Virus record (IMG/VR): IMGVR_UViG_3300034682_000176
Location: 160,811-224,810 of that record
Direction: 5' to 3' (one strand)
DNA length: 64,000 nucleotides
How positions within the stretch are numbered: the first letter of the stretch is position 1; each line of letters opens with the position of its first letter. This document shows positions 1 through 64,000 of the stretch, piece by piece. The notes under the pieces are model-generated. The model saw nothing but the letters and a program-made list of their open reading frames with translations, searched no databases and was not told where the DNA came from. The translations under genes and the position numbers were made by a program.

Positions 1-378
1 ACTAACCAGTATTCTGAGTGTGGTGATTTAACCACACTTCGAGTATTTAGTGAGATCGCTTACCCACCCCAACCGGCATGCACTATACTCTTGCCAATCT
101 TCAGGCCGCAGCGTTGCGCCGGAGCCAAGTCAAAAGAAAGGAATTGGTGTGCTGAGGAGTATCTAGCCGTTAGGAGCGGCCATCCAGACCTTGTTACCAC
201 CTGATAGGCCCGCAGACACACTTGCATAGTGCCTTGGTACAAGTCAAGCTTCTATATAAGCATGGTTGTTGTGTACGACCTTTGTTATCGCGTGAAGCAC
301 GGACGTAGCTGTCCATTAAAACTGCTCTGTGTACCCGACTACAGGTTAGCGGGGGCTTGGGAACGTATCCACGGAAGA
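1..378 (+). ncRNA. Candidate structured non-coding RNA (possibly 5'-truncated by window edge)
   Basis: No credible ORF. Stems include gagtgtggt 16-24/accacactt 31-39 within a 1-51 hairpin, gcactat/atagtgc, gccaat/attggt, gaccttgttacca/tggtacaagtc and ggac/gtcc. The region ends at an intrinsic terminator. Confidence 0.35.
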
Positions 379-426
379 CAGCCTACATCTCCACTGCGGG
401 ATGTAGGCTGGGCTTTTTCTTTTTTG
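379..426 (+). terminator. Intrinsic terminator
   Basis: cagcctacatctc-loop-gggatgtaggctg followed by a T-tract. Confidence 0.8.
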
Positions 427-487
427 CTGTTTCGATCCTGTGAGGTCAGAGAGGAATTGTCCCTATCGAAAAAGCAGGAGTCTGTGT

Positions 488-1150
488 ATGTCTGTGTTGA
501 CGGTAAACAAAACGAATTTGCACGTGTTACAGCGTGTTTTGGACACGGGTGAGGGAAAGATACCAGCCAGCTACAAAGAGCTCTCTACGGCTCTTAGATC
601 GCGTTCTGAGCTGGTTGTGGTGGTGCGTCCTTGGATCACTGGACCGATTGATTTGGATGGGATGGTGCAAGCCATCGATTTCAAGACCAGCGACATCTTC
701 AAACCCCGCACTGATGCTTTGCCGGCTGATGAAGTATTCGGCTATGGCTACGTGCACGATCATACCCTGGCATATAGCGGGCGTATCGGTCTGAACCTGG
801 ACATCCCTAAAGAACCACAGATCAACTGCTGGACCTTGCAACAAACCTTGGGCAATGCCTGTAAAGCAAACACCCAGATGTTGACTGGTGTGGACATCTA
901 CCGCGAAATGGACACTTCTGTGTTGATGCAACCTAAAGTGTTGTTCACTCCCGAAAAGTTCAACAAGCGTGTGGTCAAGATCGAGTTGGCAGTGTGGTGG
1001 TGTATGTCACAATCCCAACTCAGTGGCTACATGTCCGCTTTGGCCAAGGCGTTTAGCAAACACAGCCCGCATCTACAACCCAAGCTGGAGACCGCCAACT
1101 TGGAGTCCTTTGGTTTCCAACACGCACACAGCTGCAAAGACTGTCTGTAA
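488..1150 (+). CDS. Hypothetical protein
   Basis: ORF with GGAG RBS before ATG 488 and a downstream hairpin. Confidence 0.75.
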   Translation: MSVLTVNKTNLHVLQRVLDTGEGKIPASYKELSTALRSRSELVVVVRPWITGPIDLDGMVQAIDFKTSDIFKPRTDALPADEVFGYGYVHDHTLAYSGRIGLNLDIPKEPQINCWTLQQTLGNACKANTQMLTGVDIYREMDTSVLMQPKVLFTPEKFNKRVVKIELAVWWCMSQSQLSGYMSALAKAFSKHSPHLQPKLETANLESFGFQHAHSCKDCL

Positions 1151-1152
1151 AT

Positions 1153-1203
1153 ATCATAGACCCTGCAGTCCTCATCGGCTGCAGGGTCTATGATGTACTT
1201 TTT
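1153..1203 (+). terminator. Intrinsic terminator
   Basis: atcatagaccctgcag...ctgcagggtctatgat plus T-run. Confidence 0.75.
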
Positions 1204-1309
1204 GCCTAAGAACCACAATCTCTTAGTGTGATGTCTGGGTCGTTTTTGACCCGACGATGATTACACATATAAAAACCGATGTAACTACAATTCCAATAAC
1301 GGAGTGTCT

Positions 1310-1981
1310 ATGCAAAACCAAGCTGATAAAAACAACCTGAGTGTCAATGCCCGCCTCGAAGATGTCGAAGCCCTGCTGTTCGCCGGCCGCAAGAAGTTTG
1401 TGGCCAAGGCCTTGCCCTACACCGACGACAAATCCACAAACCTTCACACCGACTACTTGCCGTTGACCGCTACTGTGTTTGTCCGTGACACAGAAGTTGA
1501 CACCGATGGGGATTTGCGGTTCTTGGTGTTGGAAGTTCTGGACAACAACTGTTTTGCCGCCAAGCTGCAATACAACCCTGTTGGTCTGATGGTGCCGGAC
1601 GTCAAAGTGTCGGACATGATCCAAGGTCTGAACAAAGACCGTCACATCAACCCTGACGATACGTTGCGTGTCGACACGCTGCAGCTGATCCGTGGGGTCA
1701 TCCAAGCAACCAACGCGATTGCGACCGAGCTCGTTGGTGTGGCGATTTTGAACCACGCCATGGACTTTGGCGCTAACTTCAACTTGATGAACGAACCATC
1801 CATTTCGCTTCTCAAGGAAGGTATGATCAACCTCAACTTGATCGTGCGCTTGCAGCCCGCAGAACTCGATGCGTTGGTCAACACTTTGAACACCGCACCG
1901 CATTTGAACCCCAACGTGCGCTTTTCGGTGAAAACCCTCAACAAGCTGAACTATTCGGCAAATGCACCCACCCTCAACTAA
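1310..1981 (+). CDS. Hypothetical protein
   Basis: GGAG RBS, phage-like codon usage, ACATATA motif at 1265. Confidence 0.8.
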   Translation: MQNQADKNNLSVNARLEDVEALLFAGRKKFVAKALPYTDDKSTNLHTDYLPLTATVFVRDTEVDTDGDLRFLVLEVLDNNCFAAKLQYNPVGLMVPDVKVSDMIQGLNKDRHINPDDTLRVDTLQLIRGVIQATNAIATELVGVAILNHAMDFGANFNLMNEPSISLLKEGMINLNLIVRLQPAELDALVNTLNTAPHLNPNVRFSVKTLNKLNYSANAPTLN

Positions 1982-1991
1982 GGAGTCTCCC

Positions 1992-2534
1992 ATGTCTGAC
2001 CTCAAAACCATCTTCGTGGATCTGCAACAACTGCAAACCCCAAACCGTGAAGTGACCAAGCTGCGCTTTGCACCCAAGGGCAGCCCTGCGGTGGAAGGTG
2101 AAGTCGAAGTGACGATCATGTACGAAATGTGCAGTGAAGTCCGCCAGCTTGGTATGCACAACGAACGTGGCATTGACCCCATGTTGCTGTCGGCGCACAC
2201 CGAAATCAGCGACGAGTGCTTTGACTGTCTGGAGAACCCTCCTGAAGTCCAAGAAGACGGCTACCGCTACTTGACCAACGCCCACCTGCTGTTCCTGTGC
2301 GGTGTGTTGGCCAACAAGACGCTGCAGCGTTTTAACCTGCTCGCTGAACTCAACCACATTGCACGCAACGTCGGCGCGATCTCCATTTCCATGGACACCG
2401 ACCCGATCCCTGGTGTGAACATCTGCCCCATCTACGTGAACTATCTGGTGCCAGATGCCGACATCGAAAAAGCCATCCAGTACGCACCCACCATCCTGGT
2501 AGGTCTGCCTATCCCAGCTCCCAAGGTCGGCTAA
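1992..2534 (+). CDS. Hypothetical protein
   Basis: AAGGAG RBS immediately after the previous stop. Confidence 0.8.
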   Translation: MSDLKTIFVDLQQLQTPNREVTKLRFAPKGSPAVEGEVEVTIMYEMCSEVRQLGMHNERGIDPMLLSAHTEISDECFDCLENPPEVQEDGYRYLTNAHLLFLCGVLANKTLQRFNLLAELNHIARNVGAISISMDTDPIPGVNICPIYVNYLVPDADIEKAIQYAPTILVGLPIPAPKVG

Positions 2535-2571
2535 CTGCCTTCCACTTCCCTAACTTTCCACCCATTCCAAT

Positions 2572-3213
2572 ATGTCTGACGTCCAACATGAAAACGGTGT
2601 GTTCTTTGCGCGGCGCGTCAAGCTGACTAAGAACATCGACCGTAATAGCCAATTCACCCAGCTCAATACCGAACTCGATCAAATCGAGTTTGCGTGGATG
2701 AATATTTACAACCCACCTCAAGGTTTCGCCCCTAACCCGGTTGACTTCCAGCACTTTATCCAAGGCGCCTTTATGCAAGGCTTTGTGCCATTTGGGGTAC
2801 ATTGCAGCATCACCAGCCCAAACGCGAAAACCGTCCACGTCGCAACCAATCCGTCCGATGTGTTCAAACCACAATCGGTGCACGAGATGCTTCTGATGTG
2901 TGTCGAAGTAACTCACGCCGGTGTCTGGCAAATGAATGCCAAACACCCAACCCAGCTAATCAAAAATCTGATCGATGATGCGGTGGAGCAAAGTCCCATC
3001 TACAAAGCACTGAAAGATGCCGGTCTTGAACCGCAGAAAACATCAGTGCCGCTCGATTACCAACGTTCGGAAGAAGGCAACATTATAATGTTGCACGATC
3101 TGGTGTTGGTGATTGACGAAGCGCAGTACATGAACCGGTTTGGTGCTTTTGCCAAAATTGCCAAACAGTTCAACCTGCAAATCTTCGACCTCAACAAAAA
3201 GGCCGCAGCGTAA
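2572..3213 (+). CDS. Hypothetical protein
   Basis: 213-aa ORF in the same operon. Confidence 0.75.
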   Translation: MSDVQHENGVFFARRVKLTKNIDRNSQFTQLNTELDQIEFAWMNIYNPPQGFAPNPVDFQHFIQGAFMQGFVPFGVHCSITSPNAKTVHVATNPSDVFKPQSVHEMLLMCVEVTHAGVWQMNAKHPTQLIKNLIDDAVEQSPIYKALKDAGLEPQKTSVPLDYQRSEEGNIIMLHDLVLVIDEAQYMNRFGAFAKIAKQFNLQIFDLNKKAAA

Positions 3214-3265
3214 GCTACAGATCCACACTACCGTAACTGGTAGTGTGGATCTGTATTTATTTTGG

Positions 3266-3277
3266 TTACATATATAC
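3266..3277 (+). promoter_or_regulatory. Putative early (virion RNAP) promoter TTACATATATAC
   Basis: Recurrent intergenic motif upstream of an accessory gene. Confidence 0.65.
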
Positions 3278-3350
3278 CACACGACAAGACTGTGTGTTGT
3301 TTAGGTCTTTGATGTCAAAGACCCATACCGTCTTACAAAGGAGTTTCACC

Positions 3351-3926
3351 ATGAATTTCAATACACCCAAGCTGCTGATGATCAACGTGTTTGCGTTTGA
3401 TCCCAATGTGTTTACCGTGGTGCATCCAGAAGAAGCCGCGATGTTTCGTAACCACGGCTGGGCAACCATGTTGCTCAAGGATGTCGTTTACCAGCAAGAA
3501 GGGGACAAGCTGCGCATTGCGGTCACCAAGTTCCGCGAGCCTGGTAAAGTCTCGACCTACGCCAAACCCAGCGAAGAAGGTCTCAAGGAACTGGCACTGT
3601 CCAAGACCTTCTTGGAGTTTGAGCAAGCTTGCAAGAACTATTTCAGCACCGACAAGGCTGACGAAGACATTGTCCAAGTCTGGAAGAATCGCGAGCTCAG
3701 CGAGACACGCGCACGGGTGTTGGCAACTTTCCGCAAGGACAATGACTACCAACTGCCGGAAAACCACGAGTGGTTGGAAGTTGACCTGGGTGTCTTCGAT
3801 CTGCGCGAGCAGTTGGAAGAATACTTGGATTTGGGGGAATACCCACTCACCGTAGATCTGGACAAAGCCTTCCAAGTCGATCGTGATTTGATTGCCAACT
3901 TCATCCTGATCAAGCTGGCTAAGTAA
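3351..3926 (+). CDS. Hypothetical protein
   Basis: AAAGGAGTTTCACC RBS before ATG 3351. Confidence 0.8.
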   Translation: MNFNTPKLLMINVFAFDPNVFTVVHPEEAAMFRNHGWATMLLKDVVYQQEGDKLRIAVTKFREPGKVSTYAKPSEEGLKELALSKTFLEFEQACKNYFSTDKADEDIVQVWKNRELSETRARVLATFRKDNDYQLPENHEWLEVDLGVFDLREQLEEYLDLGEYPLTVDLDKAFQVDRDLIANFILIKLAK

Positions 3927-3938
3927 TCAGCACCTGTG

Positions 3939-3985
3939 AAAAAACACCACCTCCGGCTTATGGCCAGGGTGGTGTTTTTTTTTTT
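3939..3985. terminator. Bidirectional intrinsic terminator
   Basis: A6-caccacc...ggtggtg-T11 between convergent genes. Confidence 0.85.
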
Positions 3986-3986
3986 C

Positions 3987-6143
3987 TTACAGACGGGACA
4001 AGGACGACAATACCGAGGCTGAGTCACCCAGGATGTTTTTCACCACCCCACCAAAGGGTACAGTGTTGACCGTCATGGCGGCAAAAGCAGCAGGGTCGGG
4101 GTTGACAATGGACTTGAGGTTCATCATCCGTTCAGCCAGCTTCAGGCGCAGCATGGGAATGCGGTACACCTGGGTATAAACGTCCACCGCTGCTACCGAG
4201 TTCAAGTAGGTTGTCAGTGGGCTGTCCGAGAAGTTGGGAGAGAGGTTGGCCATAGCCTTGGTGAGTACGCCATTGCTAGAGACATCCATCGACACAATCT
4301 CATCGAGGTTAGTCACCGACAGGTCCACGTCAATAGCGTTGGGGTGGCCGGCACGGGTGAATGCCAGGTTGGCTGTACCACGAGTCAGTTGTAGGGAAGA
4401 GATCATCCCCAGATGGATGTTGGAGCGGCCGCGGTCGAAACACTGGCAAAAGAACGGGGCTGCGTAAGACGACGCACCTGTGGAGCGAGGTAATGCGCCG
4501 GCCAAGAGCATCGACATGGGTAAGTAGATGTTGAACAGCTGGCTGTAGGCATTGCCGTACGGCGAGATCAGCTTGATTTTGTAGTTGGCTTGAGGGAGGG
4601 TGGCAGAAGACGACTCCCACACCTTTGGCATGGTCACGTTCACACCGTAGGCCAGCGCCAACAGTGGGTTGGCCAAACCAAACGAAGCGTTCGACAACAG
4701 CGTAGCGCCAGCATCAGCTGCCAACTTCATGGCGTCACCGATGATTGGCACTTCGGTAGCCGAAGACAACAGCGAGGTGATGTTACGGGCTTTGGCCGAC
4801 AGCGAGTTGAAGGTGGACTCGATGGGGTTGGCACCGAAGGACGAAGAAAAGGACTCTCCGATAGAGCCGCTGTTCTCCACGTTGAAGACTGCAAAGGCTG
4901 CACCTTCCGATAGTTCTGCCAGTGCATACTCGGCATACTTTTTCAGGGAGTCGGCTTTCTTGTTGGCGTTGGACATCAGTTTGTTGTCCAGCGAGTCTTG
5001 CGGGTTGTTGGGGTCCAGCGAGACGTCGATGGGGTTGCCTTCATCGTCGGTGAACATAGGGTCGTAACCGATGATAGAGCTTTGGCTGATGGTGTTTTCA
5101 TCCAAGCTCTCCAGTTGGCTGTCCTTGCCACCCATCATGGTTTCATGGGCTTTCTTGAACAGCTTGTCGATGAAGGTCTTGCCACCCGAGGTGAGATTAG
5201 ACTGGGTCAGGTTGGCAGTGATCTGATAGTCTTCCATGTCGGCTGTAGCGCCTTGAATGGACTCGGTGCTACCTTGGTCCAGCTCTTGGCGTTTGAGGCT
5301 GTTCAAGGCCGCCTGAGCACGCAGAGCAATGGCAAACACACTGATGCGACCTGTCTCAGGATCGACGATGTCTGGAATGTACGAGCTCAGCGATGCCACA
5401 AAGCTCTCACTGATACCTTGGGTGTTACCAACCGGCTGACCCAGCTTGTACGTATAGTCTTGCAAGATGTACGGCAGCATGGTGCGCCGTGACACCAACT
5501 GGTTCAAGGTGTTCTCCACCGTGGCCCAGTAGGTGTACATGGTCTCACGGATCGAATAGAACCGGGTGTTGGAGACCACCACACTCAAAGCAAACATCCC
5601 CACTGCCAACAGTGGAGCCGCTGCCACGGCAAAAATCTTGGCAACCAACCCAACTGCTTCCAAGAACGTGCTGGTGATGACGCCGCGTCCATGCAAGATG
5701 GCTTTGTCAATATCAAAGCTCTTGTTGATCCACAGCGGCAGTGGGATGTACTGCGGCACACCAAAGCGGAAGAAGACACGCTGTTGGTTGTCATCGATGG
5801 CTTGGGAGTAGTACCCACCCATCCCCAATCCAACCGGATGGCTGGTGGTGCCAGGTGTGATGTCGGGGCGCTCATGGATGCGACCCTTGGAGCGAACATC
5901 ACAGTAGCGAGTGAACTGTGGTTTAGGGTTGACCGCCATGCTCATGCCAGGCGATGTCGAGGAGAACTTGTTGTCGGCGGATGTCTTGTAGCGGTTCTTG
6001 CGAATCCAGGTTGCGTACTGTTGCATCTCACCGTTGTCTTGGATTTCCGACTCGGTGATGATGAAGGTGCTCTTGACCCAATCGCGGTCGAAGAACTCCC
6101 CTGGCTTGTCATTGATAGAGTTGCGAAACAGAAGTTCAGTCAT
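3987..6143 (-). CDS. phiKZ-type virion structural protein (baseplate/hub-like; tentatively gp182-like)
   Basis: 718 aa with RFGVPQY and ISPYGN..SQLFNIYLP..MLLAGALPRSTG blocks reminiscent of phiKZ-like structural proteins. Late-promoter motif upstream. Confidence 0.6.
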   Translation of the reverse strand: MTELLFRNSINDKPGEFFDRDWVKSTFIITESEIQDNGEMQQYATWIRKNRYKTSADNKFSSTSPGMSMAVNPKPQFTRYCDVRSKGRIHERPDITPGTTSHPVGLGMGGYYSQAIDDNQQRVFFRFGVPQYIPLPLWINKSFDIDKAILHGRGVITSTFLEAVGLVAKIFAVAAAPLLAVGMFALSVVVSNTRFYSIRETMYTYWATVENTLNQLVSRRTMLPYILQDYTYKLGQPVGNTQGISESFVASLSSYIPDIVDPETGRISVFAIALRAQAALNSLKRQELDQGSTESIQGATADMEDYQITANLTQSNLTSGGKTFIDKLFKKAHETMMGGKDSQLESLDENTISQSSIIGYDPMFTDDEGNPIDVSLDPNNPQDSLDNKLMSNANKKADSLKKYAEYALAELSEGAAFAVFNVENSGSIGESFSSSFGANPIESTFNSLSAKARNITSLLSSATEVPIIGDAMKLAADAGATLLSNASFGLANPLLALAYGVNVTMPKVWESSSATLPQANYKIKLISPYGNAYSQLFNIYLPMSMLLAGALPRSTGASSYAAPFFCQCFDRGRSNIHLGMISSLQLTRGTANLAFTRAGHPNAIDVDLSVTNLDEIVSMDVSSNGVLTKAMANLSPNFSDSPLTTYLNSVAAVDVYTQVYRIPMLRLKLAERMMNLKSIVNPDPAAFAAMTVNTVPFGGVVKNILGDSASVLSSLSRL

Positions 6144-6895
6144 GTCGTCACCATCTCCAGGTGTATGTAATCAAAAAATCCGGCTTAGGTCCAGTCTCCT
6201 AGGATTACGTTTGGTCGTGTTCTACCTCTCTATCATTTATCTTCGAGTAAGATCTTACGAATTTCACTGATGGTATGGTAAGTACACTACGGCCCTCCTA
6301 GGTGTAGATCAGAAGAAAACAAGAAAAAGAAAAAGAAAAAGAAAGAACAGCGTAAGAGCCCTCCCGCCAATCGAGAGAGCCCACCCGTAACGTAAACGCC
6401 TCTAAGGGGCTAAAGCCCCTTAGAGCTATATTTTCCAATAAGAACGCAAATACTTTTATCGATTCAAAAAAGCGTAAAAGTGACGACAAAAGTGACAGTT
6501 TCTGCGACATAGCGTTAGACAGTGAATAAGACCGTTTGAGAGCCATCTCCACTCCAGTACACGCTTTTGTGTACTGGAGTGGATGAGCTTCTTTACACAG
6601 ACAAACAACCATCAAAGAAAAGAAACAAAGAAAGCTAGGACGATAGTCCAAAGCGGTATTAACAGCGTGTTATGGGCGCGCCGCGCGGCGCTCGCGGTTG
6701 TCTCCTATGGTGCCAAATGGCATTTTGTTAGCAAGTGACATCCTGTGTTTATCTTCACAGACAGTTGCAAAAAAGACCTTCCAGGACTTGCTGCAAGATG
6801 CCTGTGACAGCTGGTAGACACATCGCTTTTTGTTTCGTTGTGGTTTGCTTTTGGGTGATGCCAAGTGTGGACCATCTTTACCTTGTTAGAACAGA
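6144..6895. other. Long non-coding divergent region with A-tracts and palindromes (candidate origin/packaging/regulatory region)
   Basis: (GAAAAA)n at ~6312-6346, palindrome gtaagatcttac 6247-6258, 11-bp stem 6400-6425, 15-bp stem 6548-6583, aaaagtgac direct repeat; no credible ORF. Confidence 0.4.
6171..6179 (-). promoter_or_regulatory. Putative late promoter ATnnTnTGA
   Basis: attttttga about 28 nt upstream of the start; same motif precedes other virion genes. Confidence 0.5.
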
Positions 6896-9328
6896 ATGAC
6901 AACCTTGAACCCCCAACCCATCAGCCAAGATGTCTTGGCAGAGAAGTACCTGGCCGCAGGTGAAACCACTGCCGAAGATCTGTTCCGTCGTGTGAGTCGC
7001 GCACTGGCTGCTCAAGAAAATCCAGCAATCCAAGCTGAGTGGGAAGAGCGCTTTTTCAAGAACATGCAAACTGGTGCTATCGGTGCTGGTCGCATCATGG
7101 CCGCTGCTGGGTTGGACACCAAAGCCACGCTGATCAACTGCTTTGTGCAGCCTGTGGCTGATGCCACCAACGGCTACGACGAAGATGGCAACCCTGGCAT
7201 CTACGTGGCCCTGGCACAAGCAGCCGAGACCATGCGCCGCGGTGGTGGTGTGGGGTACGACTTCTCCAACCTGCGTCCCAAGAACTCCATGGTCAAGGGC
7301 ACCAACTCGTTCGCCTCGGGTCCCTGCTCGTTCATCAACGTGTTCGACGCTTCGTGCACAACGGTGGAATCGGCCGGCGCGCGCCGTGGTGCCCAAATGG
7401 GTGTACTGCGCATCGACCATCCAGACATCTTGGATTTCATCACCGCCAAGCGTGAAAAGGGTCGCTGGAATAACTTCAACGTCTCGGTGGGTGTGACCAC
7501 GGCTTTCATGCAGGCTGTGGAAAACAACCAGTCCTGGGATCTGGTGCATCCGGCTGAGCCTTCGCAAGGCCAAAAGGACGGCGGCGCTTACCAACGTGAA
7601 GACGGCGTGTGGGTGTACCGCACTGTGCAAGCGCAGGATCTGTGGAAGACCATCATGAAGTCGGCCTACGATTTCGCTGAGCCCGGCATCCTGTTCCTGG
7701 ACAACATCAACGACGACAACAACCTGCACTACGCCGAGAAGATTGCTGCCACGAATCCTTGCGGTGAGCAACCCCTGCCTGCGTACGGCTGCTGTGACCT
7801 GGGTCCGATCATTCTGACCAAGTTCGTTCGCCATCCCTTCACCCCTGAAGCTTACTTTGACTCCAAGGCCTTCGTCGAGGCTGTTGGTATCCAAGTGCGC
7901 ATGCTGGACAACGTGCTCGATGCCACCGTCTGGCCACTGCCAGAGCAGCACCGCGAATCGCAAAGCAAGCGTCGCATTGGTGTGGGCTTTACCGGTCTGG
8001 GTGACACCCTGATCATGCTGGGTCTGAAGTACAACAGCCCGGAAGGTGTGAGCATGGGTGAGTTGATCGCGTGTCAAATGCGCGATGCGGCTTACACAGC
8101 TTCGGTACAACTGGCCGTCGAAAAGGGTCCCTTCCCGCTGTTCAATGCTGACCAGTATCTGGAAAGCGGTTTCACCAAGCGCCTGCCAGAAGAAATCCGT
8201 GATTCGATCCGTAAGTACGGTATCCGCAACAGCCACCTGTTGTCGATCGCTCCTACTGGCACGGTGTCGCTGGCTTTTGCTGACAACGCCTCCAACGGCA
8301 TTGAACCACCCTTCTCGTGGACCTACAACCGCAAGAAGCGTACCGTCGACGGCGGCAGTGCCCACTACACCGTGGAAGACCACGCCTACCGTGTTTTCAA
8401 GTCCATGTTTGGTGAGGATGCGCCTCTGCCCGAGAGCTTCGTCAGCGCCATGGACATGACTGCCACCGAACACGTCGCCATGATGCGTGCCGTGCAGCCG
8501 TACATCGATACGGCCATCTCCAAGACCGTGAATGTGCCTGCGGACTACCCGTTCGAGGACTTCATGAACCTGTACATGGAAAGCTGGAAGGCCGGCCTCA
8601 AGGGTTGTGCGACGTACCGTCCCAACGACACGCTGGGTGCTGTGCTGTCCGTGCAAGAACCTGCCAAGCCTGCTGAAACGCCAGCGGCTCCTGCTCCTGC
8701 TCCAACACCCGTGGCTGCTACCCCAACCCCCGTGGCTGCTGCTGTGGGTTCGTTGATGGTGGAACGTCGCCCTGAAGGTCCTCTGGACGCGGTGGTGGAC
8801 AAGATCGAGTACTACGCCCATGACGGCGCACGTCGCTTGTACCTGGTGGTGAGCTTCATGAACGTCAACGGTGTGGAACGTCCGATCGAGTTCTTCATGC
8901 CTGTCGGCCAGACTGGTGAAAGCCAGCAATGGATCACCGCGGCCATGCGTTCGCTGTCGTTGGCTGCCCGTGGTGGTTTCCTGGAGAAAGCTCTGGAAGA
9001 CCTGCGCAAGGTGGCTTGGGACCGCGGCGCCATCCGTTACGGTTGGCACACCAAGGACGACGGCTCGCGCGTGCCTCTGTGGCATGAAAGCGAAGTTGCT
9101 CTGATGGCCTATGCCATCCAATCCATCATCAAGTCCCGTGCCGAGCAATCGGTCGAGCACATCTACCAAACCGGAAAGGGCGTCACTGCCTATGCCGATA
9201 GTGTCCTCAAGGACGTACAACAAAAGGCCACTGGCAAGAAGTGTCCAGACTGCGGTGCGCCATCCCTGATCAAGAAAGATGGCTGCACGTTCTGCGAATC
9301 CTGCGGCTACCTGGGTAGCTGCGGCTAA
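6896..9328 (+). CDS. nrdJ: Class II adenosylcobalamin-dependent ribonucleotide reductase
   Basis: TLINCFV, GGGVGYDFS, TNPCGEQPL radical Cys motif, IAPTGT, AISKTVN; Pro/Ala linker, C-terminal domain and CPDC..CESC Zn ribbon. Confidence 0.93.
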   Translation: MTTLNPQPISQDVLAEKYLAAGETTAEDLFRRVSRALAAQENPAIQAEWEERFFKNMQTGAIGAGRIMAAAGLDTKATLINCFVQPVADATNGYDEDGNPGIYVALAQAAETMRRGGGVGYDFSNLRPKNSMVKGTNSFASGPCSFINVFDASCTTVESAGARRGAQMGVLRIDHPDILDFITAKREKGRWNNFNVSVGVTTAFMQAVENNQSWDLVHPAEPSQGQKDGGAYQREDGVWVYRTVQAQDLWKTIMKSAYDFAEPGILFLDNINDDNNLHYAEKIAATNPCGEQPLPAYGCCDLGPIILTKFVRHPFTPEAYFDSKAFVEAVGIQVRMLDNVLDATVWPLPEQHRESQSKRRIGVGFTGLGDTLIMLGLKYNSPEGVSMGELIACQMRDAAYTASVQLAVEKGPFPLFNADQYLESGFTKRLPEEIRDSIRKYGIRNSHLLSIAPTGTVSLAFADNASNGIEPPFSWTYNRKKRTVDGGSAHYTVEDHAYRVFKSMFGEDAPLPESFVSAMDMTATEHVAMMRAVQPYIDTAISKTVNVPADYPFEDFMNLYMESWKAGLKGCATYRPNDTLGAVLSVQEPAKPAETPAAPAPAPTPVAATPTPVAAAVGSLMVERRPEGPLDAVVDKIEYYAHDGARRLYLVVSFMNVNGVERPIEFFMPVGQTGESQQWITAAMRSLSLAARGGFLEKALEDLRKVAWDRGAIRYGWHTKDDGSRVPLWHESEVALMAYAIQSIIKSRAEQSVEHIYQTGKGVTAYADSVLKDVQQKATGKKCPDCGAPSLIKKDGCTFCESCGYLGSCG

Positions 9329-9344
9329 GCCCATAACCTAGAAT

Positions 9345-9390
9345 GACACAGACCACCTGGATTACCTCCGGTGGTCTGTGTCTTCTTTCT
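9345..9390 (+). terminator. Intrinsic terminator
   Basis: gacacagaccacc...ggtggtctgtgtc plus T-rich tail. Confidence 0.8.
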
Positions 9391-9633
9391 GTTGTGATTA
9401 AAAATATTTCTTTGAGATTATAGAGTGGTCGCGCTGTTACATCTACACAGAACTTCAACCAGCGAATAGACCGTTTTTGACTGCAGAGTCACGCTGGTAT
9501 AGAAAGAGAATAAAAAGCGCGTGGAGGTGTGTTAAAACACCTGCAAGCATGATTCTTTACTCTCCTCTAAGAACTGGTTACGATGCTGCGCATGTCTTGA
9601 GCTATCAACTGCCAAACGCAAGGAGAGTAAGAA

Positions 9634-10008
9634 ATGGAGAGCGTGATCAGTGCGAAAGTGAAAAAGGCGATAGAACTGTTCGATGGGTTTGACCTTCACA
9701 ACCGTGACGACCAAATCGATCTGATGGCAGCGGTGACGTTCTTGCGATTGAAAGATCCAGAACGTGTGAAACCGCTGATGATGGTGGGTGCTCGGCTGTA
9801 CGCTGCTTATTTCAATGCCCGGTTGGAAAAGCTTTCGGTCAAACCCGAAGACAATAGCGATTACGCCAATTGTCTGCGCAAGTCGTTTGCCGAGCAAGAC
9901 ATCGGTCAAGCCAACCAAGTCTTGACAGATATGTTGAGACCACCCAAACCGACTTGGGGTCAGCTGATAGCTAAACCAACAATGTTTAGCGTGTGGCTGA
10001 ATAGCTAA
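9634..10008 (+). CDS. Hypothetical protein (paralog of next gene)
   Basis: AGGAG RBS; shares D-x2-N-x-D-D..AA..L.L..P pattern with 10019-10369. Confidence 0.75.
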   Translation: MESVISAKVKKAIELFDGFDLHNRDDQIDLMAAVTFLRLKDPERVKPLMMVGARLYAAYFNARLEKLSVKPEDNSDYANCLRKSFAEQDIGQANQVLTDMLRPPKPTWGQLIAKPTMFSVWLNS

Positions 10009-10018
10009 GGAGTCTGTT

Positions 10019-10369
10019 ATGCACACCCCTGCCTACCAATGTGCGATGGCTCAGCTGAACCAGCTGGACCCTTCCAACATCGAAGACCTGTACCAGATGG
10101 TAGCGGCGTGTGTAGCAATCGGTCTGACTCACCCTCAGAAATCGATGATCTTAACCGGCATTACCGGTGTGTATATCGAGATAATGCGTCAACGCCGTGT
10201 CTACCGCTGGCACGGTGGGTCGTTTGGTGTCCACATCAACTACATCAAACTGCTTGAGCGCATCCACGACCGCATCGACCAAGATGCCGTGATTCGTCGT
10301 GTCCCGATGATGCGCCGGGCTATGGAACGCATCCAGTTCTTTAAGTCCCTTGATGACGATTTCACGTGA
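10019..10369 (+). CDS. Hypothetical protein (paralog of previous gene)
   Basis: AAGGAG RBS; see previous gene. Confidence 0.75.
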   Translation: MHTPAYQCAMAQLNQLDPSNIEDLYQMVAACVAIGLTHPQKSMILTGITGVYIEIMRQRRVYRWHGGSFGVHINYIKLLERIHDRIDQDAVIRRVPMMRRAMERIQFFKSLDDDFT

Positions 10370-10507
10370 AACATCTCTCTACAGATGGCTTTGGCTGTCT
10401 GTAGAGAGGTATATTTTTTACAAAACTGTGAGGACACCGCATCCTTTAAGTTTAGATGTGGGTATACCACACCTGTGTTTGTAACCGTTCGTAAAAGGAA
10501 AGTCATA

Positions 10508-10930
10508 ATGACTAAGTTCCGTGTTTGGCTGTACTCGTTGTTTGAGCCTGTCCTGCTCAACTTTCTGATGCTGACCTTTCCTGGTGTCCGCCAGGATACG
10601 GTCCACTCTCTGATCACAGGGGCATCGGAAGAGCCTGAGCAAAAACCACGTGGTGGTGATTTGCAATCGATCTACAACAACGCTCGCAATCCGCAAGCGT
10701 CGTTTCGGATCTTTCACCTGCGGGTCAAGTACTTTGGATGGGATATCAACCACGCGTTGAAAACACCGGATCGCAAAGATGAGATCCGTGTGGCTGGGTA
10801 CGTCTACAATCTGCGGGAAATTTTCAACAACGCTCCCATGAAGAAGATCAGCTACCACACGTTCCACCGACGTGTGACTCAACAAGGCTGGGACCCTCGT
10901 AAGGCGTTGGAAACTCCTCCAAACAAGTAA
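10508..10930 (+). CDS. RV..GWD..A.TP module protein (2 modules), putative nucleic-acid binding
   Basis: SFRIFHLRVKYFGWDINHALKTP and SYHTFHRRVTQQGWDPRKALETP; AAGGAA RBS. Confidence 0.8.
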   Translation: MTKFRVWLYSLFEPVLLNFLMLTFPGVRQDTVHSLITGASEEPEQKPRGGDLQSIYNNARNPQASFRIFHLRVKYFGWDINHALKTPDRKDEIRVAGYVYNLREIFNNAPMKKISYHTFHRRVTQQGWDPRKALETPPNK

Positions 10931-11091
10931 ACCACGTTTGTGGCTGTATAGACCATGAAAACCTTGAGTGTCCAGCCATCACCACCGCCTCCCGATATGG
11001 GTAGGCGGTGGTGATATTTGTTTCATAGGTCTTTATATGCGGTGACTGTCTAACGCTGTACAGACCCCTTTTCCACTTTTGAAAGATTGTT

Positions 11092-11841
11092 ATGCTAGAC
11101 TTTTTCTCCTTCTCCAAGTTCTTGACGATCTTGAACCTGTGTGCAGCTTTGCTGATTGGTGTTGCCATCGGTGTTTACATTGGTTACCACAATGGTCGGC
11201 GGTCTCGCAACCATTACGTCGAGAAAGCTTACCGTTACGCCACTGCGGTTGAAGAGTTCAGTCAGTGGTGTGCGCATATGCACCCAGCATACCGTTTGAT
11301 TGCACGCCAGCTGCGTGCGGTCGGTGAAGGCGAAGCACTCAACGCTGGTTCTCCAGCTGGCTCTGAACCCTGCACTGTGAGTGGTTTGCGAACACAATTG
11401 GAACGCTTGGCCAATCTGTCCAAGAACCCTGAATACATGATCAATGAAGCTTTGCAGAAACTACGCTTCAAGATCGAAGGCATGCAAGACCAACGCAAAA
11501 ACAAGCGTGGTGGTGGAATCGATGCCGGCAGCGCCGTGATCACCAAAACCGACGTGCAAGACGCCATCACATCTGTGGCGCAAGAGCTGTTCATCAACCG
11601 CATGATCGACCAACACACTGCAGCTGAATTGGCTATCCCACAAGACCAGCTGCACCGCTTTGACGCTTTGACCCTACTCAAGCGCAAGGTCGAACGTCGC
11701 ACTGGTCAAAACTTCAACTTCATGGGTAAGCGAACTACTTATATTGCTAAGGACCAAGTGTTGGAGCTGATTGATGATGCGCTGGACCACGCCAGCTTCA
11801 AGCAACCGCAAAATCAGCAAGGTGTGACCCACTCTTCGTAA
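11092..11841 (+). CDS. Hypothetical membrane-anchored protein
   Basis: N-terminal hydrophobic helix followed by basic residues; two related C-terminal segments. Confidence 0.75.
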   Translation: MLDFFSFSKFLTILNLCAALLIGVAIGVYIGYHNGRRSRNHYVEKAYRYATAVEEFSQWCAHMHPAYRLIARQLRAVGEGEALNAGSPAGSEPCTVSGLRTQLERLANLSKNPEYMINEALQKLRFKIEGMQDQRKNKRGGGIDAGSAVITKTDVQDAITSVAQELFINRMIDQHTAAELAIPQDQLHRFDALTLLKRKVERRTGQNFNFMGKRTTYIAKDQVLELIDDALDHASFKQPQNQQGVTHSS

Positions 11842-11909
11842 AAATTAAATACATTTGCATATTCTGCGAAGAGCAAAACTGCTCCAACCATCCACAAGAA
11901 GAACACTTC

Positions 11910-12179
11910 ATGAACGAACTGTTTTACCTCATTACCATCGCCTTGATTGTTCGGCTCACGCCAAGCAACGGTGTTGTGGGACTCATCTGCGACAACCGTG
12001 CAGAGTCGTTCAGCTTGCTGCCACAAACTCCCTTTGTGGAGTACGGCATGCAGCAGACTTTCTGCACTTTGTACAACCTTACCCGCTCCCGTTTTTCGCT
12101 TGTCAAAAAGCTTCTTCCTACCAATCTGGGTGATACCGACGCCTCGAAGTCACGAAAGTGTCTTGTGTACGTTTGTTAG
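11910..12179 (+). CDS. Small hypothetical protein
   Basis: 89-aa ORF, weak RBS. Confidence 0.4.
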   Translation: MNELFYLITIALIVRLTPSNGVVGLICDNRAESFSLLPQTPFVEYGMQQTFCTLYNLTRSRFSLVKKLLPTNLGDTDASKSRKCLVYVC

Positions 12180-12303
12180 TTATCTTACACCACCACCGTC
12201 CAATGTACCCCGTCCATTTCGTGTAAATTGCGAGGACGCACAGTGCTGCACCACCATCCGCTCCTGGAGGGCGGATGGTGGGCAGACTGGTTTATGCTTT
12301 ACT

Positions 12304-13926
12304 TTATGCCGTCATGAAAGCCAAAGTGGCATCCAAGATGTCGGTGCTGTTGCTGAAACGGATCTTGCGTTCGTTGTCCAGGTAGTAGGCTTTGTTTTTC
12401 AAAAGCTTGCGCACCTCTTCGATGGCTTCGTCCGACAGCACAGCTTGCAGCGACATGGTGTCACCGTCAAAGTCAGCACCTAGCAAAGCCATGTGAGACT
12501 GGTGAACGATCAAGCCGTTCACAAATGTGCTGTCCTTGTCGGGGAAGCTATGAAGCACTTCATCCGTGGGGTTCCACTGTTCATCCAGCTCCCGCACTTG
12601 CTTGTACTTGACTGTGGTGAACAGCTTCATGAACGCCGGGTAGATACCACCATAACCCTGGATGGGGTAGCGGGTCACAAACCCTGGCAACTTGCCGGAC
12701 AAGCGCGCCACACTCAGGTACAGCAGTTCCGTCATGGTGATCGGGGCTACGTGCTTTTTGTCCAAGTGTGCTGGCAGGTCACGGATGTCCTGGAAGAACT
12801 TCACGTACTTGCCGTCGTTGTACAGCAGTCCCATGCAGTGCTTGGAGCGGTTGGTAAACACGGGCAGGTGACGAGTGTCTTGCCGTGCGAAGTTGGCAAT
12901 CACGGTCTCCAAGCCGTCGGTGGTCATCCAGCGATCGTAGTCCTTTTGGACGTGGCTGTTGAGGACTTCTTCCTTTTGCCAGGTCTTGAGGTTGGTCATG
13001 TAGGCAAAGGTGTTGTTCTCGCTGAACACCTGTTGCACATAACGGGTACGGATCTCGAACAACGTCTTAGGAGACGCGGCACGCAAGAACTGGTGCAGAC
13101 CGACACCGATGTCGTTCATACAGACCCGGTTGGGGTCAGAGATGTGGGTGGGCTCGTTGACCGAAGCCGTGATCACGTTTCGGGTCGAGTTGAACGTCTT
13201 GCGACTGAGCCACTTCCCCAGGATCAGTTTGTGCTTGCCTTCCAGCAGGCTTTGGATGTAGTCGTACAGCTCCAGAATACTCTTTTGCAGGTTGCTGTAG
13301 ACATTGTCGTAGGAGTAAGGTGTGCGTCGTGCGATGTCGGCATCCACCAGCTGAGACTGCGCAAGGATGCGGCGGTAGAAGGTGTTGACTTCATCTTCTT
13401 CCGGCTTACCGTTCGGGCTGATGGTGTAGTCCCGCAAACCGGCCGGCATGACCAACATGTAGCGCAGCAAGTGCTTGTCCTCACCGACGGCCTTGTTGAA
13501 GAACTTGATGTTCTCGGTACGCTTGTCTGAAGCATTGGACTCAAAGCTCAAATCCGCCACGTGCTTCAAAAAGAACGTGTAGCCAGTTTGTGCGGTGGGT
13601 TCGTTGCTCTTTTCAAACTGACGCAGTTTGGGATTCCAGATGGCGGAGATCGAGCCATCCATGATGCCTTTGTAAAAAGACTTCAAGGTGATGATGGTCT
13701 TGTACACCAAGGGGTGCAAGATGGGGTAGCGCAGATCGATGTAGCCAAACATGCGGGTGCGATGCTCGCTGCCAATCGGACCAAAGATCTGGGTCGAGAA
13801 CAAACCATCTTGGTGGAAGTTGCTACCCTGACCAAAGATCTGCAGCTCCTTGATCTGACCCAAGCGCGATAGGTCAGAATCCTTGACACGCAACAGCGCG
13901 ATGTTAACCGGTGGGAGTGAAGACAT
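12304..13926 (-). CDS. Virion RNA polymerase beta' N-terminal subunit (phiKZ gp180-like)
   Basis: GLFSTQIFG, VMPAGLRD, TRYP and catalytic GADFDGD motif; 540 aa. Confidence 0.9.
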   Translation of the reverse strand: MSSLPPVNIALLRVKDSDLSRLGQIKELQIFGQGSNFHQDGLFSTQIFGPIGSEHRTRMFGYIDLRYPILHPLVYKTIITLKSFYKGIMDGSISAIWNPKLRQFEKSNEPTAQTGYTFFLKHVADLSFESNASDKRTENIKFFNKAVGEDKHLLRYMLVMPAGLRDYTISPNGKPEEDEVNTFYRRILAQSQLVDADIARRTPYSYDNVYSNLQKSILELYDYIQSLLEGKHKLILGKWLSRKTFNSTRNVITASVNEPTHISDPNRVCMNDIGVGLHQFLRAASPKTLFEIRTRYVQQVFSENNTFAYMTNLKTWQKEEVLNSHVQKDYDRWMTTDGLETVIANFARQDTRHLPVFTNRSKHCMGLLYNDGKYVKFFQDIRDLPAHLDKKHVAPITMTELLYLSVARLSGKLPGFVTRYPIQGYGGIYPAFMKLFTTVKYKQVRELDEQWNPTDEVLHSFPDKDSTFVNGLIVHQSHMALLGADFDGDTMSLQAVLSDEAIEEVRKLLKNKAYYLDNERKIRFSNSTDILDATLAFMTA

Positions 13927-13956
13927 GTCGAAGCTCTCAAGATAGGATTAAAGGGT

Positions 13957-13965
13957 TCACAAAAT
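13957..13965 (-). promoter_or_regulatory. Putative late promoter ATnnTnTGA
   Basis: attttgtga about 30 nt upstream of the vRNAP beta' start. Confidence 0.5.
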
Positions 13966-14069
13966 CTAACCGACAGTGTGGTAAGACAAGTCAGGACTTG
14001 TCGAAGTGCTATTGTTTTTTCAAAATTATTGTACCTCTATGATGGGAGACTCGTTTGACCTGTATTTGG

Positions 14070-14080
14070 TTACATATATA
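14070..14080 (+). promoter_or_regulatory. Putative early promoter TTACATATATA
   Basis: Recurrent motif at the head of the module-protein operon. Confidence 0.65.
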
Positions 14081-14130
14081 GATCACGATGCGTACTGTCA
14101 ACCACAACCTTTCACGGAAGGAACCTCTCT

Positions 14131-14310
14131 ATGTCTTCTACCACCACCGTCCCAGCCGCTTCCGGCTCTCAAGCGCTCAGCGCCTACGAAACCCTCTACC
14201 AACTCCATGTAGAGAAACCGCAACCTTCAGCGGAACCCAAAAACGTTGCGGCGACCCAACAGCCGCGCGCCGTCCTGCGTCGTCGCTATCGTCGTACGGT
14301 GACCCGCTAA
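14131..14310 (+). CDS. 59-aa peptide with Arg-rich C-terminus (not in ORF track)
   Basis: GGAAGGAA RBS; MSSTTTVPAASGSQALSAYETLYQLHVEKPQPSAEPKNVAATQQPRAVLRRRYRRTVTR*. Confidence 0.65.
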   Translation: MSSTTTVPAASGSQALSAYETLYQLHVEKPQPSAEPKNVAATQQPRAVLRRRYRRTVTR

Positions 14311-14338
14311 TTCCTGGGGATGTAATTCCTATAGCAAC

Positions 14339-14540
14339 ATAACCTATCAGTAAGCCTCAGGACTCTTGTCCGGGCTGTGATATCACGCTGCGTTTAACAC
14401 GCAGACCACATTGACAGTACGCGCACCGGGGTGCTTGACTCTTACGCAGGTCTGCACCCCACCCATCACAATCGAGCATCCGTATAGCGACTATGTCGGT
14501 CGTCGGAGTCTAGGTTGTTTCACTGTTTAGAGGGCAGTGA
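14339..14540 (+). ncRNA. Candidate structured RNA / cis-regulatory element
   Basis: Closing stem 14339-14346/14511-14518 encloses at least five helices; followed by the tcactg/cagtga hairpin. Confidence 0.5.
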
Positions 14541-14568
14541 GCCGTTAGTAACAAAAAGGAGTATCAAC

Positions 14569-15327
14569 GTGAGAGCACCGGTTAATCAAGAGCTGATTAA
14601 AAGCTATCATCAATTCAACACCAAGAACGTGCCGCTGAGCGTGTTCTTGATGCGTGTCAACAATCTGCGCTGGGACGTCAAAAGAGCTGGCGAAACCCCT
14701 TACGTACCACGAACGGGCGGGCTTGTTGCACAATACAAAGAACTCTACGATCGCATCGAATCTCCAACTGTGGGGTTCGATGTGTTCTGCCGCCGAATGC
14801 GCAACGGCCGTGATGTCGAAGAAGCAGCCAAAGCTCCGAAGATTGAACCTTCTGAGCTGTACAGCTACTACCACCAATACCAAGACAAACCAGCGGTAGG
14901 GTACACCACCTTCTTTAACCGCGTGGTGTCTTTGAATTGGGAGCGCATCAAAGCCATCACCACACCACCGACGCGCAAAATGAAACCGCGCAAAGAGGTA
15001 CGTTCCAACACGTACCTGGCCATGTGGTTCAACAAAAACATTGAACGCGCCAAAGTCGATTGGAGCTGTTTTTCCCAACGTGTCTTCAAAGGCGGGTGGG
15101 ACAAAGAAAGAGCTCTGACGACACCTTCCATGGCCGAGAATGAATCTCAGCTGCGCGCCTTCTACAACCAACACCCTGACTGTCCAGTCAACTACATGAC
15201 GTTCCACCGTCGTGTGTATGCCCTGGGGTGGGATATGCAGCGTGCAATCTCTACCCCAGTTCGTGACAACACCCGTTCGCAGCGTGAGCGCGTCGTTGTG
15301 AGTTCCCGACCATCCAAGTACAACTAA
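14569..15327 (+). CDS. Tandem module protein (5 modules), putative DNA/RNA binding
   Basis: AAAAGGAG RBS with GTG start; five V.[FYW]..F..R[VM]...[W]D...A..TP units. Confidence 0.85.
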   Translation: MRAPVNQELIKSYHQFNTKNVPLSVFLMRVNNLRWDVKRAGETPYVPRTGGLVAQYKELYDRIESPTVGFDVFCRRMRNGRDVEEAAKAPKIEPSELYSYYHQYQDKPAVGYTTFFNRVVSLNWERIKAITTPPTRKMKPRKEVRSNTYLAMWFNKNIERAKVDWSCFSQRVFKGGWDKERALTTPSMAENESQLRAFYNQHPDCPVNYMTFHRRVYALGWDMQRAISTPVRDNTRSQRERVVVSSRPSKYN

Positions 15328-15350
15328 TCCACCCCGTAAAGCGTATAGTC

Positions 15351-15818
15351 ATGACCACTACTTTGCGTATTTTGAAGACCGCTCCTTACATCACACCCAT
15401 CGAACAACTGTTGCGTGAGTATCAAGAATTTGCCAACCTGAGTCTTCCCAAAGACGTCTACATCAGCCGTGGTGGTGTTCAAGCCAAAACACCTCAGTTG
15501 AGTGCTGCCAGCTACATCCCTGACAGTCTGGAAGACCGTTCGCTACTCAAGCAGTTTGAACAGATCGAAGGACGTGTCGTAGATTTTGGCACCTTCCGCC
15601 GCCGTGTGCGCGGCGGTATGGAAACCATGCCAGCAGCCAAGACTCCGCTGCGCAAACGCAATCGTTCGTCCTACCAGAGCCACAACAAAAGTGGCATTCG
15701 TCTGGCGTACGAGCATGCTCCATCGACTCCGGCCGTTCCATTCAGCACGTACTACGTGCGTGTGAAAGTGCTGAGCTGGCCTATCCAAAAAGCTCTGTAC
15801 ACCCCTTTGCATCATTGA
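15351..15818 (+). CDS. Tandem module protein (2 modules plus 1 degenerate)
   Basis: VDFGTFRRRVRGGME..AAKTP; VPFSTYYVRVKVLSWPIQKALYTP. Confidence 0.8.
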   Translation: MTTTLRILKTAPYITPIEQLLREYQEFANLSLPKDVYISRGGVQAKTPQLSAASYIPDSLEDRSLLKQFEQIEGRVVDFGTFRRRVRGGMETMPAAKTPLRKRNRSSYQSHNKSGIRLAYEHAPSTPAVPFSTYYVRVKVLSWPIQKALYTPLHH

Positions 15819-15834
15819 CCCCTTTGTTTTTGAA

Positions 15835-16182
15835 ATGAGTATGTTGGACCAACCCACACCACAAATCGACAAGACCACTTTTAAGTCTCCGAAAGACATT
15901 CGGGAACAACTGGAGCAAATCTATCGTGACCATCCCAATCCACCGATTCCATACTCGGTGTTTTACTCGCGTGTGCAGTACCTGGGTTGGGACGTCATCA
16001 GTGCGTTGACCACGGCCATTGCCAAGGAGTTCAGCCATCGCCCACGTGGCGAGATCCGTCAGTTCTACGACGACAATGTAGCGCGCGCTCAAGTCAACCT
16101 GAACGTATACAACGGTCGGGTGCGTATGGGTGGTTGGGACAAAGAAAAAGCGTTGACGACACCTGTTGGCGCTCGTGCTTGA
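15835..16182 (+). CDS. Tandem module protein (2 modules)
   Basis: IPYSVFYSRVQYLGWDVISALTT; VNLNVYNGRVRMGGWDKEKALTTP. Confidence 0.8.
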   Translation: MSMLDQPTPQIDKTTFKSPKDIREQLEQIYRDHPNPPIPYSVFYSRVQYLGWDVISALTTAIAKEFSHRPRGEIRQFYDDNVARAQVNLNVYNGRVRMGGWDKEKALTTPVGARA

Positions 16183-16200
16183 TATAAAAAGGAGTTTCAG

Positions 16201-17202
16201 ATGAGTCAGAAAAAACCATCTCAGTACAACCGTGATGAGTTGATCAACTACTACAACAAAGTAGACAACCCAGCGGTACCGCTGGGTCGCTTCTTGCAAC
16301 GGGTCAGCCAAAGCGGCTGGACCTTGGAGCGTGCAGCCACTGCTACGGCTTACCGCAGCGGTGGTACTGCCCACCGCTGTACCGAGTACTACAACGCAGT
16401 TCCTCCAGAGGAGCGCGGTGTGACGTTCGATACGTTCTACAGCCGTGTGATGCGGGGGTGGGACATGCACCGCGCTGCCCGTGAAAAGCCACGGGAAAAA
16501 GCAGCACCCTACCGTGAGTTCTACGACAAACACCCCAACCCCCAAGTGGACTTCGCCATTTTTTATGTGCGGGTCCACTCCAACAATTGGGAACTAGAGC
16601 GCGCCATTACCACACCGGTCGTACCTATGGCCGATGGTCGTGACTGGTGCCAGGAACGGGTGTTCTACGAAGCCAACCGCCATCGCGCCAAGGTTGATCT
16701 GGCCTTGTTCCACAACCGCGTGAAAATGCGCAAGTGGGACATGGAAACTGCATTGGTCACACCGAAGCGTGACAGCGCAACGCGAAACGAAAGCCTGCGC
16801 AGCTACTTTGACAACCACCCCAATCCACAAGTCAGCTACAAGACTTTTGTCAGCCGTGCGGGTCGTGGTGGTTGGACCAAAGAGTCAGCCATCACAGCCC
16901 AGCCACGTCCAGTGACAGCCCGTCGTAACGGCGCCAAGTCGGACATGCCTTTGACACCTCGTCAGCAACGCTTTGCCGATGCGCGGGAGTTCTTCAAAGA
17001 GCACAAGGACTTGGCGGTTGTGGATGTGCAAACGTTCTTGCGTCGTGTGTGTTCAGACAACTGGGACCCAATGCAGGCCATCACTACCGAACTGGCGGAC
17101 ACCAAACCCACACGGGCTGAAACTGGTGCAATGACCAATTCGTTGCAATCGGCATTCATGAACTTCTGTCGTCCGGCTGTGTCGTCATCAGCTCACTCAT
17201 AA
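16201..17202 (+). CDS. Tandem module protein (6 modules)
   Basis: AAAAGGAGTTTCAG RBS; six modules, e.g. VDFAIFYVRVHSNNWELERAITTP. Confidence 0.85.
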   Translation: MSQKKPSQYNRDELINYYNKVDNPAVPLGRFLQRVSQSGWTLERAATATAYRSGGTAHRCTEYYNAVPPEERGVTFDTFYSRVMRGWDMHRAAREKPREKAAPYREFYDKHPNPQVDFAIFYVRVHSNNWELERAITTPVVPMADGRDWCQERVFYEANRHRAKVDLALFHNRVKMRKWDMETALVTPKRDSATRNESLRSYFDNHPNPQVSYKTFVSRAGRGGWTKESAITAQPRPVTARRNGAKSDMPLTPRQQRFADAREFFKEHKDLAVVDVQTFLRRVCSDNWDPMQAITTELADTKPTRAETGAMTNSLQSAFMNFCRPAVSSSAHS

Positions 17203-17278
17203 TTGACTGTCAGCCATCTAAGCGTCCTCACGGATGCTTAGATGGTTTGATGTCACATTTGACTAAGGGGTATTTTTT

Positions 17279-20200
17279 ATGGCCGGAAAGAAAACTAAAA
17301 AGGACGGGGTCGACGAGTTGGATTTTGGTGATCTTGACGATCTGGATATGGATGAGGTCAATTTTGACGATTCCAGTCTTGATGATCCCGACCGCGCTCC
17401 GTCTCGTTCTGAAGTTGCCAAGGACATGGCCAAACAAGCCAGCACAGGCTTTGTGGAATCCATGGCCAAGAAGACAGCAGAAAAGGCACTGCCGCCGGAG
17501 TACGCCAGCAACTATAGCGATGTCATGGACCTGGCAGGATTTGCCACTGACGTCGTGGATCGCAATAAGCAGCAGCTGGACAAATCCATGTTCAAGCTGG
17601 GCAAAGAAGTCAAGAAGCTGTTGCCCATGCAAATTGGGTTGCTGGACAAATACCTCGCCAAAAAGGAAGAGGAGTTTGCCGAGTTCAAACAGCAGTCCGA
17701 AGAAGAGATGCGCAATGCCTCGATTTCTTCGGAGCTCAGCTCGATCTTTGACCAACAGCTCGATATCCAAAAGGCACTGGAAGCTAAGCGTTCTGCAGAG
17801 GGTCGCGTTGAGACCAAAGAGCGCCTGATCGCTACCAAGCTCAATTTGGATGTACTGCGTAGCATCGATGCCAATGTGGCAACCAGTGCTGCGTTTGAGA
17901 CGCAAATCTCCAAGCAGTTCTTCCGCAAGTCGTTGGAGTTGCAGTACAAGTCGTTCTTCGTGCAAGCAGACATGCTGCGCACGATGCGGGACAGCTACAA
18001 GGGCTTTACGCTGTTGTTGACCAACATCGAAAAGAACTCGGCGCTGCCTGACTACGTCAAACTCAAGAACACTGAGCGACTGGCTGACATTGCTCGCACC
18101 AACGCGACACAAGCGGTATATTCCCAATTGTTCAGCCGCAACAAGTACATCCAAACAGTCAAGGACCGTTTAGGGCGTGCTGTCAACGACAAGGTCACAT
18201 CGATCACCGACTCCATGGGAGACATCACTGATGCCCTGTCGATGATGAACGATGGTGGCAAAGGTGCGGGTTTGCGTGCACTGGGTGGTATTGCTGCTGG
18301 TATTGGTGGTGACACTTTGGGTGAGATGGCAGGTACTCGCTTGGGAGGTAAACTGCAAGAGCGCTTGAAGGACAACAAGTATCTCAACACCGGCGCCAAC
18401 TACCTCAAAGCCTTTGCAGCTTCTCCAGCCACGCTGATGCGGTCTTTGCGCGACAAGGCGGCCGAGCGTGAACAAGAAGCGGAAGGCCGTGGCAGCTGGA
18501 GCTCTAAGCTGTACGGCATGGCCCGTGCAGGTTTGGATTTGACAGCCGAAGATCGTCCTAACATCGGTGTCAAACGGGACAATTACCTGGACCACAACCA
18601 GCCAGCCATCTTTGACAACAAGGCGCACCGTTCGATCACGGAAGCCATTCCCATGCTGCTGTCGCGTATCTTGCAAAAGAACAGCGACATGAACCAGATG
18701 TACTACCAGGCTAACCAACACATCGTTAGCCCACCCAACTCACCGTTGCTGATGTACGACTACCAAGGTCGTAAGCTGGACAGCGGCGAAAGCATCAAAG
18801 CCAAACTGCAAGACAGTGTGTTCTCCCAGCGTTCGACCAAGAACCGCACGACGGCCATTGCCTCGAACACGCTGACCAAGTCCAAGGCCAACATCTCCCG
18901 CAATACGGCGATGACCAAGGACCAAAAGAAACAGCTCAACGCCACCTTGAACGCCAAAGGCGCGCAAGACGCATTGGCTGAGTACTACGCCCGAGCATCG
19001 TCGATCAAGGGGATCAACCTCGATCACGACACACTCATCGTCAATGCCGGTAAGAACAAAGACTTGGCGGCCTTGATCAACGCTAACCCTCAACTTGCAA
19101 AGGTCATTGATGTACTTCGCCAAAATTCAGACAAAGACAATTCATACATCGACCAAAGCCTTGCTGACGTCCAGAACCCTTATCCTATCGAGGCGATTAA
19201 AAACCTCTTTACAGATTCCTCGAAACTCACCAGTGCCAAGCAACCTAACCTTGTCACGGACAAAAACGCAAACGCCATCTCCAAAGCGCTGAGTCGTTTC
19301 ATCCTCAACCGTGGTGAAGACATCACGGCCAACAACATCTTGTCGCGGCTGGCATTCAGCTACTTCCGACCTGATGAGTTCAATGAGCAAGTCAAGCAAA
19401 ACATCGCGGTGTTGATCGACGATGTCAAACGCATCACCTCGCACGGCGATATCGTTTTGCAAAGCTCACTGATGGCCTTGTTGGCACTGGTCAACCAGTC
19501 GCTCAAAGCCAACTTCGAGATTGACCCTGCGGTCTTTAGCAATATCCGCGAACTGTACCCCGACTTTGTCAAGCAGTCCCGACTGACCATTGAAAATCTG
19601 GCCGAAGGCAAGATAGATGCTGGTGTCGACGAGTACATGAACTTCATGGACATCAAGGACGCTACCAAGGTGTCTAACCGCGAAGTCGGTTTGATTCGTG
19701 AGCAGGTGTTTGCGACTTCTGGGGTTGATCGCATTCTCTCTCGCGCCAAGAGCAAGGGTGAAGAGTTCAAGAAAGGACTCACAGCGGCCAGCAGTTCTCC
19801 GACAGCCATGGCTGAGTTCCTGCTGCAACAAGCCAAGAGCTTCAAGTCAACGGTCGCCGCCTCGCTGACCAAGACGTCCAATGAAATCCAGCAAGGATTT
19901 ACCAAGCTGGGTAACCACGTCGATACCTTGGTCAAGGAAGGTTCTGCCAAAGCCCTGGGGTTGATGGTCCAAGAACTCTCTGCCCTGGATCAAAAACTGG
20001 AAAACTACATCGTGCTGACACAGAACGATTTGGCCCAGCGTACTGAAGAGCTGCAAAACGCCAAAGACAGCGTGGTTGAAGTCACTACCCAAACCAAGCT
20101 GCAGCGTGCCGCCACCCGTGAACTTGAACTGTTTGTGCGCATGGGGGAGAAGAACCTCAACGCACTGGTCAAGCTGCGCGAGACCGTCCAACGCAACACC

Positions 20201-20362
20201 CAGTCCATCCGCCAGATGGCACAAAACCCAACCACTCCTCCAACCGAAGCTTTGCGCAAAATGGGCACGGCCATCCGTGACGTGTTGGACCAAGCCAAGA
20301 AACAGTTGGCAGAGCTGGAAGCCGCAGGGGCTTCTGAGCGCGCGGCCGCAGTAGCGGCGTGA
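17279..20362 (+). CDS. Large virion tail protein, N-terminal half of a phiKZ gp181-like tape/needle protein
   Basis: Acidic N-terminus, RKSLELQY, ALPDYVK and FD....RSITE.IP blocks, coiled coils; divergent from the gp180-like gene; atggtttga motif at 17242. Confidence 0.7.
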   Translation: MAGKKTKKDGVDELDFGDLDDLDMDEVNFDDSSLDDPDRAPSRSEVAKDMAKQASTGFVESMAKKTAEKALPPEYASNYSDVMDLAGFATDVVDRNKQQLDKSMFKLGKEVKKLLPMQIGLLDKYLAKKEEEFAEFKQQSEEEMRNASISSELSSIFDQQLDIQKALEAKRSAEGRVETKERLIATKLNLDVLRSIDANVATSAAFETQISKQFFRKSLELQYKSFFVQADMLRTMRDSYKGFTLLLTNIEKNSALPDYVKLKNTERLADIARTNATQAVYSQLFSRNKYIQTVKDRLGRAVNDKVTSITDSMGDITDALSMMNDGGKGAGLRALGGIAAGIGGDTLGEMAGTRLGGKLQERLKDNKYLNTGANYLKAFAASPATLMRSLRDKAAEREQEAEGRGSWSSKLYGMARAGLDLTAEDRPNIGVKRDNYLDHNQPAIFDNKAHRSITEAIPMLLSRILQKNSDMNQMYYQANQHIVSPPNSPLLMYDYQGRKLDSGESIKAKLQDSVFSQRSTKNRTTAIASNTLTKSKANISRNTAMTKDQKKQLNATLNAKGAQDALAEYYARASSIKGINLDHDTLIVNAGKNKDLAALINANPQLAKVIDVLRQNSDKDNSYIDQSLADVQNPYPIEAIKNLFTDSSKLTSAKQPNLVTDKNANAISKALSRFILNRGEDITANNILSRLAFSYFRPDEFNEQVKQNIAVLIDDVKRITSHGDIVLQSSLMALLALVNQSLKANFEIDPAVFSNIRELYPDFVKQSRLTIENLAEGKIDAGVDEYMNFMDIKDATKVSNREVGLIREQVFATSGVDRILSRAKSKGEEFKKGLTAASSSPTAMAEFLLQQAKSFKSTVAASLTKTSNEIQQGFTKLGNHVDTLVKEGSAKALGLMVQELSALDQKLENYIVLTQNDLAQRTEELQNAKDSVVEVTTQTKLQRAATRELELFVRMGEKNLNALVKLRETVQRNTQSIRQMAQNPTTPPTEALRKMGTAIRDVLDQAKKQLAELEAAGASERAAAVAA

Positions 20363-20373
20363 TTGTCCTACCC

Positions 20374-20429
20374 TGACCCACCCACCGGTCCCGTAAAGAC
20401 TGGTGGGTGTGGTGGTCTTTTTTCTTTTT
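20374..20429 (+). terminator. Terminator-like hairpin between the two tail genes
   Basis: acccaccggtc...gactggtgggt plus T-tract. Confidence 0.55.
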
Positions 20430-20439
20430 AGGAGAAGGT

Positions 20440-23400
20440 ATGAATCCCGCAGAACTTATCCAGCAATTTCAGAACATCACGACAGGTGCCCTCAAGCAAA
20501 ATGAGAATACCGGAGTGGTCAAGTTTCTGCGCGCAACGGTCAAGACTCTGGAGGGTGTGACCAAGAAGATCGATGGGTTCTTGAAGAGTAAGAACATCGA
20601 TGTCTCGGAACGCTTGAAACAGTTGTCGGAATCGACCACTGGGGCGGCCGATAAAGCGCGCGGTGTCTTGGGCAGTTACAAGGACGAGATCAAAAACAAG
20701 GGCTTTCGTGGTTTCCTCAAGTCCAAAGCAAATGACGTGCAGTCCATGTTGACTGAGAAGTTTGCTTCGGACACAGAAACCAGTGGAGCACCCCCTGACG
20801 ATCAAAACCCCTCCATCATTGCCAAACTCCAGGATTCGATCAACACCCTCACTGACTCGATCGAAAACCTTGCCAAGAAGTCCTTGCCTGCCGGTTTTGC
20901 TGGTGGTGCAGAAGACGTTGGTGTCACCACTTCCCGCAGCTCCAACTCCAGCGATTACGCCGATGCTTTGCGCAAAGCCAAAGAACGTGCCGAAACCCGC
21001 AAGAAAGAGATCGAGCAAGAGAAAGAAGCCGTCCGCAACAAGAACAAACCAGGAGGTGCCAAACAACCCAGTTGGCTCTCTAAGATCTTGGGTGCTGTGG
21101 GGCGTATTGGTCCTTTCATTGTCGGTGGTCTGGGTCGCGTAATTACCGCCGCTATTCCTGCCTTGGTAGGATTGACCGGAAAGATGATGGGTGGTATCCT
21201 GACCCGACTGACCCCTAAGTTGGCAGGATTGATCGCACGAGGTACCAGCAAACTGGTGACTGGTGGTGCCAAGATGGCCGGACGTGGTCTGTGGGGTGCT
21301 GCCAAGTTCGCTGCGACCCGTGCTGCACCCGCTTTGCTGGCTGGAGCCAAAGCCTTGGGTGGTGCCTTGGTGACTACTGTTGGTACAGCGGGTCTGGCCA
21401 TCGGTGGTGCTGTGGTCGGTGCAGGTCTGCTCATCTACGGTGGCTACAAGCTCTACAAGTACCTCAACCGCAACAACGTTGCCAACGATATCTTCGGACA
21501 GCTGACCCGTCTGCGTCTGTTGATGTACGGTTTCAATGACACCAAGAAAGAGCACTACTACCGGCTGATGGAGCTGGAGATGATGATGAAAGACTACGTC
21601 CAGGTCAAAGACGGACGGGTCTCGATGGTCAAGCTCGACACCAAACTCAAAGACAAGGTCAAGGACTTGTTCGAGGTCAAAGCGGACGAAAAGGAAAAGT
21701 ACGCCATCTTGAACACGTGGTTTGCACGCCGATTTATGCCCGCTTTCAAGGCGTTCATGGATGCGTTCATGCCGCTGGGTCCGAACCTGTACCTGGACAA
21801 GATCGACAAGCTGACAAACGACCAAGTGTTGACGTTGGCTTCCAAGTTGATCGCTCCCACTACCATCTACGACATCAAGCAAGTGCCGACGTTTGACGAT
21901 CCGAAAACCACGGTGGTCAAGCAAGAAGTCGACGACATGCTGGCGGCTATCCGCAACAAGGCCAAAACTGGCTCGACCCAACTCAACGGCCAAGATCCAC
22001 AAAAGGTCAAGGAAAACGTAGACAAACAAACTGGCGCTGCTTCGACGATTGCAACTGCCAAGGCCAACCAAATCACCCAAGCAGGTATTCCTAAGGGTGG
22101 TGCGGGTGAATCTACCCCCCAAGCTTCGATGAACCGTTTTGCCCCAGGCGGTGCTAAATCCCTGGCCAAGATGGAAACCCCGAACCAAGAAGGTGAAGTC
22201 CCTGTGCGAGACACACCGGGTCGCCCACCAGTGCCTATCCCTTCTGGAGCACCTTCAGAAGCCACCAAACTCAACGTTGCGCCGGGTAAACTGCAACCGG
22301 GCGACAAGTCGTTGCAAGGCATCACCATTGGTCCTAAGGGGGACAGCAGCCGACTGATGGGTCTGCACCCGAAAGTCTTCTCGCTGTTTACCGGCATGGC
22401 CAAGGAGTTCAACACCCTCACAGGCAAGAACATCACGGTCAACGAATCGTTCCGCACGTACGACGACCAGATGGCTTTGCGCCAGAAGTACCCTGGCAAG
22501 GCTGCCAAACCCGGCAACTCGATCCACGAATTTGGCATGGCGCTGGACGTCAACAGTCCTGAGGCCAACCTGCTTGATGAAATGGGTCTGCTGCGTAAGT
22601 ACGGTTTCACTCGCCCTGTGGGTGGGGAAACATGGCACTTGGAGCCAGCTGGTGTGGCTGTCAACCCTCAAGCCGCTAAGTCCAACCCCCAAGCCCGTGA
22701 GCAAGCCCTGGATTCTTCGCCAGGTCGCGGTGGTGGTGGGTATGGTGCTTCCAAGTCCACACCTCTGGGTAAACGTAACCTGGAACTGCAAGCCAAGTTG
22801 TTTAGCGAAGGCTCGGCCTCTACGGTCGATACGGCTGCTATCAGCGATGGCGTCAAAGACACTCCATCCTTCTCCGGTCCTGGTAATATCCCAGCTGCCT
22901 CGACCTCCAACACCTTTGCTGCCACCAACTCGGGTGGGCAGACATCGCCATCCTCCGGCGGTGGTTATGCGGGGTCGGTCGCTAAGACTTCGACCCAAAA
23001 CTCCTTGAGTCGCTCGGGTGTCAGTGTCACAGCTGCCAACAGTCTGGATACCCCTTCGGCAAAATCTTCCAATGCAAACTTGGACCCCGGTGCTATTGGT
23101 ACCAAAGATCTGTCTCCTGCCCAAGCCGTGCGTAAGGCGGCCAGCGTGGTGGGAATGGACCCTGAAGCCATGGTGACCTTTGCCAAGCTGGAATCCAGCC
23201 TGGACCCTAAAGCCGGTGCTTCGACCAGCTCCGCCAAGGGCTTGTTCCAAATCACCAAACCCACTTGGAACGGACTGCTTCCCAAGGAAGGTCCTAAGTA
23301 CAACGTTCCTGAAAATGCGGACATCTTCGATCCGTACTACAACTCGGTCATTGGTATCTCGTACGCCAAGCAAAATGCCGAGTCGGTGCTGCCGTTGGGT

Positions 23401-24144
23401 CGCCAAGCTGGCTTGCCCGATGAAGTCTCTTTGTACCTGGCTCACCACTTTGGACCTTCGGGTTCTAAGCGCTTGATCCAAGCATACATGAGCAACCCCA
23501 ACCAACCAACCCAAGACGCTGTCTCTAGCTCGACGTTTAGTGCCAACCAAGCAGCTTTGGCTGGCAAGACCGTGGGTCAGTACATCCAAGGCTTGATGAC
23601 CAAGATGGGCAACGCTGCCAATACGCCTGAAACAGCCTACAAGGGCATGAAAGGCTATAACCAAGGTCAGAGTACCAATAGCGAGTCGAACGCCGCTACA
23701 GACGCTTCTGCGGACGTTCAAACGTCCAGCGTGTACACCCCTTCGGCCAAGCCTGTTTCTTTGCCACCACCCGGTGCGCGGATGCAGCGCTCCGAGTTGC
23801 CGACGCCGGCACCAACGACGTCTTACCCAGTCCAACAACCTACTGCACGACCAACGATGCTGCCTCCACAGCCATCGATGACGCAGTCCATGGACCCCAC
23901 CAACGAGATCTTGACCAACCAACTGAGTGTGCTGACTGACATCAAGCGCATCTTGGAAGGCTTTGCGGGTCAGGTACCTCGCTCAGCAGCGACGCCGACG
24001 ACCCCTGTTGTACCCAATGCGACACAGGGCACTCCGGCCGCTACTCCCACTGCACCTGCACAACCCCAATCGCCCATTGCGGCTCCTATGAACCGAACTC
24101 CTAGCAGTTCTTCGGTGAGCATGTCTCGCCGGCAAATGACGTAA
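20440..24144 (+). CDS. Virion-associated peptidoglycan hydrolase: M15/VanY-type Zn peptidase plus SLT lytic transglycosylase (C-terminal half of gp181-like protein)
   Basis: SFRTYDDQ..SIHEFGMALD..ETWH (SxHxxGxAxD/ExxH); KLESS..SSAKGLFQIT..TW..LYLAHHFG (SLT); Gly/Ala hydrophobic segment. Confidence 0.85.
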   Translation: MNPAELIQQFQNITTGALKQNENTGVVKFLRATVKTLEGVTKKIDGFLKSKNIDVSERLKQLSESTTGAADKARGVLGSYKDEIKNKGFRGFLKSKANDVQSMLTEKFASDTETSGAPPDDQNPSIIAKLQDSINTLTDSIENLAKKSLPAGFAGGAEDVGVTTSRSSNSSDYADALRKAKERAETRKKEIEQEKEAVRNKNKPGGAKQPSWLSKILGAVGRIGPFIVGGLGRVITAAIPALVGLTGKMMGGILTRLTPKLAGLIARGTSKLVTGGAKMAGRGLWGAAKFAATRAAPALLAGAKALGGALVTTVGTAGLAIGGAVVGAGLLIYGGYKLYKYLNRNNVANDIFGQLTRLRLLMYGFNDTKKEHYYRLMELEMMMKDYVQVKDGRVSMVKLDTKLKDKVKDLFEVKADEKEKYAILNTWFARRFMPAFKAFMDAFMPLGPNLYLDKIDKLTNDQVLTLASKLIAPTTIYDIKQVPTFDDPKTTVVKQEVDDMLAAIRNKAKTGSTQLNGQDPQKVKENVDKQTGAASTIATAKANQITQAGIPKGGAGESTPQASMNRFAPGGAKSLAKMETPNQEGEVPVRDTPGRPPVPIPSGAPSEATKLNVAPGKLQPGDKSLQGITIGPKGDSSRLMGLHPKVFSLFTGMAKEFNTLTGKNITVNESFRTYDDQMALRQKYPGKAAKPGNSIHEFGMALDVNSPEANLLDEMGLLRKYGFTRPVGGETWHLEPAGVAVNPQAAKSNPQAREQALDSSPGRGGGGYGASKSTPLGKRNLELQAKLFSEGSASTVDTAAISDGVKDTPSFSGPGNIPAASTSNTFAATNSGGQTSPSSGGGYAGSVAKTSTQNSLSRSGVSVTAANSLDTPSAKSSNANLDPGAIGTKDLSPAQAVRKAASVVGMDPEAMVTFAKLESSLDPKAGASTSSAKGLFQITKPTWNGLLPKEGPKYNVPENADIFDPYYNSVIGISYAKQNAESVLPLGRQAGLPDEVSLYLAHHFGPSGSKRLIQAYMSNPNQPTQDAVSSSTFSANQAALAGKTVGQYIQGLMTKMGNAANTPETAYKGMKGYNQGQSTNSESNAATDASADVQTSSVYTPSAKPVSLPPPGARMQRSELPTPAPTTSYPVQQPTARPTMLPPQPSMTQSMDPTNEILTNQLSVLTDIKRILEGFAGQVPRSAATPTTPVVPNATQGTPAATPTAPAQPQSPIAAPMNRTPSSSSVSMSRRQMT

Positions 24145-24191
24145 GTCACGCACCCACCTGCCGCCAGCAATGGACGGCAGGTGGGTGTGCT

Positions 24192-25412
24192 TTAGCTGGT
24201 GAAAGCTGTCAAGACCACGTACAGGTACAAGCCGTTGCGCACGCTTTTGAGTGTGCGATCCGACAGGGAGTCTTTGTGGTGTTTGTAGACCGCCTTGATC
24301 AATTGCTCACCTTCGTTCTTGACACGGTGAACACTGACTTCGGTGCCTCGGGCATACAAGACGTTACCCACAATGGAGTTCATGATGTCCAGCACATTGG
24401 TCTTGCTGTGCAGGTAGACTTCATTGCGCTGCAAGTACTCCATGGCGTTGACCAAGATGTCCTTGAAATGCGCGTGAACGCGGTCGTGGGCCTTGCGGCT
24501 GGAGAACGCAAACTCAAACAGGTGGTCTAGGCATTCATGCATGTCCCGGTACGACAGGTTCGAGAGGATGTCGACCACTACGGTGATGTGGTCTTTCTTG
24601 ATCATCACGGTCTTGTCCGACAGCATGGTGTCCACACGGCCGGTATAGCGCTGCACCGAATCGATGCGGTCTGCCAACTGCATGTTGCCTTCACCGTCCT
24701 TGACCGTGGCTTGCCGAGACTTGATCACTTCATCGCTTTCCAGCATTTCAGTGAACTCGCCGTAGATGTTCTTGATGGTGTCCTTGGTACGGCCAAACAA
24801 GTCGGTGATTGCATTGGGCAGCTCATCGTCACTGTCCATCTTGCGCAACAGCGTCAAGAACTTGCTGTCCAGGTATTCGTCGCTGCGGTACTGGCAGTAT
24901 TCGTTCCAGTTCTTGAGCTTCTTGATGATGTACTTGTTGGACAAGCGCTCGGACATCGAGGTGGCTTTGTCTTCACTGATGGGGTAGATGAAGTACGTGC
25001 TACTGAGCAACACCAAGGTGCGGTAGTTGAAGTAGTTGAGCGCTTCGCGGGCATACGCCATCTGTTGCTTTTCATCCAAATCAGGATTGCTCAAAAAGCG
25101 GTGGGCGATGTAAAAGCACATCAGGTTGACGTCGTCACGGGCAATCTTGAAGTGCTTGGGGATCGAAGAGATCTTTTCGATCTCATCGCTGATGTCGTCA
25201 AACTCCAACCCAAACAGGTTGTTGTAGAAGATGTTCTTGTCGTACTGGGTGTACTTGATGAAGTAGCAACCGATGTTGCGTCCGCTGAACAGTTGCGCGC
25301 GTTCTTCGTTACCGCTGATGTATTCAATGTTGTTTTGCGTCAAACGACGAAACAGCTTGTCGTCAAACTTCACATTGGCAAAGTACGCATCCAACGCTTG
25401 TTTTACCTGCAT
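24192..25412 (-). CDS. Conserved phiKZ-like virion structural protein
   Basis: 406 aa; late-type operon; sequence reminiscent of chimallivirus core proteins. Confidence 0.6.
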   Translation of the reverse strand: MQVKQALDAYFANVKFDDKLFRRLTQNNIEYISGNEERAQLFSGRNIGCYFIKYTQYDKNIFYNNLFGLEFDDISDEIEKISSIPKHFKIARDDVNLMCFYIAHRFLSNPDLDEKQQMAYAREALNYFNYRTLVLLSSTYFIYPISEDKATSMSERLSNKYIIKKLKNWNEYCQYRSDEYLDSKFLTLLRKMDSDDELPNAITDLFGRTKDTIKNIYGEFTEMLESDEVIKSRQATVKDGEGNMQLADRIDSVQRYTGRVDTMLSDKTVMIKKDHITVVVDILSNLSYRDMHECLDHLFEFAFSSRKAHDRVHAHFKDILVNAMEYLQRNEVYLHSKTNVLDIMNSIVGNVLYARGTEVSVHRVKNEGEQLIKAVYKHHKDSLSDRTLKSVRNGLYLYVVLTAFTS

Positions 25413-25427
25413 GGTCGTTCCTTACGC

Positions 25428-25892
25428 TTATGCCAAGGTCTTTTGGACATACTTGACAAAACTGCCAACGGTGTAAAACGTCTTGATCCCTCGGTTTTGC
25501 AAGGTGGTCAAGAACCATTCTTCCTGCGCTGTCTTGAAACCATCGTTCAAGATCAACACGCACTTGGAGCTGCCCAAGCTGGCCAAGGCGTCCACTGGGC
25601 AGCGGTTGATCTCTTCGGTCGAGACCACCTTGGTAGCGCCATCTTGCTGGCCTTCTTTTTTCGCCTGCTCTTCGTCCAACACCCGTTCGGTGATGTCGAT
25701 GTTGGGCATGGCTTTGTACAGGGCCTGGGCCACAATCTTGGAGATCGAGTCCGAGGCACTGATTTCGATCATCTGTGCCTTTTCTTCCGTCTTCTCAGCT
25801 TGTTGGGTAGCCGCTTGGTTGGTGTGGTCACCAGAAACTTGACCTTTGTCTTGGTCAGTGGGTTCGTACTTCTTCAATACAAAAGTCGGCAT
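25428..25892 (-). CDS. Hypothetical (probable virion) protein
   Basis: GGAGAG RBS before ATG 25892; atcgtgtga late motif at 25918-25926. Confidence 0.7.
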   Translation of the reverse strand: MPTFVLKKYEPTDQDKGQVSGDHTNQAATQQAEKTEEKAQMIEISASDSISKIVAQALYKAMPNIDITERVLDEEQAKKEGQQDGATKVVSTEEINRCPVDALASLGSSKCVLILNDGFKTAQEEWFLTTLQNRGIKTFYTVGSFVKYVQKTLA

Positions 25893-25986
25893 ATTCGCTC
25901 TCCGCAGTCTTGGTTGATCACACGATCTTTTTCCCACTCAAATATCCTTACTATGAAGAACTAATTTCTAAGAAGAGGAACACTGT

Positions 25987-26538
25987 ATGCCGCTGTACTA
26001 TACCGGGGTGGGAAGCCGTGAGACACCACCTGAGATCTTGACCGTGATGACGCGGCTGGGTGTCTACCTGGCGCAGCGTGGACTGGTGTTGCGCTCGGGT
26101 GGTGCCGATGGTGCTGATGCGGCATTTGAGGAAGGTTGCGACAAAGTCAACCGCAAACTCAAGCAGATCTTCTTGCCCTGGAACAACTTCAACAAACGCA
26201 CTGACCGTGAGTCTGGGGTGATTGTCAAAGTTGACCCCCATGTGGAAAAGCAGGCAGCCAAGATTGCTGAAGAGATTCACCCTGCTTGGAACACTGCCTT
26301 GACCCAAGGCGCCAAGAAGTTGCACACCCGCAATGTCTTCCAAGTCTTGGGTCCGACCATCAACGAGCCTTCCAACTTTTTGGTCGGTTATGCGACTTTG
26401 GACAAGAACGGCCAGCCCAAAGGCGGCACCCGTACCGCCATCAAACTGGCAGAGAAGTTCAACGTCCGCAACTACAACCTGTTCAAGCAAGAAGACTTGG
26501 ACCGCGTGTTGAAGCTGCTGGAGGATTCCGGCATTTGA
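25987..26538 (+). CDS. SLOG-family (DprA/Smf-like) protein
   Basis: YTGVGSRETP, LRSGGADGAD, GGTRTAI motifs. Confidence 0.8.
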   Translation: MPLYYTGVGSRETPPEILTVMTRLGVYLAQRGLVLRSGGADGADAAFEEGCDKVNRKLKQIFLPWNNFNKRTDRESGVIVKVDPHVEKQAAKIAEEIHPAWNTALTQGAKKLHTRNVFQVLGPTINEPSNFLVGYATLDKNGQPKGGTRTAIKLAEKFNVRNYNLFKQEDLDRVLKLLEDSGI

Positions 26539-26550
26539 ATTCCTGTGGAG

Positions 26551-26560
26551 CACATATATA
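26551..26560 (+). promoter_or_regulatory. Putative early promoter CACATATATA
   Basis: Recurrent motif, upstream of phuZ. Confidence 0.6.
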
Positions 26561-26611
26561 CTCCACGACAACAACCGTTTGTTTTTCTGTAACCCTAAAG
26601 GAGTCTCATCC

Positions 26612-27532
26612 ATGGCCATGACTATTTACGCTTGCGGCGGCGCTGGTATCAACGTCGTCAAGCAAATCAAAGACCTGGACATCAACATCAACTACATCGA
26701 CACCTCGGCCAGCAACCTGAAGGCGGTCAAGAGCGAGAACATCTACCTGGTCGAAGACATGGACGGCGCCGGCAAGAACCGCGTGGTGGCGTACGAAAAC
26801 TTCAAGGGCAATGCTGCCGATGTGTTGGTGCGCTTCAAGCCCTCGGAACAGCTGAACATCGTGATCAGCTCGCTGACCGGCGGCTCTGGTGCCATCCTGG
26901 CATCCCTGATCACCAAGGAACTGGTGGACCAAGGCCACAACACCATCGTCATCGGACTGGACTCGGACGGCTCTTTGATCGAGCTGTCCAATTCGGTCAA
27001 GACCCTGAAGACCTACCGCGCCATCAGCAAGCAGATCAGCAAGCCGATTCCGCTGTACTACGTTAACCAAGCCACACGCTCCGACGCCGACCGCCAAGCC
27101 CTGGGTTTCATCACCCTGATGGCGCTGGTGATCGACAAGAAGCGCACGGCTGAGTTCGACAACTCCGATCTGAACTCGTTCCTGTACTTCGACAAGACCA
27201 CGGTCAACGATCCCTCGGTGTCGGTGATCGAAGTCACCCCCAACGAAGAAATCGTGGCCGAAAAGAACACCTCGGTCGTGGGCACGATCTTTGTGACCAC
27301 TTCCAAGGACACCACGATCAAGCCGGTCAAGCCCGAGTACCTGGCCACCTGTCTGGTGACCGACACCGAGTACCAAAACGAGGACTCGCGCATCAACGCC
27401 GTGCTGGGCAAACTGCCGCTGATCATCAGCTCCCTGGAAGCCGACATCAAGGAACTGGAAGACAGCAAGCGCATCAACCGTGTCAACGACGTCGAAGTCC
27501 TGGACTCCAACGCTGACGGCATCGTGATCTAA
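26612..27532 (+). CDS. phuZ: Phage tubulin PhuZ
   Basis: YACGGAGIN, IDTS..N, DGAGKNR, GGSG tubulin signature, acidic tail DSNADGIVI; strong high-expression codon bias. Confidence 0.93.
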   Translation: MAMTIYACGGAGINVVKQIKDLDININYIDTSASNLKAVKSENIYLVEDMDGAGKNRVVAYENFKGNAADVLVRFKPSEQLNIVISSLTGGSGAILASLITKELVDQGHNTIVIGLDSDGSLIELSNSVKTLKTYRAISKQISKPIPLYYVNQATRSDADRQALGFITLMALVIDKKRTAEFDNSDLNSFLYFDKTTVNDPSVSVIEVTPNEEIVAEKNTSVVGTIFVTTSKDTTIKPVKPEYLATCLVTDTEYQNEDSRINAVLGKLPLIISSLEADIKELEDSKRINRVNDVEVLDSNADGIVI

Positions 27533-27548
27533 ACGCATCGCGTGAGAC

Positions 27549-27584
27549 AGACACCTGGACTTTGGTCCAGGTGTCTTTTTCTTT
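27549..27584 (+). terminator. Intrinsic terminator
   Basis: agacacctggac-tttg-gtccaggtgtct plus T-run. Confidence 0.85.
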
Positions 27585-27602
27585 CCTTTACCAATTAGCA
27601 GT

Positions 27603-28085
27603 ATGCCTCAAGCTCATCTCTCTACCTCGGATCTGATCATCACTCCAAAAGGAATGCTGATCAACAGCCAAATCTTGAAGCTGTGTGAAAAGATCAAAGT
27701 GTTGGGTTCGTCCAACATGTACGGTCTGGACTTGTACAGCCGCACCAACATGCACCACATGCTGGAGTTGATCAGCAACCGTCACATTCAAGAGTCTTGT
27801 AGTCATGACCTGTCCCAACAGCTGGAGCGGGTAAATCGTACCCTGTACAAAAAGCTCACAGCCTGTCGGTTCGCTTTCTTCGGGCCTGAAGATGACGTGG
27901 TCTGTTTCATCGTCTTTAAGGGTGCCAGCTTTGCTTCACTGCCGGGTGATGAACGCAGTGAAGATAGTCCGAACGATCCCTTTGTCACTTGGGTGACCAA
28001 GCGCTATGCCGCGGAACAAGCCCCGCAAGGTTGTGAAGCTACTCACACCTGGGTTCCGTATAAACCACTTGAAACTGCGGGTTGA
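27603..28085 (+). CDS. Hypothetical protein
   Basis: 160-aa ORF. Confidence 0.65.
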   Translation: MPQAHLSTSDLIITPKGMLINSQILKLCEKIKVLGSSNMYGLDLYSRTNMHHMLELISNRHIQESCSHDLSQQLERVNRTLYKKLTACRFAFFGPEDDVVCFIVFKGASFASLPGDERSEDSPNDPFVTWVTKRYAAEQAPQGCEATHTWVPYKPLETAG

Positions 28086-28125
28086 CACTATCTAGTTCAA
28101 AAACGTTTATGAGGGAGTTTCTCAA

Positions 28126-28431
28126 ATGTCACAGACCACATTGCTAACCGATGAATTGCAATCCTTGATTGAGTCGACCAACTGCTTTACCGCAGCCAGT
28201 GGTGTGCGTGGGTCCCCACAAACCACCCACGCTACCAAAGTGAACCCACGGCTGTACGATGTGGTGATTGCTGTGGTCGCACTCAAGAATGGGGAGGTGT
28301 TTACAGGCAGCACTGTTTGCAGCAAAAATGCTGCTCGCAACTTTGATCTGGCAAGCCAGAAGGCCATCGACAAAGCTATGCGTAAGTTCCGTGAACACTA
28401 CAGCAAACATCGTCAAGGCACCTTGATCTGA
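28126..28431 (+). CDS. Hypothetical protein
   Basis: GGGAG RBS; followed by a terminator hairpin at ~28435-28478. Confidence 0.7.
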   Translation: MSQTTLLTDELQSLIESTNCFTAASGVRGSPQTTHATKVNPRLYDVVIAVVALKNGEVFTGSTVCSKNAARNFDLASQKAIDKAMRKFREHYSKHRQGTLI

Positions 28432-28498
28432 TGACACCACCACACTCCCATTGGTGAGAGTGTGGTGGTTTTTCTTTTTGTCTCTGAATCAGGTTCGG

Positions 28499-28510
28499 TT
28501 ACATATATAC
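28499..28510 (+). promoter_or_regulatory. Putative early promoter TTACATATATAC
   Basis: Recurrent motif. Confidence 0.65.
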
Positions 28511-28579
28511 CCATTGAGTTCAGTAGTTGAAATCTTTGCGAAGTTGCAAAGGTGGCTCTGACCCAACAAGGAGTTTCAA

Positions 28580-29062
28580 GTGATCGTTGTCAAACCCAAT
28601 CTGATCATCGCCCGCAACATGGTGATGACCCCTTCCAATTCTTGCCTGTCCAGCGAGAACGGACATATCAAAATTTCGGTGTCTGGAAACTTGGAAGTGT
28701 GCGCTGCATTTGACAAGCTGTGCAAACAAACCACTCAAGCTTTCAACGTGGACCCCATGACGGTTCAAGAAGCCAAGAAGGTCTACGACCAATACTACAA
28801 GCTGTGGGCTGAATTCCGTCGCAAGTACCGCCATGAAGTGTTTGTCATCGTCAAGGCTGGCGGTGTGGTCGTGGTGGTGGAAGTGGACAACCTCTACCTC
28901 AACAAGAAGTCCGTCAACACCGGAATACTGCAGTGGAGCTATGGCGCCCAACACGTTGCGCTGGCTAACTTGAATGACTGGGACCCAGTCAAAATACCAC
29001 CATTTTGGTCACTGAACACTTGGGAAACAGTGTACAGCTTGGCATCTCCTTTGGAAGCTTAA
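28580..29062 (+). CDS. Hypothetical protein
   Basis: AAGGAG RBS with GTG start. Confidence 0.75.
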   Translation: MIVVKPNLIIARNMVMTPSNSCLSSENGHIKISVSGNLEVCAAFDKLCKQTTQAFNVDPMTVQEAKKVYDQYYKLWAEFRRKYRHEVFVIVKAGGVVVVVEVDNLYLNKKSVNTGILQWSYGAQHVALANLNDWDPVKIPPFWSLNTWETVYSLASPLEA

Positions 29063-29066
29063 ACCT

Positions 29067-29702
29067 ATGTTGCACCAATTCAATCACCCGCCTTTTTCTA
29101 CGTTTGTTCTGATCTACCAGAACCACCTGATCGCGCCGGCCGTGGCGGCGACTGCCACCTACGAACTGGGTGACACGCAGATCTATCCGTTAGTTGATGG
29201 TATCATGCATGTCCCCTTACTACACACCCAGTTGGTCGAAAAGACAAACGCTGTTTCTTTGGCTGAAGTGTTACCAACACCAGTTACCCCAGAAGTAGGT
29301 GACTTGCTACACAAGTGGGCCAAACATCGTACATACTGCGCATCGCAGTTTGCTTCCTGGGTGGCAGTGTCTTCCAAGTCTAACACCCTGCGCCTGTACA
29401 CACCCGCTGAAACCACCAATTTCATCCACCACCTTACCACCAATGGACTCAAGTTGATCAATGAGTACATTGAGGTTGAACTTCCAGCCAAGAACCAGCG
29501 CGGTGTGATGGTGGTAGCTCCGCACTATCTCCCGATCCCAGAAACCATGGTCAACATCTTGGAAGCTGACATTCTGTCTCCCAACCTGGTGGCCGAACGC
29601 GTGATTCCCAAGATCGCACCGTTGGCTGGGAAGTACGTAGCCATTGCACTGCCTGTTGCGCCAGACACGGACAATGATGTGATTTCAGCCGCCACGACGT
29701 GA
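29067..29702 (+). CDS. Hypothetical protein
   Basis: 211-aa ORF coupled to the previous gene. Confidence 0.7.
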   Translation: MLHQFNHPPFSTFVLIYQNHLIAPAVAATATYELGDTQIYPLVDGIMHVPLLHTQLVEKTNAVSLAEVLPTPVTPEVGDLLHKWAKHRTYCASQFASWVAVSSKSNTLRLYTPAETTNFIHHLTTNGLKLINEYIEVELPAKNQRGVMVVAPHYLPIPETMVNILEADILSPNLVAERVIPKIAPLAGKYVAIALPVAPDTDNDVISAATT

Positions 29703-29903
29703 GTCGCCAATTGTACTGAAATCCTCCTTTGACAGAGCGCGCCACGCTTTGTTGACGGTAGTTGATCAGAAGCTCCAAGGAAAGCTCCACCACCTGAGGC
29801 AACTCGGGTGGTGGCGTTTTTTCTTTTTGGGTATTTGGTTTATTTTCAATCGCACATATAACCTGTGAGATCAATTGTGGTTTCATGTAAAAGGAGTGTT
29901 ACC

Positions 29904-30242
29904 ATGCGCAAAGCTACCTCTACCAGTTCCAAAAAAATCGATGTCGATTCTGTAGCCAAACTCAAAGAAAGTTTGCTGGCGGCCAAGGAAAAGGCCAAAA
30001 CAACCAAGCCGTCTTTCAAGGTAGTCAAAGACCTGCAGGATAAGTTGTTTGTCGCAGCTCGCACAAAAACACTGACCAGCAGTGTTCAATCGGAATTGAT
30101 TTTACTACTGGCAGAAGTGGCCGTGATGCGCTACTACCCTTTGTTCAAAAAAGCTAAAAGTCCAGAAGAAGTAGTGATGAAGTATGAAAAAATACATGAA
30201 ATTTCGATGCAAATCGAAATGAACCTCATGTTGCACTTGTGA
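29904..30242 (+). CDS. Hypothetical basic protein
   Basis: AAAAGGAG RBS; CACATATAAC motif at 29853. Confidence 0.7.
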   Translation: MRKATSTSSKKIDVDSVAKLKESLLAAKEKAKTTKPSFKVVKDLQDKLFVAARTKTLTSSVQSELILLLAEVAVMRYYPLFKKAKSPEEVVMKYEKIHEISMQIEMNLMLHL

Positions 30243-30270
30243 CGCATAGCTCAATCTTTCCAACAAAACA

Positions 30271-30298
30271 TCACTGTAGGCGTTAACGCCTACAGTGA
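30271..30298. repeat. Perfect 28-bp palindrome
   Basis: tcactgtaggcgtt|aacgcctacagtga. Confidence 0.9.
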
Positions 30299-30316
30299 CT
30301 CAAAGGAGTATCAAAC

Positions 30317-30649
30317 GTGTTCACTTTCGTATCCGGCAATCAAACCCACGCAGCCAGCTCTGCCCGTCTGTTGATCAATCTTGCCATTTTGACAGAAAAC
30401 CAACAAAAGAGCGGCAAGAACATTTCGATGTTGCAGCTGGTCAAGGACCCGTTGTTTGCGTTGCCAGCCAAGGGCAACTACCGCATGACGATCGACAACT
30501 TCAAAGACAATGGTCCTGAAGACCGTCCTTGTGTATTTGACGGCAACTCCTCGCATGTGGACTGGGTCCAAACCCTGCGCTATCAAAGCCTGATCTTGAT
30601 GGGGTTGAAGCACATCAAAGAACCTACTCCACAAACCGTCGCCGCCTGA
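30317..30649 (+). CDS. Hypothetical protein (paralog of next gene)
   Basis: AAAGGAG RBS with GTG start; G.YR.TI.N..D....[FY].G..S.V.W motif. Confidence 0.75.
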   Translation: MFTFVSGNQTHAASSARLLINLAILTENQQKSGKNISMLQLVKDPLFALPAKGNYRMTIDNFKDNGPEDRPCVFDGNSSHVDWVQTLRYQSLILMGLKHIKEPTPQTVAA

Positions 30650-30672
30650 TTGCCACTTCTGTTGAGACTGAC

Positions 30673-31047
30673 ATGAATTTCCTGTTTGGACACTATGCCG
30701 GTAGCCGCAATGCCACAACCAAGGCCATTGCCACGTTGCAAGAAATTGAAGCGATGTTCCGCGCCCATACACCGCGATCGGTGATTGGGCCGCAGAACCT
30801 GAGTAGCTTGGTGCGTTGGCGCCAAAAGCTCGATCGTGGTCTGCCGCAAGGTGACTATCGCTTTACCATCCGCAATGCGTCCGATCTGTCCAAGGTGTAC
30901 ATTTACAACGGTCAGTTCTCCAAAGTCAATTGGGGAGCTTCGCTCAGTGCGTGCCGCTTGGTGTTTGAAGAGTTGGTAGAAGTCTCTCCTACCAGCCTTT
31001 ACTTACCAAGCAAAAAGAAACCCAAGCAGCACTCTGTTGCTGCGTAA
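30673..31047 (+). CDS. Hypothetical protein (paralog of previous gene)
   Basis: GDYRFTIRNASD..YIYNGQFSKVNW. Confidence 0.75.
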   Translation: MNFLFGHYAGSRNATTKAIATLQEIEAMFRAHTPRSVIGPQNLSSLVRWRQKLDRGLPQGDYRFTIRNASDLSKVYIYNGQFSKVNWGASLSACRLVFEELVEVSPTSLYLPSKKKPKQHSVAA

Positions 31048-31058
31048 CCACAGTCCAT

Positions 31059-31307
31059 ATGTCTACTTTCTTGACACGTCCATTTCCACCCTTTTATCTA
31101 CAAGGGTGGTCTGCCCGTAAGCTGCTGCAAGTTGAGTTGAACGTCGGTCGTATTTTCCGACCCATCCATGGGACTCGTGCCAGCCGACTCCACACCTACC
31201 AAGACCAAGCTATCCAATGGCTTGAAGCCGGCGGGGTTATCCCTGGCGACATAGTGATGCATGCCACCATGACTCAAAATGCCAAATCCAAAATCAACCA
31301 TGCGTGA
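31059..31307 (+). CDS. Small hypothetical protein
   Basis: 82-aa ORF filling the operon. Confidence 0.5.
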   Translation: MSTFLTRPFPPFYLQGWSARKLLQVELNVGRIFRPIHGTRASRLHTYQDQAIQWLEAGGVIPGDIVMHATMTQNAKSKINHA

Positions 31308-31797
31308 AGATCGCCGCCCGACCCATCGGCACACAGCCCAAGGTCCGGTGGAGATTCCTTACATTGCACTGTCCTTGATTCGTACATTGACTGTTGAAGA
31401 ACGTGCCATTGTGCGAAAAACAGTCAGCATAGCGCAAGCTGATTTCCATCGGCCTTTGTCGTTCGATGAACCTTTCGAGGTCCACTACACCAACGGCATG
31501 GACATCTTGGGTGCGTACGTTTACCACACCCATGCACGCCCCATCATCTTGCTTGACCCCGCGTTGATCAAGACCAATGCCGCCACCAACAACCTCAACT
31601 TTGCAAACGAAGTAGCGATCACTTTGGCACATGAAATTGCTCATGCGTACCAAGATCGCATTGGGGTGTTGGATGAAACCGAAGACGTTGAAGCAGCCGC
31701 TGAAACCTTTGCCAAAATCTGGCTCGACCGTGGTGAGGTGTGTGTCGATATCCTGACACCGCGTCCCATCGACTTCTTTTCCAAACCTCCTTTCTGA
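31300..31797 (+). CDS. HExxH zinc metallopeptidase-like protein (ImmA/IrrE-like)
   Basis: TLAHEIAHAYQ...E..AETFA. Confidence 0.7.
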   Translation: MREDRRPTHRHTAQGPVEIPYIALSLIRTLTVEERAIVRKTVSIAQADFHRPLSFDEPFEVHYTNGMDILGAYVYHTHARPIILLDPALIKTNAATNNLNFANEVAITLAHEIAHAYQDRIGVLDETEDVEAAAETFAKIWLDRGEVCVDILTPRPIDFFSKPPF

Positions 31798-31808
31798 AAG
31801 CGACCACC

Positions 31809-32159
31809 ATGTCTGCATATTCCAATTTCCTCGTCAACTGCCCCCAAGACCAAAGCGTGGCGATCCATGCTGCTGGTGTTCTGGAAGCCCTGGCAGAAGC
31901 TTTTGAAACCTTCCGTGACAAACCCCAGCTGGACGCTGTCAAAGACGTCCACACGGCGCTGCTGAACTGGGAAGAGCTGCAAGAAGGCTATGACCCATCC
32001 ACCGGCACCGACATCACAATCACGGTCACCACGGAAGAGCAGTCCTGGTTCCTGGACTTGGCCACATCGGAATGGATCCTGGATCTGCGCATGTCGATCT
32101 TCCACGGCCGGCTGATCTTCATGCTCAACACAGACTCGCAAAATGGCGAAGCAGGTTAA
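31809..32159 (+). CDS. Hypothetical protein
   Basis: Phage-like codon usage, operon position. Confidence 0.7.
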   Translation: MSAYSNFLVNCPQDQSVAIHAAGVLEALAEAFETFRDKPQLDAVKDVHTALLNWEELQEGYDPSTGTDITITVTTEEQSWFLDLATSEWILDLRMSIFHGRLIFMLNTDSQNGEAG

Positions 32160-32397
32160 ACCAGCTACAGCGGGATTGCAGGCAGAGTGGGTTGCCATTC
32201 ACAAAAACTACAACCGCACAGAGATCGCAATGGACCGTATTTCTAGCATGTTTGACCCAAGCGTTCATGCATGCTGTCCAACGTGTGCCTTTCCGCAGTT
32301 CCAGCAACTACTCACCCGCAATCAAAACCGCGAAATACGCATTCGTCAAATTGCACCAAGAATTTCTCAAAAGGAAATTGATAATGTCAAAGTCTGA
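32143..32397 (+). CDS. Small Cys-containing hypothetical protein
   Basis: Overlaps both neighbours; HACCPTC. Confidence 0.55.
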   Translation: MAKQVKPATAGLQAEWVAIHKNYNRTEIAMDRISSMFDPSVHACCPTCAFPQFQQLLTRNQNREIRIRQIAPRISQKEIDNVKV

Positions 32398-32590
32398 ATA
32401 TTCGTCACTAGCGGGTGCTCCGTCCGGCGGCTACATGCTTGGTGTTGAGTCAAAAGTACCGGACCAGATCAAGAATCTGACTCTGGCTGAGTTTGTGAAA
32501 CGCAATATTGGATTGCGTGCACAGGCCAAAGCTAAACTGTCGGCATCTAAAGTAACCCGACAGCTTGGGACGGATACAAACAAAAACTAA
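32384..32590 (+). CDS. Small basic hypothetical protein
   Basis: AAAGGA RBS before ATG 32384; followed by a terminator at ~32596-32646. Confidence 0.65.
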   Translation: MSKSEYSSLAGAPSGGYMLGVESKVPDQIKNLTLAEFVKRNIGLRAQAKAKLSASKVTRQLGTDTNKN

Positions 32591-32694
32591 GTGTGACAGA
32601 CACCCTAGGTATTTCCTAGGGTGTCTGTTAGTGCTTTTTTCTTTTTGTGAAAAATGCAGTGTCGCTCTGTCCTACCATCAACTACCACACTGCC

Positions 32695-33720
32695 ATGAAA
32701 CAATTGACCGTTGCATATCTGAGCATGGACCAAATCAACAACCACGAACTGTTGTTGCCATCCATCGAGATCACCACACATATCCTCCAAGACCCGATCC
32801 AGGTGGTCGTCCACCGTGATCCGATCTGTCAGATGACTGGTAGCAAGGTGTTGACCAACTACGACTTTGTGGTTAGCACACAACCTCAACACCATCTTAT
32901 ACGCAACGTGGTGTTAGAGCGCTACTGCAAACTGACGCAGGCCGCACGTATGAACGAGGCAGTCCGCGCTGCTGGTCGTTTCCCGAACTTCGTCCCGATC
33001 AGCTGCTGGGACAATCGTTTCTCGACGCACAATGACGCAGAGTCCTTCCGTATCGACAAGGTGGTCATCAAGGCGCTGCATGGTGCCCGTGGGATTTGCC
33101 AGTTGCTGGTGAGTGATGTCGCCAAAATCAACAAAGCCACTTTGTTGCTCGACTTTCAAAAGGTCTTGAACGCATTCAACGCTCTGCCAAACATCGCCAA
33201 CAACGCCGAAGAATACAACGAAGCTTTCCGCCAACACCTCAAAGCCAATTTTCCTTACAACGCTCTGTGGTCCGGTTTGGAGCAAGTCGACTTCGTCAAT
33301 GCAGACACCTTGATGCGTTCAGGGGAATACTTCATGCAGGAGTACCGCCAGAACATCTTGAAGGAGTACCGCGTCTTGGTGGGTATGGACAAAGAGTTGT
33401 ACTGCTTTGAGCGGGGTCTGCGAACAGACCGTCCATTTGCACAGGCCACCGGCACCAACGCATCCATTTATACCAAGAGCATCCCGGCGCTGTCGGAGAA
33501 ATCCGAACAAGAGCTGGTGGACTTCCTCACAACGGTGATCCCGGGCATGAACTCGGTCGACTTGGTTTTGTTTGAGACCCCTGCCGGTATCCAGTACGGT
33601 GTCTTTGAGTACTGCAACCAGTTTGGTATGGATGTGGACGATCCTGCCATCTTCAAGAAGCTGCACAGCGACTTCATCTTGCACTACGCAAAGATCTACC
33701 GTCCTGATCTGTTCGTGTAA
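32695..33720 (+). CDS. ATP-grasp (RimK-like) fold protein
   Basis: VVIKALHGARG, FMQEY, EYRVLV, SVDLV, FEYCNQFG in ATP-grasp order. Confidence 0.65.
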   Translation: MKQLTVAYLSMDQINNHELLLPSIEITTHILQDPIQVVVHRDPICQMTGSKVLTNYDFVVSTQPQHHLIRNVVLERYCKLTQAARMNEAVRAAGRFPNFVPISCWDNRFSTHNDAESFRIDKVVIKALHGARGICQLLVSDVAKINKATLLLDFQKVLNAFNALPNIANNAEEYNEAFRQHLKANFPYNALWSGLEQVDFVNADTLMRSGEYFMQEYRQNILKEYRVLVGMDKELYCFERGLRTDRPFAQATGTNASIYTKSIPALSEKSEQELVDFLTTVIPGMNSVDLVLFETPAGIQYGVFEYCNQFGMDVDDPAIFKKLHSDFILHYAKIYRPDLFV

Positions 33721-33764
33721 CGACAAAAGCATAGAGCTACCTAAGGGTTTCCCCCTAGGTAGCT

Positions 33765-34850
33765 CTATGCTGCGTCAATCACCTTCTGCAGTTTTTCTTT
33801 GAAGGCTTTAGCACTGTCGTAGGAGAAGAACTCATCGATCCGGTTGTCTCGCAACGTGCGCTCACACAACCGTTTCCAGTCGTTGAGGTGTTGGCGACTC
33901 AGACCTTTGTTCTTGGCAATGTCGATCAAGAAACACATGTGGTCGATGCGGGTAGACAGCAGTGCCACACGAGACTGGCGCGTTGCACCAAACTCCGGCA
34001 ACACCAACAAGTTGGCAGCGTCGTCATGGAACACCAGTTTGATGTGTCGCAGCATGGCAACAAAGTCCAAAGACTTCGATTGCAACATATCGATCGTGTC
34101 ATCCACATAACGGTCAACTTGCGTGGATGGCTCGAAGATTTTGAAGCGATGTTTCTTGGTGGGTTCCACCACTGCACGGCCATAGAAACGATCCATCACC
34201 TTGTTGAGCAAGGTGTGGTCAATCACCGTGTCCATACAGGTGTTCAAGACGTACTTGATCACAAAGTGGTTCTTGGTCAGCTGCACGTCTGCACCCACTT
34301 GCATGCGGATGAATTCGCGCCATTTAACGGCCAGCTTAGGGATGTCTACGTACAGGCTAGACAGACCACCCAGATTGCCGTCATCGCTTCCCAGAGGCAG
34401 TAGAAAGCGATTGTCGTTACGGTGGTGTTGTAGTGCAAAGATACACGGTGCACTTTTCCAATTGCTGACGAACTCACTGACGTTGAAGTTCTCATACCCA
34501 GCAAACAAAATCTCTTCCCCATCATTGCCGAAGAAGTAAGGAGGGTGCAACACCCCTTCTTCCAGGTCGCTGGTGAAACGAAAGTGTTTGGCCAGATACA
34601 CAAGCTTGCTGTCCACATACTCCAAGTAGCGATGGGTGTCCAGGCTCAAGTGGGGTGGAAGGTGCTCGATAATCCGGCTGATGATGTTGGTGTTTTTGAC
34701 CGAGAAGTTACGGCTGTGGTAATACTCGTAGATAGCGTCTCGGTTGAAGATGTACAGGCGACGGATATAGTCGATATCGCGTTGCTGGCTGACCCCTGCG
34801 CGAGGAGTTCTTTGAATGTAACCGTTATCAAACAGGTCTAAATAAATCAT
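33765..34850 (-). CDS. Conserved chimallivirus protein (tentatively phiKZ gp52-like)
   Basis: About 360 aa, oriented opposite to and upstream of chimallin. Confidence 0.55.
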   Translation of the reverse strand: MIYLDLFDNGYIQRTPRAGVSQQRDIDYIRRLYIFNRDAIYEYYHSRNFSVKNTNIISRIIEHLPPHLSLDTHRYLEYVDSKLVYLAKHFRFTSDLEEGVLHPPYFFGNDGEEILFAGYENFNVSEFVSNWKSAPCIFALQHHRNDNRFLLPLGSDDGNLGGLSSLYVDIPKLAVKWREFIRMQVGADVQLTKNHFVIKYVLNTCMDTVIDHTLLNKVMDRFYGRAVVEPTKKHRFKIFEPSTQVDRYVDDTIDMLQSKSLDFVAMLRHIKLVFHDDAANLLVLPEFGATRQSRVALLSTRIDHMCFLIDIAKNKGLSRQHLNDWKRLCERTLRDNRIDEFFSYDSAKAFKEKLQKVIDAA

Positions 34851-34917
34851 TGTGCAAGCCTCTGCAGTTGACCAAACCATGCTGGCTCAAGCTGCGTGCA
34901 TTTGAAATTCGATAAAC

Positions 34918-34928
34918 CACATATATAC
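34918..34928 (+). promoter_or_regulatory. Putative early promoter CACATATATAC
   Basis: Recurrent motif upstream of the 34981 gene and chimallin. Confidence 0.6.
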
Positions 34929-34980
34929 CTTGTGCACTTACCGCACAAATGAGTTTCAGATTTGCCCTTAGGAGTATTTG

Positions 34981-35487
34981 ATGTCCAACCAGTTTCCCAT
35001 TCACCGTCCTGTCAACGTGATGCAAAACATCATCATGGAGTTCTTGGACGGCGCGCCGTTTACCGAGCAGCTGTGTGACAAGGTCGTTGCAACGTACTGC
35101 ACCGACTTCACCGGTGCCAGCTACAAGCGCAACCTGGAATTCGTCAAGTCCGTCATCGACCGCGCCAATCGCTATCGTGTCGGCAATAACATCTACGCCG
35201 TGGAAACGGAGTTTGAGTTCAACGACTTGGAGATTGCGCTGGTGGTCCGCCTGCTCAATCTGTGTTACCATGGTGAGCGCATCCTCACCCTCAACAACTC
35301 CATCATCTATATCCCCAAGGAGCTGCACAACTACACAGAAGAAGAAATCCGTATCCACGTCTTCAAGTCCGTCCAAAACAAGAAGCCTGGCCGCCTGCGC
35401 CAGTTCTTCGGTCGTCTCAAGTCCAAGGTCCAAAGCAAGCGCCGTCACAAACTCGTGACTGTCGGCATGCACATGGCCTCGGCTTGA
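34981..35487 (+). CDS. Hypothetical protein
   Basis: AGGAG RBS; basic C-terminus. Confidence 0.75.
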   Translation: MSNQFPIHRPVNVMQNIIMEFLDGAPFTEQLCDKVVATYCTDFTGASYKRNLEFVKSVIDRANRYRVGNNIYAVETEFEFNDLEIALVVRLLNLCYHGERILTLNNSIIYIPKELHNYTEEEIRIHVFKSVQNKKPGRLRQFFGRLKSKVQSKRRHKLVTVGMHMASA

Positions 35488-35617
35488 TTCGTTAGTTTCC
35501 TGCGTAAAAATACCACTCGTATACCATTAGGTGATAGAGTACTACAGCCCGCAAGGTCTGTAGCCTCTGCCCACGGTTTATCTTTCCCTTACCACCCCAA
35601 CCTTCAAGGAGCTTCAA

Positions 35618-37468
35618 ATGGGTGTCAATCAACAAGCTTTCGCTACTTCCGCAACTGCCGCTGCCGCTGCTCAAACTGCCCAGTCTGCTGGCCGTCCCTC
35701 CAGCTTCACGCCTGGTCAGATGGGTCTGATGTCGCCCGTCGGTTCGGTGGGCTCCGGCGGTGAAATGTACGAGAAGCTGTACGCTGCTCTGCAAAACAAC
35801 GTGAAGATGCTGACCGAAGAGCGCAAGAGCGACTCCAGCTACTTCGTGGTCAAGCTGCTGAAGCAGACCGCCGGTCTGAACTACAGCAACATCATCCTGG
35901 TGGAAAAGCAAGAAGACTGCGTGGCCGCTCACGTGCTGATCGTCGAATCCACCGGCATGTACCCCGATGTGCGCATCGAGACCGCTGGCAACGTCCGCTA
36001 CGAAATCGTCCGCACTCCTGCTGACGCGCTGGACGAAAAGCTGGTGGAACAAGCGCAGATCGCCGTGGGCCAGGCGCTGAAGATGAACCCTGCGGAAGTC
36101 GTCATCGTCGACGGCACGCTGGTGCCTTCCGAATTCGCCGTCAGCGACGAACACCAAGTCAGCGCCCTGGTCATCAACACCTTCAACGCCACGTTCACCG
36201 AAATCCAAACCCGCGTGCACGACTACAAGGGCCAGAACGTCCAGGAACTGATCGCCAACAACCGCAACGGCAAGTTCCAGATCGGCGTGGCCTACAACGA
36301 GAACGATCTGATCTTCACGGACCAGACCGGCATGCCTGTTCGCCAGGACATCTGCATCTCGCTGTCCTACAAGCTGGGCAACTCCCAGAACGGCTGGTCG
36401 GTGCACCAAGGTGAAAACACGGTGGAAGTGGCCAAGACCTACGGCTACATCGACTTCGAGTACGTCGGCCCTCAGCTGGTGAACAACCAGCCTACCAGCC
36501 AGTGCTTCGTGCCCAACTTCATCATCACGCACATCGAAAGCCCCTTCGCTCCCACCCCTGACCTGGTGATGCGCGCAGTGCTGTCGGTGTTCGCGCTGAA
36601 CGAAGGCATGAACTGGCTGCCGGCATTCCGTGCTGCGATGACCAAGAAGGGCGAAATCGACCTGGCAGACATCGGCGCGCTGAACATCGAAGGCAACATC
36701 GAAGCCAACCCCGTGGGCTACGGCAAGAAGTACGACACCAAGTCCAAGAGCTTCAACAACATGGAGCTGACCCAGTTCGTGCAACGCCTGGTCTACCCTG
36801 GCAAGCTGGCTGTGTCGATGGACCTGCCCAAGGCCGGCCCCGAGACCTGGTACACCTCGCTGTTCCACGCGATCCAGTTCGAGCAAAATCCTGCCATCCG
36901 TCAGGGTGCCATGGACCGCCTGAACCGCTTCCTGATCCACTCGACCGGCAACGTGTTCCAGCCTGCCAACCTGCCCGTGTTCATCAACACCACCAACAAG
37001 ATCCACGGCGGCTTCTACCGTGACCCTGTCACCAAGACCTACCGTGATCTGCGTTGTGTGACCAACTACCTGGCCGTGGCCAACCACGTGGCTGACACCA
37101 ACCAGCCACCTGCCAAGATCAGCCAGTACACCAACACGCTGTACAGCCACGCTCTGCCGGCTGAACTGCGCGCTGCTGTGCGCCGCGACCAGTACGTGAC
37201 GGAGATGACCAACAACAGCGCTGTGATCAAGCGCTACTACGACCGCGTGACCTTCTCGCGTGACTACCTGCAGAACTACCTGAATGCGATGCAGTCCATC
37301 GGCTACGCTCCGATGTTCGCCAACATGGTGAACAACGAAGTGTTCGTCACCCGCGCCACCGGCGACTTCGCCAACGCGCTGTTCGGCCAAGACGCTCGTC
37401 TGATGGGCACCGCTCCCACGCAGTACGGCAACTACGGCCAGTTCAGCGCCTACCACCGCACCTACTAA
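35618..37468 (+). CDS. chmA: Chimallin, phage nucleus shell protein
   Basis: 616 aa, Ala/Gln-rich N-tail, D.TGMPVR.DI, GYIDF, P.FIIT, DIGALN and GY-rich C-tail; extreme codon bias; upstream of nvRNAP beta'-N as for phiKZ gp54/gp55. Confidence 0.85.
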   Translation: MGVNQQAFATSATAAAAAQTAQSAGRPSSFTPGQMGLMSPVGSVGSGGEMYEKLYAALQNNVKMLTEERKSDSSYFVVKLLKQTAGLNYSNIILVEKQEDCVAAHVLIVESTGMYPDVRIETAGNVRYEIVRTPADALDEKLVEQAQIAVGQALKMNPAEVVIVDGTLVPSEFAVSDEHQVSALVINTFNATFTEIQTRVHDYKGQNVQELIANNRNGKFQIGVAYNENDLIFTDQTGMPVRQDICISLSYKLGNSQNGWSVHQGENTVEVAKTYGYIDFEYVGPQLVNNQPTSQCFVPNFIITHIESPFAPTPDLVMRAVLSVFALNEGMNWLPAFRAAMTKKGEIDLADIGALNIEGNIEANPVGYGKKYDTKSKSFNNMELTQFVQRLVYPGKLAVSMDLPKAGPETWYTSLFHAIQFEQNPAIRQGAMDRLNRFLIHSTGNVFQPANLPVFINTTNKIHGGFYRDPVTKTYRDLRCVTNYLAVANHVADTNQPPAKISQYTNTLYSHALPAELRAAVRRDQYVTEMTNNSAVIKRYYDRVTFSRDYLQNYLNAMQSIGYAPMFANMVNNEVFVTRATGDFANALFGQDARLMGTAPTQYGNYGQFSAYHRTY

Positions 37469-37498
37469 TTCTGCTTGCAGGGTTAGTTAAGCCGTGAG

Positions 37499-37540
37499 AA
37501 GAAACCGCCTGTCCTTAACGGGATGGGCGGTTTCTTTTTT
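37499..37540 (+). terminator. Intrinsic terminator
   Basis: gaaaccgcctgtcc...ggatgggcggtttc plus T6. Confidence 0.85.
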
Positions 37541-37561
37541 ATCGTTCCAAGGAGTTTCAAG

Positions 37562-38002
37562 ATGAAAGAATCGTTCTTTGCCAAAAAGCACGAAATTGCT
37601 AAGCTCAGTGGGGATTTGTTGTACGCCGTCGCTGCGCATGCCCTGGGTTTGAATGCCCGTGTGACCCGAATCATCCGAACCAAAGAAGGCTTTGAGCCTG
37701 TGGAGGAGCTCAAAGTCTCTGTCCAAATGGGACCAGAGCAAGAGTACCTGCCAGTTGACCACAAAGCCCTGGAACAATTGGTCTGGAACGAATTGAAAGA
37801 TCTGGTGCGCTCCTTCGTTCAAGACTTAAAACCTCCATTTTTGGGCACCAACAAAAGCGAGAGCATTGAGATCTGTACCGGCAACGTTTCCATCAAAGTG
37901 CTGGGTGTCGATCAACACGAAGCGCGGATGCGCGCTTTCGCTATCTTTAAGTTGGGAATGTGGTATGCATTCCCTAGTCACACCAACCCCACCACACCCT
38001 GA
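37562..38002 (+). CDS. NinX/DUF2591-like phage protein
   Basis: LSG.LL..VA.ALG N-terminus and A.MRA....KLG C-terminus. Confidence 0.5.
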   Translation: MKESFFAKKHEIAKLSGDLLYAVAAHALGLNARVTRIIRTKEGFEPVEELKVSVQMGPEQEYLPVDHKALEQLVWNELKDLVRSFVQDLKPPFLGTNKSESIEICTGNVSIKVLGVDQHEARMRAFAIFKLGMWYAFPSHTNPTTP

Positions 38003-38003
38003 C

Positions 38004-38453
38004 ATGAACACCGCTGTAAAACCTGAAATTACTGCAAACTTCGGTCTGTCCGAAGAGCAGATGAAGCTGATCCTCTCCAAGTGCATGAAGCCCGAAGAGA
38101 TTGCCGGCACCCCTGAACAGATCCAAGATCGGGTCCGTGAGCTGTTGCATTGGTTTGTACGGTTGGCCGAAGGCAAAGCCAATAAAATCTGGACTTTCCA
38201 GCACGCCATGGAGCTGGCCTACTACATCGCCTCCAATGCAGTCAACCAACATCTGGACTTGAGTGCCGTGCGTTGCAATGCCTACTCTGAAGGCATTGTG
38301 GCTTCAGAAAAAGATCGCCAGATCCTGAAGAACCACACAGACATCCCATTTGAGCCACCACTCAAACCCGAAGACTACGCTGGTCGCTTAGACCGCCTGG
38401 AGCGAGGGCTGGCACAAATGCGTCAGTTGTTGGTCGAAAAGACAAAGGCTTAA
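38004..38453 (+). CDS. Hypothetical protein
   Basis: ATG immediately after the previous stop. Confidence 0.7.
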   Translation: MNTAVKPEITANFGLSEEQMKLILSKCMKPEEIAGTPEQIQDRVRELLHWFVRLAEGKANKIWTFQHAMELAYYIASNAVNQHLDLSAVRCNAYSEGIVASEKDRQILKNHTDIPFEPPLKPEDYAGRLDRLERGLAQMRQLLVEKTKA

Positions 38454-38542
38454 TTCCTTGCGCAAGACCACCTATCTTAACCAGATAGGTGGTATCTTGT
38501 GTCCACCCCTATCATCTTCCCCTTTTTATTTTGAGTGTCACC

Positions 38543-38647
38543 ATGTCTGAGCAACTCGCGGCTGCGATCTTGTACGGTTTGATTGTTGTGTTCAGCGTCG
38601 CCAACGCTGTGGTAGCTACGATCATTCGGGGAGGCATGATAGGATAA
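38543..38647 (+). CDS. 34-aa single-pass membrane peptide (not in ORF track)
   Basis: MSEQLAAAILYGLIVVFSVANAVVATIIRGGMIG*, between two hairpins. Confidence 0.5.
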   Translation: MSEQLAAAILYGLIVVFSVANAVVATIIRGGMIG

Positions 38648-38722
38648 AGACGATCTACACCTACCTGTCGGCTGTGCCAGACAGGTAGGTGTAGATTTCA
38701 CACATCTGAACAAGATGTGGCA

Positions 38723-38731
38723 ACATATATA
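38723..38731 (+). promoter_or_regulatory. Putative early promoter ACATATATA
   Basis: Recurrent motif about 200 nt upstream of the nvRNAP subunit. Confidence 0.6.
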
Positions 38732-38929
38732 AAAGACGAACCCAGTTGTGTATACGATATCGTTTCACAACTACTTGTCAACCCAAAGGAGTTTAAGCTG
38801 TGCGAGATGTGGTAGAATAACGAAAAATCCCCTATATGGAAGTTTCAATTTAATTGCTATCAGTTGGGCTAAGATCCGACCGAACCAATAGTTGCAGAGG
38901 GATAGGGGTCTGTCCCCAAAAGGAGCATC

Positions 38930-40372
38930 ATGCATACCGTGCTAGTACTGAAGAGCTTCGATGAATTGTTTCATCGCCTGATGTCGGAAAAGTTCTTGAT
39001 CAATGAGATCGACATCTTCAACACCCAGAACAAGGAGATGCTCGACAACTTCATCATGAAGAATTACTCGGAAGACAACCTGACGTTGCTTCCGCAGTGC
39101 CAGATGGGTCACTTACCCGGTCACCTCAAGGGAAGCTACTACCTGGGTGACGTATGTCCACTGTGTAAGACCACAGTGACCAGCAGCATCGATGATGCGA
39201 TCTCGTTCTTGCTGTGGCTCAAGCAGCCGCAAAAAGTCGAGCGCTTCATCTCGCCCATCGTGATGGCGTTCTTGTTGCGTCGCTACCGTATCACCAAACC
39301 CCAGGTGTCTTTGGTGGAGTACATCATGCTCCCCAACATGAAGATCGACAAGAAGCAACAACGCCAGAACCAGGACAAGCTGGACAAGCTGGACTACCTG
39401 CTGTCGCGCAACAACATCGCCAAAGGCTACAACTCGTTTGTGCAGAACTTCTTCAAGATCATCGAGATCTTAGAGGCCGAGTTTGTCAAACACCCTCGCA
39501 GTAAGGACCCTTTGGAGTTCTTGAACTTCTTGCTCAAGAACCGCAACGAGATCTTCTCGTCGTACCTGCCATTTCCAAACAAGATGATCTTCACTATGGA
39601 GAGCAACGAGTTGGGTCGGTACTTCGACAAGTCCTTGGTGTCTCCGATCAACGTGATCCGTCGCTTGACCGGCATTGACATTCGCACGCTGCCAGCTTCT
39701 ATGAAGCAAGCTCGTGTGGCACGGTCACTGATCGATATGGCGTACTTCTACGAAGACTACCTGTCGACCAAGATCTTCTCCAAGCCCGGTCTGATTCGCC
39801 AGCACGTGACCAGCGAGCGCACGCACTTCACTGCTCGCGCAGTGATTGTGAGTATTGCTGGACCCCATGCGCACGATGAAGTCCATATCAACTGGTCGGG
39901 TGCCTGTACGCTGCTGCGTCCATACATCTTGAACCGGCTGTACAAGCGTGGTTATAGTTACAAGAACGCTGTCAACTTCCTGTTGTACCACAACCGGATT
40001 TACTCACCCATCCTCGATGAGATCTTCCAAGAAATCATTGCCGCCAGCCCTGGCGGACTGAAGGCGTTCTTCAACCGCAACCCTTCCCTGCACCGCGGCT
40101 CTATCCAGACCGTGCGGATCACCAAGGTCAAACCTGACCCTCTGGACCCCACGTTCTCGATGTCTGACCGCATCGGTCCGGCTTTCAACAGCGACCACGA
40201 CGGCGACGAGATGAACCTGTATTTGCTGACCACGCAAAAACTGTATCGCACTGCCAAGTACCTGGAGCCGTACAACAACATCTTGGGGTTGTCTGGACCT
40301 GACGAGTTCAGCAACAACATCAAGTTCCCCAAGACCATTGTCTCGACCCTTGCCAACTGGGCCAACGCGTAG
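38930..40372 (+). CDS. Non-virion RNA polymerase beta' N-terminal subunit (phiKZ gp55-like)
   Basis: N-terminal Cys cluster, KPGLIRQHV, R.HFTARAVI, NRNPSLHRGS, NSDHDGDEMN catalytic loop. Confidence 0.9.
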   Translation: MHTVLVLKSFDELFHRLMSEKFLINEIDIFNTQNKEMLDNFIMKNYSEDNLTLLPQCQMGHLPGHLKGSYYLGDVCPLCKTTVTSSIDDAISFLLWLKQPQKVERFISPIVMAFLLRRYRITKPQVSLVEYIMLPNMKIDKKQQRQNQDKLDKLDYLLSRNNIAKGYNSFVQNFFKIIEILEAEFVKHPRSKDPLEFLNFLLKNRNEIFSSYLPFPNKMIFTMESNELGRYFDKSLVSPINVIRRLTGIDIRTLPASMKQARVARSLIDMAYFYEDYLSTKIFSKPGLIRQHVTSERTHFTARAVIVSIAGPHAHDEVHINWSGACTLLRPYILNRLYKRGYSYKNAVNFLLYHNRIYSPILDEIFQEIIAASPGGLKAFFNRNPSLHRGSIQTVRITKVKPDPLDPTFSMSDRIGPAFNSDHDGDEMNLYLLTTQKLYRTAKYLEPYNNILGLSGPDEFSNNIKFPKTIVSTLANWANA

Positions 40373-40425
40373 TAGGTAACAGGCCGATGCACACCCACTC
40401 CTTACTGCAATGGGTAAGGAGTGGG

Positions 40426-40437
40426 TTACATATATAC
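40426..40437 (+). promoter_or_regulatory. Putative early promoter TTACATATATAC
   Basis: Recurrent motif. Confidence 0.65.
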
Positions 40438-40464
40438 TCGCTGAGTACACAAAAGGAGTTTCAC

Positions 40465-40638
40465 TTGTCAGTTTATCCGGTTATCCGTATCAAAGGTTCC
40501 GCCAAAGCCATTGAAACGCTGTTCCTCAATGAAAAAACGATGGAGCTGATCATGTTTCGATCGTTGTTTAAACATGATGAACCGACCCCAATCAACCCAC
40601 CCAATCACCAGGAGCCAGCCCTTGCCGAGTTCCTTTAA
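40465..40638 (+). CDS. Small hypothetical protein (TTG start)
   Basis: AAAAGGAGTTTCAC RBS before in-frame TTG. Confidence 0.55.
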   Translation: MSVYPVIRIKGSAKAIETLFLNEKTMELIMFRSLFKHDEPTPINPPNHQEPALAEFL

Positions 40639-40646
40639 GGAGTCTT

Positions 40647-41285
40647 ATGGCCAGTATTGTTAGAACGTCCACCGCTGGTGCGGACTATGCGTTATACGGC
40701 GACAAATCCCATATGGTTGCCAGCTACATCCAACAGCAGCTGCAAGCGATGCCGGTGTACGCATCACCGTACCACGACCGGATTCAGCAGTCGATGCAGT
40801 CCAGCTACAACTACCTGACCGACATGGCAGTCAAGCACGAAATCGTGCAGTCGCTGCGTGGTGCTGGTGTCGAGCTGGGCGAGAACTTCATCATGGAGTT
40901 GCGCACCTTCGAGGAGTTGCAAAACGCCAACCTCACCATGCAGCGTTGGGTGATGGCAGATCCGTTCACCCGCGAGCTGTACCTGAAGCAAAACATCGAC
41001 GGCTACAGCGACACCTATCTCAACACGTCGGATAAGTACGTGGGTCCCAAAGACTACCACTACCAACTGGCGATGAGTGGTGTACCTGTGGAAGTGGGTG
41101 ATGGCAAAACCATCACGTACTTCTACCACGCCGAGGAAGATCTGCGTGAAGGTGACCGCAAACTGTCCCATCACGACAAGATCGCTATCCAGCGCACTTG
41201 GGCAAATGCTCGTCACATTGCGCAGGAGATGGGGTTTGACTTTACCTGCAAGTCCGAAACCCCGACGAAGATCAATTTCGAGTAA
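40647..41285 (+). CDS. Conserved chimallivirus protein (tentatively gp59-like)
   Basis: LQNA..TMQRWVMA.P..R.LY....IDGYSDTY motif; near the gp55-like gene. Confidence 0.6.
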   Translation: MASIVRTSTAGADYALYGDKSHMVASYIQQQLQAMPVYASPYHDRIQQSMQSSYNYLTDMAVKHEIVQSLRGAGVELGENFIMELRTFEELQNANLTMQRWVMADPFTRELYLKQNIDGYSDTYLNTSDKYVGPKDYHYQLAMSGVPVEVGDGKTITYFYHAEEDLREGDRKLSHHDKIAIQRTWANARHIAQEMGFDFTCKSETPTKINFE

Positions 41286-41343
41286 CACGACAGACAGTAG
41301 CTTGCGCTGCTGTCTGTTTTTTTCAACACAAAAGAGTTTCAAT

Positions 41344-41856
41344 ATGACAGAGTACCTGAACACCAACCACATGGCGACTTTTTTGCACAACCGTCTGGTG
41401 ACCCTGACAGCCTCGAACAAAAACCCCAAAACCATACAGGCATTTTCCGCCTTGATCGGGTTGGTAGCGATTCCGCACAAAAAACAGGAGAAGATCAAAA
41501 CAGGTCGGTTGGATGTCGATCAACCACATTCCGACTTTGTGGCGATCATGGTGTTTGGTGAAGATGCCACTGTCTGTGATCCCGACATCAACAAGCCAGA
41601 GTTTGTTGTGATGTTTGTGGAAAGCAGCCGCATGCTGGAAATGCTGCTGTTGCGTGATCCTGAGGATCGGCCTGAGTTTCTGAATTTTGGACAAGACGTG
41701 CCGTTTGCGCCGGCAAGTCGCAGCTTGATGATGTTTCGCACAACTTCGCTGCAAGGCATCACCAATTACATCGTTGCGCCATCCATCCCAATGACCTTGA
41801 CCGAGGTGGTGGTTGCTGGGTTGGTGAATGCTGAATTCGTAGAAAAGGAAGACTGA
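41344..41856 (+). CDS. Hypothetical protein
   Basis: ATG 41344 after an RBS-like sequence. Confidence 0.7.
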   Translation: MTEYLNTNHMATFLHNRLVTLTASNKNPKTIQAFSALIGLVAIPHKKQEKIKTGRLDVDQPHSDFVAIMVFGEDATVCDPDINKPEFVVMFVESSRMLEMLLLRDPEDRPEFLNFGQDVPFAPASRSLMMFRTTSLQGITNYIVAPSIPMTLTEVVVAGLVNAEFVEKED

Positions 41857-41857
41857 C

Positions 41858-42187
41858 ATGTCTGCTTACGTGACTTCGGTGCAACAGCGCGCCAATTCCA
41901 ACCAAACGGCGTTGGCTGTTCAGTACAAAGAGATCTCTCGCCGACCTGGTAAGTTTGCTCCTATCGTTGAGCGCAATACTGACCAGCTGGCCTCGATGTT
42001 TGGTAAGGTCATTACCCACGAGCTGACTTTGCCGAACGGGACCAAGGAAGGTCGTCCGGTTTTCATGGTTCGCCACAAAGGCCGTAAGCTGACCATGGAG
42101 CTGGGCGACTGGTTGGTGGTTGAGAACGAAGAGTTCAAGGTCCTCAAGCCTGAAGAATTCGGTGTCATGTACCAGCACCTTGTATAA
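41858..42187 (+). CDS. Phage protein with GDWLV...E.F...KPE.F...Y motif
   Basis: Resembles the widespread GD.I....GE.YPCKPDIF..TY phage motif. Confidence 0.6.
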   Translation: MSAYVTSVQQRANSNQTALAVQYKEISRRPGKFAPIVERNTDQLASMFGKVITHELTLPNGTKEGRPVFMVRHKGRKLTMELGDWLVVENEEFKVLKPEEFGVMYQHLV

Positions 42188-42199
42188 AGGAGTTTCAGC

Positions 42200-42643
42200 A
42201 TGAGTCTGATCAAACCAGCGTACACCCAGATCACCCGGGAACGGGCGATCCAGATGTTCGGCATCAAAATGGTAAGTACCCTGGAGCGCACGCGCAAGAT
42301 GGTCTACCCCATGGAAGGTGAGTTGATCTACGGCCACACATCCAGCATGAAAAGCATGGCTGTGGCTGAAAAGAAGTACCGCCCACCGTTTTCTGCGGTG
42401 TGGTGGGACCCCTACAACTACATCGACCACAACTCGATGTTGGCCATTGCCAAAGAGCTGAACCAGGAGATCGACCACCACAGCCAAACGGTGACCGTAC
42501 ATAATCCGGTTACACGGTCCTTTGTGACCCGGCGCTGGGGTACGGTCGGCAGCTTGATGAACACCCGCAATCAAGCGTTGTGTTACGCCACCGTGGATGC
42601 AGCCATGGCCGAGATTGTCCAAGAAGAAAGCCATGTCAAGTGA
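42200..42643 (+). CDS. Hypothetical protein
   Basis: AAAGGAG RBS. Confidence 0.75.
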   Translation: MSLIKPAYTQITRERAIQMFGIKMVSTLERTRKMVYPMEGELIYGHTSSMKSMAVAEKKYRPPFSAVWWDPYNYIDHNSMLAIAKELNQEIDHHSQTVTVHNPVTRSFVTRRWGTVGSLMNTRNQALCYATVDAAMAEIVQEESHVK

Positions 42644-42682
42644 CAACAAAATCAAACTTTCTTCTCTGTAGAAAGGAAAACG

Positions 42683-43066
42683 ATGAAGTACATCTGGCAG
42701 CGTCGTGGTGGCTATGAGGTCAGCTCCAAAGGCGACAAACGTTTCAGCGCCCTCAATGCCGTCTTGCCAGACGGCAGAACGATTGAGCAGGTTTACCAGT
42801 GTGACATCAAAGGCTACCAGCCCGGCGGTGTTGACTGGCGCCTTGGCAAAGGCAAACCTCCTCTGAATCCCGCTACAGATCTGTGGGCGGAATACCTCAA
42901 GCTCTGGCGAGTTTGGGCATCCGTCAACCTGAGCCTGATGGAAGAGCTGCGCGATGCAGCCAAACGCCATCACGGCATCCTCAGTGACTGCTTTGCATCC
43001 ACCCCAGTAAACCAAGCGCACGCGCTGGCTACCATTCTCAACGAAACCAAGTCCATTTTCGAGTAA
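42683..43066 (+). CDS. Conserved phage hypothetical protein
   Basis: YEVSSKGDKRFSA..A...DGRTIE..YQ..IKGY motif. Confidence 0.75.
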   Translation: MKYIWQRRGGYEVSSKGDKRFSALNAVLPDGRTIEQVYQCDIKGYQPGGVDWRLGKGKPPLNPATDLWAEYLKLWRVWASVNLSLMEELRDAAKRHHGILSDCFASTPVNQAHALATILNETKSIFE

Positions 43067-43071
43067 GCAAT

Positions 43072-43599
43072 ATGAATACCACGAACACCCCCAACATCGA
43101 GACAATCAAGCAAGCTGTCTTGAAGGCTGACGAAAACTGCGTCTACGACATCTACTACTACTGCAATTCAACGGGGGTCAAACACGCCGTTGGGATGCTG
43201 GGTGCTTTTGTTCGGCCGCGTATTGCGATCAACAGCATCACCATGCGGATGAACAATCCTGACTGGGCAAACATGGTGTCTCTTTCTGCTTGTGACCGCC
43301 GTGACGGTGAACAACGCATGGTGACCATCACCACCATGGACCAACTGAAAAAGATCCAGGAAAACCCGTTGGTTGGTTTGAACGAGATCACAAGCGTGGT
43401 GCCGGAAACGATGACGTTTTTGGTACCATCGACAAACAAGGGTGTTGGGATGTGGACCTACGGTCACAACAACGTAATTCTGGTGTCCAAACAGTCAAAT
43501 TCAATTGTGGACGCTATGGGGCGTATTTTGTTCGATTTTGACATTAATACAGATCCAACGTTGCTGTCGCAATTGAACCAACCAAGCTTTCAAGCATAA
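43072..43599 (+). CDS. Hypothetical protein
   Basis: 175-aa ORF. Confidence 0.7.
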   Translation: MNTTNTPNIETIKQAVLKADENCVYDIYYYCNSTGVKHAVGMLGAFVRPRIAINSITMRMNNPDWANMVSLSACDRRDGEQRMVTITTMDQLKKIQENPLVGLNEITSVVPETMTFLVPSTNKGVGMWTYGHNNVILVSKQSNSIVDAMGRILFDFDINTDPTLLSQLNQPSFQA

Positions 43600-43620
43600 C
43601 ACACACCACAGAGTAGCATT

Positions 43621-44490
43621 ATGATGCGCATTACTGAAAACGACAAAAAGTTCGGTCCGTTCATTTATGGACGAGGTTCTACGAACTCCTGGGGCATCTT
43701 CTTCAACACCAGCCAGTATGAAGAAGATGGCGACCGTCACACCAACCATCTGTGGATCAACCTGTTTGGCTGGATCGTCGTCTGGATTTTGCCGTTCTGG
43801 ATACACCCCCATCGCACCAAGATCTTCCCCAAAAGCTGGGACGAAGCCACGATCAAGCGTCTGGGTCGTAACTGGTACTGGCAATGCGACAACCGTCGTT
43901 GGGGCTTTTCCATACACGACAACTATTTCCAGTTGTTCTACGGCCGACAAAGCGACGACAGCACACTGGAAAAACGCAAGAGTTGGCACTTCCCGTGGAG
44001 CGAATGGACCATTGTGCGCCATGATCTGTTTCACGGTGACGGTACTCACCACTTCACTGAGAATTTTGTCAAGGGACGCAGTGTCGTGGATTGGAAAGAG
44101 ATGTCGGAGATCAAAAATAAGATCGTCAAGCAGACTGTCGATATCATGGACTACGATGGTACTCGCTTGGTGGCCATGCTCCACATTGAAGAGCTTGAAT
44201 GGGTGCGGGGTGTGCGAAGCTTTGCCTGGCTGAAATACATCTTCAAACCCATGATCCGCCGCAGTCTGCGGATTGAGTTTTCCGAAGAAGTCGGTAACCG
44301 AAAAGGTTCTTGGAAAGGCGGTCTGATGGGAACATCGATCGACATGCTGCCTGGTGAAGACAGTTTCCAAGCCTTCCGCCGCTATTGCGACACCCAGTCG
44401 GTCAGCCGTGACCGCAACCACAAGCTGACCATCATTGGCTTTAACCGTATTGATCTGACGTACAAGGAAATCACATGCCCGTCGAAATGA
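43621..44490 (+). CDS. Trp-rich hypothetical protein
   Basis: 289-aa ORF; F..EVG..KGSWKGG..G. Confidence 0.75.
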   Translation: MMRITENDKKFGPFIYGRGSTNSWGIFFNTSQYEEDGDRHTNHLWINLFGWIVVWILPFWIHPHRTKIFPKSWDEATIKRLGRNWYWQCDNRRWGFSIHDNYFQLFYGRQSDDSTLEKRKSWHFPWSEWTIVRHDLFHGDGTHHFTENFVKGRSVVDWKEMSEIKNKIVKQTVDIMDYDGTRLVAMLHIEELEWVRGVRSFAWLKYIFKPMIRRSLRIEFSEEVGNRKGSWKGGLMGTSIDMLPGEDSFQAFRRYCDTQSVSRDRNHKLTIIGFNRIDLTYKEITCPSK

Positions 44491-44825
44491 ACGAACAGCA
44501 ACTGAAGGTCGTAGAAATGACCCACGTCGAAGTGCCTAGATCAGTTGTGACCGATCTGGTGCGCAAGGCCTATGACCTGTCAAAACCCGTTGGGATGGGG
44601 ATGATCCATTTCCAACCTGGCCCTATCCCAGAACCTATCGTGAGTGACCTCATCTCCGCCATGAACAAGACCGGCTACCTGTCCATGGACTACACCTTGG
44701 GTCGCCAGGTCAAGTTCACTATCCGCAAGATCGGCAACCGCTACTTCGTGCGCAAGACCTGGCAAGACCACACGAAGGAAGATCTGACCACGCTGCTGGC
44801 TTCGGTCGGTGTCCAACTCCCCTAA
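44475..44825 (+). CDS. Hypothetical protein
   Basis: AYDLSKPVGMG..HF, MDY..GR.VK motifs; AAGGA RBS. Confidence 0.75.
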   Translation: MPVEMNEQQLKVVEMTHVEVPRSVVTDLVRKAYDLSKPVGMGMIHFQPGPIPEPIVSDLISAMNKTGYLSMDYTLGRQVKFTIRKIGNRYFVRKTWQDHTKEDLTTLLASVGVQLP

Positions 44826-44833
44826 GGAACCCC

Positions 44834-45433
44834 ATGACCAATACCGCAGACAACCACCCCATCGACACCTCCGTGTTCAAAGATGCCGATCTTGACACCC
44901 TGGCGGAGTTGTACCCCAACATGCTGAACCCGGTGGCCATGGCGTTGAAAAATGCGTTGTGGAGTCCTAAACTGTTGGACCCCAATAAACTGCAAGAGCT
45001 GCAGTTTTGTGTGCGTGACACCATCTTGATCAAGATGGTGCGTGCCAAAGAACAGCTGGATGAGTTGTTTCAAAAGGCTGGTTTCTCGAACCAAGTAATC
45101 GTGGTGCCTCCAGTAGGTAACGCCAGCTCGATCAACAACTTGGAAACTTTCCAACTGGGCTTCAAGCATCCCCAGGAAGTGGTTTTCAACATCGGTATTT
45201 GTGATTCGTGCTTTACTGAACCCAATCACGATACAGAAATCTGGGAACCGTGCCAGCCACCTGAAGGTTTCCCACTGAACCTCAAGTCGGCCGAGTTGTA
45301 CCGCAATCGTTACAACCACAACACGTTCTTTATTCAAACCGTCCACATTGGTGTGGCGACCGATATCATCTTGCAGTTGATGATGTATGACCTGGACAAC
45401 TGCAACATCACCTACAAACCCAAAGGAGCATAA
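44834..45433 (+). CDS. Hypothetical protein (related to 46245-46733)
   Basis: Shared D..IW..C....G.P segment. Confidence 0.75.
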   Translation: MTNTADNHPIDTSVFKDADLDTLAELYPNMLNPVAMALKNALWSPKLLDPNKLQELQFCVRDTILIKMVRAKEQLDELFQKAGFSNQVIVVPPVGNASSINNLETFQLGFKHPQEVVFNIGICDSCFTEPNHDTEIWEPCQPPEGFPLNLKSAELYRNRYNHNTFFIQTVHIGVATDIILQLMMYDLDNCNITYKPKGA

Positions 45434-45435
45434 GC

Positions 45436-45621
45436 ATGGCACTGAACAAATCTGAACTGGATGAACTGAACATCCTGCTCAAGGACAAGAAGATCGACAT
45501 TCCAGATTTCCGCCGCAACGTCGGCTCTGGTGGTCAAAATGGCGATTGGATCAAAAAGAAGATCGCCATCAAAAACCCCAACCTCCCCAAGCGCGTGACA
45601 GAACTGGTCGCCAAGATCTAA
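45436..45621 (+). CDS. Small basic hypothetical protein
   Basis: AAAGGAG RBS; 61 aa. Confidence 0.75.
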   Translation: MALNKSELDELNILLKDKKIDIPDFRRNVGSGGQNGDWIKKKIAIKNPNLPKRVTELVAKI

Positions 45622-45659
45622 GTCACCGTCTTTCCAATTTCCAATACCTTCCAAACACT

Positions 45660-46181
45660 ATGACTATCCCTAAACCCGTCAAGTCCCAAATTGAAATCAA
45701 CATACCAGCATCGCTGGGCAACTTCGTGGCCATTGGTGCTGGTGCAAACAACAAGACCGCCCAGCTGGCGATGGTGAACTTGTTCGGCTTGCATCGCCTG
45801 GCAGGCAAAGTCGTCACCCATCTGATCACAGATCCCACGGACTTGTACTGGGACAATGATGTCGTGACGATGTGGTGGTATGAAGACCATCCCGACCATC
45901 CGCTGAACGTTGGCAACGAAGACATCCGTCCAACTGCCGCGATCGAGGTGATGACCGACGAGGCATTTCAGGAGTTCTTGAAAGTACCAGGGTTTGCAGA
46001 TCGCCTTAACCTGCTGGTTGGTGATAATTCCAAGTTCATTGCAAACGGTGAGTTGGACGGCTGGCGTTACTTTGTGGCAAAGTGGAAAAATGCCCCAGAT
46101 ACCTACATGCATGTGGCGCCTGAAGGCGTTTGCTTGTATGAAGCTGTGGCGCAAGCTTTCGCCAAGGTAATCATCAAGTAA
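45660..46181 (+). CDS. Hypothetical protein
   Basis: ATG 45660. Confidence 0.7.
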   Translation: MTIPKPVKSQIEINIPASLGNFVAIGAGANNKTAQLAMVNLFGLHRLAGKVVTHLITDPTDLYWDNDVVTMWWYEDHPDHPLNVGNEDIRPTAAIEVMTDEAFQEFLKVPGFADRLNLLVGDNSKFIANGELDGWRYFVAKWKNAPDTYMHVAPEGVCLYEAVAQAFAKVIIK

Positions 46182-46244
46182 CTCCACCTTTCCTGATAGC
46201 CTGCACATGTAGGCTATCTTCCACCCCCAACTACAAATATCAAA

Positions 46245-46733
46245 ATGTCCGCTTTCCCTTCTGACGCTTTCGGTCTGTCCATTGGTTTGGACCATTTCTT
46301 TCACCCCAGCTTGTTCGACAAAGAACGTCTGCGCGACACCGAAATCCACTACAACGCAGCGGTGCGTGAATCGGTGGCAGCCAAAGACACTTTGATCGAG
46401 CTGGCCACAGCGCTGGGTGTCACTCTCCGTGATGTGCAAGCGTCCAATTTCGATGTACCTGGCTTCACCTATGAAGGTACTGGCAACGCTGCGGTCCGTC
46501 TGGTGCTCCATCTACCTGAACACCTCAAGTGTGCGTTCACCGTCATCTCTTCGACGTGGTCCAACGAAACTCCAGATCCGAGCATCTGGAAGGAATGTGT
46601 GGCAGTGGATGCAGGACTTCCGGCCATGCTCTCCAAGATCTACGTCCGTCACAACGACCCTGAGGAATTCCTGATCCCCATTGCGTATGGTCGCCGCATG
46701 TCTCTTGGCGCCATGAGTTTCTTCTTGAACTGA
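46245..46733 (+). CDS. Hypothetical protein (related to 44834-45433)
   Basis: DPSIWKECVAVDAGLP. Confidence 0.7.
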   Translation: MSAFPSDAFGLSIGLDHFFHPSLFDKERLRDTEIHYNAAVRESVAAKDTLIELATALGVTLRDVQASNFDVPGFTYEGTGNAAVRLVLHLPEHLKCAFTVISSTWSNETPDPSIWKECVAVDAGLPAMLSKIYVRHNDPEEFLIPIAYGRRMSLGAMSFFLN

Positions 46734-46757
46734 CCCCTTTCAACAAACGAGTTTCAT

Positions 46758-47954
46758 ATGACTGAAAAGATCCTGATTGCGTACCACGCCAGTTGCAACG
46801 ATGGCCAAATGGCTGCCTTTGTGGCGTGGAAGCATTTCGACCGTACACCCACTACGGTGGCGGTCAACTACGACACACACAAGTTGGCGTTCTCCGACCT
46901 GATGCTGAAGCTGACTGAAGGTCTGGTCTGTGGTGAAGACCTGCGAGACTACACCTTGATGATTGTGGATTTCAGCTTCAAGCCCGACACCCTGCTGCAG
47001 CTGGCCGGCGTCTTTGGCGAAGTCATCATGCTGGACCACCACGTCAGCGCCATGGAAGACTTGGCTCAAAGCAACTGGCGCACCATCATGGTGTCCAAGG
47101 GCGCGTGCCAAAAGGAAGACGTGATCAAGTACGTCACGCCGGCCAACAACCTGAATGTGTACTTCTGCATGGGTCAGTCGGGCGCACTGATGACCTGGCA
47201 CTTCCTGAAGGGTTACAACACAGAGCCCTTGGACTATATCAAGTACACCTCGGACCGTGATCTGTTCAAGTTCATGTACCCCGAGACCCGCAACTTTGCG
47301 GCCGGCATTAGCCGTCACCAACGCAAGTCCTGGCCCGAGTTTGAAAAGCTGCTGGAAAACACGGACAAGATCATCGATGAAGGTGAACTGGCCGAAGAAA
47401 TCCGCAACACCCGCATCAACAGCATCTTGTCGCGCAAGCCACAGCTGTTGCATGCCCGTGCAAACCTGGAAGACGCGGTGCGCATCGGTGTGTACAACGC
47501 ACCAGCGGAAATCACCTCGGACTTGCTGGCCAAGTACGTGACCACCAACGAAGAAGGCGTGGCCATCGGCATGACGTACATGATCGGTACCGACAACATC
47601 GTGTACTGCTCGCTGCGTTGCCGCAAGGACATCAGCTGCTTGGCAATTGCCAAGATGTTCGGTGGAGGTGGTCATGAGCAAGCTTGTGGTTTCACTATGT
47701 CGCTGGGCGACCTGCATCTGGTGTTGACCTCCGGCAGTCTGACCGACCACCTGTACAAGGATTCCAAGGTTCCACAGTGGGCTGCACGCCGCCATGGCTC
47801 GCCTCCTGAGCAAGGCTACACCTTGGTTTCGCGCTCCAATTCGGGTGACTCGGGCACACCGATTGCCTACCTGGGTGACGGTGAGTTGATCTCGCCCGCG
47901 GTCGACAACATCATCGCTGCGCATAACGACGCGATGAAGCAGTACTTCTCGTAA
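46758..47954 (+). CDS. DHH/DHHA1 phosphoesterase
   Basis: YHASCNDG, IVDFS, LDHH, SGA..TW, DRDL, SLR and GGGGH..ACGF motifs. Confidence 0.88.
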   Translation: MTEKILIAYHASCNDGQMAAFVAWKHFDRTPTTVAVNYDTHKLAFSDLMLKLTEGLVCGEDLRDYTLMIVDFSFKPDTLLQLAGVFGEVIMLDHHVSAMEDLAQSNWRTIMVSKGACQKEDVIKYVTPANNLNVYFCMGQSGALMTWHFLKGYNTEPLDYIKYTSDRDLFKFMYPETRNFAAGISRHQRKSWPEFEKLLENTDKIIDEGELAEEIRNTRINSILSRKPQLLHARANLEDAVRIGVYNAPAEITSDLLAKYVTTNEEGVAIGMTYMIGTDNIVYCSLRCRKDISCLAIAKMFGGGGHEQACGFTMSLGDLHLVLTSGSLTDHLYKDSKVPQWAARRHGSPPEQGYTLVSRSNSGDSGTPIAYLGDGELISPAVDNIIAAHNDAMKQYFS

Positions 47955-48020
47955 GCGTACTTTCCCCAATGAGACAGAGATCTGGTGAACCCAGATCTCT
48001 GTCCTTTTTCTTTTTTCATC

Positions 48021-49778
48021 ATGACCACTGAATCGACACGCCAATTGATCAGACGCTATACCGACCTGCTCAATGAAGCAGTCGATAGCTACTACCACCG
48101 CAACGTCTCTTTGATGAGTGACGATGCGTTCAACCAACTGTACGACACCCTGGCACAGTTGGAACAACAACACCCTGACTTGATTTGTCCAGACTCGCCA
48201 ATCACCAACGTTGGCTCTGATCTGGATATGGACTCCAAAGACCAGGTTCCTTACCAAGTCCCTATGCTGTCGATTGCCACCAAAACCGACAGCACGTTCA
48301 AACCCGCTGAAGACTTTGTCACCCGCATCCAAAAAGCTTTTCCTGACGTACAGGTGGACTTCATTGCGGAGCCTAAGTACGATGGCTTAGCGATCAATGC
48401 ACGGTACTTGGATTCCCGCTTGGTCAGCTTGTCCACCCGCGGCAACAAGATGATCGGTGAAAACGTCACCCACAACGTCGGGCTGGTGCAGCGGTTGCCT
48501 TTGCAGTTGCCTGAGCATGTTCCCGGTAAGTTGGATGTCCGTGGTGAAGTGGTGATACCTACAGCACTCATGGGACGTGTCAATGAAACTGTGTTCCAAG
48601 CCTGGCAACAAAACTACGCTACGCCTCGCCACATGGCATCTGCGCTGATTCGCTCTCGCAGTGGCATTCCAGAGACACTGATGAAACCATTGGTGTTCAT
48701 GGCGTATGGCTTGGGCGACAGCGAGTACTTTCACCCCGCCTCCCAAAGCGAGCTGTTGGAGTTGTTAGTCCGCTGGGGGTTCTACTACGAAGCTTCCTAT
48801 GTGGTCATGGGGCGTACCGCGCAAGAGCTGTACAGTCACCACCAACACCTCATACACAACCGTGACAAGTTGGGGTACGAGATCGACGGGGTGGTCTACA
48901 AGGTCAACAACTTCGAGTTGCAACGCCAGTTGGGAGTCAGTGGTAAAGAGCCTCGCTGGGCGATTGCCCACAAGTTCCCAGCAGCAGCCAAGCAGTCGGT
49001 GGTGTTGGACATTCAGTACCAGGTTGGTAAGAATGGTGGTATCACTCCGGTGGTGTACATCGAGCCGGTGGGGATTAACGGCATCACGGTCAACAAGCTG
49101 AACGGACACAATCTGTTCAAGCTGCGTGAAAAACGCGTCCGTGTGGGTTCTCCGGTGATGGTGGAATTGGCAGGCGATGTCATTCCTGCAATCAGCATGT
49201 CGCTGCCGATCTCTACGTACTTACCCAACCCCAAAATCCCGCACCAGTGCCCAGCTTGCGGTGCTAAAGTCGTTCGCCCCAAAGGAGCGATGAAGTACAC
49301 TTGCACCAACACGCTCGATTGCCTGCCTCAAGTGCTTGGAAAGCTGGACTACTTCACCGGACGCGATTGCGCCAACATCACCCATCTGGGAACAGCGGTC
49401 AATCAGCTGCTGATCACGGAGTGTGGTGTAAAGCACCCGGCAGACTTGTTCAAGTTGACCAAAGAAACTTTGAGCACCAAGCTGCACTTCACGACCGATA
49501 AGATCGACAAGATCTACAACGCCATTCAATCGGTCCAGACTTTGCCACTGGAGAAAATCTTGGCAGGGTTAGGAGTCCACGGTCTGGCAGAGGCAACCGC
49601 CAAACAGCTGGTTGAAGCAGGCATGGCTTATGTTTTGCCTGCGTTGAGTGTGGCAGAGTTGGTCAACATCCCGGGTGTGGATGAAAAGACCGCACACGCG
49701 ATCTTCCAGCACTTCCAACTACCGATCAATGCGTACAACTACCAAGACCTGTTGCGGCGTTTAGCACCCAAGAGTTGA
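48021..49778 (+). CDS. ligA: NAD+-dependent DNA ligase (no BRCT domain)
   Basis: YY....MSD..F domain Ia, EPKYDG adenylation Lys, EIDGVVYK, PRWAIAHKF, C4 Zn finger, HhH motifs. Confidence 0.9.
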   Translation: MTTESTRQLIRRYTDLLNEAVDSYYHRNVSLMSDDAFNQLYDTLAQLEQQHPDLICPDSPITNVGSDLDMDSKDQVPYQVPMLSIATKTDSTFKPAEDFVTRIQKAFPDVQVDFIAEPKYDGLAINARYLDSRLVSLSTRGNKMIGENVTHNVGLVQRLPLQLPEHVPGKLDVRGEVVIPTALMGRVNETVFQAWQQNYATPRHMASALIRSRSGIPETLMKPLVFMAYGLGDSEYFHPASQSELLELLVRWGFYYEASYVVMGRTAQELYSHHQHLIHNRDKLGYEIDGVVYKVNNFELQRQLGVSGKEPRWAIAHKFPAAAKQSVVLDIQYQVGKNGGITPVVYIEPVGINGITVNKLNGHNLFKLREKRVRVGSPVMVELAGDVIPAISMSLPISTYLPNPKIPHQCPACGAKVVRPKGAMKYTCTNTLDCLPQVLGKLDYFTGRDCANITHLGTAVNQLLITECGVKHPADLFKLTKETLSTKLHFTTDKIDKIYNAIQSVQTLPLEKILAGLGVHGLAEATAKQLVEAGMAYVLPALSVAELVNIPGVDEKTAHAIFQHFQLPINAYNYQDLLRRLAPKS

Positions 49779-49927
49779 CACGGCCATATCCTGGTGAAGT
49801 ACGCCAATCAGTGAAGATGATCACCACACCCTCTAAACGGGGTGTGGTGATCTTTTCTTTTTTGTCCTATAGTTTCCCTATACCTTTAGCGATAATATGA
49901 CTGAAGCCCTCTACAAGGCAATTTGCT

Positions 49928-50350
49928 ATGTTCAAAATTGGTTCTTTATCTGATCAAGGATGGATCAGTGATCCACGGGCCATCCTGGACTACATCCTGA
50001 GCTGTTACCTGCTGTCCGACGCTGGACAATCCCTGGTGTTCAAAGGCAACATCACCAGTTTGCCTCACACCTACCACCTGTACATCAACGAGCCAGAGAA
50101 AATGGCTACGGCGATGAACAGCGATCTGACCACTTTGATCCTGCGTAGCTTTGTACAAGCTAACGTCAGTTGCAAAGCCAAACAAATCCAAGGGTCGCAG
50201 TATGCGGTCTTGGTGCGAGCCACCGCCATCACGGAGACAAACGAGCGCATTGAGCTCGCTAAGGTCATGGAAGTCTCCTCGGACAACCTTCGCAAAATCA
50301 TCCAGACCAACAATTACGGCGACGCCCAAAACGTCTTTAACAACCTGTGA
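49928..50350 (+). CDS. Conserved chimallivirus protein (tentatively gp61-like)
   Basis: 140 aa; ataatatga late motif at 49892-49900. Confidence 0.6.
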   Translation: MFKIGSLSDQGWISDPRAILDYILSCYLLSDAGQSLVFKGNITSLPHTYHLYINEPEKMATAMNSDLTTLILRSFVQANVSCKAKQIQGSQYAVLVRATAITETNERIELAKVMEVSSDNLRKIIQTNNYGDAQNVFNNL

Positions 50351-50375
50351 ACTTATGCCTTAGAGAGTAAACATC

Positions 50376-50945
50376 ATGACACACCCCTTGCAAACCCAAG
50401 TCGAGGATATGCGCCAGATGATCTTCGATGACCTGAACAAAGGTCAAGCCAAGATCTTTGAAGGTCTGGTCCTGAACATCGAAGTCAAGAAACTGCCGGA
50501 AAAGATTTTCCGTGACTACTTCCTGCAAGGTTTCCTTGGCAAACACCCCAACCCACAGTGGGCTGCTGAATGGATCGGTGTGGCAGGCAGTCCCAGTGCT
50601 GAAGTGGCTATCATTGACCAAAATGGTCAAGAGCTGTTCCTGGTGCCACCTTTGGTGGCGTCGACCTCGATGCTGTTGAACAAGCACCAAATGGGTAGTG
50701 CTCGCATCAACGACATCATCAACCACTCCGGCAACCTGGCGCAAAACTCTCCGGCGCAGGCCATGGCGTTCATGACTTCGGCTTTGGGGCAAAAGTCCCA
50801 AGACTTGACAGGTCAGCATACGATCGATACAGTGCTGGTGCGCTGGCACCAGATCTTTCAACGCTACGGGGTGACCACAGATGTCCCACAATCGCAGGCC
50901 ACAACACTGGCACCCGGCGAAGACCCACTGTTTGACTACAGCTGA
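50376..50945 (+). CDS. Conserved chimallivirus protein (tentatively gp62-like)
   Basis: LPE..F...FL..F, WI.VAGSP..EV.I.D..G..LF.VPPL. Confidence 0.6.
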   Translation: MTHPLQTQVEDMRQMIFDDLNKGQAKIFEGLVLNIEVKKLPEKIFRDYFLQGFLGKHPNPQWAAEWIGVAGSPSAEVAIIDQNGQELFLVPPLVASTSMLLNKHQMGSARINDIINHSGNLAQNSPAQAMAFMTSALGQKSQDLTGQHTIDTVLVRWHQIFQRYGVTTDVPQSQATTLAPGEDPLFDYS

Positions 50946-51046
50946 TCCATCCCAGGCAAGAGGCTCCGAAAGGGTCTCTTGCCTGGGAAAGTCTATTTTT
51001 TGATTTTGGGATATGACCCAGAGACTCTTTTTATAAAGGACGCGAG

Positions 51047-52696
51047 ATGACGAACACTATCGGAATCGTGGGTACCGACGGCCACACCCCGATCTACCAA
51101 CCAGACGGCGCCTGGCGGATCTGGGGTCTGCATGAACTGTACCAAGGAGCAGACGGTAAAGGCAAGTTTGTGGGTAAGATCAACGACTGGGTGGCAGAGC
51201 AAGAGACGGGTCGTCTTTTCCGCATCACGACCATCAACCCAGTGACCTTGGTGCCTGACCTGACACCTTTGACCTTGAACAAGGAAGTGTCGGTCGAAGA
51301 AATTACCGCTGCCAGTACCGACAACTTCCGTCTGTACTTTGATCGCTCGATTTCGCCATACACCTTGAAGGTGGATGGGATGGTCCGCATCTATGGCTCT
51401 AGTGCCAGCTTTGCCCGGATCTACCAAGGCAACTTCATCGACGAAACCAAGATCATTTCCCAGCGTTTCAACAACTCGGGAGAGTTCATTGGGGTCGACA
51501 TCCCTCTGGAGTTGGTGGGGTTTAACTCCCATGACAACTATGCCATCAAGGCAGTACCTACCGCCAACACCAAAGTGGAACTGGTGGACGGTGAGACCGC
51601 CATCGTGGCGGTGTACGACGCCAGCGGCAAACTCATCTCCCGCATCAACTGCGTGTGTGAAGAAACCACCTTTGTGGACCAAGCGTTCGCTGAGCAGAAG
51701 TTCATCACGAACATCTACATGGAGTCGGCGTTCATCAACGACACCAACAGCGACCAGATCAGCTACCCAGTCAACCTGCCTGCGCAGTCGTTCAACCCGA
51801 TCGGTGTGGTACAGTACAACGATGGCTCCAAGGTCAAGTACCCTATCGACGGCGACAAGTTCAAGCTGTTCGGTATGGAGCAATTCGTCTCCTCGATCAT
51901 CGGTCACCGCGTGCCGCTGGTGCTGCAATACCGCATGTCGGCCAACGAGTCGGGTCTGGCGTCGGTCACGGTGCAAAACGAGCACTTCATCCAGCGTCCT
52001 TACGACTTGACGGTGACGTCCCCCAATACCAGCTACAACGCCAAGCTGTATGTCTACCCAGTGTGGGTGGATCGCCTGACGGGTTACCACTACAAGGTCT
52101 TCCTGATGAACCTGGATCGCAACATCCAGTTCGATGTGACTCACCTGGTGTCTTTGGCTGCCAACTCGCCATCGTTCAACCCCATGGGGTTTGGTCTGAC
52201 CCAACGTCTGATCTTCACCGTGGACCTCTCCCACGTCTCCTCGATGTTTGCCAGCTTCTTGCACGTGCAAACCGTGGACGTCATCCTGCGTGCTTCGCCG
52301 CTGGACGAAAACGCCCCCACCCTTTGGGAAGTGGCTTCGCAAGTCCCCACCCCCACTCCGTATTTTGGTACCAACTTGCGTGCCAAGGTGGACGCCGCTA
52401 CCCGCACCAAGGTGTCGTTTGACAACAATTTGGCAACCACAACCGACTTCCTCAACGCGGTCTACAAGACCACCAATCCGCTGTTCAACCCGATGACGGA
52501 AACGGCCGCACCACAGCCCACCCATCTGGAGCTGCACCACGGCAACGAGCGTGTCTTGGTGGACGTCAATTCCTTCAAGACTGCGGTGGCTTTCACCCAC
52601 CAAATCCCAGAGTTCGCCAACGTGGACATCACGTTCCTACGTCTGACCTCCAGCGGCTACATCAAGCTGGGCGTTGCCTCTATGGTGGTGCGCTAA
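51047..52696 (+). CDS. Virion structural protein (tentatively phiKZ gp26-like)
   Basis: 549 aa beta-rich protein close to terminase; late motif upstream. Confidence 0.65.
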   Translation: MTNTIGIVGTDGHTPIYQPDGAWRIWGLHELYQGADGKGKFVGKINDWVAEQETGRLFRITTINPVTLVPDLTPLTLNKEVSVEEITAASTDNFRLYFDRSISPYTLKVDGMVRIYGSSASFARIYQGNFIDETKIISQRFNNSGEFIGVDIPLELVGFNSHDNYAIKAVPTANTKVELVDGETAIVAVYDASGKLISRINCVCEETTFVDQAFAEQKFITNIYMESAFINDTNSDQISYPVNLPAQSFNPIGVVQYNDGSKVKYPIDGDKFKLFGMEQFVSSIIGHRVPLVLQYRMSANESGLASVTVQNEHFIQRPYDLTVTSPNTSYNAKLYVYPVWVDRLTGYHYKVFLMNLDRNIQFDVTHLVSLAANSPSFNPMGFGLTQRLIFTVDLSHVSSMFASFLHVQTVDVILRASPLDENAPTLWEVASQVPTPTPYFGTNLRAKVDAATRTKVSFDNNLATTTDFLNAVYKTTNPLFNPMTETAAPQPTHLELHHGNERVLVDVNSFKTAVAFTHQIPEFANVDITFLRLTSSGYIKLGVASMVVR

Positions 52697-52717
52697 ACCC
52701 TTCATAAAGTCCCAGTC

Positions 52718-53101
52718 ATGTTCCAGCGACTGAAACTTTATTTCCTTCAGAAGCTATATCGCGTTTTGGTCTTCAAGGTGTATACCGTTGACCGAAACGT
52801 GATGTCGCACTACAAGAAATACCTGACGTTTTGCGACTTGTCGTTTGAAACCAATCAGGGACGTTTCAATTTTTCCTTCAAGGAAGATCGTCGCTCCAAC
52901 CCTCGGGATTCCGTGACCCTCAAGCGCACTTTGAGCAGCTACCTGGTAGAGCTGGAGTGTCCGACCTTACCCAATCACAGCGACTGCCCTTTGCATGAGA
53001 AGGTGATTGTGGTGGTCATGATCCAGATCAAACGGGTCAACTACGAAGCCTTGGCGCGCGTGCTGCTGGACTTGTACATCGACCAGTTCCCCATGAAGTA
53101 A
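52718..53101 (+). CDS. Hypothetical protein
   Basis: 127-aa ORF; hairpin at ~53103-53137 follows. Confidence 0.6.
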   Translation: MFQRLKLYFLQKLYRVLVFKVYTVDRNVMSHYKKYLTFCDLSFETNQGRFNFSFKEDRRSNPRDSVTLKRTLSSYLVELECPTLPNHSDCPLHEKVIVVVMIQIKRVNYEALARVLLDLYIDQFPMK

Positions 53102-53146
53102 ATACACCCCTCGTGCCGCAAGGACACGAGGGGTGTATCTTCATCG

Positions 53147-55288
53147 TTATCGACGGTGAGACTGCATGCGCTTTTCGCGCTGAATCGATTCGATCAGCTC
53201 CGAAGCGGACAGGATGTTGGTAGAAGCTGGCAACTCGTTGGCCAACTTGTGGATCTTCAACTCGATCTGGCGGGAGATGATTGGGTTGTTTTCCTTCTTG
53301 AGGTCTTCAAGCAGTTTGGCAAACTTGGCTTCCAACAACTGGGCTTCGTAGCGATCCATGTTGTCTTGGTCTGTCTTGTACTTCTCTTCCAGGTACACAG
53401 CAGAGCCGCGCAAAATCATGGAAGGGTTGATGCCGTAGACGCTGAGGTTGCGGCCTTCGGACAGCAGCCAGTAGCTGAGCAGGCTGGAGATCACCATGTC
53501 GTCGTTGCCACCTGGTGGGTGGTCGATGCGGCCATTGCGCTCTTCCAGGGCCGAAATCTGAGCGACCATCTTCTCATCACGCAGACCATAGCCGGTGTAC
53601 TTGAGCATGCTCATGAGGGTGCCGCTGTACAGCGAGGAGCGAGCCGTCACACCAGCGCCCGATGTGGCAAAGCCGATATGTTTCTTGTGCTTGATGAACA
53701 CGAACTCATCGCTCAAACGAGCGTGCATGACTTCGTTGTACACATCTTCCATCGAGTCCTTGTTTTGGACGATGGTGTTGTACATGCGCTTGTAAGGATT
53801 GATACCAGCTGCCAACAGCTTGGTGATCATGTAATCGATCATGGTTGCAGCGCTGCTCTTGCGCTCAATGATCATGGTCGAGTTGGGGTACCTGACCAAG
53901 AACGAAACAAAGAAGTCAGCCAAGGTAATCAGGTTGATTTCATTGAACGTGGCCGCTGCAATGATGTCCCCATCCACATGGTCTCGCACTGAGAAACCAA
54001 TATCGTCCCCACCGCTGCCGTCCGAGGTATCGACCCCCAGGATGAAACTGCGCTGCGCGGCAATGCGTGATTGGATTTCTTCGAGCGTAATGAACCACTT
54101 GATCAAGTAGTTGTGCGGTGCCCAGAACTCCGAGCGAGGTTGGTCGACCACATGGCGGTTGATGGTCTCGATGTACTGCTTGGGGATAGGCGACTTGGAA
54201 GAGCCCGACAGCCACTGGTTGAAAATGTCTCGCTTGATATTCTCAGGTGTCGAGATGTTTTCTTCCAGTTTCTTCTTGAGCCATTCTTCGTCGTAACCCA
54301 GCTGACGGTACGAAAAGCTGATGTTAACAATAGGGCGCTTGGTCTGGTTCTTGGTGGCCGAACTGTTGCGAAAGATCGCATCGTTCAGGTCTTTGACATC
54401 CACGCAATCCAAGAAGCGGTCGTCCCAGATGGTCGAGCCAGTGATCAGGGAGTAGATGTATGCCGCATCCCGATCGCTGGTGTTACCAGCCGTGGTCGCC
54501 AAGATGGTGCCCGAAGGGTTGCCGTTGCGTTCAGCTGCCGAGCGGGCCGCGTTACCAGTCATCAGCATAGCGCCCAAAGCGATAGCGATGTTTTCAATGA
54601 ACGCTGCCTCGTCCACCAAGTTGATAGGTGCGGTGAAACCACGACCGACCTTTTCAGCTTGTTTGGGAGATGCCGAAGACAAGTTGCCCTTGAACGTGTT
54701 GCTCAGGTCCTTGAGCTTGACTTCATCGCTGTTGAAGATGTCTTTCTTGGTAGAGAAGTTCAGGTAGTCAGGAAACTCTTCGTAGAACGCCTTGACCTTG
54801 GCCAAGGTTTCAGCTTTCAGACCTTCGGACTTGGTCAACAAGTTGATGAAGGTGTTCATCGCCCCAAAGTTCAGCAGGTACTTGACCAGCTCCACCAACA
54901 TGGTGGTTTTACCAGTCTGACGCAGAATCGTCACGATGGTCATCACGCGGTTCCAGAACAGCCAGTACATCGCAATGTTGGAGCGATTGGCTTGGAATGG
55001 CACGGCCACCATGCTACCGGACTCAGGGATGCGGGAGATCTCTCGCAGGTAGTACCAGAAGTTGAGTTTGCACTCTCTGGCAATCTTGGCCTGCATGATC
55101 AATGGAAGATCTTGACGGAAGGGATCGACCCCTTGCAAGTCGGGGTCCAGCAACGTCAAGTGGAAAGCACAGTTCTTGATACCCATGTGGTAGTACACAT
55201 CGGCCAAGTGAATGAAGCTTTGGTTGGTGGTTTGTGTGTCGTAGATCGCACCGGGATATTTCGCCCAGTCATTTTGAAACAAGATCAT
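53147..55288 (-). CDS. terL: Terminase large subunit (phiKZ gp25-like)
   Basis: Walker A RQTGKT, Walker B LVDEAAF, TTAG, nuclease GVDTSDG and NDDMVIS. Confidence 0.92.
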   Translation of the reverse strand: MILFQNDWAKYPGAIYDTQTTNQSFIHLADVYYHMGIKNCAFHLTLLDPDLQGVDPFRQDLPLIMQAKIARECKLNFWYYLREISRIPESGSMVAVPFQANRSNIAMYWLFWNRVMTIVTILRQTGKTTMLVELVKYLLNFGAMNTFINLLTKSEGLKAETLAKVKAFYEEFPDYLNFSTKKDIFNSDEVKLKDLSNTFKGNLSSASPKQAEKVGRGFTAPINLVDEAAFIENIAIALGAMLMTGNAARSAAERNGNPSGTILATTAGNTSDRDAAYIYSLITGSTIWDDRFLDCVDVKDLNDAIFRNSSATKNQTKRPIVNISFSYRQLGYDEEWLKKKLEENISTPENIKRDIFNQWLSGSSKSPIPKQYIETINRHVVDQPRSEFWAPHNYLIKWFITLEEIQSRIAAQRSFILGVDTSDGSGGDDIGFSVRDHVDGDIIAAATFNEINLITLADFFVSFLVRYPNSTMIIERKSSAATMIDYMITKLLAAGINPYKRMYNTIVQNKDSMEDVYNEVMHARLSDEFVFIKHKKHIGFATSGAGVTARSSLYSGTLMSMLKYTGYGLRDEKMVAQISALEERNGRIDHPPGGNDDMVISSLLSYWLLSEGRNLSVYGINPSMILRGSAVYLEEKYKTDQDNMDRYEAQLLEAKFAKLLEDLKKENNPIISRQIELKIHKLANELPASTNILSASELIESIQREKRMQSHRR

Positions 55289-55290
55289 AG

Positions 55291-55635
55291 TCAATCCAAC
55301 GGACGTGTGAACAAGGGTTTGGACCAGTTCATCGCACACTGCGCCATAGTGACACTGTAGCTGCAGTCACGGCGGGTGAAAATAGCACAGGCTTCAACAC
55401 TTTGCATCATGGCAATATTGCGGATGCGACAAGCGTGCTGTTTGTAGCGCTCCCACATCGTTGGTAAGACCAGCAATTCAATGCCGTTCTTCTTGGCCCA
55501 ACGCCGCGCCCAGGCATCAACACCTGTGCGATCGCTGGTGACCACCGTAGTGATCTCCAGCGGTAGTTGTCGAATCAGGTATTCCAGTTTCGTTACGTCT
55601 TCATTTTGACGCACCCCAGTGATAAGTATCCGCAT
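55291..55635 (-). CDS. YspA/DUF2493-like SLOG protein
   Basis: MRILITGVR, TGVDAWARRWA, RN..M pattern. Confidence 0.7.
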   Translation of the reverse strand: MRILITGVRQNEDVTKLEYLIRQLPLEITTVVTSDRTGVDAWARRWAKKNGIELLVLPTMWERYKQHACRIRNIAMMQSVEACAIFTRRDCSYSVTMAQCAMNWSKPLFTRPLD

Positions 55636-55711
55636 AGGTAAAGCCTTGTAATTGTAAATTCATCAAAGCATCTTTAGGACTCTTTGAAATCAGAATTTGC
55701 TTTTATTTCAG

Positions 55712-55723
55712 TTACATATATAC
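55712..55723 (+). promoter_or_regulatory. Putative early promoter TTACATATATAC
   Basis: Recurrent motif in ttttatttcag context. Confidence 0.65.
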
Positions 55724-55801
55724 AAAGTGATATGGATGTCTTAGTTTCTAGATTGAAGTGTTTTCAATCGGCTAAGTCTTATACAAAAAGGAGTATCAAA
55801 A

Positions 55802-56380
55802 ATGAACGCAATCAACACAACCGCACAAACCCTCTTGGTCAACATCGAAGATGGTTACCCCCTCTTTAAGGCCGTGAGTTATGACGAAGCACACGTGCTT
55901 CGTCAGTCTGGCGAATGGGCCAGCTACCTCTTCAAGACTATGAAGTATTCGTTAGACGGCACGGTGCTGACCCTGTATCACACCTCCCCTGCTCACGAAG
56001 AAGAAGTATCCCCGTACTTCAAACCTTCAACGGAACTGCTCGAGAAGATGGCAGAATGCCAAGCATTGCTGACTCCGGCTCGCGTGTTGTCTGAAAGCAT
56101 CGGGGTGACAGATGGTGTTTACCACACTACGAGGAACTTCGATAGTCAGACTGTGCGCCCACGCTCAGTTGGTATCTTCTCGCCTCTTTTGAATAAAGCT
56201 GAGGTCGATGGTTATAGCGAAACAACCATCGACCTCAAAGAGGTGGACCCAGCTGAGCTGAGCGGGTATTTTGAAGGACGCGGATACCCACAAGGAGTAA
56301 ACCTACACAACTTCTTTGAAGTCGAGCGAGACCACGTGGTCTCGTTCCTTCGCCAGATCCGACGTAAAGTCGTGAACTGA
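55802..56380 (+). CDS. Hypothetical protein
   Basis: AAAAGGAG RBS; own promoter and terminator (~56381-56429). Confidence 0.75.
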   Translation: MNAINTTAQTLLVNIEDGYPLFKAVSYDEAHVLRQSGEWASYLFKTMKYSLDGTVLTLYHTSPAHEEEVSPYFKPSTELLEKMAECQALLTPARVLSESIGVTDGVYHTTRNFDSQTVRPRSVGIFSPLLNKAEVDGYSETTIDLKEVDPAELSGYFEGRGYPQGVNLHNFFEVERDHVVSFLRQIRRKVVN

Positions 56381-56482
56381 TAAATAAACCCACACCGCTG
56401 TAATGGCAGTGTGGGTTTATTTTTTTTTTCTATAATTACAAGACCAGGGCTATCCTGTGAATTTTAATACCAGAGGTGAACC

Positions 56483-59400
56483 ATGCTTATCACTTACGGT
56501 CAGTTTGAGCTGCGTCAAGCAGTAAAAAGTTCTGCCCATTTGTTGCAACCCCGCACCGTGTTGCAAGAAAACATGAAGATGCCTCAGGGCTCTTTGATCC
56601 ACTACCTGACACTCAAAGACGACGAGAAGTTTCCCCAACGCAACATGGTCTACCTGGCCGGTGTTCCAGCAAACAAACGCGTCCCCATTTTCCACGTCAA
56701 GGACTTGACCACCAAGACCGAAGTGATGATGTTGGAAAACCGCTACATGGAAAAAGACATCCGTGTCTGGCAGCGTGAACACATGCAGTCTTTTCGGGCT
56801 TGGGAGTTGCTGGAAGTTCCTAACCCCGACCGGCTGACCAACGGCGTGATCAACTACAACTTGCTCAAGGGTTTGTACAAGTACAAGTCCACCATGACAT
56901 CTGGCTACAGCCGGTACATGGACCTGATGCGCACGTACTGGACCACCGTGGCACAAGCCATTGACAAAGATCCCAAGATCAACCACTTTGTCACGCTGCC
57001 TATCCCGAAGGCTCTTCCTTCGCGGATGATGATCAACAAGATCTTGGAGTTCTCGCCAGCGCGTTATGCCCGAGTTGTTACGAGTTCTGAGCTCAACGGT
57101 ATCATTCAGTTGTACCGTTACCTCAATCCCCAAACCCGTGCTGACAGCACGATGGTGACCTTGCCTGAAACGGCGACTGAGCACTTGGCAGTGGAGTTCA
57201 CCTACGACGGCTACAGCGTCTTTTGCAAATTGTCGTACCTGATGAGCTTGCACAAGGACTCGGTACTGGAGAGCAAAACCAAAGTCTCTACAGAACGACT
57301 GCACCAGATCTTCTTGCTGATGCTGCTCAAGATCCAGAACATCGTCGAAGAAAAGCGCAAAGGCAACAACCCTGAGTTGCTGCTCGAAGACCAAATGGAT
57401 GCCAAGGTTGAAGGCACTGAAGTGACGGTGGTCGATGACGGCGACAACTTGGACGATTTGGAAGACAACCCAACCGTTCAACCTGATGCTGTGCAAGATG
57501 CTCAGCTGGCGCAGTTTGAGCGCACGATGGTGCAAGACGCAATCCAAAAACCATCGACCGGTCCAACCACCCCAATCCCACTACCCAAGTTCGATGAGAA
57601 CACAGCGTTCGACGATGAACAAACCGGCTCGGCTTCTTGGGACAAACTGATCGACAGCGGTCTCAGTGAGTTTGAAGGGGCGTCGGACGACTTGTTTGTC
57701 AAGGCGGTTCAAAGCGCCATGCAGCGTCCCGAGGTTGAGCCAGATACGGAGGAAACCACTGACGACAATGCCGTCAGTTCGATCCACCAAATCGACTACT
57801 CCCGGGACCACATCAAACAGGTATTGAAAGACCCAACCCTGCAAGAGAAGTTCGATGCGTACATCGAGCAAGCCAAGGGGTTTGATGCCATCAGCACGGC
57901 CGAAGCCCGCACCCTGCGCAAGACGTTTGAAAAGCGTCAGCTCCTGAAGTCACCCTACAGCGACGTGCCAATTGACAAGTTCAAGGTGCGGACTCCTGAA
58001 GATCTGGCATTGCCGGATACAAAGATCCCCATCCGCAACAGCTTGGTGCCGGACTACCTGAAAGAAGAACGCTTGTTCAACATGGACAAGAAGTACGTTC
58101 AAACCACCTTGCGCAAACACCTGACGGCTTGCGTGACGGCCTTGGAGTCCAACGATCTGATCATCAAGGACTACCAGGTCGAAGAGGTGACACAAAGCAC
58201 AGGCAAGTACGAAATCCACAAACTGGTGCTCAAACCCCTGCGCGGCAAAGAGTCGCCGGTGTATTTCCGCATTCCGGTGATCAATGACGAAGGCGAATAT
58301 GTCGCCGGCGGTGTGCGCTACCGCATGCGTCGCCAAAAGTCCCAGATCCCAATTTACAAAATGTCCCCGACCAAGGTGGGCGTTGCTTCCAACTACAACA
58401 AGCTCTTTGTGTTCCGCACGGAACGTAAAGCGTTTGACCCCTATACCAACATCGTTGAGCAGATCAAGACCAACTACCTGGATGGCAAAGGCAACATCAC
58501 CAAGATTGCGCCGGCCAACCGGTTTGACAACCTGCTGCGTGTGCCCAATATCTACGCAGCGATGTCGCAAAACTTCAACGACATCACCACACCCAAATAC
58601 CGCTTCTTCTTTAACCACAAGGAAATCGGTAACCACATCGACGAAAAGGTCGTCAAGGACTTGCAGAGTAAGGACCTGGTGTTCGTTGGCTACGACCAGC
58701 AAAAGCACATTCTGGTCATGAACCAAGATGAAAACATCTTGGACTACTCGGACTCCATGAAAGAGCTGGGGCCGCTGGAATTGCTGCTGGAGTTGGATAT
58801 CGCCAAAATCCCACAAGCGTTCTCTGCTATCAAGATCCTGGGTGACGCTATCCCTCTGGGTGTGATGTTGGGGTACTACATGGGTCTGAAAGACCTGATG
58901 GCAATCACCAACAGCACCATCCAAATCTACCCACCCAACTCCCGTACCGGTTCGACCACCAAGAACGGGGTGTTCCTGAAGTTTGCCGATGCACGGGTGG
59001 TGATCGAGTGTCCCAACCAAAACGCCACACTGCTGTTTGCAGGCTTTAACTTCTACAAGAACTTCCTCAAGACGCAAAACTTGGAGAGCTTTTACTCCAA
59101 GAATGTGTACCTGGACCTGCTGGAGTCCCGTGACGCCGGACTCATGCATCTGAAGGAAATGGACACTTTGCGTGACAGCTTCTTGGACCCCATCACCAAG
59201 GACGCTCTGGAGGAAATGAACGAGCCTACCGAGTTCTTGCCTCTGATGCTGCGTGCCAACCAGCTGTTGGAAGACTTCCACCACCTGGACGTCAACTCTC
59301 CTGCGCTGACTCGTATCCGTGGCTATGACCGTGTCCCTGGCTTGGTCTACCGCGCTTTGTCCGAATCCATCCGCGCGCACCGCATGAAGGGTGGTAAAGG

Positions 59401-60886
59401 CAAGATCGAACTCGATCCCTACAAGGTCTGGAAGTACGTGACCCAAGACACCACTGTCAAGGTCGTGGAAGACAACAACCCCATTACCGATGTCAAGGAA
59501 GTGGAAACAGCGACCTTCTCTGGTCTGGACGGACTGTCTCGTACAGCCACCCCCGAGAAACTGCGTAAGTATCACCTCGATGACCCAGGTCTGATTAGCG
59601 AAGCAACCGTGGACTCCACCGACGTGGCGCTGATTACTTACCTGTCCCCTTACGCCAAGATCAAGTCGTTGCTCGGTACCGTGGACATGGAGTCCAACCT
59701 GCACAACGAACACCCTGATACGATCTTCTCCACATCCATCCAGCTGACCCCAATGGGTGAGTACGATGACCCGAAACGAATGAACTTCGTGTCCATTCAA
59801 AATGGCCACACCATCGCTTCGGCTGGGTATGAGCAACCTCGCCTGCGCACTGGTTATGAGTACCTCATGCCGTACAAGGTCGGTAAGCTGTACTGCATCA
59901 CCGCAGAAGAAGACGGCAAGATCACGGAAGTCACCGACAAACTCATGAAGGTGACTTACAAGTCTGGCAAACAGGTTTCGTATCGCATCGGTGCGACCTA
60001 CGGCCGTATGGAAGGCTCGGTGTACAAGCACGAGATTGTCACATACCACAAAGCGGGTATGACATTCAAGCATGGTGACTGGCTGGCGTACAACAACGGG
60101 TTCTTTGAGCCCGACTGGTTGGACAAGAGCCGTCTGATCATGAAGTTTGGCAAAGTCATCACGGTGGCCTTTGCCCGCACCGATGAGGTGTACGAAGACT
60201 CTTCGGCTATCTCGCCCGAGCTCAGTAAAGCGATGTCGTCGACACACATCGATGAGAAGAAATTCATCATCGAGTTTGGTAAACACATCGTCGACCTGCA
60301 CCCTGAAGGGCATGTCGTCACACCTACAGACTTGTTGTTTACGCTGGTGGATGAAAACACCGACTACAGCAACTTGTCGCAGTCCAGCATTGATCTGCTC
60401 AAGAGCGTGGCTAACACCTCGCCCAAGGCCAAGGTCGATGGCAAGATCTTCCGCTACGAGATCAAGTACAACGGTGACGTTGCCGACATGTCGCCTTCTT
60501 TGAAGAAACTGACCCAGCGACTAGATCGCCAGCTCTTTGAAGAAACCCAAGGCACGGACATGGAAGCCAAGAACAACAGTGTCAATGGCGACTACCTGTC
60601 CGACGGCAAGACCTTGATGCCAGGCACCTTGGAGCTGAAGATTTTCATCGAGTCTCAGTCCAACACCGGGGTGGCTGACAAGGGCGTATTTGGCGCACAG
60701 ATGAAGTCTGTGGTCTCCAAGATCTTTACCTCCAAGATCACTACCGAAAGCGGACATCGTGTTGACGCACTGTTCAGCTACACCAGCATGCTCAGCCGGA
60801 TTGTGTTGTCGCCTGTTTTGATGGGTACCACCAACCGACTGCTCAAGCACCTGTCGCCCAATGTGGCAGACGCTTACTTCAACTAA
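56483..60886 (+). CDS. Virion RNA polymerase beta subunit (phiKZ gp178-like)
   Basis: 1467 aa; GLISEATVDS, DDPKRMNFVSIQ..H, RTGYE, YEDSSAIS, ADKGVFGAQMKSV. Confidence 0.9.
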   Translation: MLITYGQFELRQAVKSSAHLLQPRTVLQENMKMPQGSLIHYLTLKDDEKFPQRNMVYLAGVPANKRVPIFHVKDLTTKTEVMMLENRYMEKDIRVWQREHMQSFRAWELLEVPNPDRLTNGVINYNLLKGLYKYKSTMTSGYSRYMDLMRTYWTTVAQAIDKDPKINHFVTLPIPKALPSRMMINKILEFSPARYARVVTSSELNGIIQLYRYLNPQTRADSTMVTLPETATEHLAVEFTYDGYSVFCKLSYLMSLHKDSVLESKTKVSTERLHQIFLLMLLKIQNIVEEKRKGNNPELLLEDQMDAKVEGTEVTVVDDGDNLDDLEDNPTVQPDAVQDAQLAQFERTMVQDAIQKPSTGPTTPIPLPKFDENTAFDDEQTGSASWDKLIDSGLSEFEGASDDLFVKAVQSAMQRPEVEPDTEETTDDNAVSSIHQIDYSRDHIKQVLKDPTLQEKFDAYIEQAKGFDAISTAEARTLRKTFEKRQLLKSPYSDVPIDKFKVRTPEDLALPDTKIPIRNSLVPDYLKEERLFNMDKKYVQTTLRKHLTACVTALESNDLIIKDYQVEEVTQSTGKYEIHKLVLKPLRGKESPVYFRIPVINDEGEYVAGGVRYRMRRQKSQIPIYKMSPTKVGVASNYNKLFVFRTERKAFDPYTNIVEQIKTNYLDGKGNITKIAPANRFDNLLRVPNIYAAMSQNFNDITTPKYRFFFNHKEIGNHIDEKVVKDLQSKDLVFVGYDQQKHILVMNQDENILDYSDSMKELGPLELLLELDIAKIPQAFSAIKILGDAIPLGVMLGYYMGLKDLMAITNSTIQIYPPNSRTGSTTKNGVFLKFADARVVIECPNQNATLLFAGFNFYKNFLKTQNLESFYSKNVYLDLLESRDAGLMHLKEMDTLRDSFLDPITKDALEEMNEPTEFLPLMLRANQLLEDFHHLDVNSPALTRIRGYDRVPGLVYRALSESIRAHRMKGGKGKIELDPYKVWKYVTQDTTVKVVEDNNPITDVKEVETATFSGLDGLSRTATPEKLRKYHLDDPGLISEATVDSTDVALITYLSPYAKIKSLLGTVDMESNLHNEHPDTIFSTSIQLTPMGEYDDPKRMNFVSIQNGHTIASAGYEQPRLRTGYEYLMPYKVGKLYCITAEEDGKITEVTDKLMKVTYKSGKQVSYRIGATYGRMEGSVYKHEIVTYHKAGMTFKHGDWLAYNNGFFEPDWLDKSRLIMKFGKVITVAFARTDEVYEDSSAISPELSKAMSSTHIDEKKFIIEFGKHIVDLHPEGHVVTPTDLLFTLVDENTDYSNLSQSSIDLLKSVANTSPKAKVDGKIFRYEIKYNGDVADMSPSLKKLTQRLDRQLFEETQGTDMEAKNNSVNGDYLSDGKTLMPGTLELKIFIESQSNTGVADKGVFGAQMKSVVSKIFTSKITTESGHRVDALFSYTSMLSRIVLSPVLMGTTNRLLKHLSPNVADAYFN

Positions 60887-60891
60887 GCCAT

Positions 60892-60927
60892 AGACTCCTA
60901 CACCAGCATGTGCTGGTGTAGGAGTCT
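60892..60927. repeat. 17-bp inverted repeat (terminator-like)
   Basis: agactcctacaccagca-tg-tgctggtgtaggagtct. Confidence 0.8.
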
Positions 60928-60941
60928 GGTTTTATTTCAGC

Positions 60942-60951
60942 TACATATATA
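60942..60951 (+). promoter_or_regulatory. Putative early promoter TACATATATA
   Basis: Recurrent motif in ttttatttcag context. Confidence 0.65.
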
Positions 60952-61021
60952 AATCACGATGAAACTGGTTGTGTTTAAAGGGCTCTGTGTTTAGAGACCG
61001 ACCAACCATTAAAGACCCAAC

Positions 61022-61657
61022 ATGAAAAAATCCAACTATCTCCCATACTTGCATCGAGAGCAAGACCTTTTTGAGATCCTAGAGTGTAGAAAACCTTCGA
61101 TTCCTCTGGTGTGGGTACACGAAACAGCGCCTCGTTTTAAAGACACGATAGGGTTGTTCGATCGGTTAATGTTCTCACTGTCGATTGATCTCACCAGTCG
61201 GGACACAACCATACATGTGTTCAAACAAAGGCGATCTGAACCATTGACCATTAAAGACTTTGTATTCAACGAAGCGGAAAAGGTGGACGGGGATACTGCA
61301 AAAGAAGCTGAAGACACCCAGCAAAAATTCTTCACCGAGGAATGTGATTACAAAGCTATCACAGACCTCTTAACTACACAGCTATACAAGCTGTATGGAA
61401 ACTTATTGCAACTAGATCGAAAGAAATCTAACTTTCGGTTCGTCCCTCCAACCGAATTTGACTGCACCGATGTCGCAGCTTTTTGGCTAATTAAGAGAGA
61501 GTTGATAACTCAGCAAGCCTTAGAACAAGTGAGATCAGCAGAAAATGCCCTCATTCATGGCAACAGGGTAGTGCTCTGCGCCTTTAGCGACTACGCTCTG
61601 CTTCGCAATTCTGCAGCAGAAAGAATTCTCTCAACATTCAAGCTGAAGAAACAATAA
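61022..61657 (+). CDS. Hypothetical protein (AT-richer codon usage)
   Basis: 211-aa ORF downstream of the promoter. Confidence 0.65.
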   Translation: MKKSNYLPYLHREQDLFEILECRKPSIPLVWVHETAPRFKDTIGLFDRLMFSLSIDLTSRDTTIHVFKQRRSEPLTIKDFVFNEAEKVDGDTAKEAEDTQQKFFTEECDYKAITDLLTTQLYKLYGNLLQLDRKKSNFRFVPPTEFDCTDVAAFWLIKRELITQQALEQVRSAENALIHGNRVVLCAFSDYALLRNSAAERILSTFKLKKQ

Positions 61658-61669
61658 AGGAGTTTCATC

Positions 61670-62239
61670 ATGACGTTCATGGAAGCCATGCAAAACGTGT
61701 TGGGATCTTCGTTCCGTTCCGACAAACCTTTGTGGTTGGATCTGGTCAAGATCTACGAGCACTATGACACCCTGCTCAAACAAGAGTTGTCGACCAAAGA
61801 GCCTCTCAACCTGGAAGAGGTTTTGCTGCGCATTGCACGACTCGATCGCTCGGTGATTGCTAACCTAACTATCCACGATAGCATTGCTGCTGTGTTTCAA
61901 GCAAGCTTTCCTTCCCCAAATGTGCTTGAGGTTTTGTACTCAAGAGAGCTGGGTCGAATGATAGTTGAGGCTGTCAAACCCCACATCACCGAGTCCGATG
62001 TAAACCTAAATTACGCTACAGGAGGGTTTTCCACCACTCGCAACATCGGTGTGATGGTCAGCGCTAAGACCAACCGACCAATTGTTGCACATGTGTCATT
62101 CTTATTCCCACCCCAGGAAATCACAACCTTGGAACAGTTCTGTCAGAACCTGCGGGAAATGAGCCAAGGCTTCAAAGCCCGTGGTGTCCATTACAACCCA
62201 GACGTGTTTCATTTCTATAACCTGTCCAAGTGTCTCTAA
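61670..62239 (+). CDS. Hypothetical protein
   Basis: AAAGGAG RBS. Confidence 0.75.
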   Translation: MTFMEAMQNVLGSSFRSDKPLWLDLVKIYEHYDTLLKQELSTKEPLNLEEVLLRIARLDRSVIANLTIHDSIAAVFQASFPSPNVLEVLYSRELGRMIVEAVKPHITESDVNLNYATGGFSTTRNIGVMVSAKTNRPIVAHVSFLFPPQEITTLEQFCQNLREMSQGFKARGVHYNPDVFHFYNLSKCL

Positions 62240-62250
62240 GGAGTTTCTAA

Positions 62251-62790
62251 ATGACAACAGTGTACCAAATCGCCACCTCCACCTTTCTGACTAAAGACCT
62301 GGTCTTTGGTTGGGTGTTGATCCACAACGATCAAGAGTTGGTTGTTGTGTCGACGATGTCAGTCAAACAACTACAGACGTTGATTGACACCATCCCCAAC
62401 ACACCCATTTACGAAGAAGTGCGCAAGTACGTCTTTACCCAAATAGCCCTCAAGCAACATGAAGAGCTTGCGCTCAAGACCCAGCAGTTGCTGCGGGACA
62501 ACTTGCAACAACTGCTGACTCAGCAGCAACAGGAATTGGTAGCCAAACAAAAGGAGGCTGACCGTCAACGCATCGAAGCTGCAAAACGCTTACAAGACCT
62601 GATGGACGATTGGTTTGAAAAGACCGACTGCACGAAGGTCTACGATGTCAAAGACGACAGCGGGCATGTGTATGCTCAGGTTGTCCCGGGTTTGGATTCG
62701 TACACCTTGATCAAGCCAAATGGGTCGGTGGTTGCTGCTGAAAGCAAGACATCCCACATCGTCACCGCTATCTTCAAGCGCTGGTGGTAA
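62251..62790 (+). CDS. Hypothetical coiled-coil protein
   Basis: AAGGAG RBS; Gln-rich heptads. Confidence 0.75.
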   Translation: MTTVYQIATSTFLTKDLVFGWVLIHNDQELVVVSTMSVKQLQTLIDTIPNTPIYEEVRKYVFTQIALKQHEELALKTQQLLRDNLQQLLTQQQQELVAKQKEADRQRIEAAKRLQDLMDDWFEKTDCTKVYDVKDDSGHVYAQVVPGLDSYTLIKPNGSVVAAESKTSHIVTAIFKRWW

Positions 62791-62885
62791 CACCAAAAGA
62801 AACCCTGGACTTCGGTCTGGGGTTTCTTTTTTCTTTGTACTGAGTAAATAAAGCAATTTTCTGACTCTGTTACAAGGAAAGGCCC

Positions 62886-63893
62886 ATGACTCCATATCCC
62901 AACACTGACCTCTCCGGGGTCAGCCCTGACAATTTGGTGGAAAAAGAATTGCACACCACGACCGAAGCTCGCTTTCGTGACTACTTCTTCCTCATCCCCA
63001 ATTTCGCTCCGTTCTATATCGACAACTTCAAGATGTGGATCAAGAACGGTGAAGCCTTGATCCCACTGATCGAAGACAAGGATTTCAGCTTTGCATTGCC
63101 GTACGTGACGGGCACTCGTACGACTGGCAAACAGATGTACGGTGCAGTCACACTGCACAACCTGAACCTCAACGGGATCTTGGTGACTGACTACCAGACC
63201 ATCGGTGGGGATCAAATCGCAGACCGTCTGCACGTGTTGACGTACTTGGCTGACAAGGCCTATAACCCCCGCACGACCGTTTGGGACTTGATCACCAACG
63301 TTCCCAATGCACTGCCGCCGGTGCCGCACTACCAAGACTACGACACCATGTACGGCCAAGAACAATTGGTCGGCATGCTGGCGCAGGTCCGTGATGCGAT
63401 TGCTGCGAACTCGTCGTTCACTGCACAGACCATCCGTGACTTCTTGGAAGCCTACGGTGGTGAAAGCGGCGGTTTCTTGCTGCGTGCCGGTGATGCCATG
63501 ACAGGTCAGCTGACGCTGGCAGGCATGCCTACCGACCCCAACCACGCCGCCAACAAGCAGTACGTGGACCAACGCTTGGCTGACCAAAGCAGCTTGGTGG
63601 AGTTGCTCAGCCATTACGTCAAAGACACCGACTTTCACTTCAACCTGAATTTGAAGATCGACAAGGCCGGTGGGATCATGACGGGACCACTGTCGTTGCA
63701 CCAAGATCCTCAGCAAGACGACCAAGCGACCACCAAGCGCTACGTAGACGCAGTGCGCAGCGATCTCAACCAAAAGCTGGAACAAGTCAACACACTGCTG
63801 CAACAGCTGCAAAACCAAGTGGGCGGTGTGACCAAGCAGTATGTCGACAGCTTGGTCGATGACGTTGTGGCACGTTTTTCAACGTACAAGTAA
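62886..63893 (+). CDS. Virion structural / tail-fibre-like protein
   Basis: N-terminal D..G..P.NLV..E.H...P.FAPFY block; repeated G.MTG.L...A.K.YVD fibre motifs; attttctga late motif at 62856. Confidence 0.7.
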   Translation: MTPYPNTDLSGVSPDNLVEKELHTTTEARFRDYFFLIPNFAPFYIDNFKMWIKNGEALIPLIEDKDFSFALPYVTGTRTTGKQMYGAVTLHNLNLNGILVTDYQTIGGDQIADRLHVLTYLADKAYNPRTTVWDLITNVPNALPPVPHYQDYDTMYGQEQLVGMLAQVRDAIAANSSFTAQTIRDFLEAYGGESGGFLLRAGDAMTGQLTLAGMPTDPNHAANKQYVDQRLADQSSLVELLSHYVKDTDFHFNLNLKIDKAGGIMTGPLSLHQDPQQDDQATTKRYVDAVRSDLNQKLEQVNTLLQQLQNQVGGVTKQYVDSLVDDVVARFSTYK

Positions 63894-64000
63894 TCTTTTT
63901 TACCCCGGTGTGACCTTCCAAATCTAATGGCGGAAGGTTCCCGGTCCCCGTGAATTTTTCTCTCAACACTGTTGTTTGTAGGAGCGCACATGAAACTGAA

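What the first reader, a model, noticed from the sequence alone, without database searches (positions are those of the whole stretch)
14070..17250. Self-contained operon (promoter, Arg-rich peptide, structured RNA, four module proteins, hairpin) wedged between two core genes
Seen: early-type promoter at 14070, an unannotated 59-aa ORF (14131-14310) ending PRAVLRRRYRRTVTR, the structured RNA, four module genes and a closing hairpin at ~17208-17250. It sits between the gp180-like and gp181-like genes, which are neighbours in phiKZ. Known: Arg-rich motifs such as lambda N bind RNA hairpins. Inference: peptide, RNA and arrays may form one regulatory or ribonucleoprotein system acquired as a unit.
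Basis: partly seen in the sequence, partly recalled or inferred. Interest (0 to 1): 0.7.

Follow-up and report, generated by a model that had tools for sequence, protein, structure and literature searches.

The report
Early operon of HTH-repeat proteins
A jumbo phage carries a 3.35 kb accessory block between two core genes, holding an early-type promoter, a small arginine-tailed protein, a folded leader RNA and four proteins made only of repeated DNA-binding-type modules; the parts are real, but they do not always travel together.

Summary
A promoter motif (14054-14081) belongs to a set of about 25 one-strand sites. A 59-aa ORF (14131-14310) is under purifying selection. A 258-nt leader (14311-14568) has seven local hairpins, three of them with compensatory changes. 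Four genes (A starts at GTG 14569, not TTG 14515) encode 15 tri-helical modules. A conserved 14-bp hairpin closes the block (17214-17245). The block interrupts a divergent RNAP beta'/gp181-like junction that is only 62-118 bp in AgentSmith, RP12 and Phikzvirus SL2.

The modules belong to a large uncharacterised family (PHROG 1065). They resemble the HTH modules of homing-endonuclease DNA-binding regions, but no nuclease domain is present. All four proteins are basic and conserved (dN/dS about 0.1-0.14).

Relatives split the parts:
- The peptide, with an invariant C-terminal RRY, accompanies the operon in four of five lineages where the upstream region could be read.
- The long RNA occurs only in the two closest lineages, and one natural variant lacks 45 nt of it.
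- One lineage has the promoter and module genes with neither peptide nor RNA.
- Module genes also occur elsewhere in this genome and in relatives.

Best reading: an early accessory operon of nuclease-free multi-HTH nucleic-acid binders with a lineage-specific cis leader. A three-part ribonucleoprotein is not supported.

The parts
12304..13926 (-). Left flank: virion-type RNA polymerase beta'-like subunit (phiKZ gp180-like), 540 aa
   Evidence: tblastn finds 314 jumbo-phage records; the best is AgentSmith at 51% identity. Weak Pfam matches to RNA_pol_Rpb1 domains 1 and 2.
14012..14026 (+). Conserved upstream block TTGTTTTTTCAAAAT that travels with the operon promoter
   Evidence: Conserved in the window, L008, L063 group and L077, and as a T/A-run variant in L079. 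It is kept even where the left neighbour is not RNAP beta'. It is not a general feature of the other promoter copies.
14054..14081 (+). Early-type promoter motif TTTGAC-N10-TTACATATATAG
   Evidence: 13 copies with up to 1 mismatch, all on the + strand; about 25 with the wider consensus. The stretch 14001-14130 is 97-100% identical to L008 against 77% overall.
14131..14310 (+). Gene for a 59-aa basic protein (pI 10.9) with C-terminal Arg-rich tail
   Evidence: In frame, pS 0.42 exceeds pN 0.16 (dN/dS 0.29); in both other frames pS is below pN. Homologues occur in L008, L074, L065-70, L063 group and L079, with invariant RRY. No family match.
14311..14568 (+). Structured 258-nt leader between the peptide gene and gene A. 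Hairpins lie at about 14345-14382, 14388-14404, 14428-14460, 14468-14518 (with an inner hairpin) and 14520-14540.
   Evidence: Folding results. Compensatory changes occur only in the three 5' helices; the 3' half is 87% identical to L008. Single copy in the genome. No Rfam match.
14569..15327 (+). Module protein A, 252 aa, 5 modules, pI 9.95
   Evidence: (dN/dS 0.14). PHROG 1065 at E 6.9e-30.
15351..15818 (+). Module protein B, 155 aa, 2 clear modules plus a degenerate N-terminal one, pI 10.1
   Evidence: (dN/dS 0.12).
15835..16182 (+). Module protein C, 115 aa, 2 modules, pI 9.3
   Evidence: dN/dS 0.11. The two-module AlphaFold model has pLDDT 91 with three helices per module.
16201..17202 (+). 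Module protein D, 333 aa, 6 modules, pI 9.7
   Evidence: dN/dS 0.13. PHROG 1065 at E 2.5e-32 and the C-terminal part of PHROG 3377 'HNH endonuclease' at E 2.7e-8.
17214..17245 (+). Closing hairpin: 14-bp stem, 4-nt loop, followed by TTTG
   Evidence: z = -6.3. Conserved in L074, L009, L008, L063 and L076, with a U-A to C-G compensatory change in L063. Absent from relatives without the insert.
17279..20362 (+). Right flank: gp181-like virion/tail protein, N-terminal part, 1027 aa
   Evidence: PHROG 3201 at E 4.8e-53. 31% identical to AgentSmith gp81.
10385..10930 (+). Fifth module gene outside the block (two modules at 10655-10918). The real start is probably downstream of 10385; the L008 ortholog is 138 aa.

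Best explanation
The block is an accessory operon of a phiKZ-like (chimallivirus-type) jumbo phage. It is transcribed from one of the phage's own early-type promoters and ends at a conserved hairpin. It was inserted at the otherwise tight divergent junction between the virion RNAP beta' gene and the gp181-like gene.

Its main products are four basic proteins built only of about 45-residue tri-helical helix-turn-helix modules, 15 in all. These modules are the kind used as DNA-binding units by phage homing endonucleases, but no nuclease domain is present. I infer that the proteins act as multi-site, sequence-reading nucleic-acid binders made early in infection, most likely binding DNA.

The first gene encodes a small basic protein whose only strongly conserved part is a C-terminal P-x-x-V-x-R-R-R-Y-x-x-T tail. 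It usually accompanies the operon. The 258-nt folded stretch is a lineage-specific cis leader of gene A, not an independent RNA partner.

Shown: the parts exist, are conserved and are under selection, and their presence or absence in relatives is as described. Inferred: early timing, DNA binding, and a regulatory role for the leader.
For: Insertion at a conserved junction.

Promoter: it belongs to a one-strand family of about 25 sites that often follow terminators. This fits the published description of jumbo-phage early promoters as a conserved AT-rich motif of about 10 nt that can be found bioinformatically upstream of early operons (PMC7598289).

Module proteins:
- Purifying selection on all five genes; module number and order (5-2-2-6) are identical in L008.
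- Module family: 2046 representative proteins at E <= 1e-3, in arrays of up to 22 modules.
- In relatives the modules coincide with Pfam PVL_ORF50, HTH_psq, HTH_28, I-TevI_DNA-bd and I-HmuI NUMOD-like matches. Some are fused to GIY-YIG or T5orf172 nuclease domains.
- Matches to PHROG 1065 and to the C-terminal part of PHROG 3377 'HNH endonuclease'.
- The only isolate-phage matches are Bacillus phage proteins labelled HNH endonuclease. One of them, IEBH gp13, consists of just three modules.
- The two-module model has pLDDT 91 with three helices per module.
- All proteins are basic.

Peptide: coding signal and homologues.

Leader: present only in the close lineages, and a natural variant lacks 45 nt.
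Against: - No expression data. The RNA-library contigs show flat depth that cannot be told from DNA.
- DNA binding rests on weak homology. The window's own proteins get no Pfam hit. The broad module profile matches the LacI headpiece in PDB only at E 0.06. Fold searches give nothing significant: Foldseek best E 2.8, VIA best Z 3.5.
- No target sites were identified.
- The 3' half of the leader and the 5' UTR of the peptide gene are more conserved than neighbouring coding DNA. They may therefore do more than a passive leader would.
Confidence: 0.55

Rival explanations
1. Cis-regulatory leader peptide. The 59-aa ORF would be an upstream ORF whose translation sets how much of gene A and the downstream genes is expressed. 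This could work by ribosome pausing on the conserved C-terminal RRRY segment, by coupling, or by attenuation through the following structure. The peptide itself would have no function in trans.
For: - Only the last 15 or so residues are conserved across lineages, while the N-terminal part is variable and low in complexity. Synonymous changes occur inside the Arg codons.
- The ORF always lies directly upstream of gene A, at 258, 145 or 41 nt.
- The L063 leader ends in a hairpin plus a U6 run just before the ribosome-binding site of A.
- The peptide and the leader are lost together in the L077 lineage, where A sits directly behind the promoter.
- RNAalifold pairs the bases just after the stop codon with the SD and start region of A.
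Against: - That closing helix is not recovered in single-sequence folds, and the predicted partners of the SD differ between the window and L008.
- The window and L008 have no terminator-like U-run before gene A.
- 55-64 aa is long for a leader peptide.
- A second conserved patch (ETLY-x-L) in three lineages suggests a folded or interacting protein.
- No known arrest motif was tested.
Confidence: 0.22
2. One reading: the Arg-rich peptide binds hairpins of the leader RNA, in the manner of lambda N with boxB, and together with the module proteins forms a ribonucleoprotein or antitermination system acquired as a unit.
For: - The tail has 6 Arg in its last 10 residues, kept at the protein level.
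- Hairpins with compensatory changes lie directly downstream on the same transcript.
- The peptide and the module genes co-occur in four of five lineages.
Against: - The RNA is not conserved beyond the two closest lineages. It is partly deleted in a natural variant and absent from L079, which keeps the peptide.
- Module genes function without the peptide or the RNA in L076-78.
- The hairpin loops are not conserved and do not look like boxB.
- No similarity to N or to any family.
- The Arg-rich stretch is C-terminal here, whereas it is N-terminal in N.
- The modules resemble DNA-binding HTH units.
Confidence: 0.1
3. Selfish remnant. The block would be a decaying homing-endonuclease-type mobile cassette that has lost its nuclease. 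It would persist only because it was inserted at a tolerated intergenic site and would contribute nothing to the phage.
For: - Free-standing intergenic insertion between conserved genes, with presence or absence varying among relatives.
- The modules are of the homing-endonuclease DNA-binding type.
- The surrounding region is a hotspot. An HNH_3-like 468-aa gene sits 3' of RNAP beta' in L074 and is absent from the window.
- D is reduced to a remnant in L076/L077.
Against: - dN/dS of 0.10-0.14 at dS of 1.1-1.9, comparable to the core genes at 0.10-0.12.
- Module number and order are preserved, with no frameshifts or stops in four lineages.
- The block has its own conserved promoter and terminator.
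- GC content equals that of the flanks.
Confidence: 0.08

Closest known systems
DNA-binding modules of phage homing endonucleases (I-TevI HTH, I-HmuI NUMOD-like, tandem NUMODs of I-Bth0305I; Pfam PF20987, PF22083, PF07453)
   Same: Short helical HTH-type modules strung in tandem on flexible linkers. In relatives of the window's proteins the modules coincide with these Pfam models and are fused to GIY-YIG or T5orf172 domains. They are encoded by free-standing genes inserted between conserved phage genes.
   Different: None of A-D has a nuclease domain, and there is no room for one. The window's own proteins do not reach these Pfam models. There are 15 modules spread over four proteins rather than 1-3 modules attached to a catalytic domain.
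PHROG 1065 / Pfam PVL_ORF50-like proteins, e.g. Bacillus phage IEBH gp13 (annotated 'HNH endonuclease')
   Same: Significant profile matches (E 2.5e-32 and 6.9e-30). These are nuclease-free arrays of the same module with the F-x-x-R-V...G-W-x-x-E-x-A-x-T-P signature.
   Different: The function of that family is unknown. The window carries an operon of four such genes under an early-type jumbo-phage promoter, with a dedicated small protein and a leader.
Early (virion RNAP) promoters of phiKZ-like and AR9-like jumbo phages
   Same: A highly conserved AT-rich motif of about 10-12 nt, repeated upstream of operons and detectable by sequence alone (PMC7598289).
   Different: The motif sequence is specific to this phage clade. 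No transcription start site or timing data exist for it.
Lambda N / boxB antitermination
   Same: A small protein with an Arg-rich stretch is encoded first after an early promoter and is followed by RNA hairpins.
   Different: The Arg-rich stretch is C-terminal. No boxB-like conserved loop is present. The RNA is not conserved wherever the peptide is. There is no sequence similarity. Transcription here is presumably by a phage multisubunit RNAP.
Leader-peptide control of downstream genes (SecM-secA, ErmCL-ermC, SpeFL-speF type); recalled from general knowledge, not tested here
   Same: A small upstream ORF with a conserved C-terminal segment, followed by a structured spacer and then the regulated operon.
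   Different: No arrest motif, alternative structure or effector has been identified. The SD-sequestering helix is not robust.

Membership tests
Jumbo-phage early (vRNAP) promoter | Conserved AT-rich motif of about 10 nt, repeated upstream of operons, found bioinformatically | tested here: met
   13 copies with up to 1 mismatch, all on the + strand. About 25 sites fit the wider consensus, many after a hairpin plus T-run. Definition taken from PMC7598289.
Jumbo-phage early (vRNAP) promoter | Transcription start a few bases downstream and expression in the first minutes of infection | not testable with these tools
   Only metagenomic contigs of RNA libraries are available. Their depth is flat and cannot be told from DNA.
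Homing endonuclease (HNH / GIY-YIG) | Nuclease catalytic domain | tested here: not met
   No nuclease family in Pfam, NCBIfam or PHROGs for A-D. The modules fill the proteins.
Homing endonuclease (HNH / GIY-YIG) | Tandem HTH/NUMOD-type DNA-binding modules | tested here: met
   Match to the C-terminal part of PHROG 3377 (E 2.7e-8). In family members the modules overlap the I-TevI_DNA-bd, I-HmuI NUMOD-like and HTH_psq models.
Homing endonuclease (HNH / GIY-YIG) | Free-standing insertion between conserved genes, polymorphic among relatives | tested here: met
PHROG 1065 / PVL_ORF50-like module arrays | Significant profile match over repeated modules | tested here: met
   A at E 6.9e-30, D at E 2.5e-32, C at E 7.3e-9, B at E 3.2e-4.
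Helix-turn-helix DNA-binding domain | Tri-helical fold with a recognition helix, and significant similarity to a solved HTH | tested here: inconclusive
   The model shows three helices per module with pLDDT 91. However, the PDB sequence match is E 0.06 to the LacI headpiece, and fold searches give at best Foldseek E 2.8 and VIA Z 3.5.
Lambda N-type ARM peptide with boxB | Arg-rich motif | tested here: met
   RRRYRRTVTR, with RRY invariant in six sequences. It is C-terminal rather than N-terminal.
Lambda N-type ARM peptide with boxB | Conserved short hairpin with a fixed loop that co-occurs with the peptide | tested here: not met
   Hairpin loops differ between the window and L008. The RNA is absent or unrelated in L063 and L079, which keep the peptide.
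Known RNA families (Rfam 15) | Covariance-model match | tested here: not met
   No match up to E = 1 on 13500-17800, both strands.
Leader-peptide attenuator or arrest system | Upstream ORF with a conserved C-terminus directly before the regulated gene | tested here: met
Leader-peptide attenuator or arrest system | Conserved alternative structure, terminator or SD-sequestering helix | tested here: inconclusive
   A consensus closing helix is predicted but is not reproduced in single-sequence ensembles. A hairpin plus U6 occurs only in the L063 lineage.

The most novel reading that the evidence does not exclude
The 45-residue modules may form a modular nucleic-acid recognition system comparable in logic to TALE or PPR arrays. 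Each orthologous module keeps its own sequence across lineages, while paralogous modules are only 25-40% identical. Arrays of 2 to over 20 modules occur in thousands of uncharacterised phage and bacterial proteins. In this reading, the four proteins of this operon would together read long, specific DNA (or RNA) targets early in infection. The RRRY-tailed peptide would act as their cofactor.
Probability: 0.08. Interest if true: 0.8.

Novelty: new variant of a known kind. Interest (0 to 1): 0.4.

Why it matters
Nuclease-free arrays of homing-endonuclease-type HTH modules are very common. This search found 2046 representative clusters, and PHROG 1065 catalogues the family. They are routinely mislabelled 'HNH endonuclease', and no function is known for them.

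This locus is a clean case for study. It has four such genes under purifying selection, their own early-type promoter and terminator, a dedicated small partner protein, and natural variants that lack individual parts. That makes it a good entry point for finding out what these arrays bind and why phages keep them.

It also shows that the RNAP beta'/gp181 junction and its surroundings are a hotspot of accessory-gene turnover in this chimallivirus clade. The specific ribonucleoprotein idea, which would have been the striking part, is not supported by the comparative data.

Tried and rejected
- DNA searches (blastn on 12000-19000 in phages) and exact-pattern scans of viral contigs for the RNA and the promoter-leader found nothing outside the window's own genome.
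- tblastn of D and of the peptide against isolate phages found nothing.
- Word-indexed protein search with D found only two close relatives. Protein-pattern scans of viral contigs with A found none.
- The first metagenome scan with the gp181-like protein found none. The alignment-based scan gave one locus, L081.
- Single-sequence AlphaFold of A failed (pLDDT 34).
- Fold searches of the good two-module model gave only non-significant hits or unnamed matches. In PDB, Foldseek's best was the phage lipoprotein Ltp at E 2.8, and VIA-wide's best was Z 3.5. AFDB clusters returned only uncharacterised proteins. The poor global scores are probably because the two small domains are flexibly linked.
- ESM Atlas look-alikes of the peptide scored below any useful threshold (0.79).
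- Complex prediction of the peptide against A plus D gave no answer (score 0.00). This is not evidence either way.
- RNA-library contigs laid on 12200-17800 gave flat depth and no transcript ends, so they say nothing about transcription.
- An SD-sequestering long-range helix suggested by RNAalifold was not reproduced by partition-function folding of the window or L008.
- The 468-aa HNH_3-like gene of L074 carries no modules and is absent from the window genome, so it is not the missing nuclease of this block.
- A weak resemblance between the peptide tail and RDRYRTVITR in the M48-like 192-aa protein of L077 did not hold up (BLASTP E 0.034; hhalign shows nothing).
- The 84-aa overlapping ORF 14088-14342 is interrupted in L008.


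Full report
CONTEXT

The window is bases 160811-224810 of a 224.8 kb viral record with direct terminal repeats. The gene at 12304-13926 (minus strand) is a jumbo-phage RNA polymerase beta'-type subunit. tblastn finds it in 314 phage records. The nearest is Bacillus phage AgentSmith at 51% identity, followed by Ralstonia phage RP12 at 40% and the phiKZ group at 37%. The gene at 17279-20362 matches the N-terminal quarter of the phiKZ gp181-type giant tail/virion protein (PHROG 3201, E 4.8e-53).

In three relatives these two genes are divergent neighbours: 62 bp apart in AgentSmith, 118 bp in RP12 and 75 bp in Phikzvirus SL2. In a metagenomic relative, L081, they abut. In the window they are 3352 bp apart.

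THE PARTS

Promoter. TTACATATATAG at 14070 is one of 13 near-exact copies in the genome, all on the + strand. In the window there are 8 matches against 0.84 expected. Relaxing the search shows about 25 sites with the form TTTGA-N12-(T/C)TACA(T/C)ATATAC. They typically follow a GC-rich hairpin and T-run and precede a ribosome-binding site. This fits the published generalisation that each RNAP-encoding jumbo phage has its own conserved AT-rich early-promoter motif of about 10 nt, detectable by sequence alone (PMC7598289). Timing has not been measured.

Small protein. The ORF 14131-14310 encodes 59 aa ending PRAVLRRRYRRTVTR. A syntenic Logan contig, L008, is 77% identical in DNA overall. It carries an ORF of exactly the same length with 71% identical residues. 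Substitutions are synonymous-biased in this frame only: pS 0.42 against pN 0.16, giving dN/dS 0.29, while in the other two frames pS is below pN. Further homologues occur in L074/L075 (92%), L065-L070 (91%), the L063 group (64 aa, about 35%) and L079 (55 aa). RRY is invariant, and the tail pattern P-x-x-V-x-R-R-R-Y-x-x-T is recognisable throughout, while the N-terminal half varies freely. It is a real gene with no detectable relatives outside this clade.

Leader RNA. Gene A starts at GTG 14569, which has AAAGGAG upstream. The TTG 14515 start is ruled out because L008 starts at the equivalent ATG and has a 1-nt indel in the supposed extension. The non-coding stretch is therefore 14311-14568. 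The single sequence folds modestly better than shuffles (z = -2.15).

On five sequences from three sub-lineages, seven local helices are 97.8% paired. Five pairs changed on both sides, all in the three 5' helices; 2 of 500 shuffles reach this and slid controls give 0-1. The 3' half is nearly invariant, so it carries no covariation information. At 87% identity it is better conserved than the flanking coding DNA. Rfam has no match, and the element is single-copy in the genome. A long-range helix pairing the bases after the peptide stop codon with the SD and start of gene A appears in the consensus fold. It is not reproduced in partition-function folds of the individual sequences, so I treat it only as a lead.

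Module proteins. A, B, C and D contain 5, 2, 2 and 6 copies of a module of about 45 residues, with the consensus L-x3-Y-x7-V-x4-F-x2-R-V-x3-G-W-x4-A-x2-T-P. The same counts occur in L008. dN/dS is 0.10-0.14 at dS of 1.1-1.9, like the flanking core genes. All four proteins are basic, with pI 9.3-10.1.

The window's proteins have no Pfam or NCBIfam family. They match PHROG 1065 (unknown function; E 6.9e-30 for A and 2.5e-32 for D) and the C-terminal part of PHROG 3377 'HNH endonuclease'.

A profile of the 30 modules finds 2046 representative proteins at E <= 1e-3. Most are arrays of 2 to 22 modules. In those relatives the modules coincide with Pfam PVL_ORF50, HTH_psq, HTH_28, Sigma70_r4, I-TevI_DNA-bd and I-HmuI NUMOD-like matches. 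A few carry GIY-YIG or T5orf172 nuclease domains.

Among isolate phages the only matches are Bacillus phage proteins, several labelled 'HNH endonuclease'. One of these, IEBH gp13, turns out to be three modules and nothing else.

With a 56-row alignment, AlphaFold models a two-module unit at pLDDT 91, with three helices per module. Fold searches do not discriminate such small flexibly linked bundles. The broad module profile reaches the LacI headpiece HTH only at E 0.06. The HTH and DNA-binding assignment is therefore a well-founded inference, not a demonstration.

Closing hairpin. The 14-bp stem at 17214-17227/17232-17245 (z = -6.3) is conserved in every lineage that has the operon, with a compensatory U-A to C-G change in L063 and a different loop in L076. 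Relatives without the insert lack it. It belongs to the block.

DO THE PARTS TRAVEL TOGETHER?

Relatives fall into these groups, with identity of the flanking genes to the window in brackets:

1. Window, L074/75 and L065-70 (RNAP beta' 95%): promoter, peptide, 258-nt leader, A-B-C-D, hairpin.
2. L008 (88%): the same arrangement.
3. L063/L072/L073 (79%): promoter, a 64-aa peptide, an unrelated 145-nt leader ending in a hairpin plus U6, then A, a 238-aa B-like protein and D.
4. L076/L077/L078 (gp181-like 69-73%): the same promoter block, including the TTGTTTTTTCAAAAT element, sits about 40 nt before gene A. It is followed by B and a D remnant. There is no peptide and no leader. The left neighbours are an AAA ATPase and an M48-like protein rather than RNAP beta'.
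5. L079 (A 38% identical): a promoter-like motif, a 55-aa peptide with the RRRY tail, then gene A after only 41 nt.
6. L062 (RNAP beta' 78%): a D-like gene on the 3' side of RNAP beta'.
7. L081 and AgentSmith: the junction is uninterrupted. L081 has a two-module gene on the 3' side of RNAP beta'.

The window itself has a fifth, two-module gene at 10385-10930. Contigs from two wastewater runs carry a variant of the window's leader lacking 14398-14442. The deletion lies between two ACGCAG repeats and would re-form the third hairpin.

Three conclusions follow. The promoter, module genes and hairpin form the stable core. The peptide is a frequent but dispensable companion. The long RNA is a recent, lineage-specific and deletable elaboration.

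MECHANISM

Most likely (about 0.55), this is an early-transcribed accessory operon whose products are nuclease-free multi-HTH proteins that bind nucleic acid, probably DNA, at multiple or long sites. The leader acts in cis on expression of gene A. What the proteins bind is unknown; candidates are phage or host DNA, a role in gene regulation or host takeover, or interference with related mobile elements.

For the peptide there are two live readings:

- It is a trans-acting basic partner protein.
- It is a cis-acting upstream ORF. This is favoured by conservation confined largely to the C-terminal tail, by its fixed position directly before gene A, and by its loss together with the leader.

I rate the second at about 0.2.

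NOVELTY

The module family and the promoter class are known kinds, although the family is functionally uncharacterised. The arrangement is a new variant. It combines four array genes with their own early promoter, an orphan RRRY-tailed small protein and a structured leader, inserted at the RNAP beta'/gp181 junction. It is moderately interesting, mainly as an experimental handle on a very large unknown family.

Noticed in passing
window 10385-10930 (modules at 10655-10918): A fifth module gene with two modules lies about 3 kb upstream, on the other side of the RNAP beta' gene and outside the 'self-contained' block. It is conserved in L008 (73%) and L074 (98%). L081 and L062 also carry module genes on that side.
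   Followed up: partly
window about 11842-12303, and L074:1627-3033: The 3' side of the RNAP beta' gene is a variable spot. L074 carries a 468-aa gene there with a weak HNH_3 domain (E 9e-5) and lacks the window's 249-aa ORF 11092-11841. Contigs from several runs diverge from the window at 12297. The 468-aa gene is absent from the window's genome.
   Followed up: partly
window 14398-14442: Contigs from two wastewater runs carry a 45-nt deletion inside the leader, between two ACGCAG repeats. The deletion removes the first TTGAC-containing segment and would re-form the preceding hairpin with the second repeat.
   Followed up: no
window 14001-14130: The promoter region and the whole 5' UTR of the peptide gene are 97-100% identical to L008, although the two genomes are 77% identical overall and dS in the flanking genes is 0.7-1.9. 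This is the best-conserved stretch of the locus and is not explained by the promoter motif alone.
   Followed up: no
between window 13975 and 13976; L074:4797-4844: L074, L066 and related contigs have a 48-nt insertion between the RNAP beta' start and the operon promoter. It contains a GC-rich hairpin followed by a T-rich run. L068 and L069 have an entirely different left flank.
   Followed up: no
whole genome G000; in the window at 1261, 3266, 14070, 26550, 28499, 34917, 40426, 55712, 60941: A family of about 25 promoter-like sites (TTTGA-N12-TTACATATATAC, then N4-TGA), all on the + strand. Many follow terminator-like hairpins. Several share a longer upstream sequence, GCTTTTATTTCAG.
   Followed up: partly
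L077:251-829: In the lineage that lacks the peptide, its position is taken by a 192-aa protein with an HEEGH motif (weak Peptidase_M48 match, E 7.6e-4). Its C-terminal region contains RDRYRTVITR, which resembles the peptide tail RRRYRRTVTR. The similarity is not statistically significant.
   Followed up: partly
window 17279-20362 and the following ORF: The phiKZ gp181 equivalent is split in this clade into a protein of about 1030 aa and a following protein of about 1270-1410 aa that carries the SLT lytic transglycosylase domain. This is seen in L063 and L076, and in AgentSmith as gp81 and gp82.
   Followed up: no
sequencing runs holding window 13900-17300: Near-identical sequence turns up in subsurface, soil, wastewater, freshwater, surface and air metagenomes, so the phage clade is environmentally widespread. 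Its host is not identified. The only isolate-phage matches to the modules are Bacillus phages, and the nearest named relative is also a Bacillus phage.
   Followed up: no

What the first reader, a model, noticed from the sequence alone, without database searches (positions are those of the whole stretch)
14569..17202. Four-gene cluster of 'polydactyl' proteins built from a ~45-aa module with a hypervariable putative recognition helix
Seen: four adjacent genes contain 5, 2(+1 degenerate), 2 and 6 copies of the module L-x2-[FY]-Y-x3-(P)-x2-V-x-[FYWL]-x-x-F-x-x-R-V-x2-3-G-W-D-x-E-x-A-x-T-T-P, joined by variable, often basic linkers and with no catalytic domain. Scaffold residues (V, F, R, W, A, TP) are largely conserved, while the residues between them differ in nearly every copy: LSVFLMR, FDVFCRR, YTTFFNR, WSCFSQR, YMTFHRR, FGTFRRR, FSTYYVR, YSVFYSR, LNVYNGR, LGRFLQR, FDTFYSR, FAIFYVR, LALFHNR, YKTFVSR, VQTFLRR. 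Known: single 'R...GW..E.A..TP' HTH-like motifs occur in phage and HNH-associated proteins. Inference: strung in arrays, they could read long sequences module by module like C2H2 zinc-finger arrays, giving a modular phage DNA/RNA-recognition system for regulation, host takeover or genome organisation in the phage nucleus.
Basis: partly seen in the sequence, partly recalled or inferred. Interest (0 to 1): 0.82.

Follow-up and report, generated by a model that had tools for sequence, protein, structure and literature searches.

The report
Early-operon tandem helix-turn-helix array proteins
A nucleus-forming jumbo phage carries an apparently early-expressed operon of four small basic proteins made only of repeated three-helix DNA-binding-type modules; they belong to a widespread, catalogued but unstudied phage family, so they are real and probably bind DNA, but a zinc-finger-like "reading code" is not shown.

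Summary
Four adjacent + strand genes (14569-17202) hold 5, 2, 2 and 6 copies of a ~45-aa module. A fifth gene with 2 copies lies at 10508-10930. The genes are under purifying selection (dN/dS 0.10-0.15), basic (pI 9.6-10.1) and have no enzymatic domain. AlphaFold2 gives each module three helices (pLDDT 92).

The family is not new. The proteins match phrog_1065 (E 1e-30). A module profile finds 2,182 protein clusters, mostly arrays. Relatives match Pfam PVL_ORF50 and classical HTH models, and some are fused to GIY-YIG, T5orf172 or DUF2726 nucleases or a helicase.

HTH models in relatives align so that module helix 2 is the recognition helix. Its paralog-variable positions are better conserved between orthologous modules (83%) than other variable positions (62%, p 1e-4).

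The operon follows an AT-rich motif that also precedes PhuZ, chimallin and RNA polymerase genes, so early expression is likely. It ends at a conserved hairpin.

Best reading: early-made, multi-module DNA-binding proteins with module-specific surfaces. DNA binding, targets and a module-by-module code remain untested. Interest is moderate.

The parts
14071..14087 (+). Promoter-like motif TACATATATA-(6N)-G upstream of the operon; predicted start G at 14087
   Evidence: There are 9 matches in the window (8 on the + strand) against 0.69 expected. All nine + strand CATATATA sites have G seven bases after the motif. The other copies precede PhuZ, chimallin and two RNA polymerase genes. The motif lies in a 155-nt block (13987-14141) that is at least 97% identical in the ortholog locus L001. 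It resembles the AT-rich virion-RNAP early promoters of phiKZ-like phages, which have a start 6 nt downstream (PMC5312081).
14131..14310 (+). orf59, a small basic ORF at the head of the operon
   Evidence: It is conserved in L001 (71% aa, dN/dS 0.29, pI 10.9). It has no module and no family hit.
14569..15327 (+). g1, 252 aa, 5 modules
   Evidence: Modules lie at 14575-14709, 14716-14847 (W replaced by R), 14839-14976, 14998-15135 and 15133-15267. phrog_1065 E 6.9e-30. dN/dS 0.146, pI 9.9. Five-module orthologs P0006, P0007 and P0010 keep the module order.
15351..15818 (+). g2, 155 aa, 2 modules after a 58-aa N-terminal part that may be a degenerate copy
   Evidence: Modules lie at 15525-15659 (W replaced by M) and 15678-15815. 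dN/dS 0.123, pI 10.1. The N-terminal part gave no HMM hit.
15835..16182 (+). g3, 115 aa (113 if it starts at the ATG at 15841, which is the one conserved in L001), 2 modules
   Evidence: Modules lie at 15892-16026 and 16036-16173. The AlphaFold2 model of residues 17-115 has pLDDT 92.4 and three helices per module. dN/dS 0.105. Start-codon comparison.
16201..17202 (+). g4, 333 aa, 6 modules plus a C-terminal tail of about 33 aa
   Evidence: Modules lie at 16222-16356, 16360-16497, 16492-16626, 16636-16773, 16777-16911 and 16963-17100. phrog_1065 E 2.5e-32 and phrog_3377 'HNH endonuclease' C-terminal part E 2.7e-8. Orthologs at 93% and 68% identity. dN/dS 0.135. g4 is in the same frame as g3, 18 nt after its stop, and has its own AAAAGGAG ribosome-binding site.
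17214..17245 (+). Hairpin (14-bp stem, 4-nt loop) followed by TTTGATGT; likely end of the operon
   Evidence: Read directly from the sequence. It is conserved in L001, with a C-to-T change that keeps a wobble pair and a TTCG loop. The terminator scan did not report it.
10508..10930 (+). g0, a fifth family member (140 aa): hydrophobic N-terminal segment plus 2 modules
   Evidence: Modules lie at 10643-10777 and 10793-10927. The L001 ortholog is 74% identical, dN/dS 0.127, pI 9.9. The N-terminal 19-residue hydropathy maximum is 1.54, which is borderline for a membrane segment.

Best explanation
The locus is an operon of a nucleus-forming (chimallin/PhuZ-encoding) jumbo phage. It runs from a promoter-like motif at 14071, through orf59 and g1-g4, to a hairpin at 17214-17245, and is probably transcribed early by the virion RNA polymerase.

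It makes four soluble, basic proteins with no enzymatic domain. Each is a string of 2-6 three-helix modules of the phrog_1065 / PVL_ORF50-like helix-turn-helix superfamily. Other phages attach this same module to homing-type nucleases and helicases as a DNA-targeting part.

The most likely mechanism is that each module places helix 2 (the F-x-x-R-V helix) against DNA. The invariant Arg and aromatic residues form the common scaffold and contact surface. The module-specific exposed residues of helix 2 give each position in the array its own preference. A 5- or 6-module protein would then occupy an extended, composite site on phage or host DNA early in infection, acting in regulation, occlusion or organisation.

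Shown here: the genes, the repeats, purifying selection, family membership, the three-helix prediction, and the ortholog-specific conservation of helix 2.

Inferred: early timing, DNA binding, helix 2 as the contact helix, and any sequence selectivity.
For: Real genes: dN/dS is 0.10-0.15, the same as the RNA polymerase gene beside them. Natural variants in four runs carry no indels inside the cluster.

Family: phrog_1065 at E 7e-30 and 2.5e-32. The module profile finds 2,182 clusters. Of 151 proteins scanned with the module HMM (150 of them from that search's best list), 91 have at least 5 modules, and the median pI is 9.7. 60 of 135 relatives match PF07768, and others match HTH_psq, HTH_10, HTH_28, NUMOD1 or I-TevI_DNA-bd. 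The nearest ESM Atlas clusters are all of this set.

Fold: pLDDT 92.4, three helices per module. The best matches among viral models are Bacillus phage 'transcriptional regulatory', PVL ORF-50-like and HTH homing endonuclease proteins.

DNA link: relatives are fused to GIY-YIG plus I-HmuI/I-TevI DNA-binding parts, T5orf172, DUF2726 and an SF2 helicase.

Helix 2 as recognition helix: classical HTH models map to module columns about 8-34.

Specificity signature: helix-2 variable columns are 83% identical between orthologs, against 62% for other variable columns (Fisher p 1e-4). Module order is kept by index in orthologs at about 35% identity.

Early timing: the motif is shared with PhuZ, chimallin and RNA polymerase genes and resembles known vRNAP early promoters.
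Against: - No direct Pfam or NCBIfam hit for the window proteins themselves, so the link to PVL_ORF50 and the HTH families is through relatives.
- No solved structure matches by sequence or significantly by fold. The top PDB hit is Ltp at E 3.6, and its HTH repeats are, from my own knowledge, reported to bind a protein rather than DNA.
- The helix 1 to helix 2 loop is 7 residues and Pro-rich, unlike a canonical HTH turn.
- Other surface positions are almost as variable as helix 2.
- Exposed helix-2 residues drift in distant orthologs.
- Conservation of helix 2 could reflect inter-module packing or a protein partner.
- The closest cultured relative (AgentSmith) lacks the cluster, so it is accessory.
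- The RNA-library contigs do not show transcription.
Confidence: 0.55

Rival explanations
1. The proteins are non-specific DNA-coating or nucleoid-associated proteins. Many weakly specific basic modules bind DNA by charge and shape, compacting or shielding phage or host DNA, and the helix-2 differences carry no code.
For: All five proteins have pI 9.6-10.1, and 94% of relatives have pI above 8. The NUMOD-type DNA-binding regions of phage homing endonucleases make sparse, largely non-specific contacts across long sites (PMC3239194). Exposed helix-2 residues drift in distant orthologs.
Against: Helix-2 variable positions are significantly better conserved between orthologous modules than other surface positions. 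Each array position keeps its own signature across orthologs. Neither is expected for purely electrostatic binding.
Confidence: 0.2
2. The proteins are nuclease-less descendants of free-standing homing endonucleases. They would be DNA-binding parts left after loss of the catalytic domain, persisting as selfish remnants or as site-occluding 'immunity' proteins against related endonucleases.
For: The module is the C-terminal part of phrog_3377 HNH endonucleases. It is fused to GIY-YIG, T5orf172 or DUF2726 in relatives. The cluster sits as an insertion between two conserved genes that are adjacent in AgentSmith, the usual kind of site for free-standing endonuclease genes. In L004 the array lies on the other side of the polymerase gene.
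Against: Purifying selection is strong. The 5- and 6-module architectures and the g1-g4 order are kept in several diverged phages, and the genes sit in a regular operon. This points to a host-phage function rather than decay. No nuclease remnant was detected.
Confidence: 0.12
3. The proteins are protein-binding adaptors rather than nucleic-acid binders. The three-helix repeats would grip a protein partner, for example a phage RNA polymerase subunit or a host factor.
For: The top (non-significant) PDB match is Ltp; from my own knowledge its tandem HTH repeats bind a tape measure protein. The arrays lie next to an RNA polymerase beta-prime gene in the window, L001 and L004. g0 has a hydrophobic N-terminus that could anchor modules at a membrane.
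Against: The Ltp match has TM 0.2 and E 3.6. Domain partners in relatives are DNA enzymes. The strongly basic charge fits nucleic acid. AgentSmith has the polymerase but not the arrays.
Confidence: 0.08
4. The proteins are RNA-binding regulators of early transcripts, acting in the cytoplasm on phage or host mRNA.
For: The proteins are basic and probably early. One database record labels a relative 'DNA/RNA-binding 3-helical bundle'.
Against: No relative carries an RNA-related domain. All informative fusions are to DNA nucleases or a helicase. All matching Pfam models are DNA-binding HTH families.
Confidence: 0.05

Closest known systems
phrog_1065 and Pfam PF07768 (PVL ORF-50-like family) phage proteins
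   Same: Same repeated core (V-x-F/Y-x-T-F-x-x-R-V-x2-3-G-W-x-x-E-x-A-x-T-P). Small basic phage proteins with several copies. Multi-gene clusters occur, e.g. Bacillus phage IEBH gp13-gp16.
   Different: The window proteins do not reach any Pfam threshold directly. Their helix 1 to helix 2 link is a Pro-rich loop in place of the 'G-I/V-x' turn seen in relatives. They carry 5-6 copies and sit in a jumbo-phage operon that is probably early. I found no functional study of the family.
NUMOD-type DNA-binding modules of phage homing endonucleases (I-TevI, I-HmuI, I-Bth0305I)
   Same: Short helical or HTH modules strung in series that let a protein follow a long DNA site (PMC3239194). Relatives of the window module co-occur with GIY-YIG, I-HmuI_NUMOD-like and I-TevI_DNA-bd hits, and with the HNH PHROG.
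   Different: No nuclease domain is present here. There is no direct NUMOD1 hit for the window proteins. These are stand-alone arrays under purifying selection.
Eukaryotic tandem HTH readers (Pipsqueak Psq repeats, Myb R1-R2-R3)
   Same: Repeated three-helix units of about 45-50 aa with conserved aromatic core residues. HTH_psq is a frequent Pfam match in relatives (21 of 135).
   Different: The similarity is at motif level only and there is no evidence of common descent. From my own knowledge, those proteins use 2-4 repeats with known DNA motifs. Here there are up to 6 repeats (21 in relatives) with unknown targets.
C2H2 zinc-finger and TALE arrays
   Same: Functional analogy only: a conserved scaffold with variable residues on one helix, repeated many times.
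   Different: Different fold and no metal ligands. No repeat-to-base code has been shown, and linkers vary in length (spacing 42-58 aa).
Ltp superinfection-exclusion protein (PDB 4eqq)
   Same: Tandem three-helix HTH-like repeats in a phage protein; top PDB fold hit.
   Different: The match is not significant (E 3.6, TM 0.2). From my own knowledge, Ltp is an acidic secreted lipoprotein that binds a protein. g1-g4 are basic and have no signal or membrane segment.

Membership tests
phrog_1065 (phage protein family of unknown function) | Significant match to the family profile | tested here: met
   g1 6.9e-30, g4 2.5e-32, g3 7.3e-9, g2 3.2e-4.
Pfam PF07768 PVL_ORF50 | Score above the Pfam gathering threshold (27 bits) | tested here: not met
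   No PF07768 hit for g1-g4 even at E<=1. The link is indirect: 60 of 135 profile-found relatives match it, and the nearest ESM Atlas clusters carry it.
Helix-turn-helix (tri-helical) DNA-binding domains | Three-helix bundle with a helix-turn-helix pair | tested here: inconclusive
   Three helices per module at pLDDT 92. HTH Pfam models map onto helix 1 to helix 2 in relatives. But the connecting loop is 7 residues, and no significant fold match was obtained because only the two-module model could be searched.
Helix-turn-helix (tri-helical) DNA-binding domains | Binds nucleic acid through the second helix of the motif | not testable with these tools
   Only indirect support: basic pI, fusions to DNA enzymes, and ortholog conservation of helix 2.
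HNH endonuclease (the label RefSeq gives to relatives) | HNH / His-Me finger catalytic domain | tested here: not met
   No HNH model hit in g0-g4. Only the non-catalytic C-terminal part of phrog_3377 matches. IEBH gp13 and gp16, labelled HNH endonuclease, also lack it, whereas gp24 has HNH_3.
NUMOD1 / I-TevI DNA-binding domain | Match to PF07453 or PF20987 | tested here: not met
   No hit in the window proteins. Seen in 4 and 3 of 135 relatives.
Modular code readers (zinc-finger or TALE-like) | Each repeat specifies a defined DNA sub-site, and swapping repeats re-programs the target | not testable with these tools
   Needs binding data. Only a specificity-like conservation pattern was seen.
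Chimallivirus (nucleus-forming phiKZ-like phage) genome context | Chimallin shell protein, PhuZ tubulin and split multisubunit RNA polymerases | tested here: met
   phrog_4795 nuclear shell protein 1.2e-51, phrog_4733 PhuZ 5.6e-54, RNA polymerase beta PHROGs, and a beta-prime fragment with 314 jumbo-phage matches.

The most novel reading that the evidence does not exclude
The phrog_1065 / PVL_ORF50-like module is a natural, re-usable DNA-reading unit. Each copy would specify a short sub-site through three to five exposed helix-2 residues. Arrays of 5-21 copies would then address long unique sites, and phages would deploy them both as free regulators or occluders and as the targeting arm of nucleases and helicases. 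The jumbo-phage operon would be a set of four such readers aimed at early-infection targets.
Probability: 0.12. Interest if true: 0.85.

Novelty: new member of a known kind. Interest (0 to 1): 0.45.

Why it matters
If the arrays bind DNA with module-specific preferences, they would be a third natural repeat scaffold for long-site recognition, beside zinc fingers and TALEs. They are small, metal-free and already paired in nature with nucleases.

They would also identify early DNA-binding factors in nucleus-forming phages, where regulation and the handling of host DNA are poorly understood.

As it stands, the finding assigns a probable role to part of a large unannotated phage family. It also shows that some database 'HNH endonuclease' labels in this family mark proteins with no nuclease domain.

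Tried and rejected
- Near-identical and translated searches of 50,697 phage records with the cluster and with g4 found nothing. The phage has no close cultured relative.
- Direct Pfam, NCBIfam and PADLOC scans of g0-g4 gave only sub-threshold noise, including UBA_4, DUF3378, EndoDuHalo and PD-Lambda-2_A at 3.4e-4 with no stretch passing on its own.
- Two module profiles against PDB sequences gave no hit at E<=10. P0068 hit only the GIY-YIG domain.
- Single-sequence AlphaFold2 of g4 was poor (pLDDT 47.5) and was not used.
- Foldseek of the two-module model gave no significant PDB hit.
- RNA-library contigs cover the polymerase gene, the cluster and the flanks alike, so they say nothing about transcription.
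- The conserved upstream region has no Rfam or tRNA match, and its fold is not better than shuffles (z -0.84).
- The sigma-70 promoter scan found none.
- Literature searches for PVL ORF-50, PF07768, tandem HTH arrays and NUMOD repeats found no functional study of this family.
- A hit on 'tandem helix-turn-helix' in an Avs5 paper concerned TPR-like repeats, not this family.
Full report
**1. What is there**

The region holds four adjacent + strand ORFs:
- g1, 14569-15327. It starts at GTG behind AAAAGGAG, and the ortholog has ATG at the aligned place.
- g2, 15351-15818.
- g3, 15835-16182. The ATG at 15841 is the one conserved in the ortholog.
- g4, 16201-17202.

An HMM seeded with nine regex-picked copies recovered six further copies that were not in the seed, with domain E from 1.5e-15 to 2.6e-4. 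That gives 5, 2, 2 and 6 modules.

A six-frame scan of the whole window with the 15-module HMM hit nothing else except two copies at 10658-10921. These belong to a fifth gene, g0 (10508-10930).

The 17 modules share L7, Y/F11, V19, F24, R27 (invariant), V28, G32, W33, A38 (invariant), T41 and P42.

There is no DNA-level tandem repeat, only short matches over the conserved motif. The duplications are therefore old. Its 'degenerate' extra copy in g2 is not statistically detectable.

**2. The genes are real and constrained**

A syntenic 14.3-kb contig (L001) from another sample carries g0, the polymerase gene, orf59, g1-g4 and the next gene in the same order.
- Amino-acid identity is 67-83%.
- dN/dS is 0.10-0.15 for g0-g4, against 0.10 for the RNA polymerase beta-prime fragment beside them.
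- pI is 9.6-10.1.

Variants at 90-99% identity in four further runs have no indels inside the cluster. More distant 5- and 6-module orthologs (P0003-P0007, P0010; loci L004, L005) keep the module order position by position.

**3. Genome context**

The window is from a phiKZ-like, nucleus-forming phage.
- It has a split RNA polymerase beta-prime fragment at 12304-13926 (-). The best cultured match is phage AgentSmith at 51%.
- PhuZ lies at 26579-27532, chimallin at 35618-37468, and further RNA polymerase genes follow.

In AgentSmith the polymerase gene and the homolog of the 1027-aa protein (17279-20362; 31% identity, E 2e-162) are directly adjacent. The 3.35-kb stretch with orf59 and g1-g4 is therefore a lineage-specific insertion.

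**4. Expression signals**

The motif [T/C/A]ACATATATA-(6N)-G occurs nine times on the + strand. A 12-nt version gives 9 matches against 0.69 expected, and all nine + strand sites have the G. The copies precede:
- orf59 and g1-g4 (motif 14071-14080, G at 14087);
- PhuZ;
- the ORF ahead of chimallin;
- two RNA polymerase genes;
- several unknown genes.

Early promoters for the virion RNA polymerase of phiKZ-related phages are extended AT-rich elements, and in two experimentally studied phages the start lies 6 nt downstream (PMC5312081). I therefore infer early expression. This is not shown.

The motif lies in the longest near-identical block between the window and L001 (13987-14141).

After g4 there is a 14-bp hairpin with a tetraloop and then TTTGATGT (17214-17253). 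It is conserved in L001, with a wobble-preserving change and a TTCG loop.

**5. What the module is**

The window proteins give no hit in Pfam or NCBIfam. They do match phrog_1065 (unknown function) at 1e-30 and the non-catalytic C-terminal part of phrog_3377 'HNH endonuclease'.

A profile of the 17 modules, scored against 1.84 billion representative proteins, found 2,182 proteins at E<=1e-3, with up to 21 matched stretches. Of 151 proteins rescanned with the module HMM (150 from that search's best list plus ortholog P0002):
- 91 have at least 5 modules;
- median spacing is 51 aa;
- median pI is 9.7.

Of 135 relatives scanned, 60 match PF07768 PVL_ORF50. Many match HTH_psq, HTH_10, HTH_28, HTH_36 or HTH_23, and a few match NUMOD1 or I-TevI_DNA-bd. 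These are mostly summed weak repeat hits.

Some relatives are fused to other domains:
- GIY-YIG plus I-HmuI/I-TevI DNA-binding parts (P0068);
- T5orf172 (P0077);
- DUF2726 (P0074);
- an SF2 helicase (P0138).

ESM Atlas look-alikes are all of the same PVL_ORF50/HTH set.

In cultured phages, the relatives found with P0108 are mostly from Bacillus phages (19 of 23 matching records). They are labelled 'HNH endonuclease', 'HTH DNA binding' or 'DNA/RNA-binding 3-helical bundle'. IEBH gp13-gp16 is a comparable four-gene cluster without any HNH domain.

**6. Structure**

With a 57-row two-module alignment, AlphaFold2 models g3 at pLDDT 92.4. Each module has helix 1 (the L-x-x-F/Y-Y part), a 7-residue Pro-rich loop, helix 2 (F-x-x-R-V) and a short helix 3 after G-W. 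pTM is 0.55, so the two modules are not fixed relative to each other.

Foldseek found no significant PDB match; the top hit was Ltp 4eqq at E 3.6. Matches to viral models were weak: a Bacillus phage 'transcriptional regulatory protein' at E 3e-3, PVL ORF-50-like proteins and an HTH homing endonuclease.

In relatives, classical HTH models align to module columns about 8-34. Helix 1 then corresponds to the positioning helix and helix 2 to the recognition helix.

**7. Are the variable residues special?**

Among the 17 paralogous modules, the exposed helix-2 columns (22, 25, 26, 29, 30, 31) have 2.6-3.5 bits of entropy. Other surface columns have 2.6-3.3. 'Hypervariable' is therefore too strong.

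Between orthologous modules of the window and L001, these columns are 83% identical (82/99). Other paralog-variable columns are 62% identical (220/353; Fisher p 1e-4), and scaffold columns are 91%. Helix 2 thus carries module-specific constrained residues.

In orthologs at about 35% identity, each array position keeps a recognisable signature, but the most exposed residues drift.

**8. Interpretation**

The evidence fits early-made, enzyme-free, multi-module DNA-binding proteins whose modules are individually specialised. Four things remain untested: DNA binding itself, the targets (phage or host DNA), the location (nucleus or cytoplasm), and any repeat-to-sequence code.

Rivals are non-specific DNA coating, nuclease-less homing-endonuclease derivatives, protein-binding adaptors and RNA binders. 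Each is set out with its evidence in its own section.

The family is catalogued but I found no functional study of it. The finding is a new member of a known, unstudied kind rather than a new kind of system.

Noticed in passing
It has a conserved hydrophobic N-terminal segment (19-residue hydropathy maximum 1.54) that might be a membrane anchor.
   Followed up: partly
window + strand, motif starts 3267, 14071, 26551, 28500, 34918, 38722, 40427, 55713, 60942: The motif [T/C/A]ACATATATA-(6N)-G, usually with TTGA or CTGA about 14-16 nt upstream, precedes PhuZ, chimallin, RNA polymerase genes and the array operon. It is a candidate early (virion RNA polymerase) promoter of this phage.
   Followed up: partly
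window 13987-14141 and about 14420-14545: These non-coding blocks upstream of orf59 and g1 are more conserved between the window and L001 (at least 97% over 155 nt) than most coding DNA. Beyond the promoter motif their role is unknown: no Rfam or tRNA hit, and the fold is not better than shuffles.
   Followed up: partly
window 17214-17253: A conserved 14-bp hairpin with a tetraloop and a T-rich tail follows g4. The terminator scan missed it. L001 has a TTCG loop and a wobble-preserving change.
   Followed up: yes
window 13927-17278 versus L003 (AgentSmith) 8917-8980: The whole orf59 and g1-g4 stretch is absent from the closest cultured relative, where the polymerase gene and the large neighbouring gene are about 60 nt apart. 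In L004 a 6-module array lies on the other side of the polymerase gene.
   Followed up: yes
window 14131-14310 (+): A conserved 59-aa very basic ORF (pI 10.9, dN/dS 0.29) heads the operon. It has no family match.
   Followed up: partly
window 16180-16203: g3 and g4 are in the same frame, separated by one stop and 18 nt that hold a strong ribosome-binding site. L001 has the same layout. Read-through was not examined.
   Followed up: no
L006 (Bacillus phage IEBH) 3947-5921: Four adjacent genes gp13-gp16 carry weak copies of the module and no HNH domain, yet RefSeq names two of them 'HNH endonuclease'. This is probably an annotation carried over from the shared DNA-binding module.
   Followed up: yes
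L008 8001-16258: Two adjacent giant array proteins (1537 aa and 1202 aa, 21 and 10 matched stretches) lie near a large N6/N4 methyltransferase and a ResIII helicase gene. This could be a defence or mobile-element context for the same module.
   Followed up: no
H16-H18 (Vibrio filamentous phages VfO3K6 / f237, Vpf497): A relative of the family (P0108) matches a 497-aa ORF of filamentous Vibrio phages at E 1e-9. This is an unexpected host range for the module.
   Followed up: no
window 14400-17300 in public runs: Near-identical or related sequence is present in subsurface, soil, wastewater, air, freshwater and surface metagenomes, so the phage lineage is widespread. The host is unknown.
   Followed up: partly
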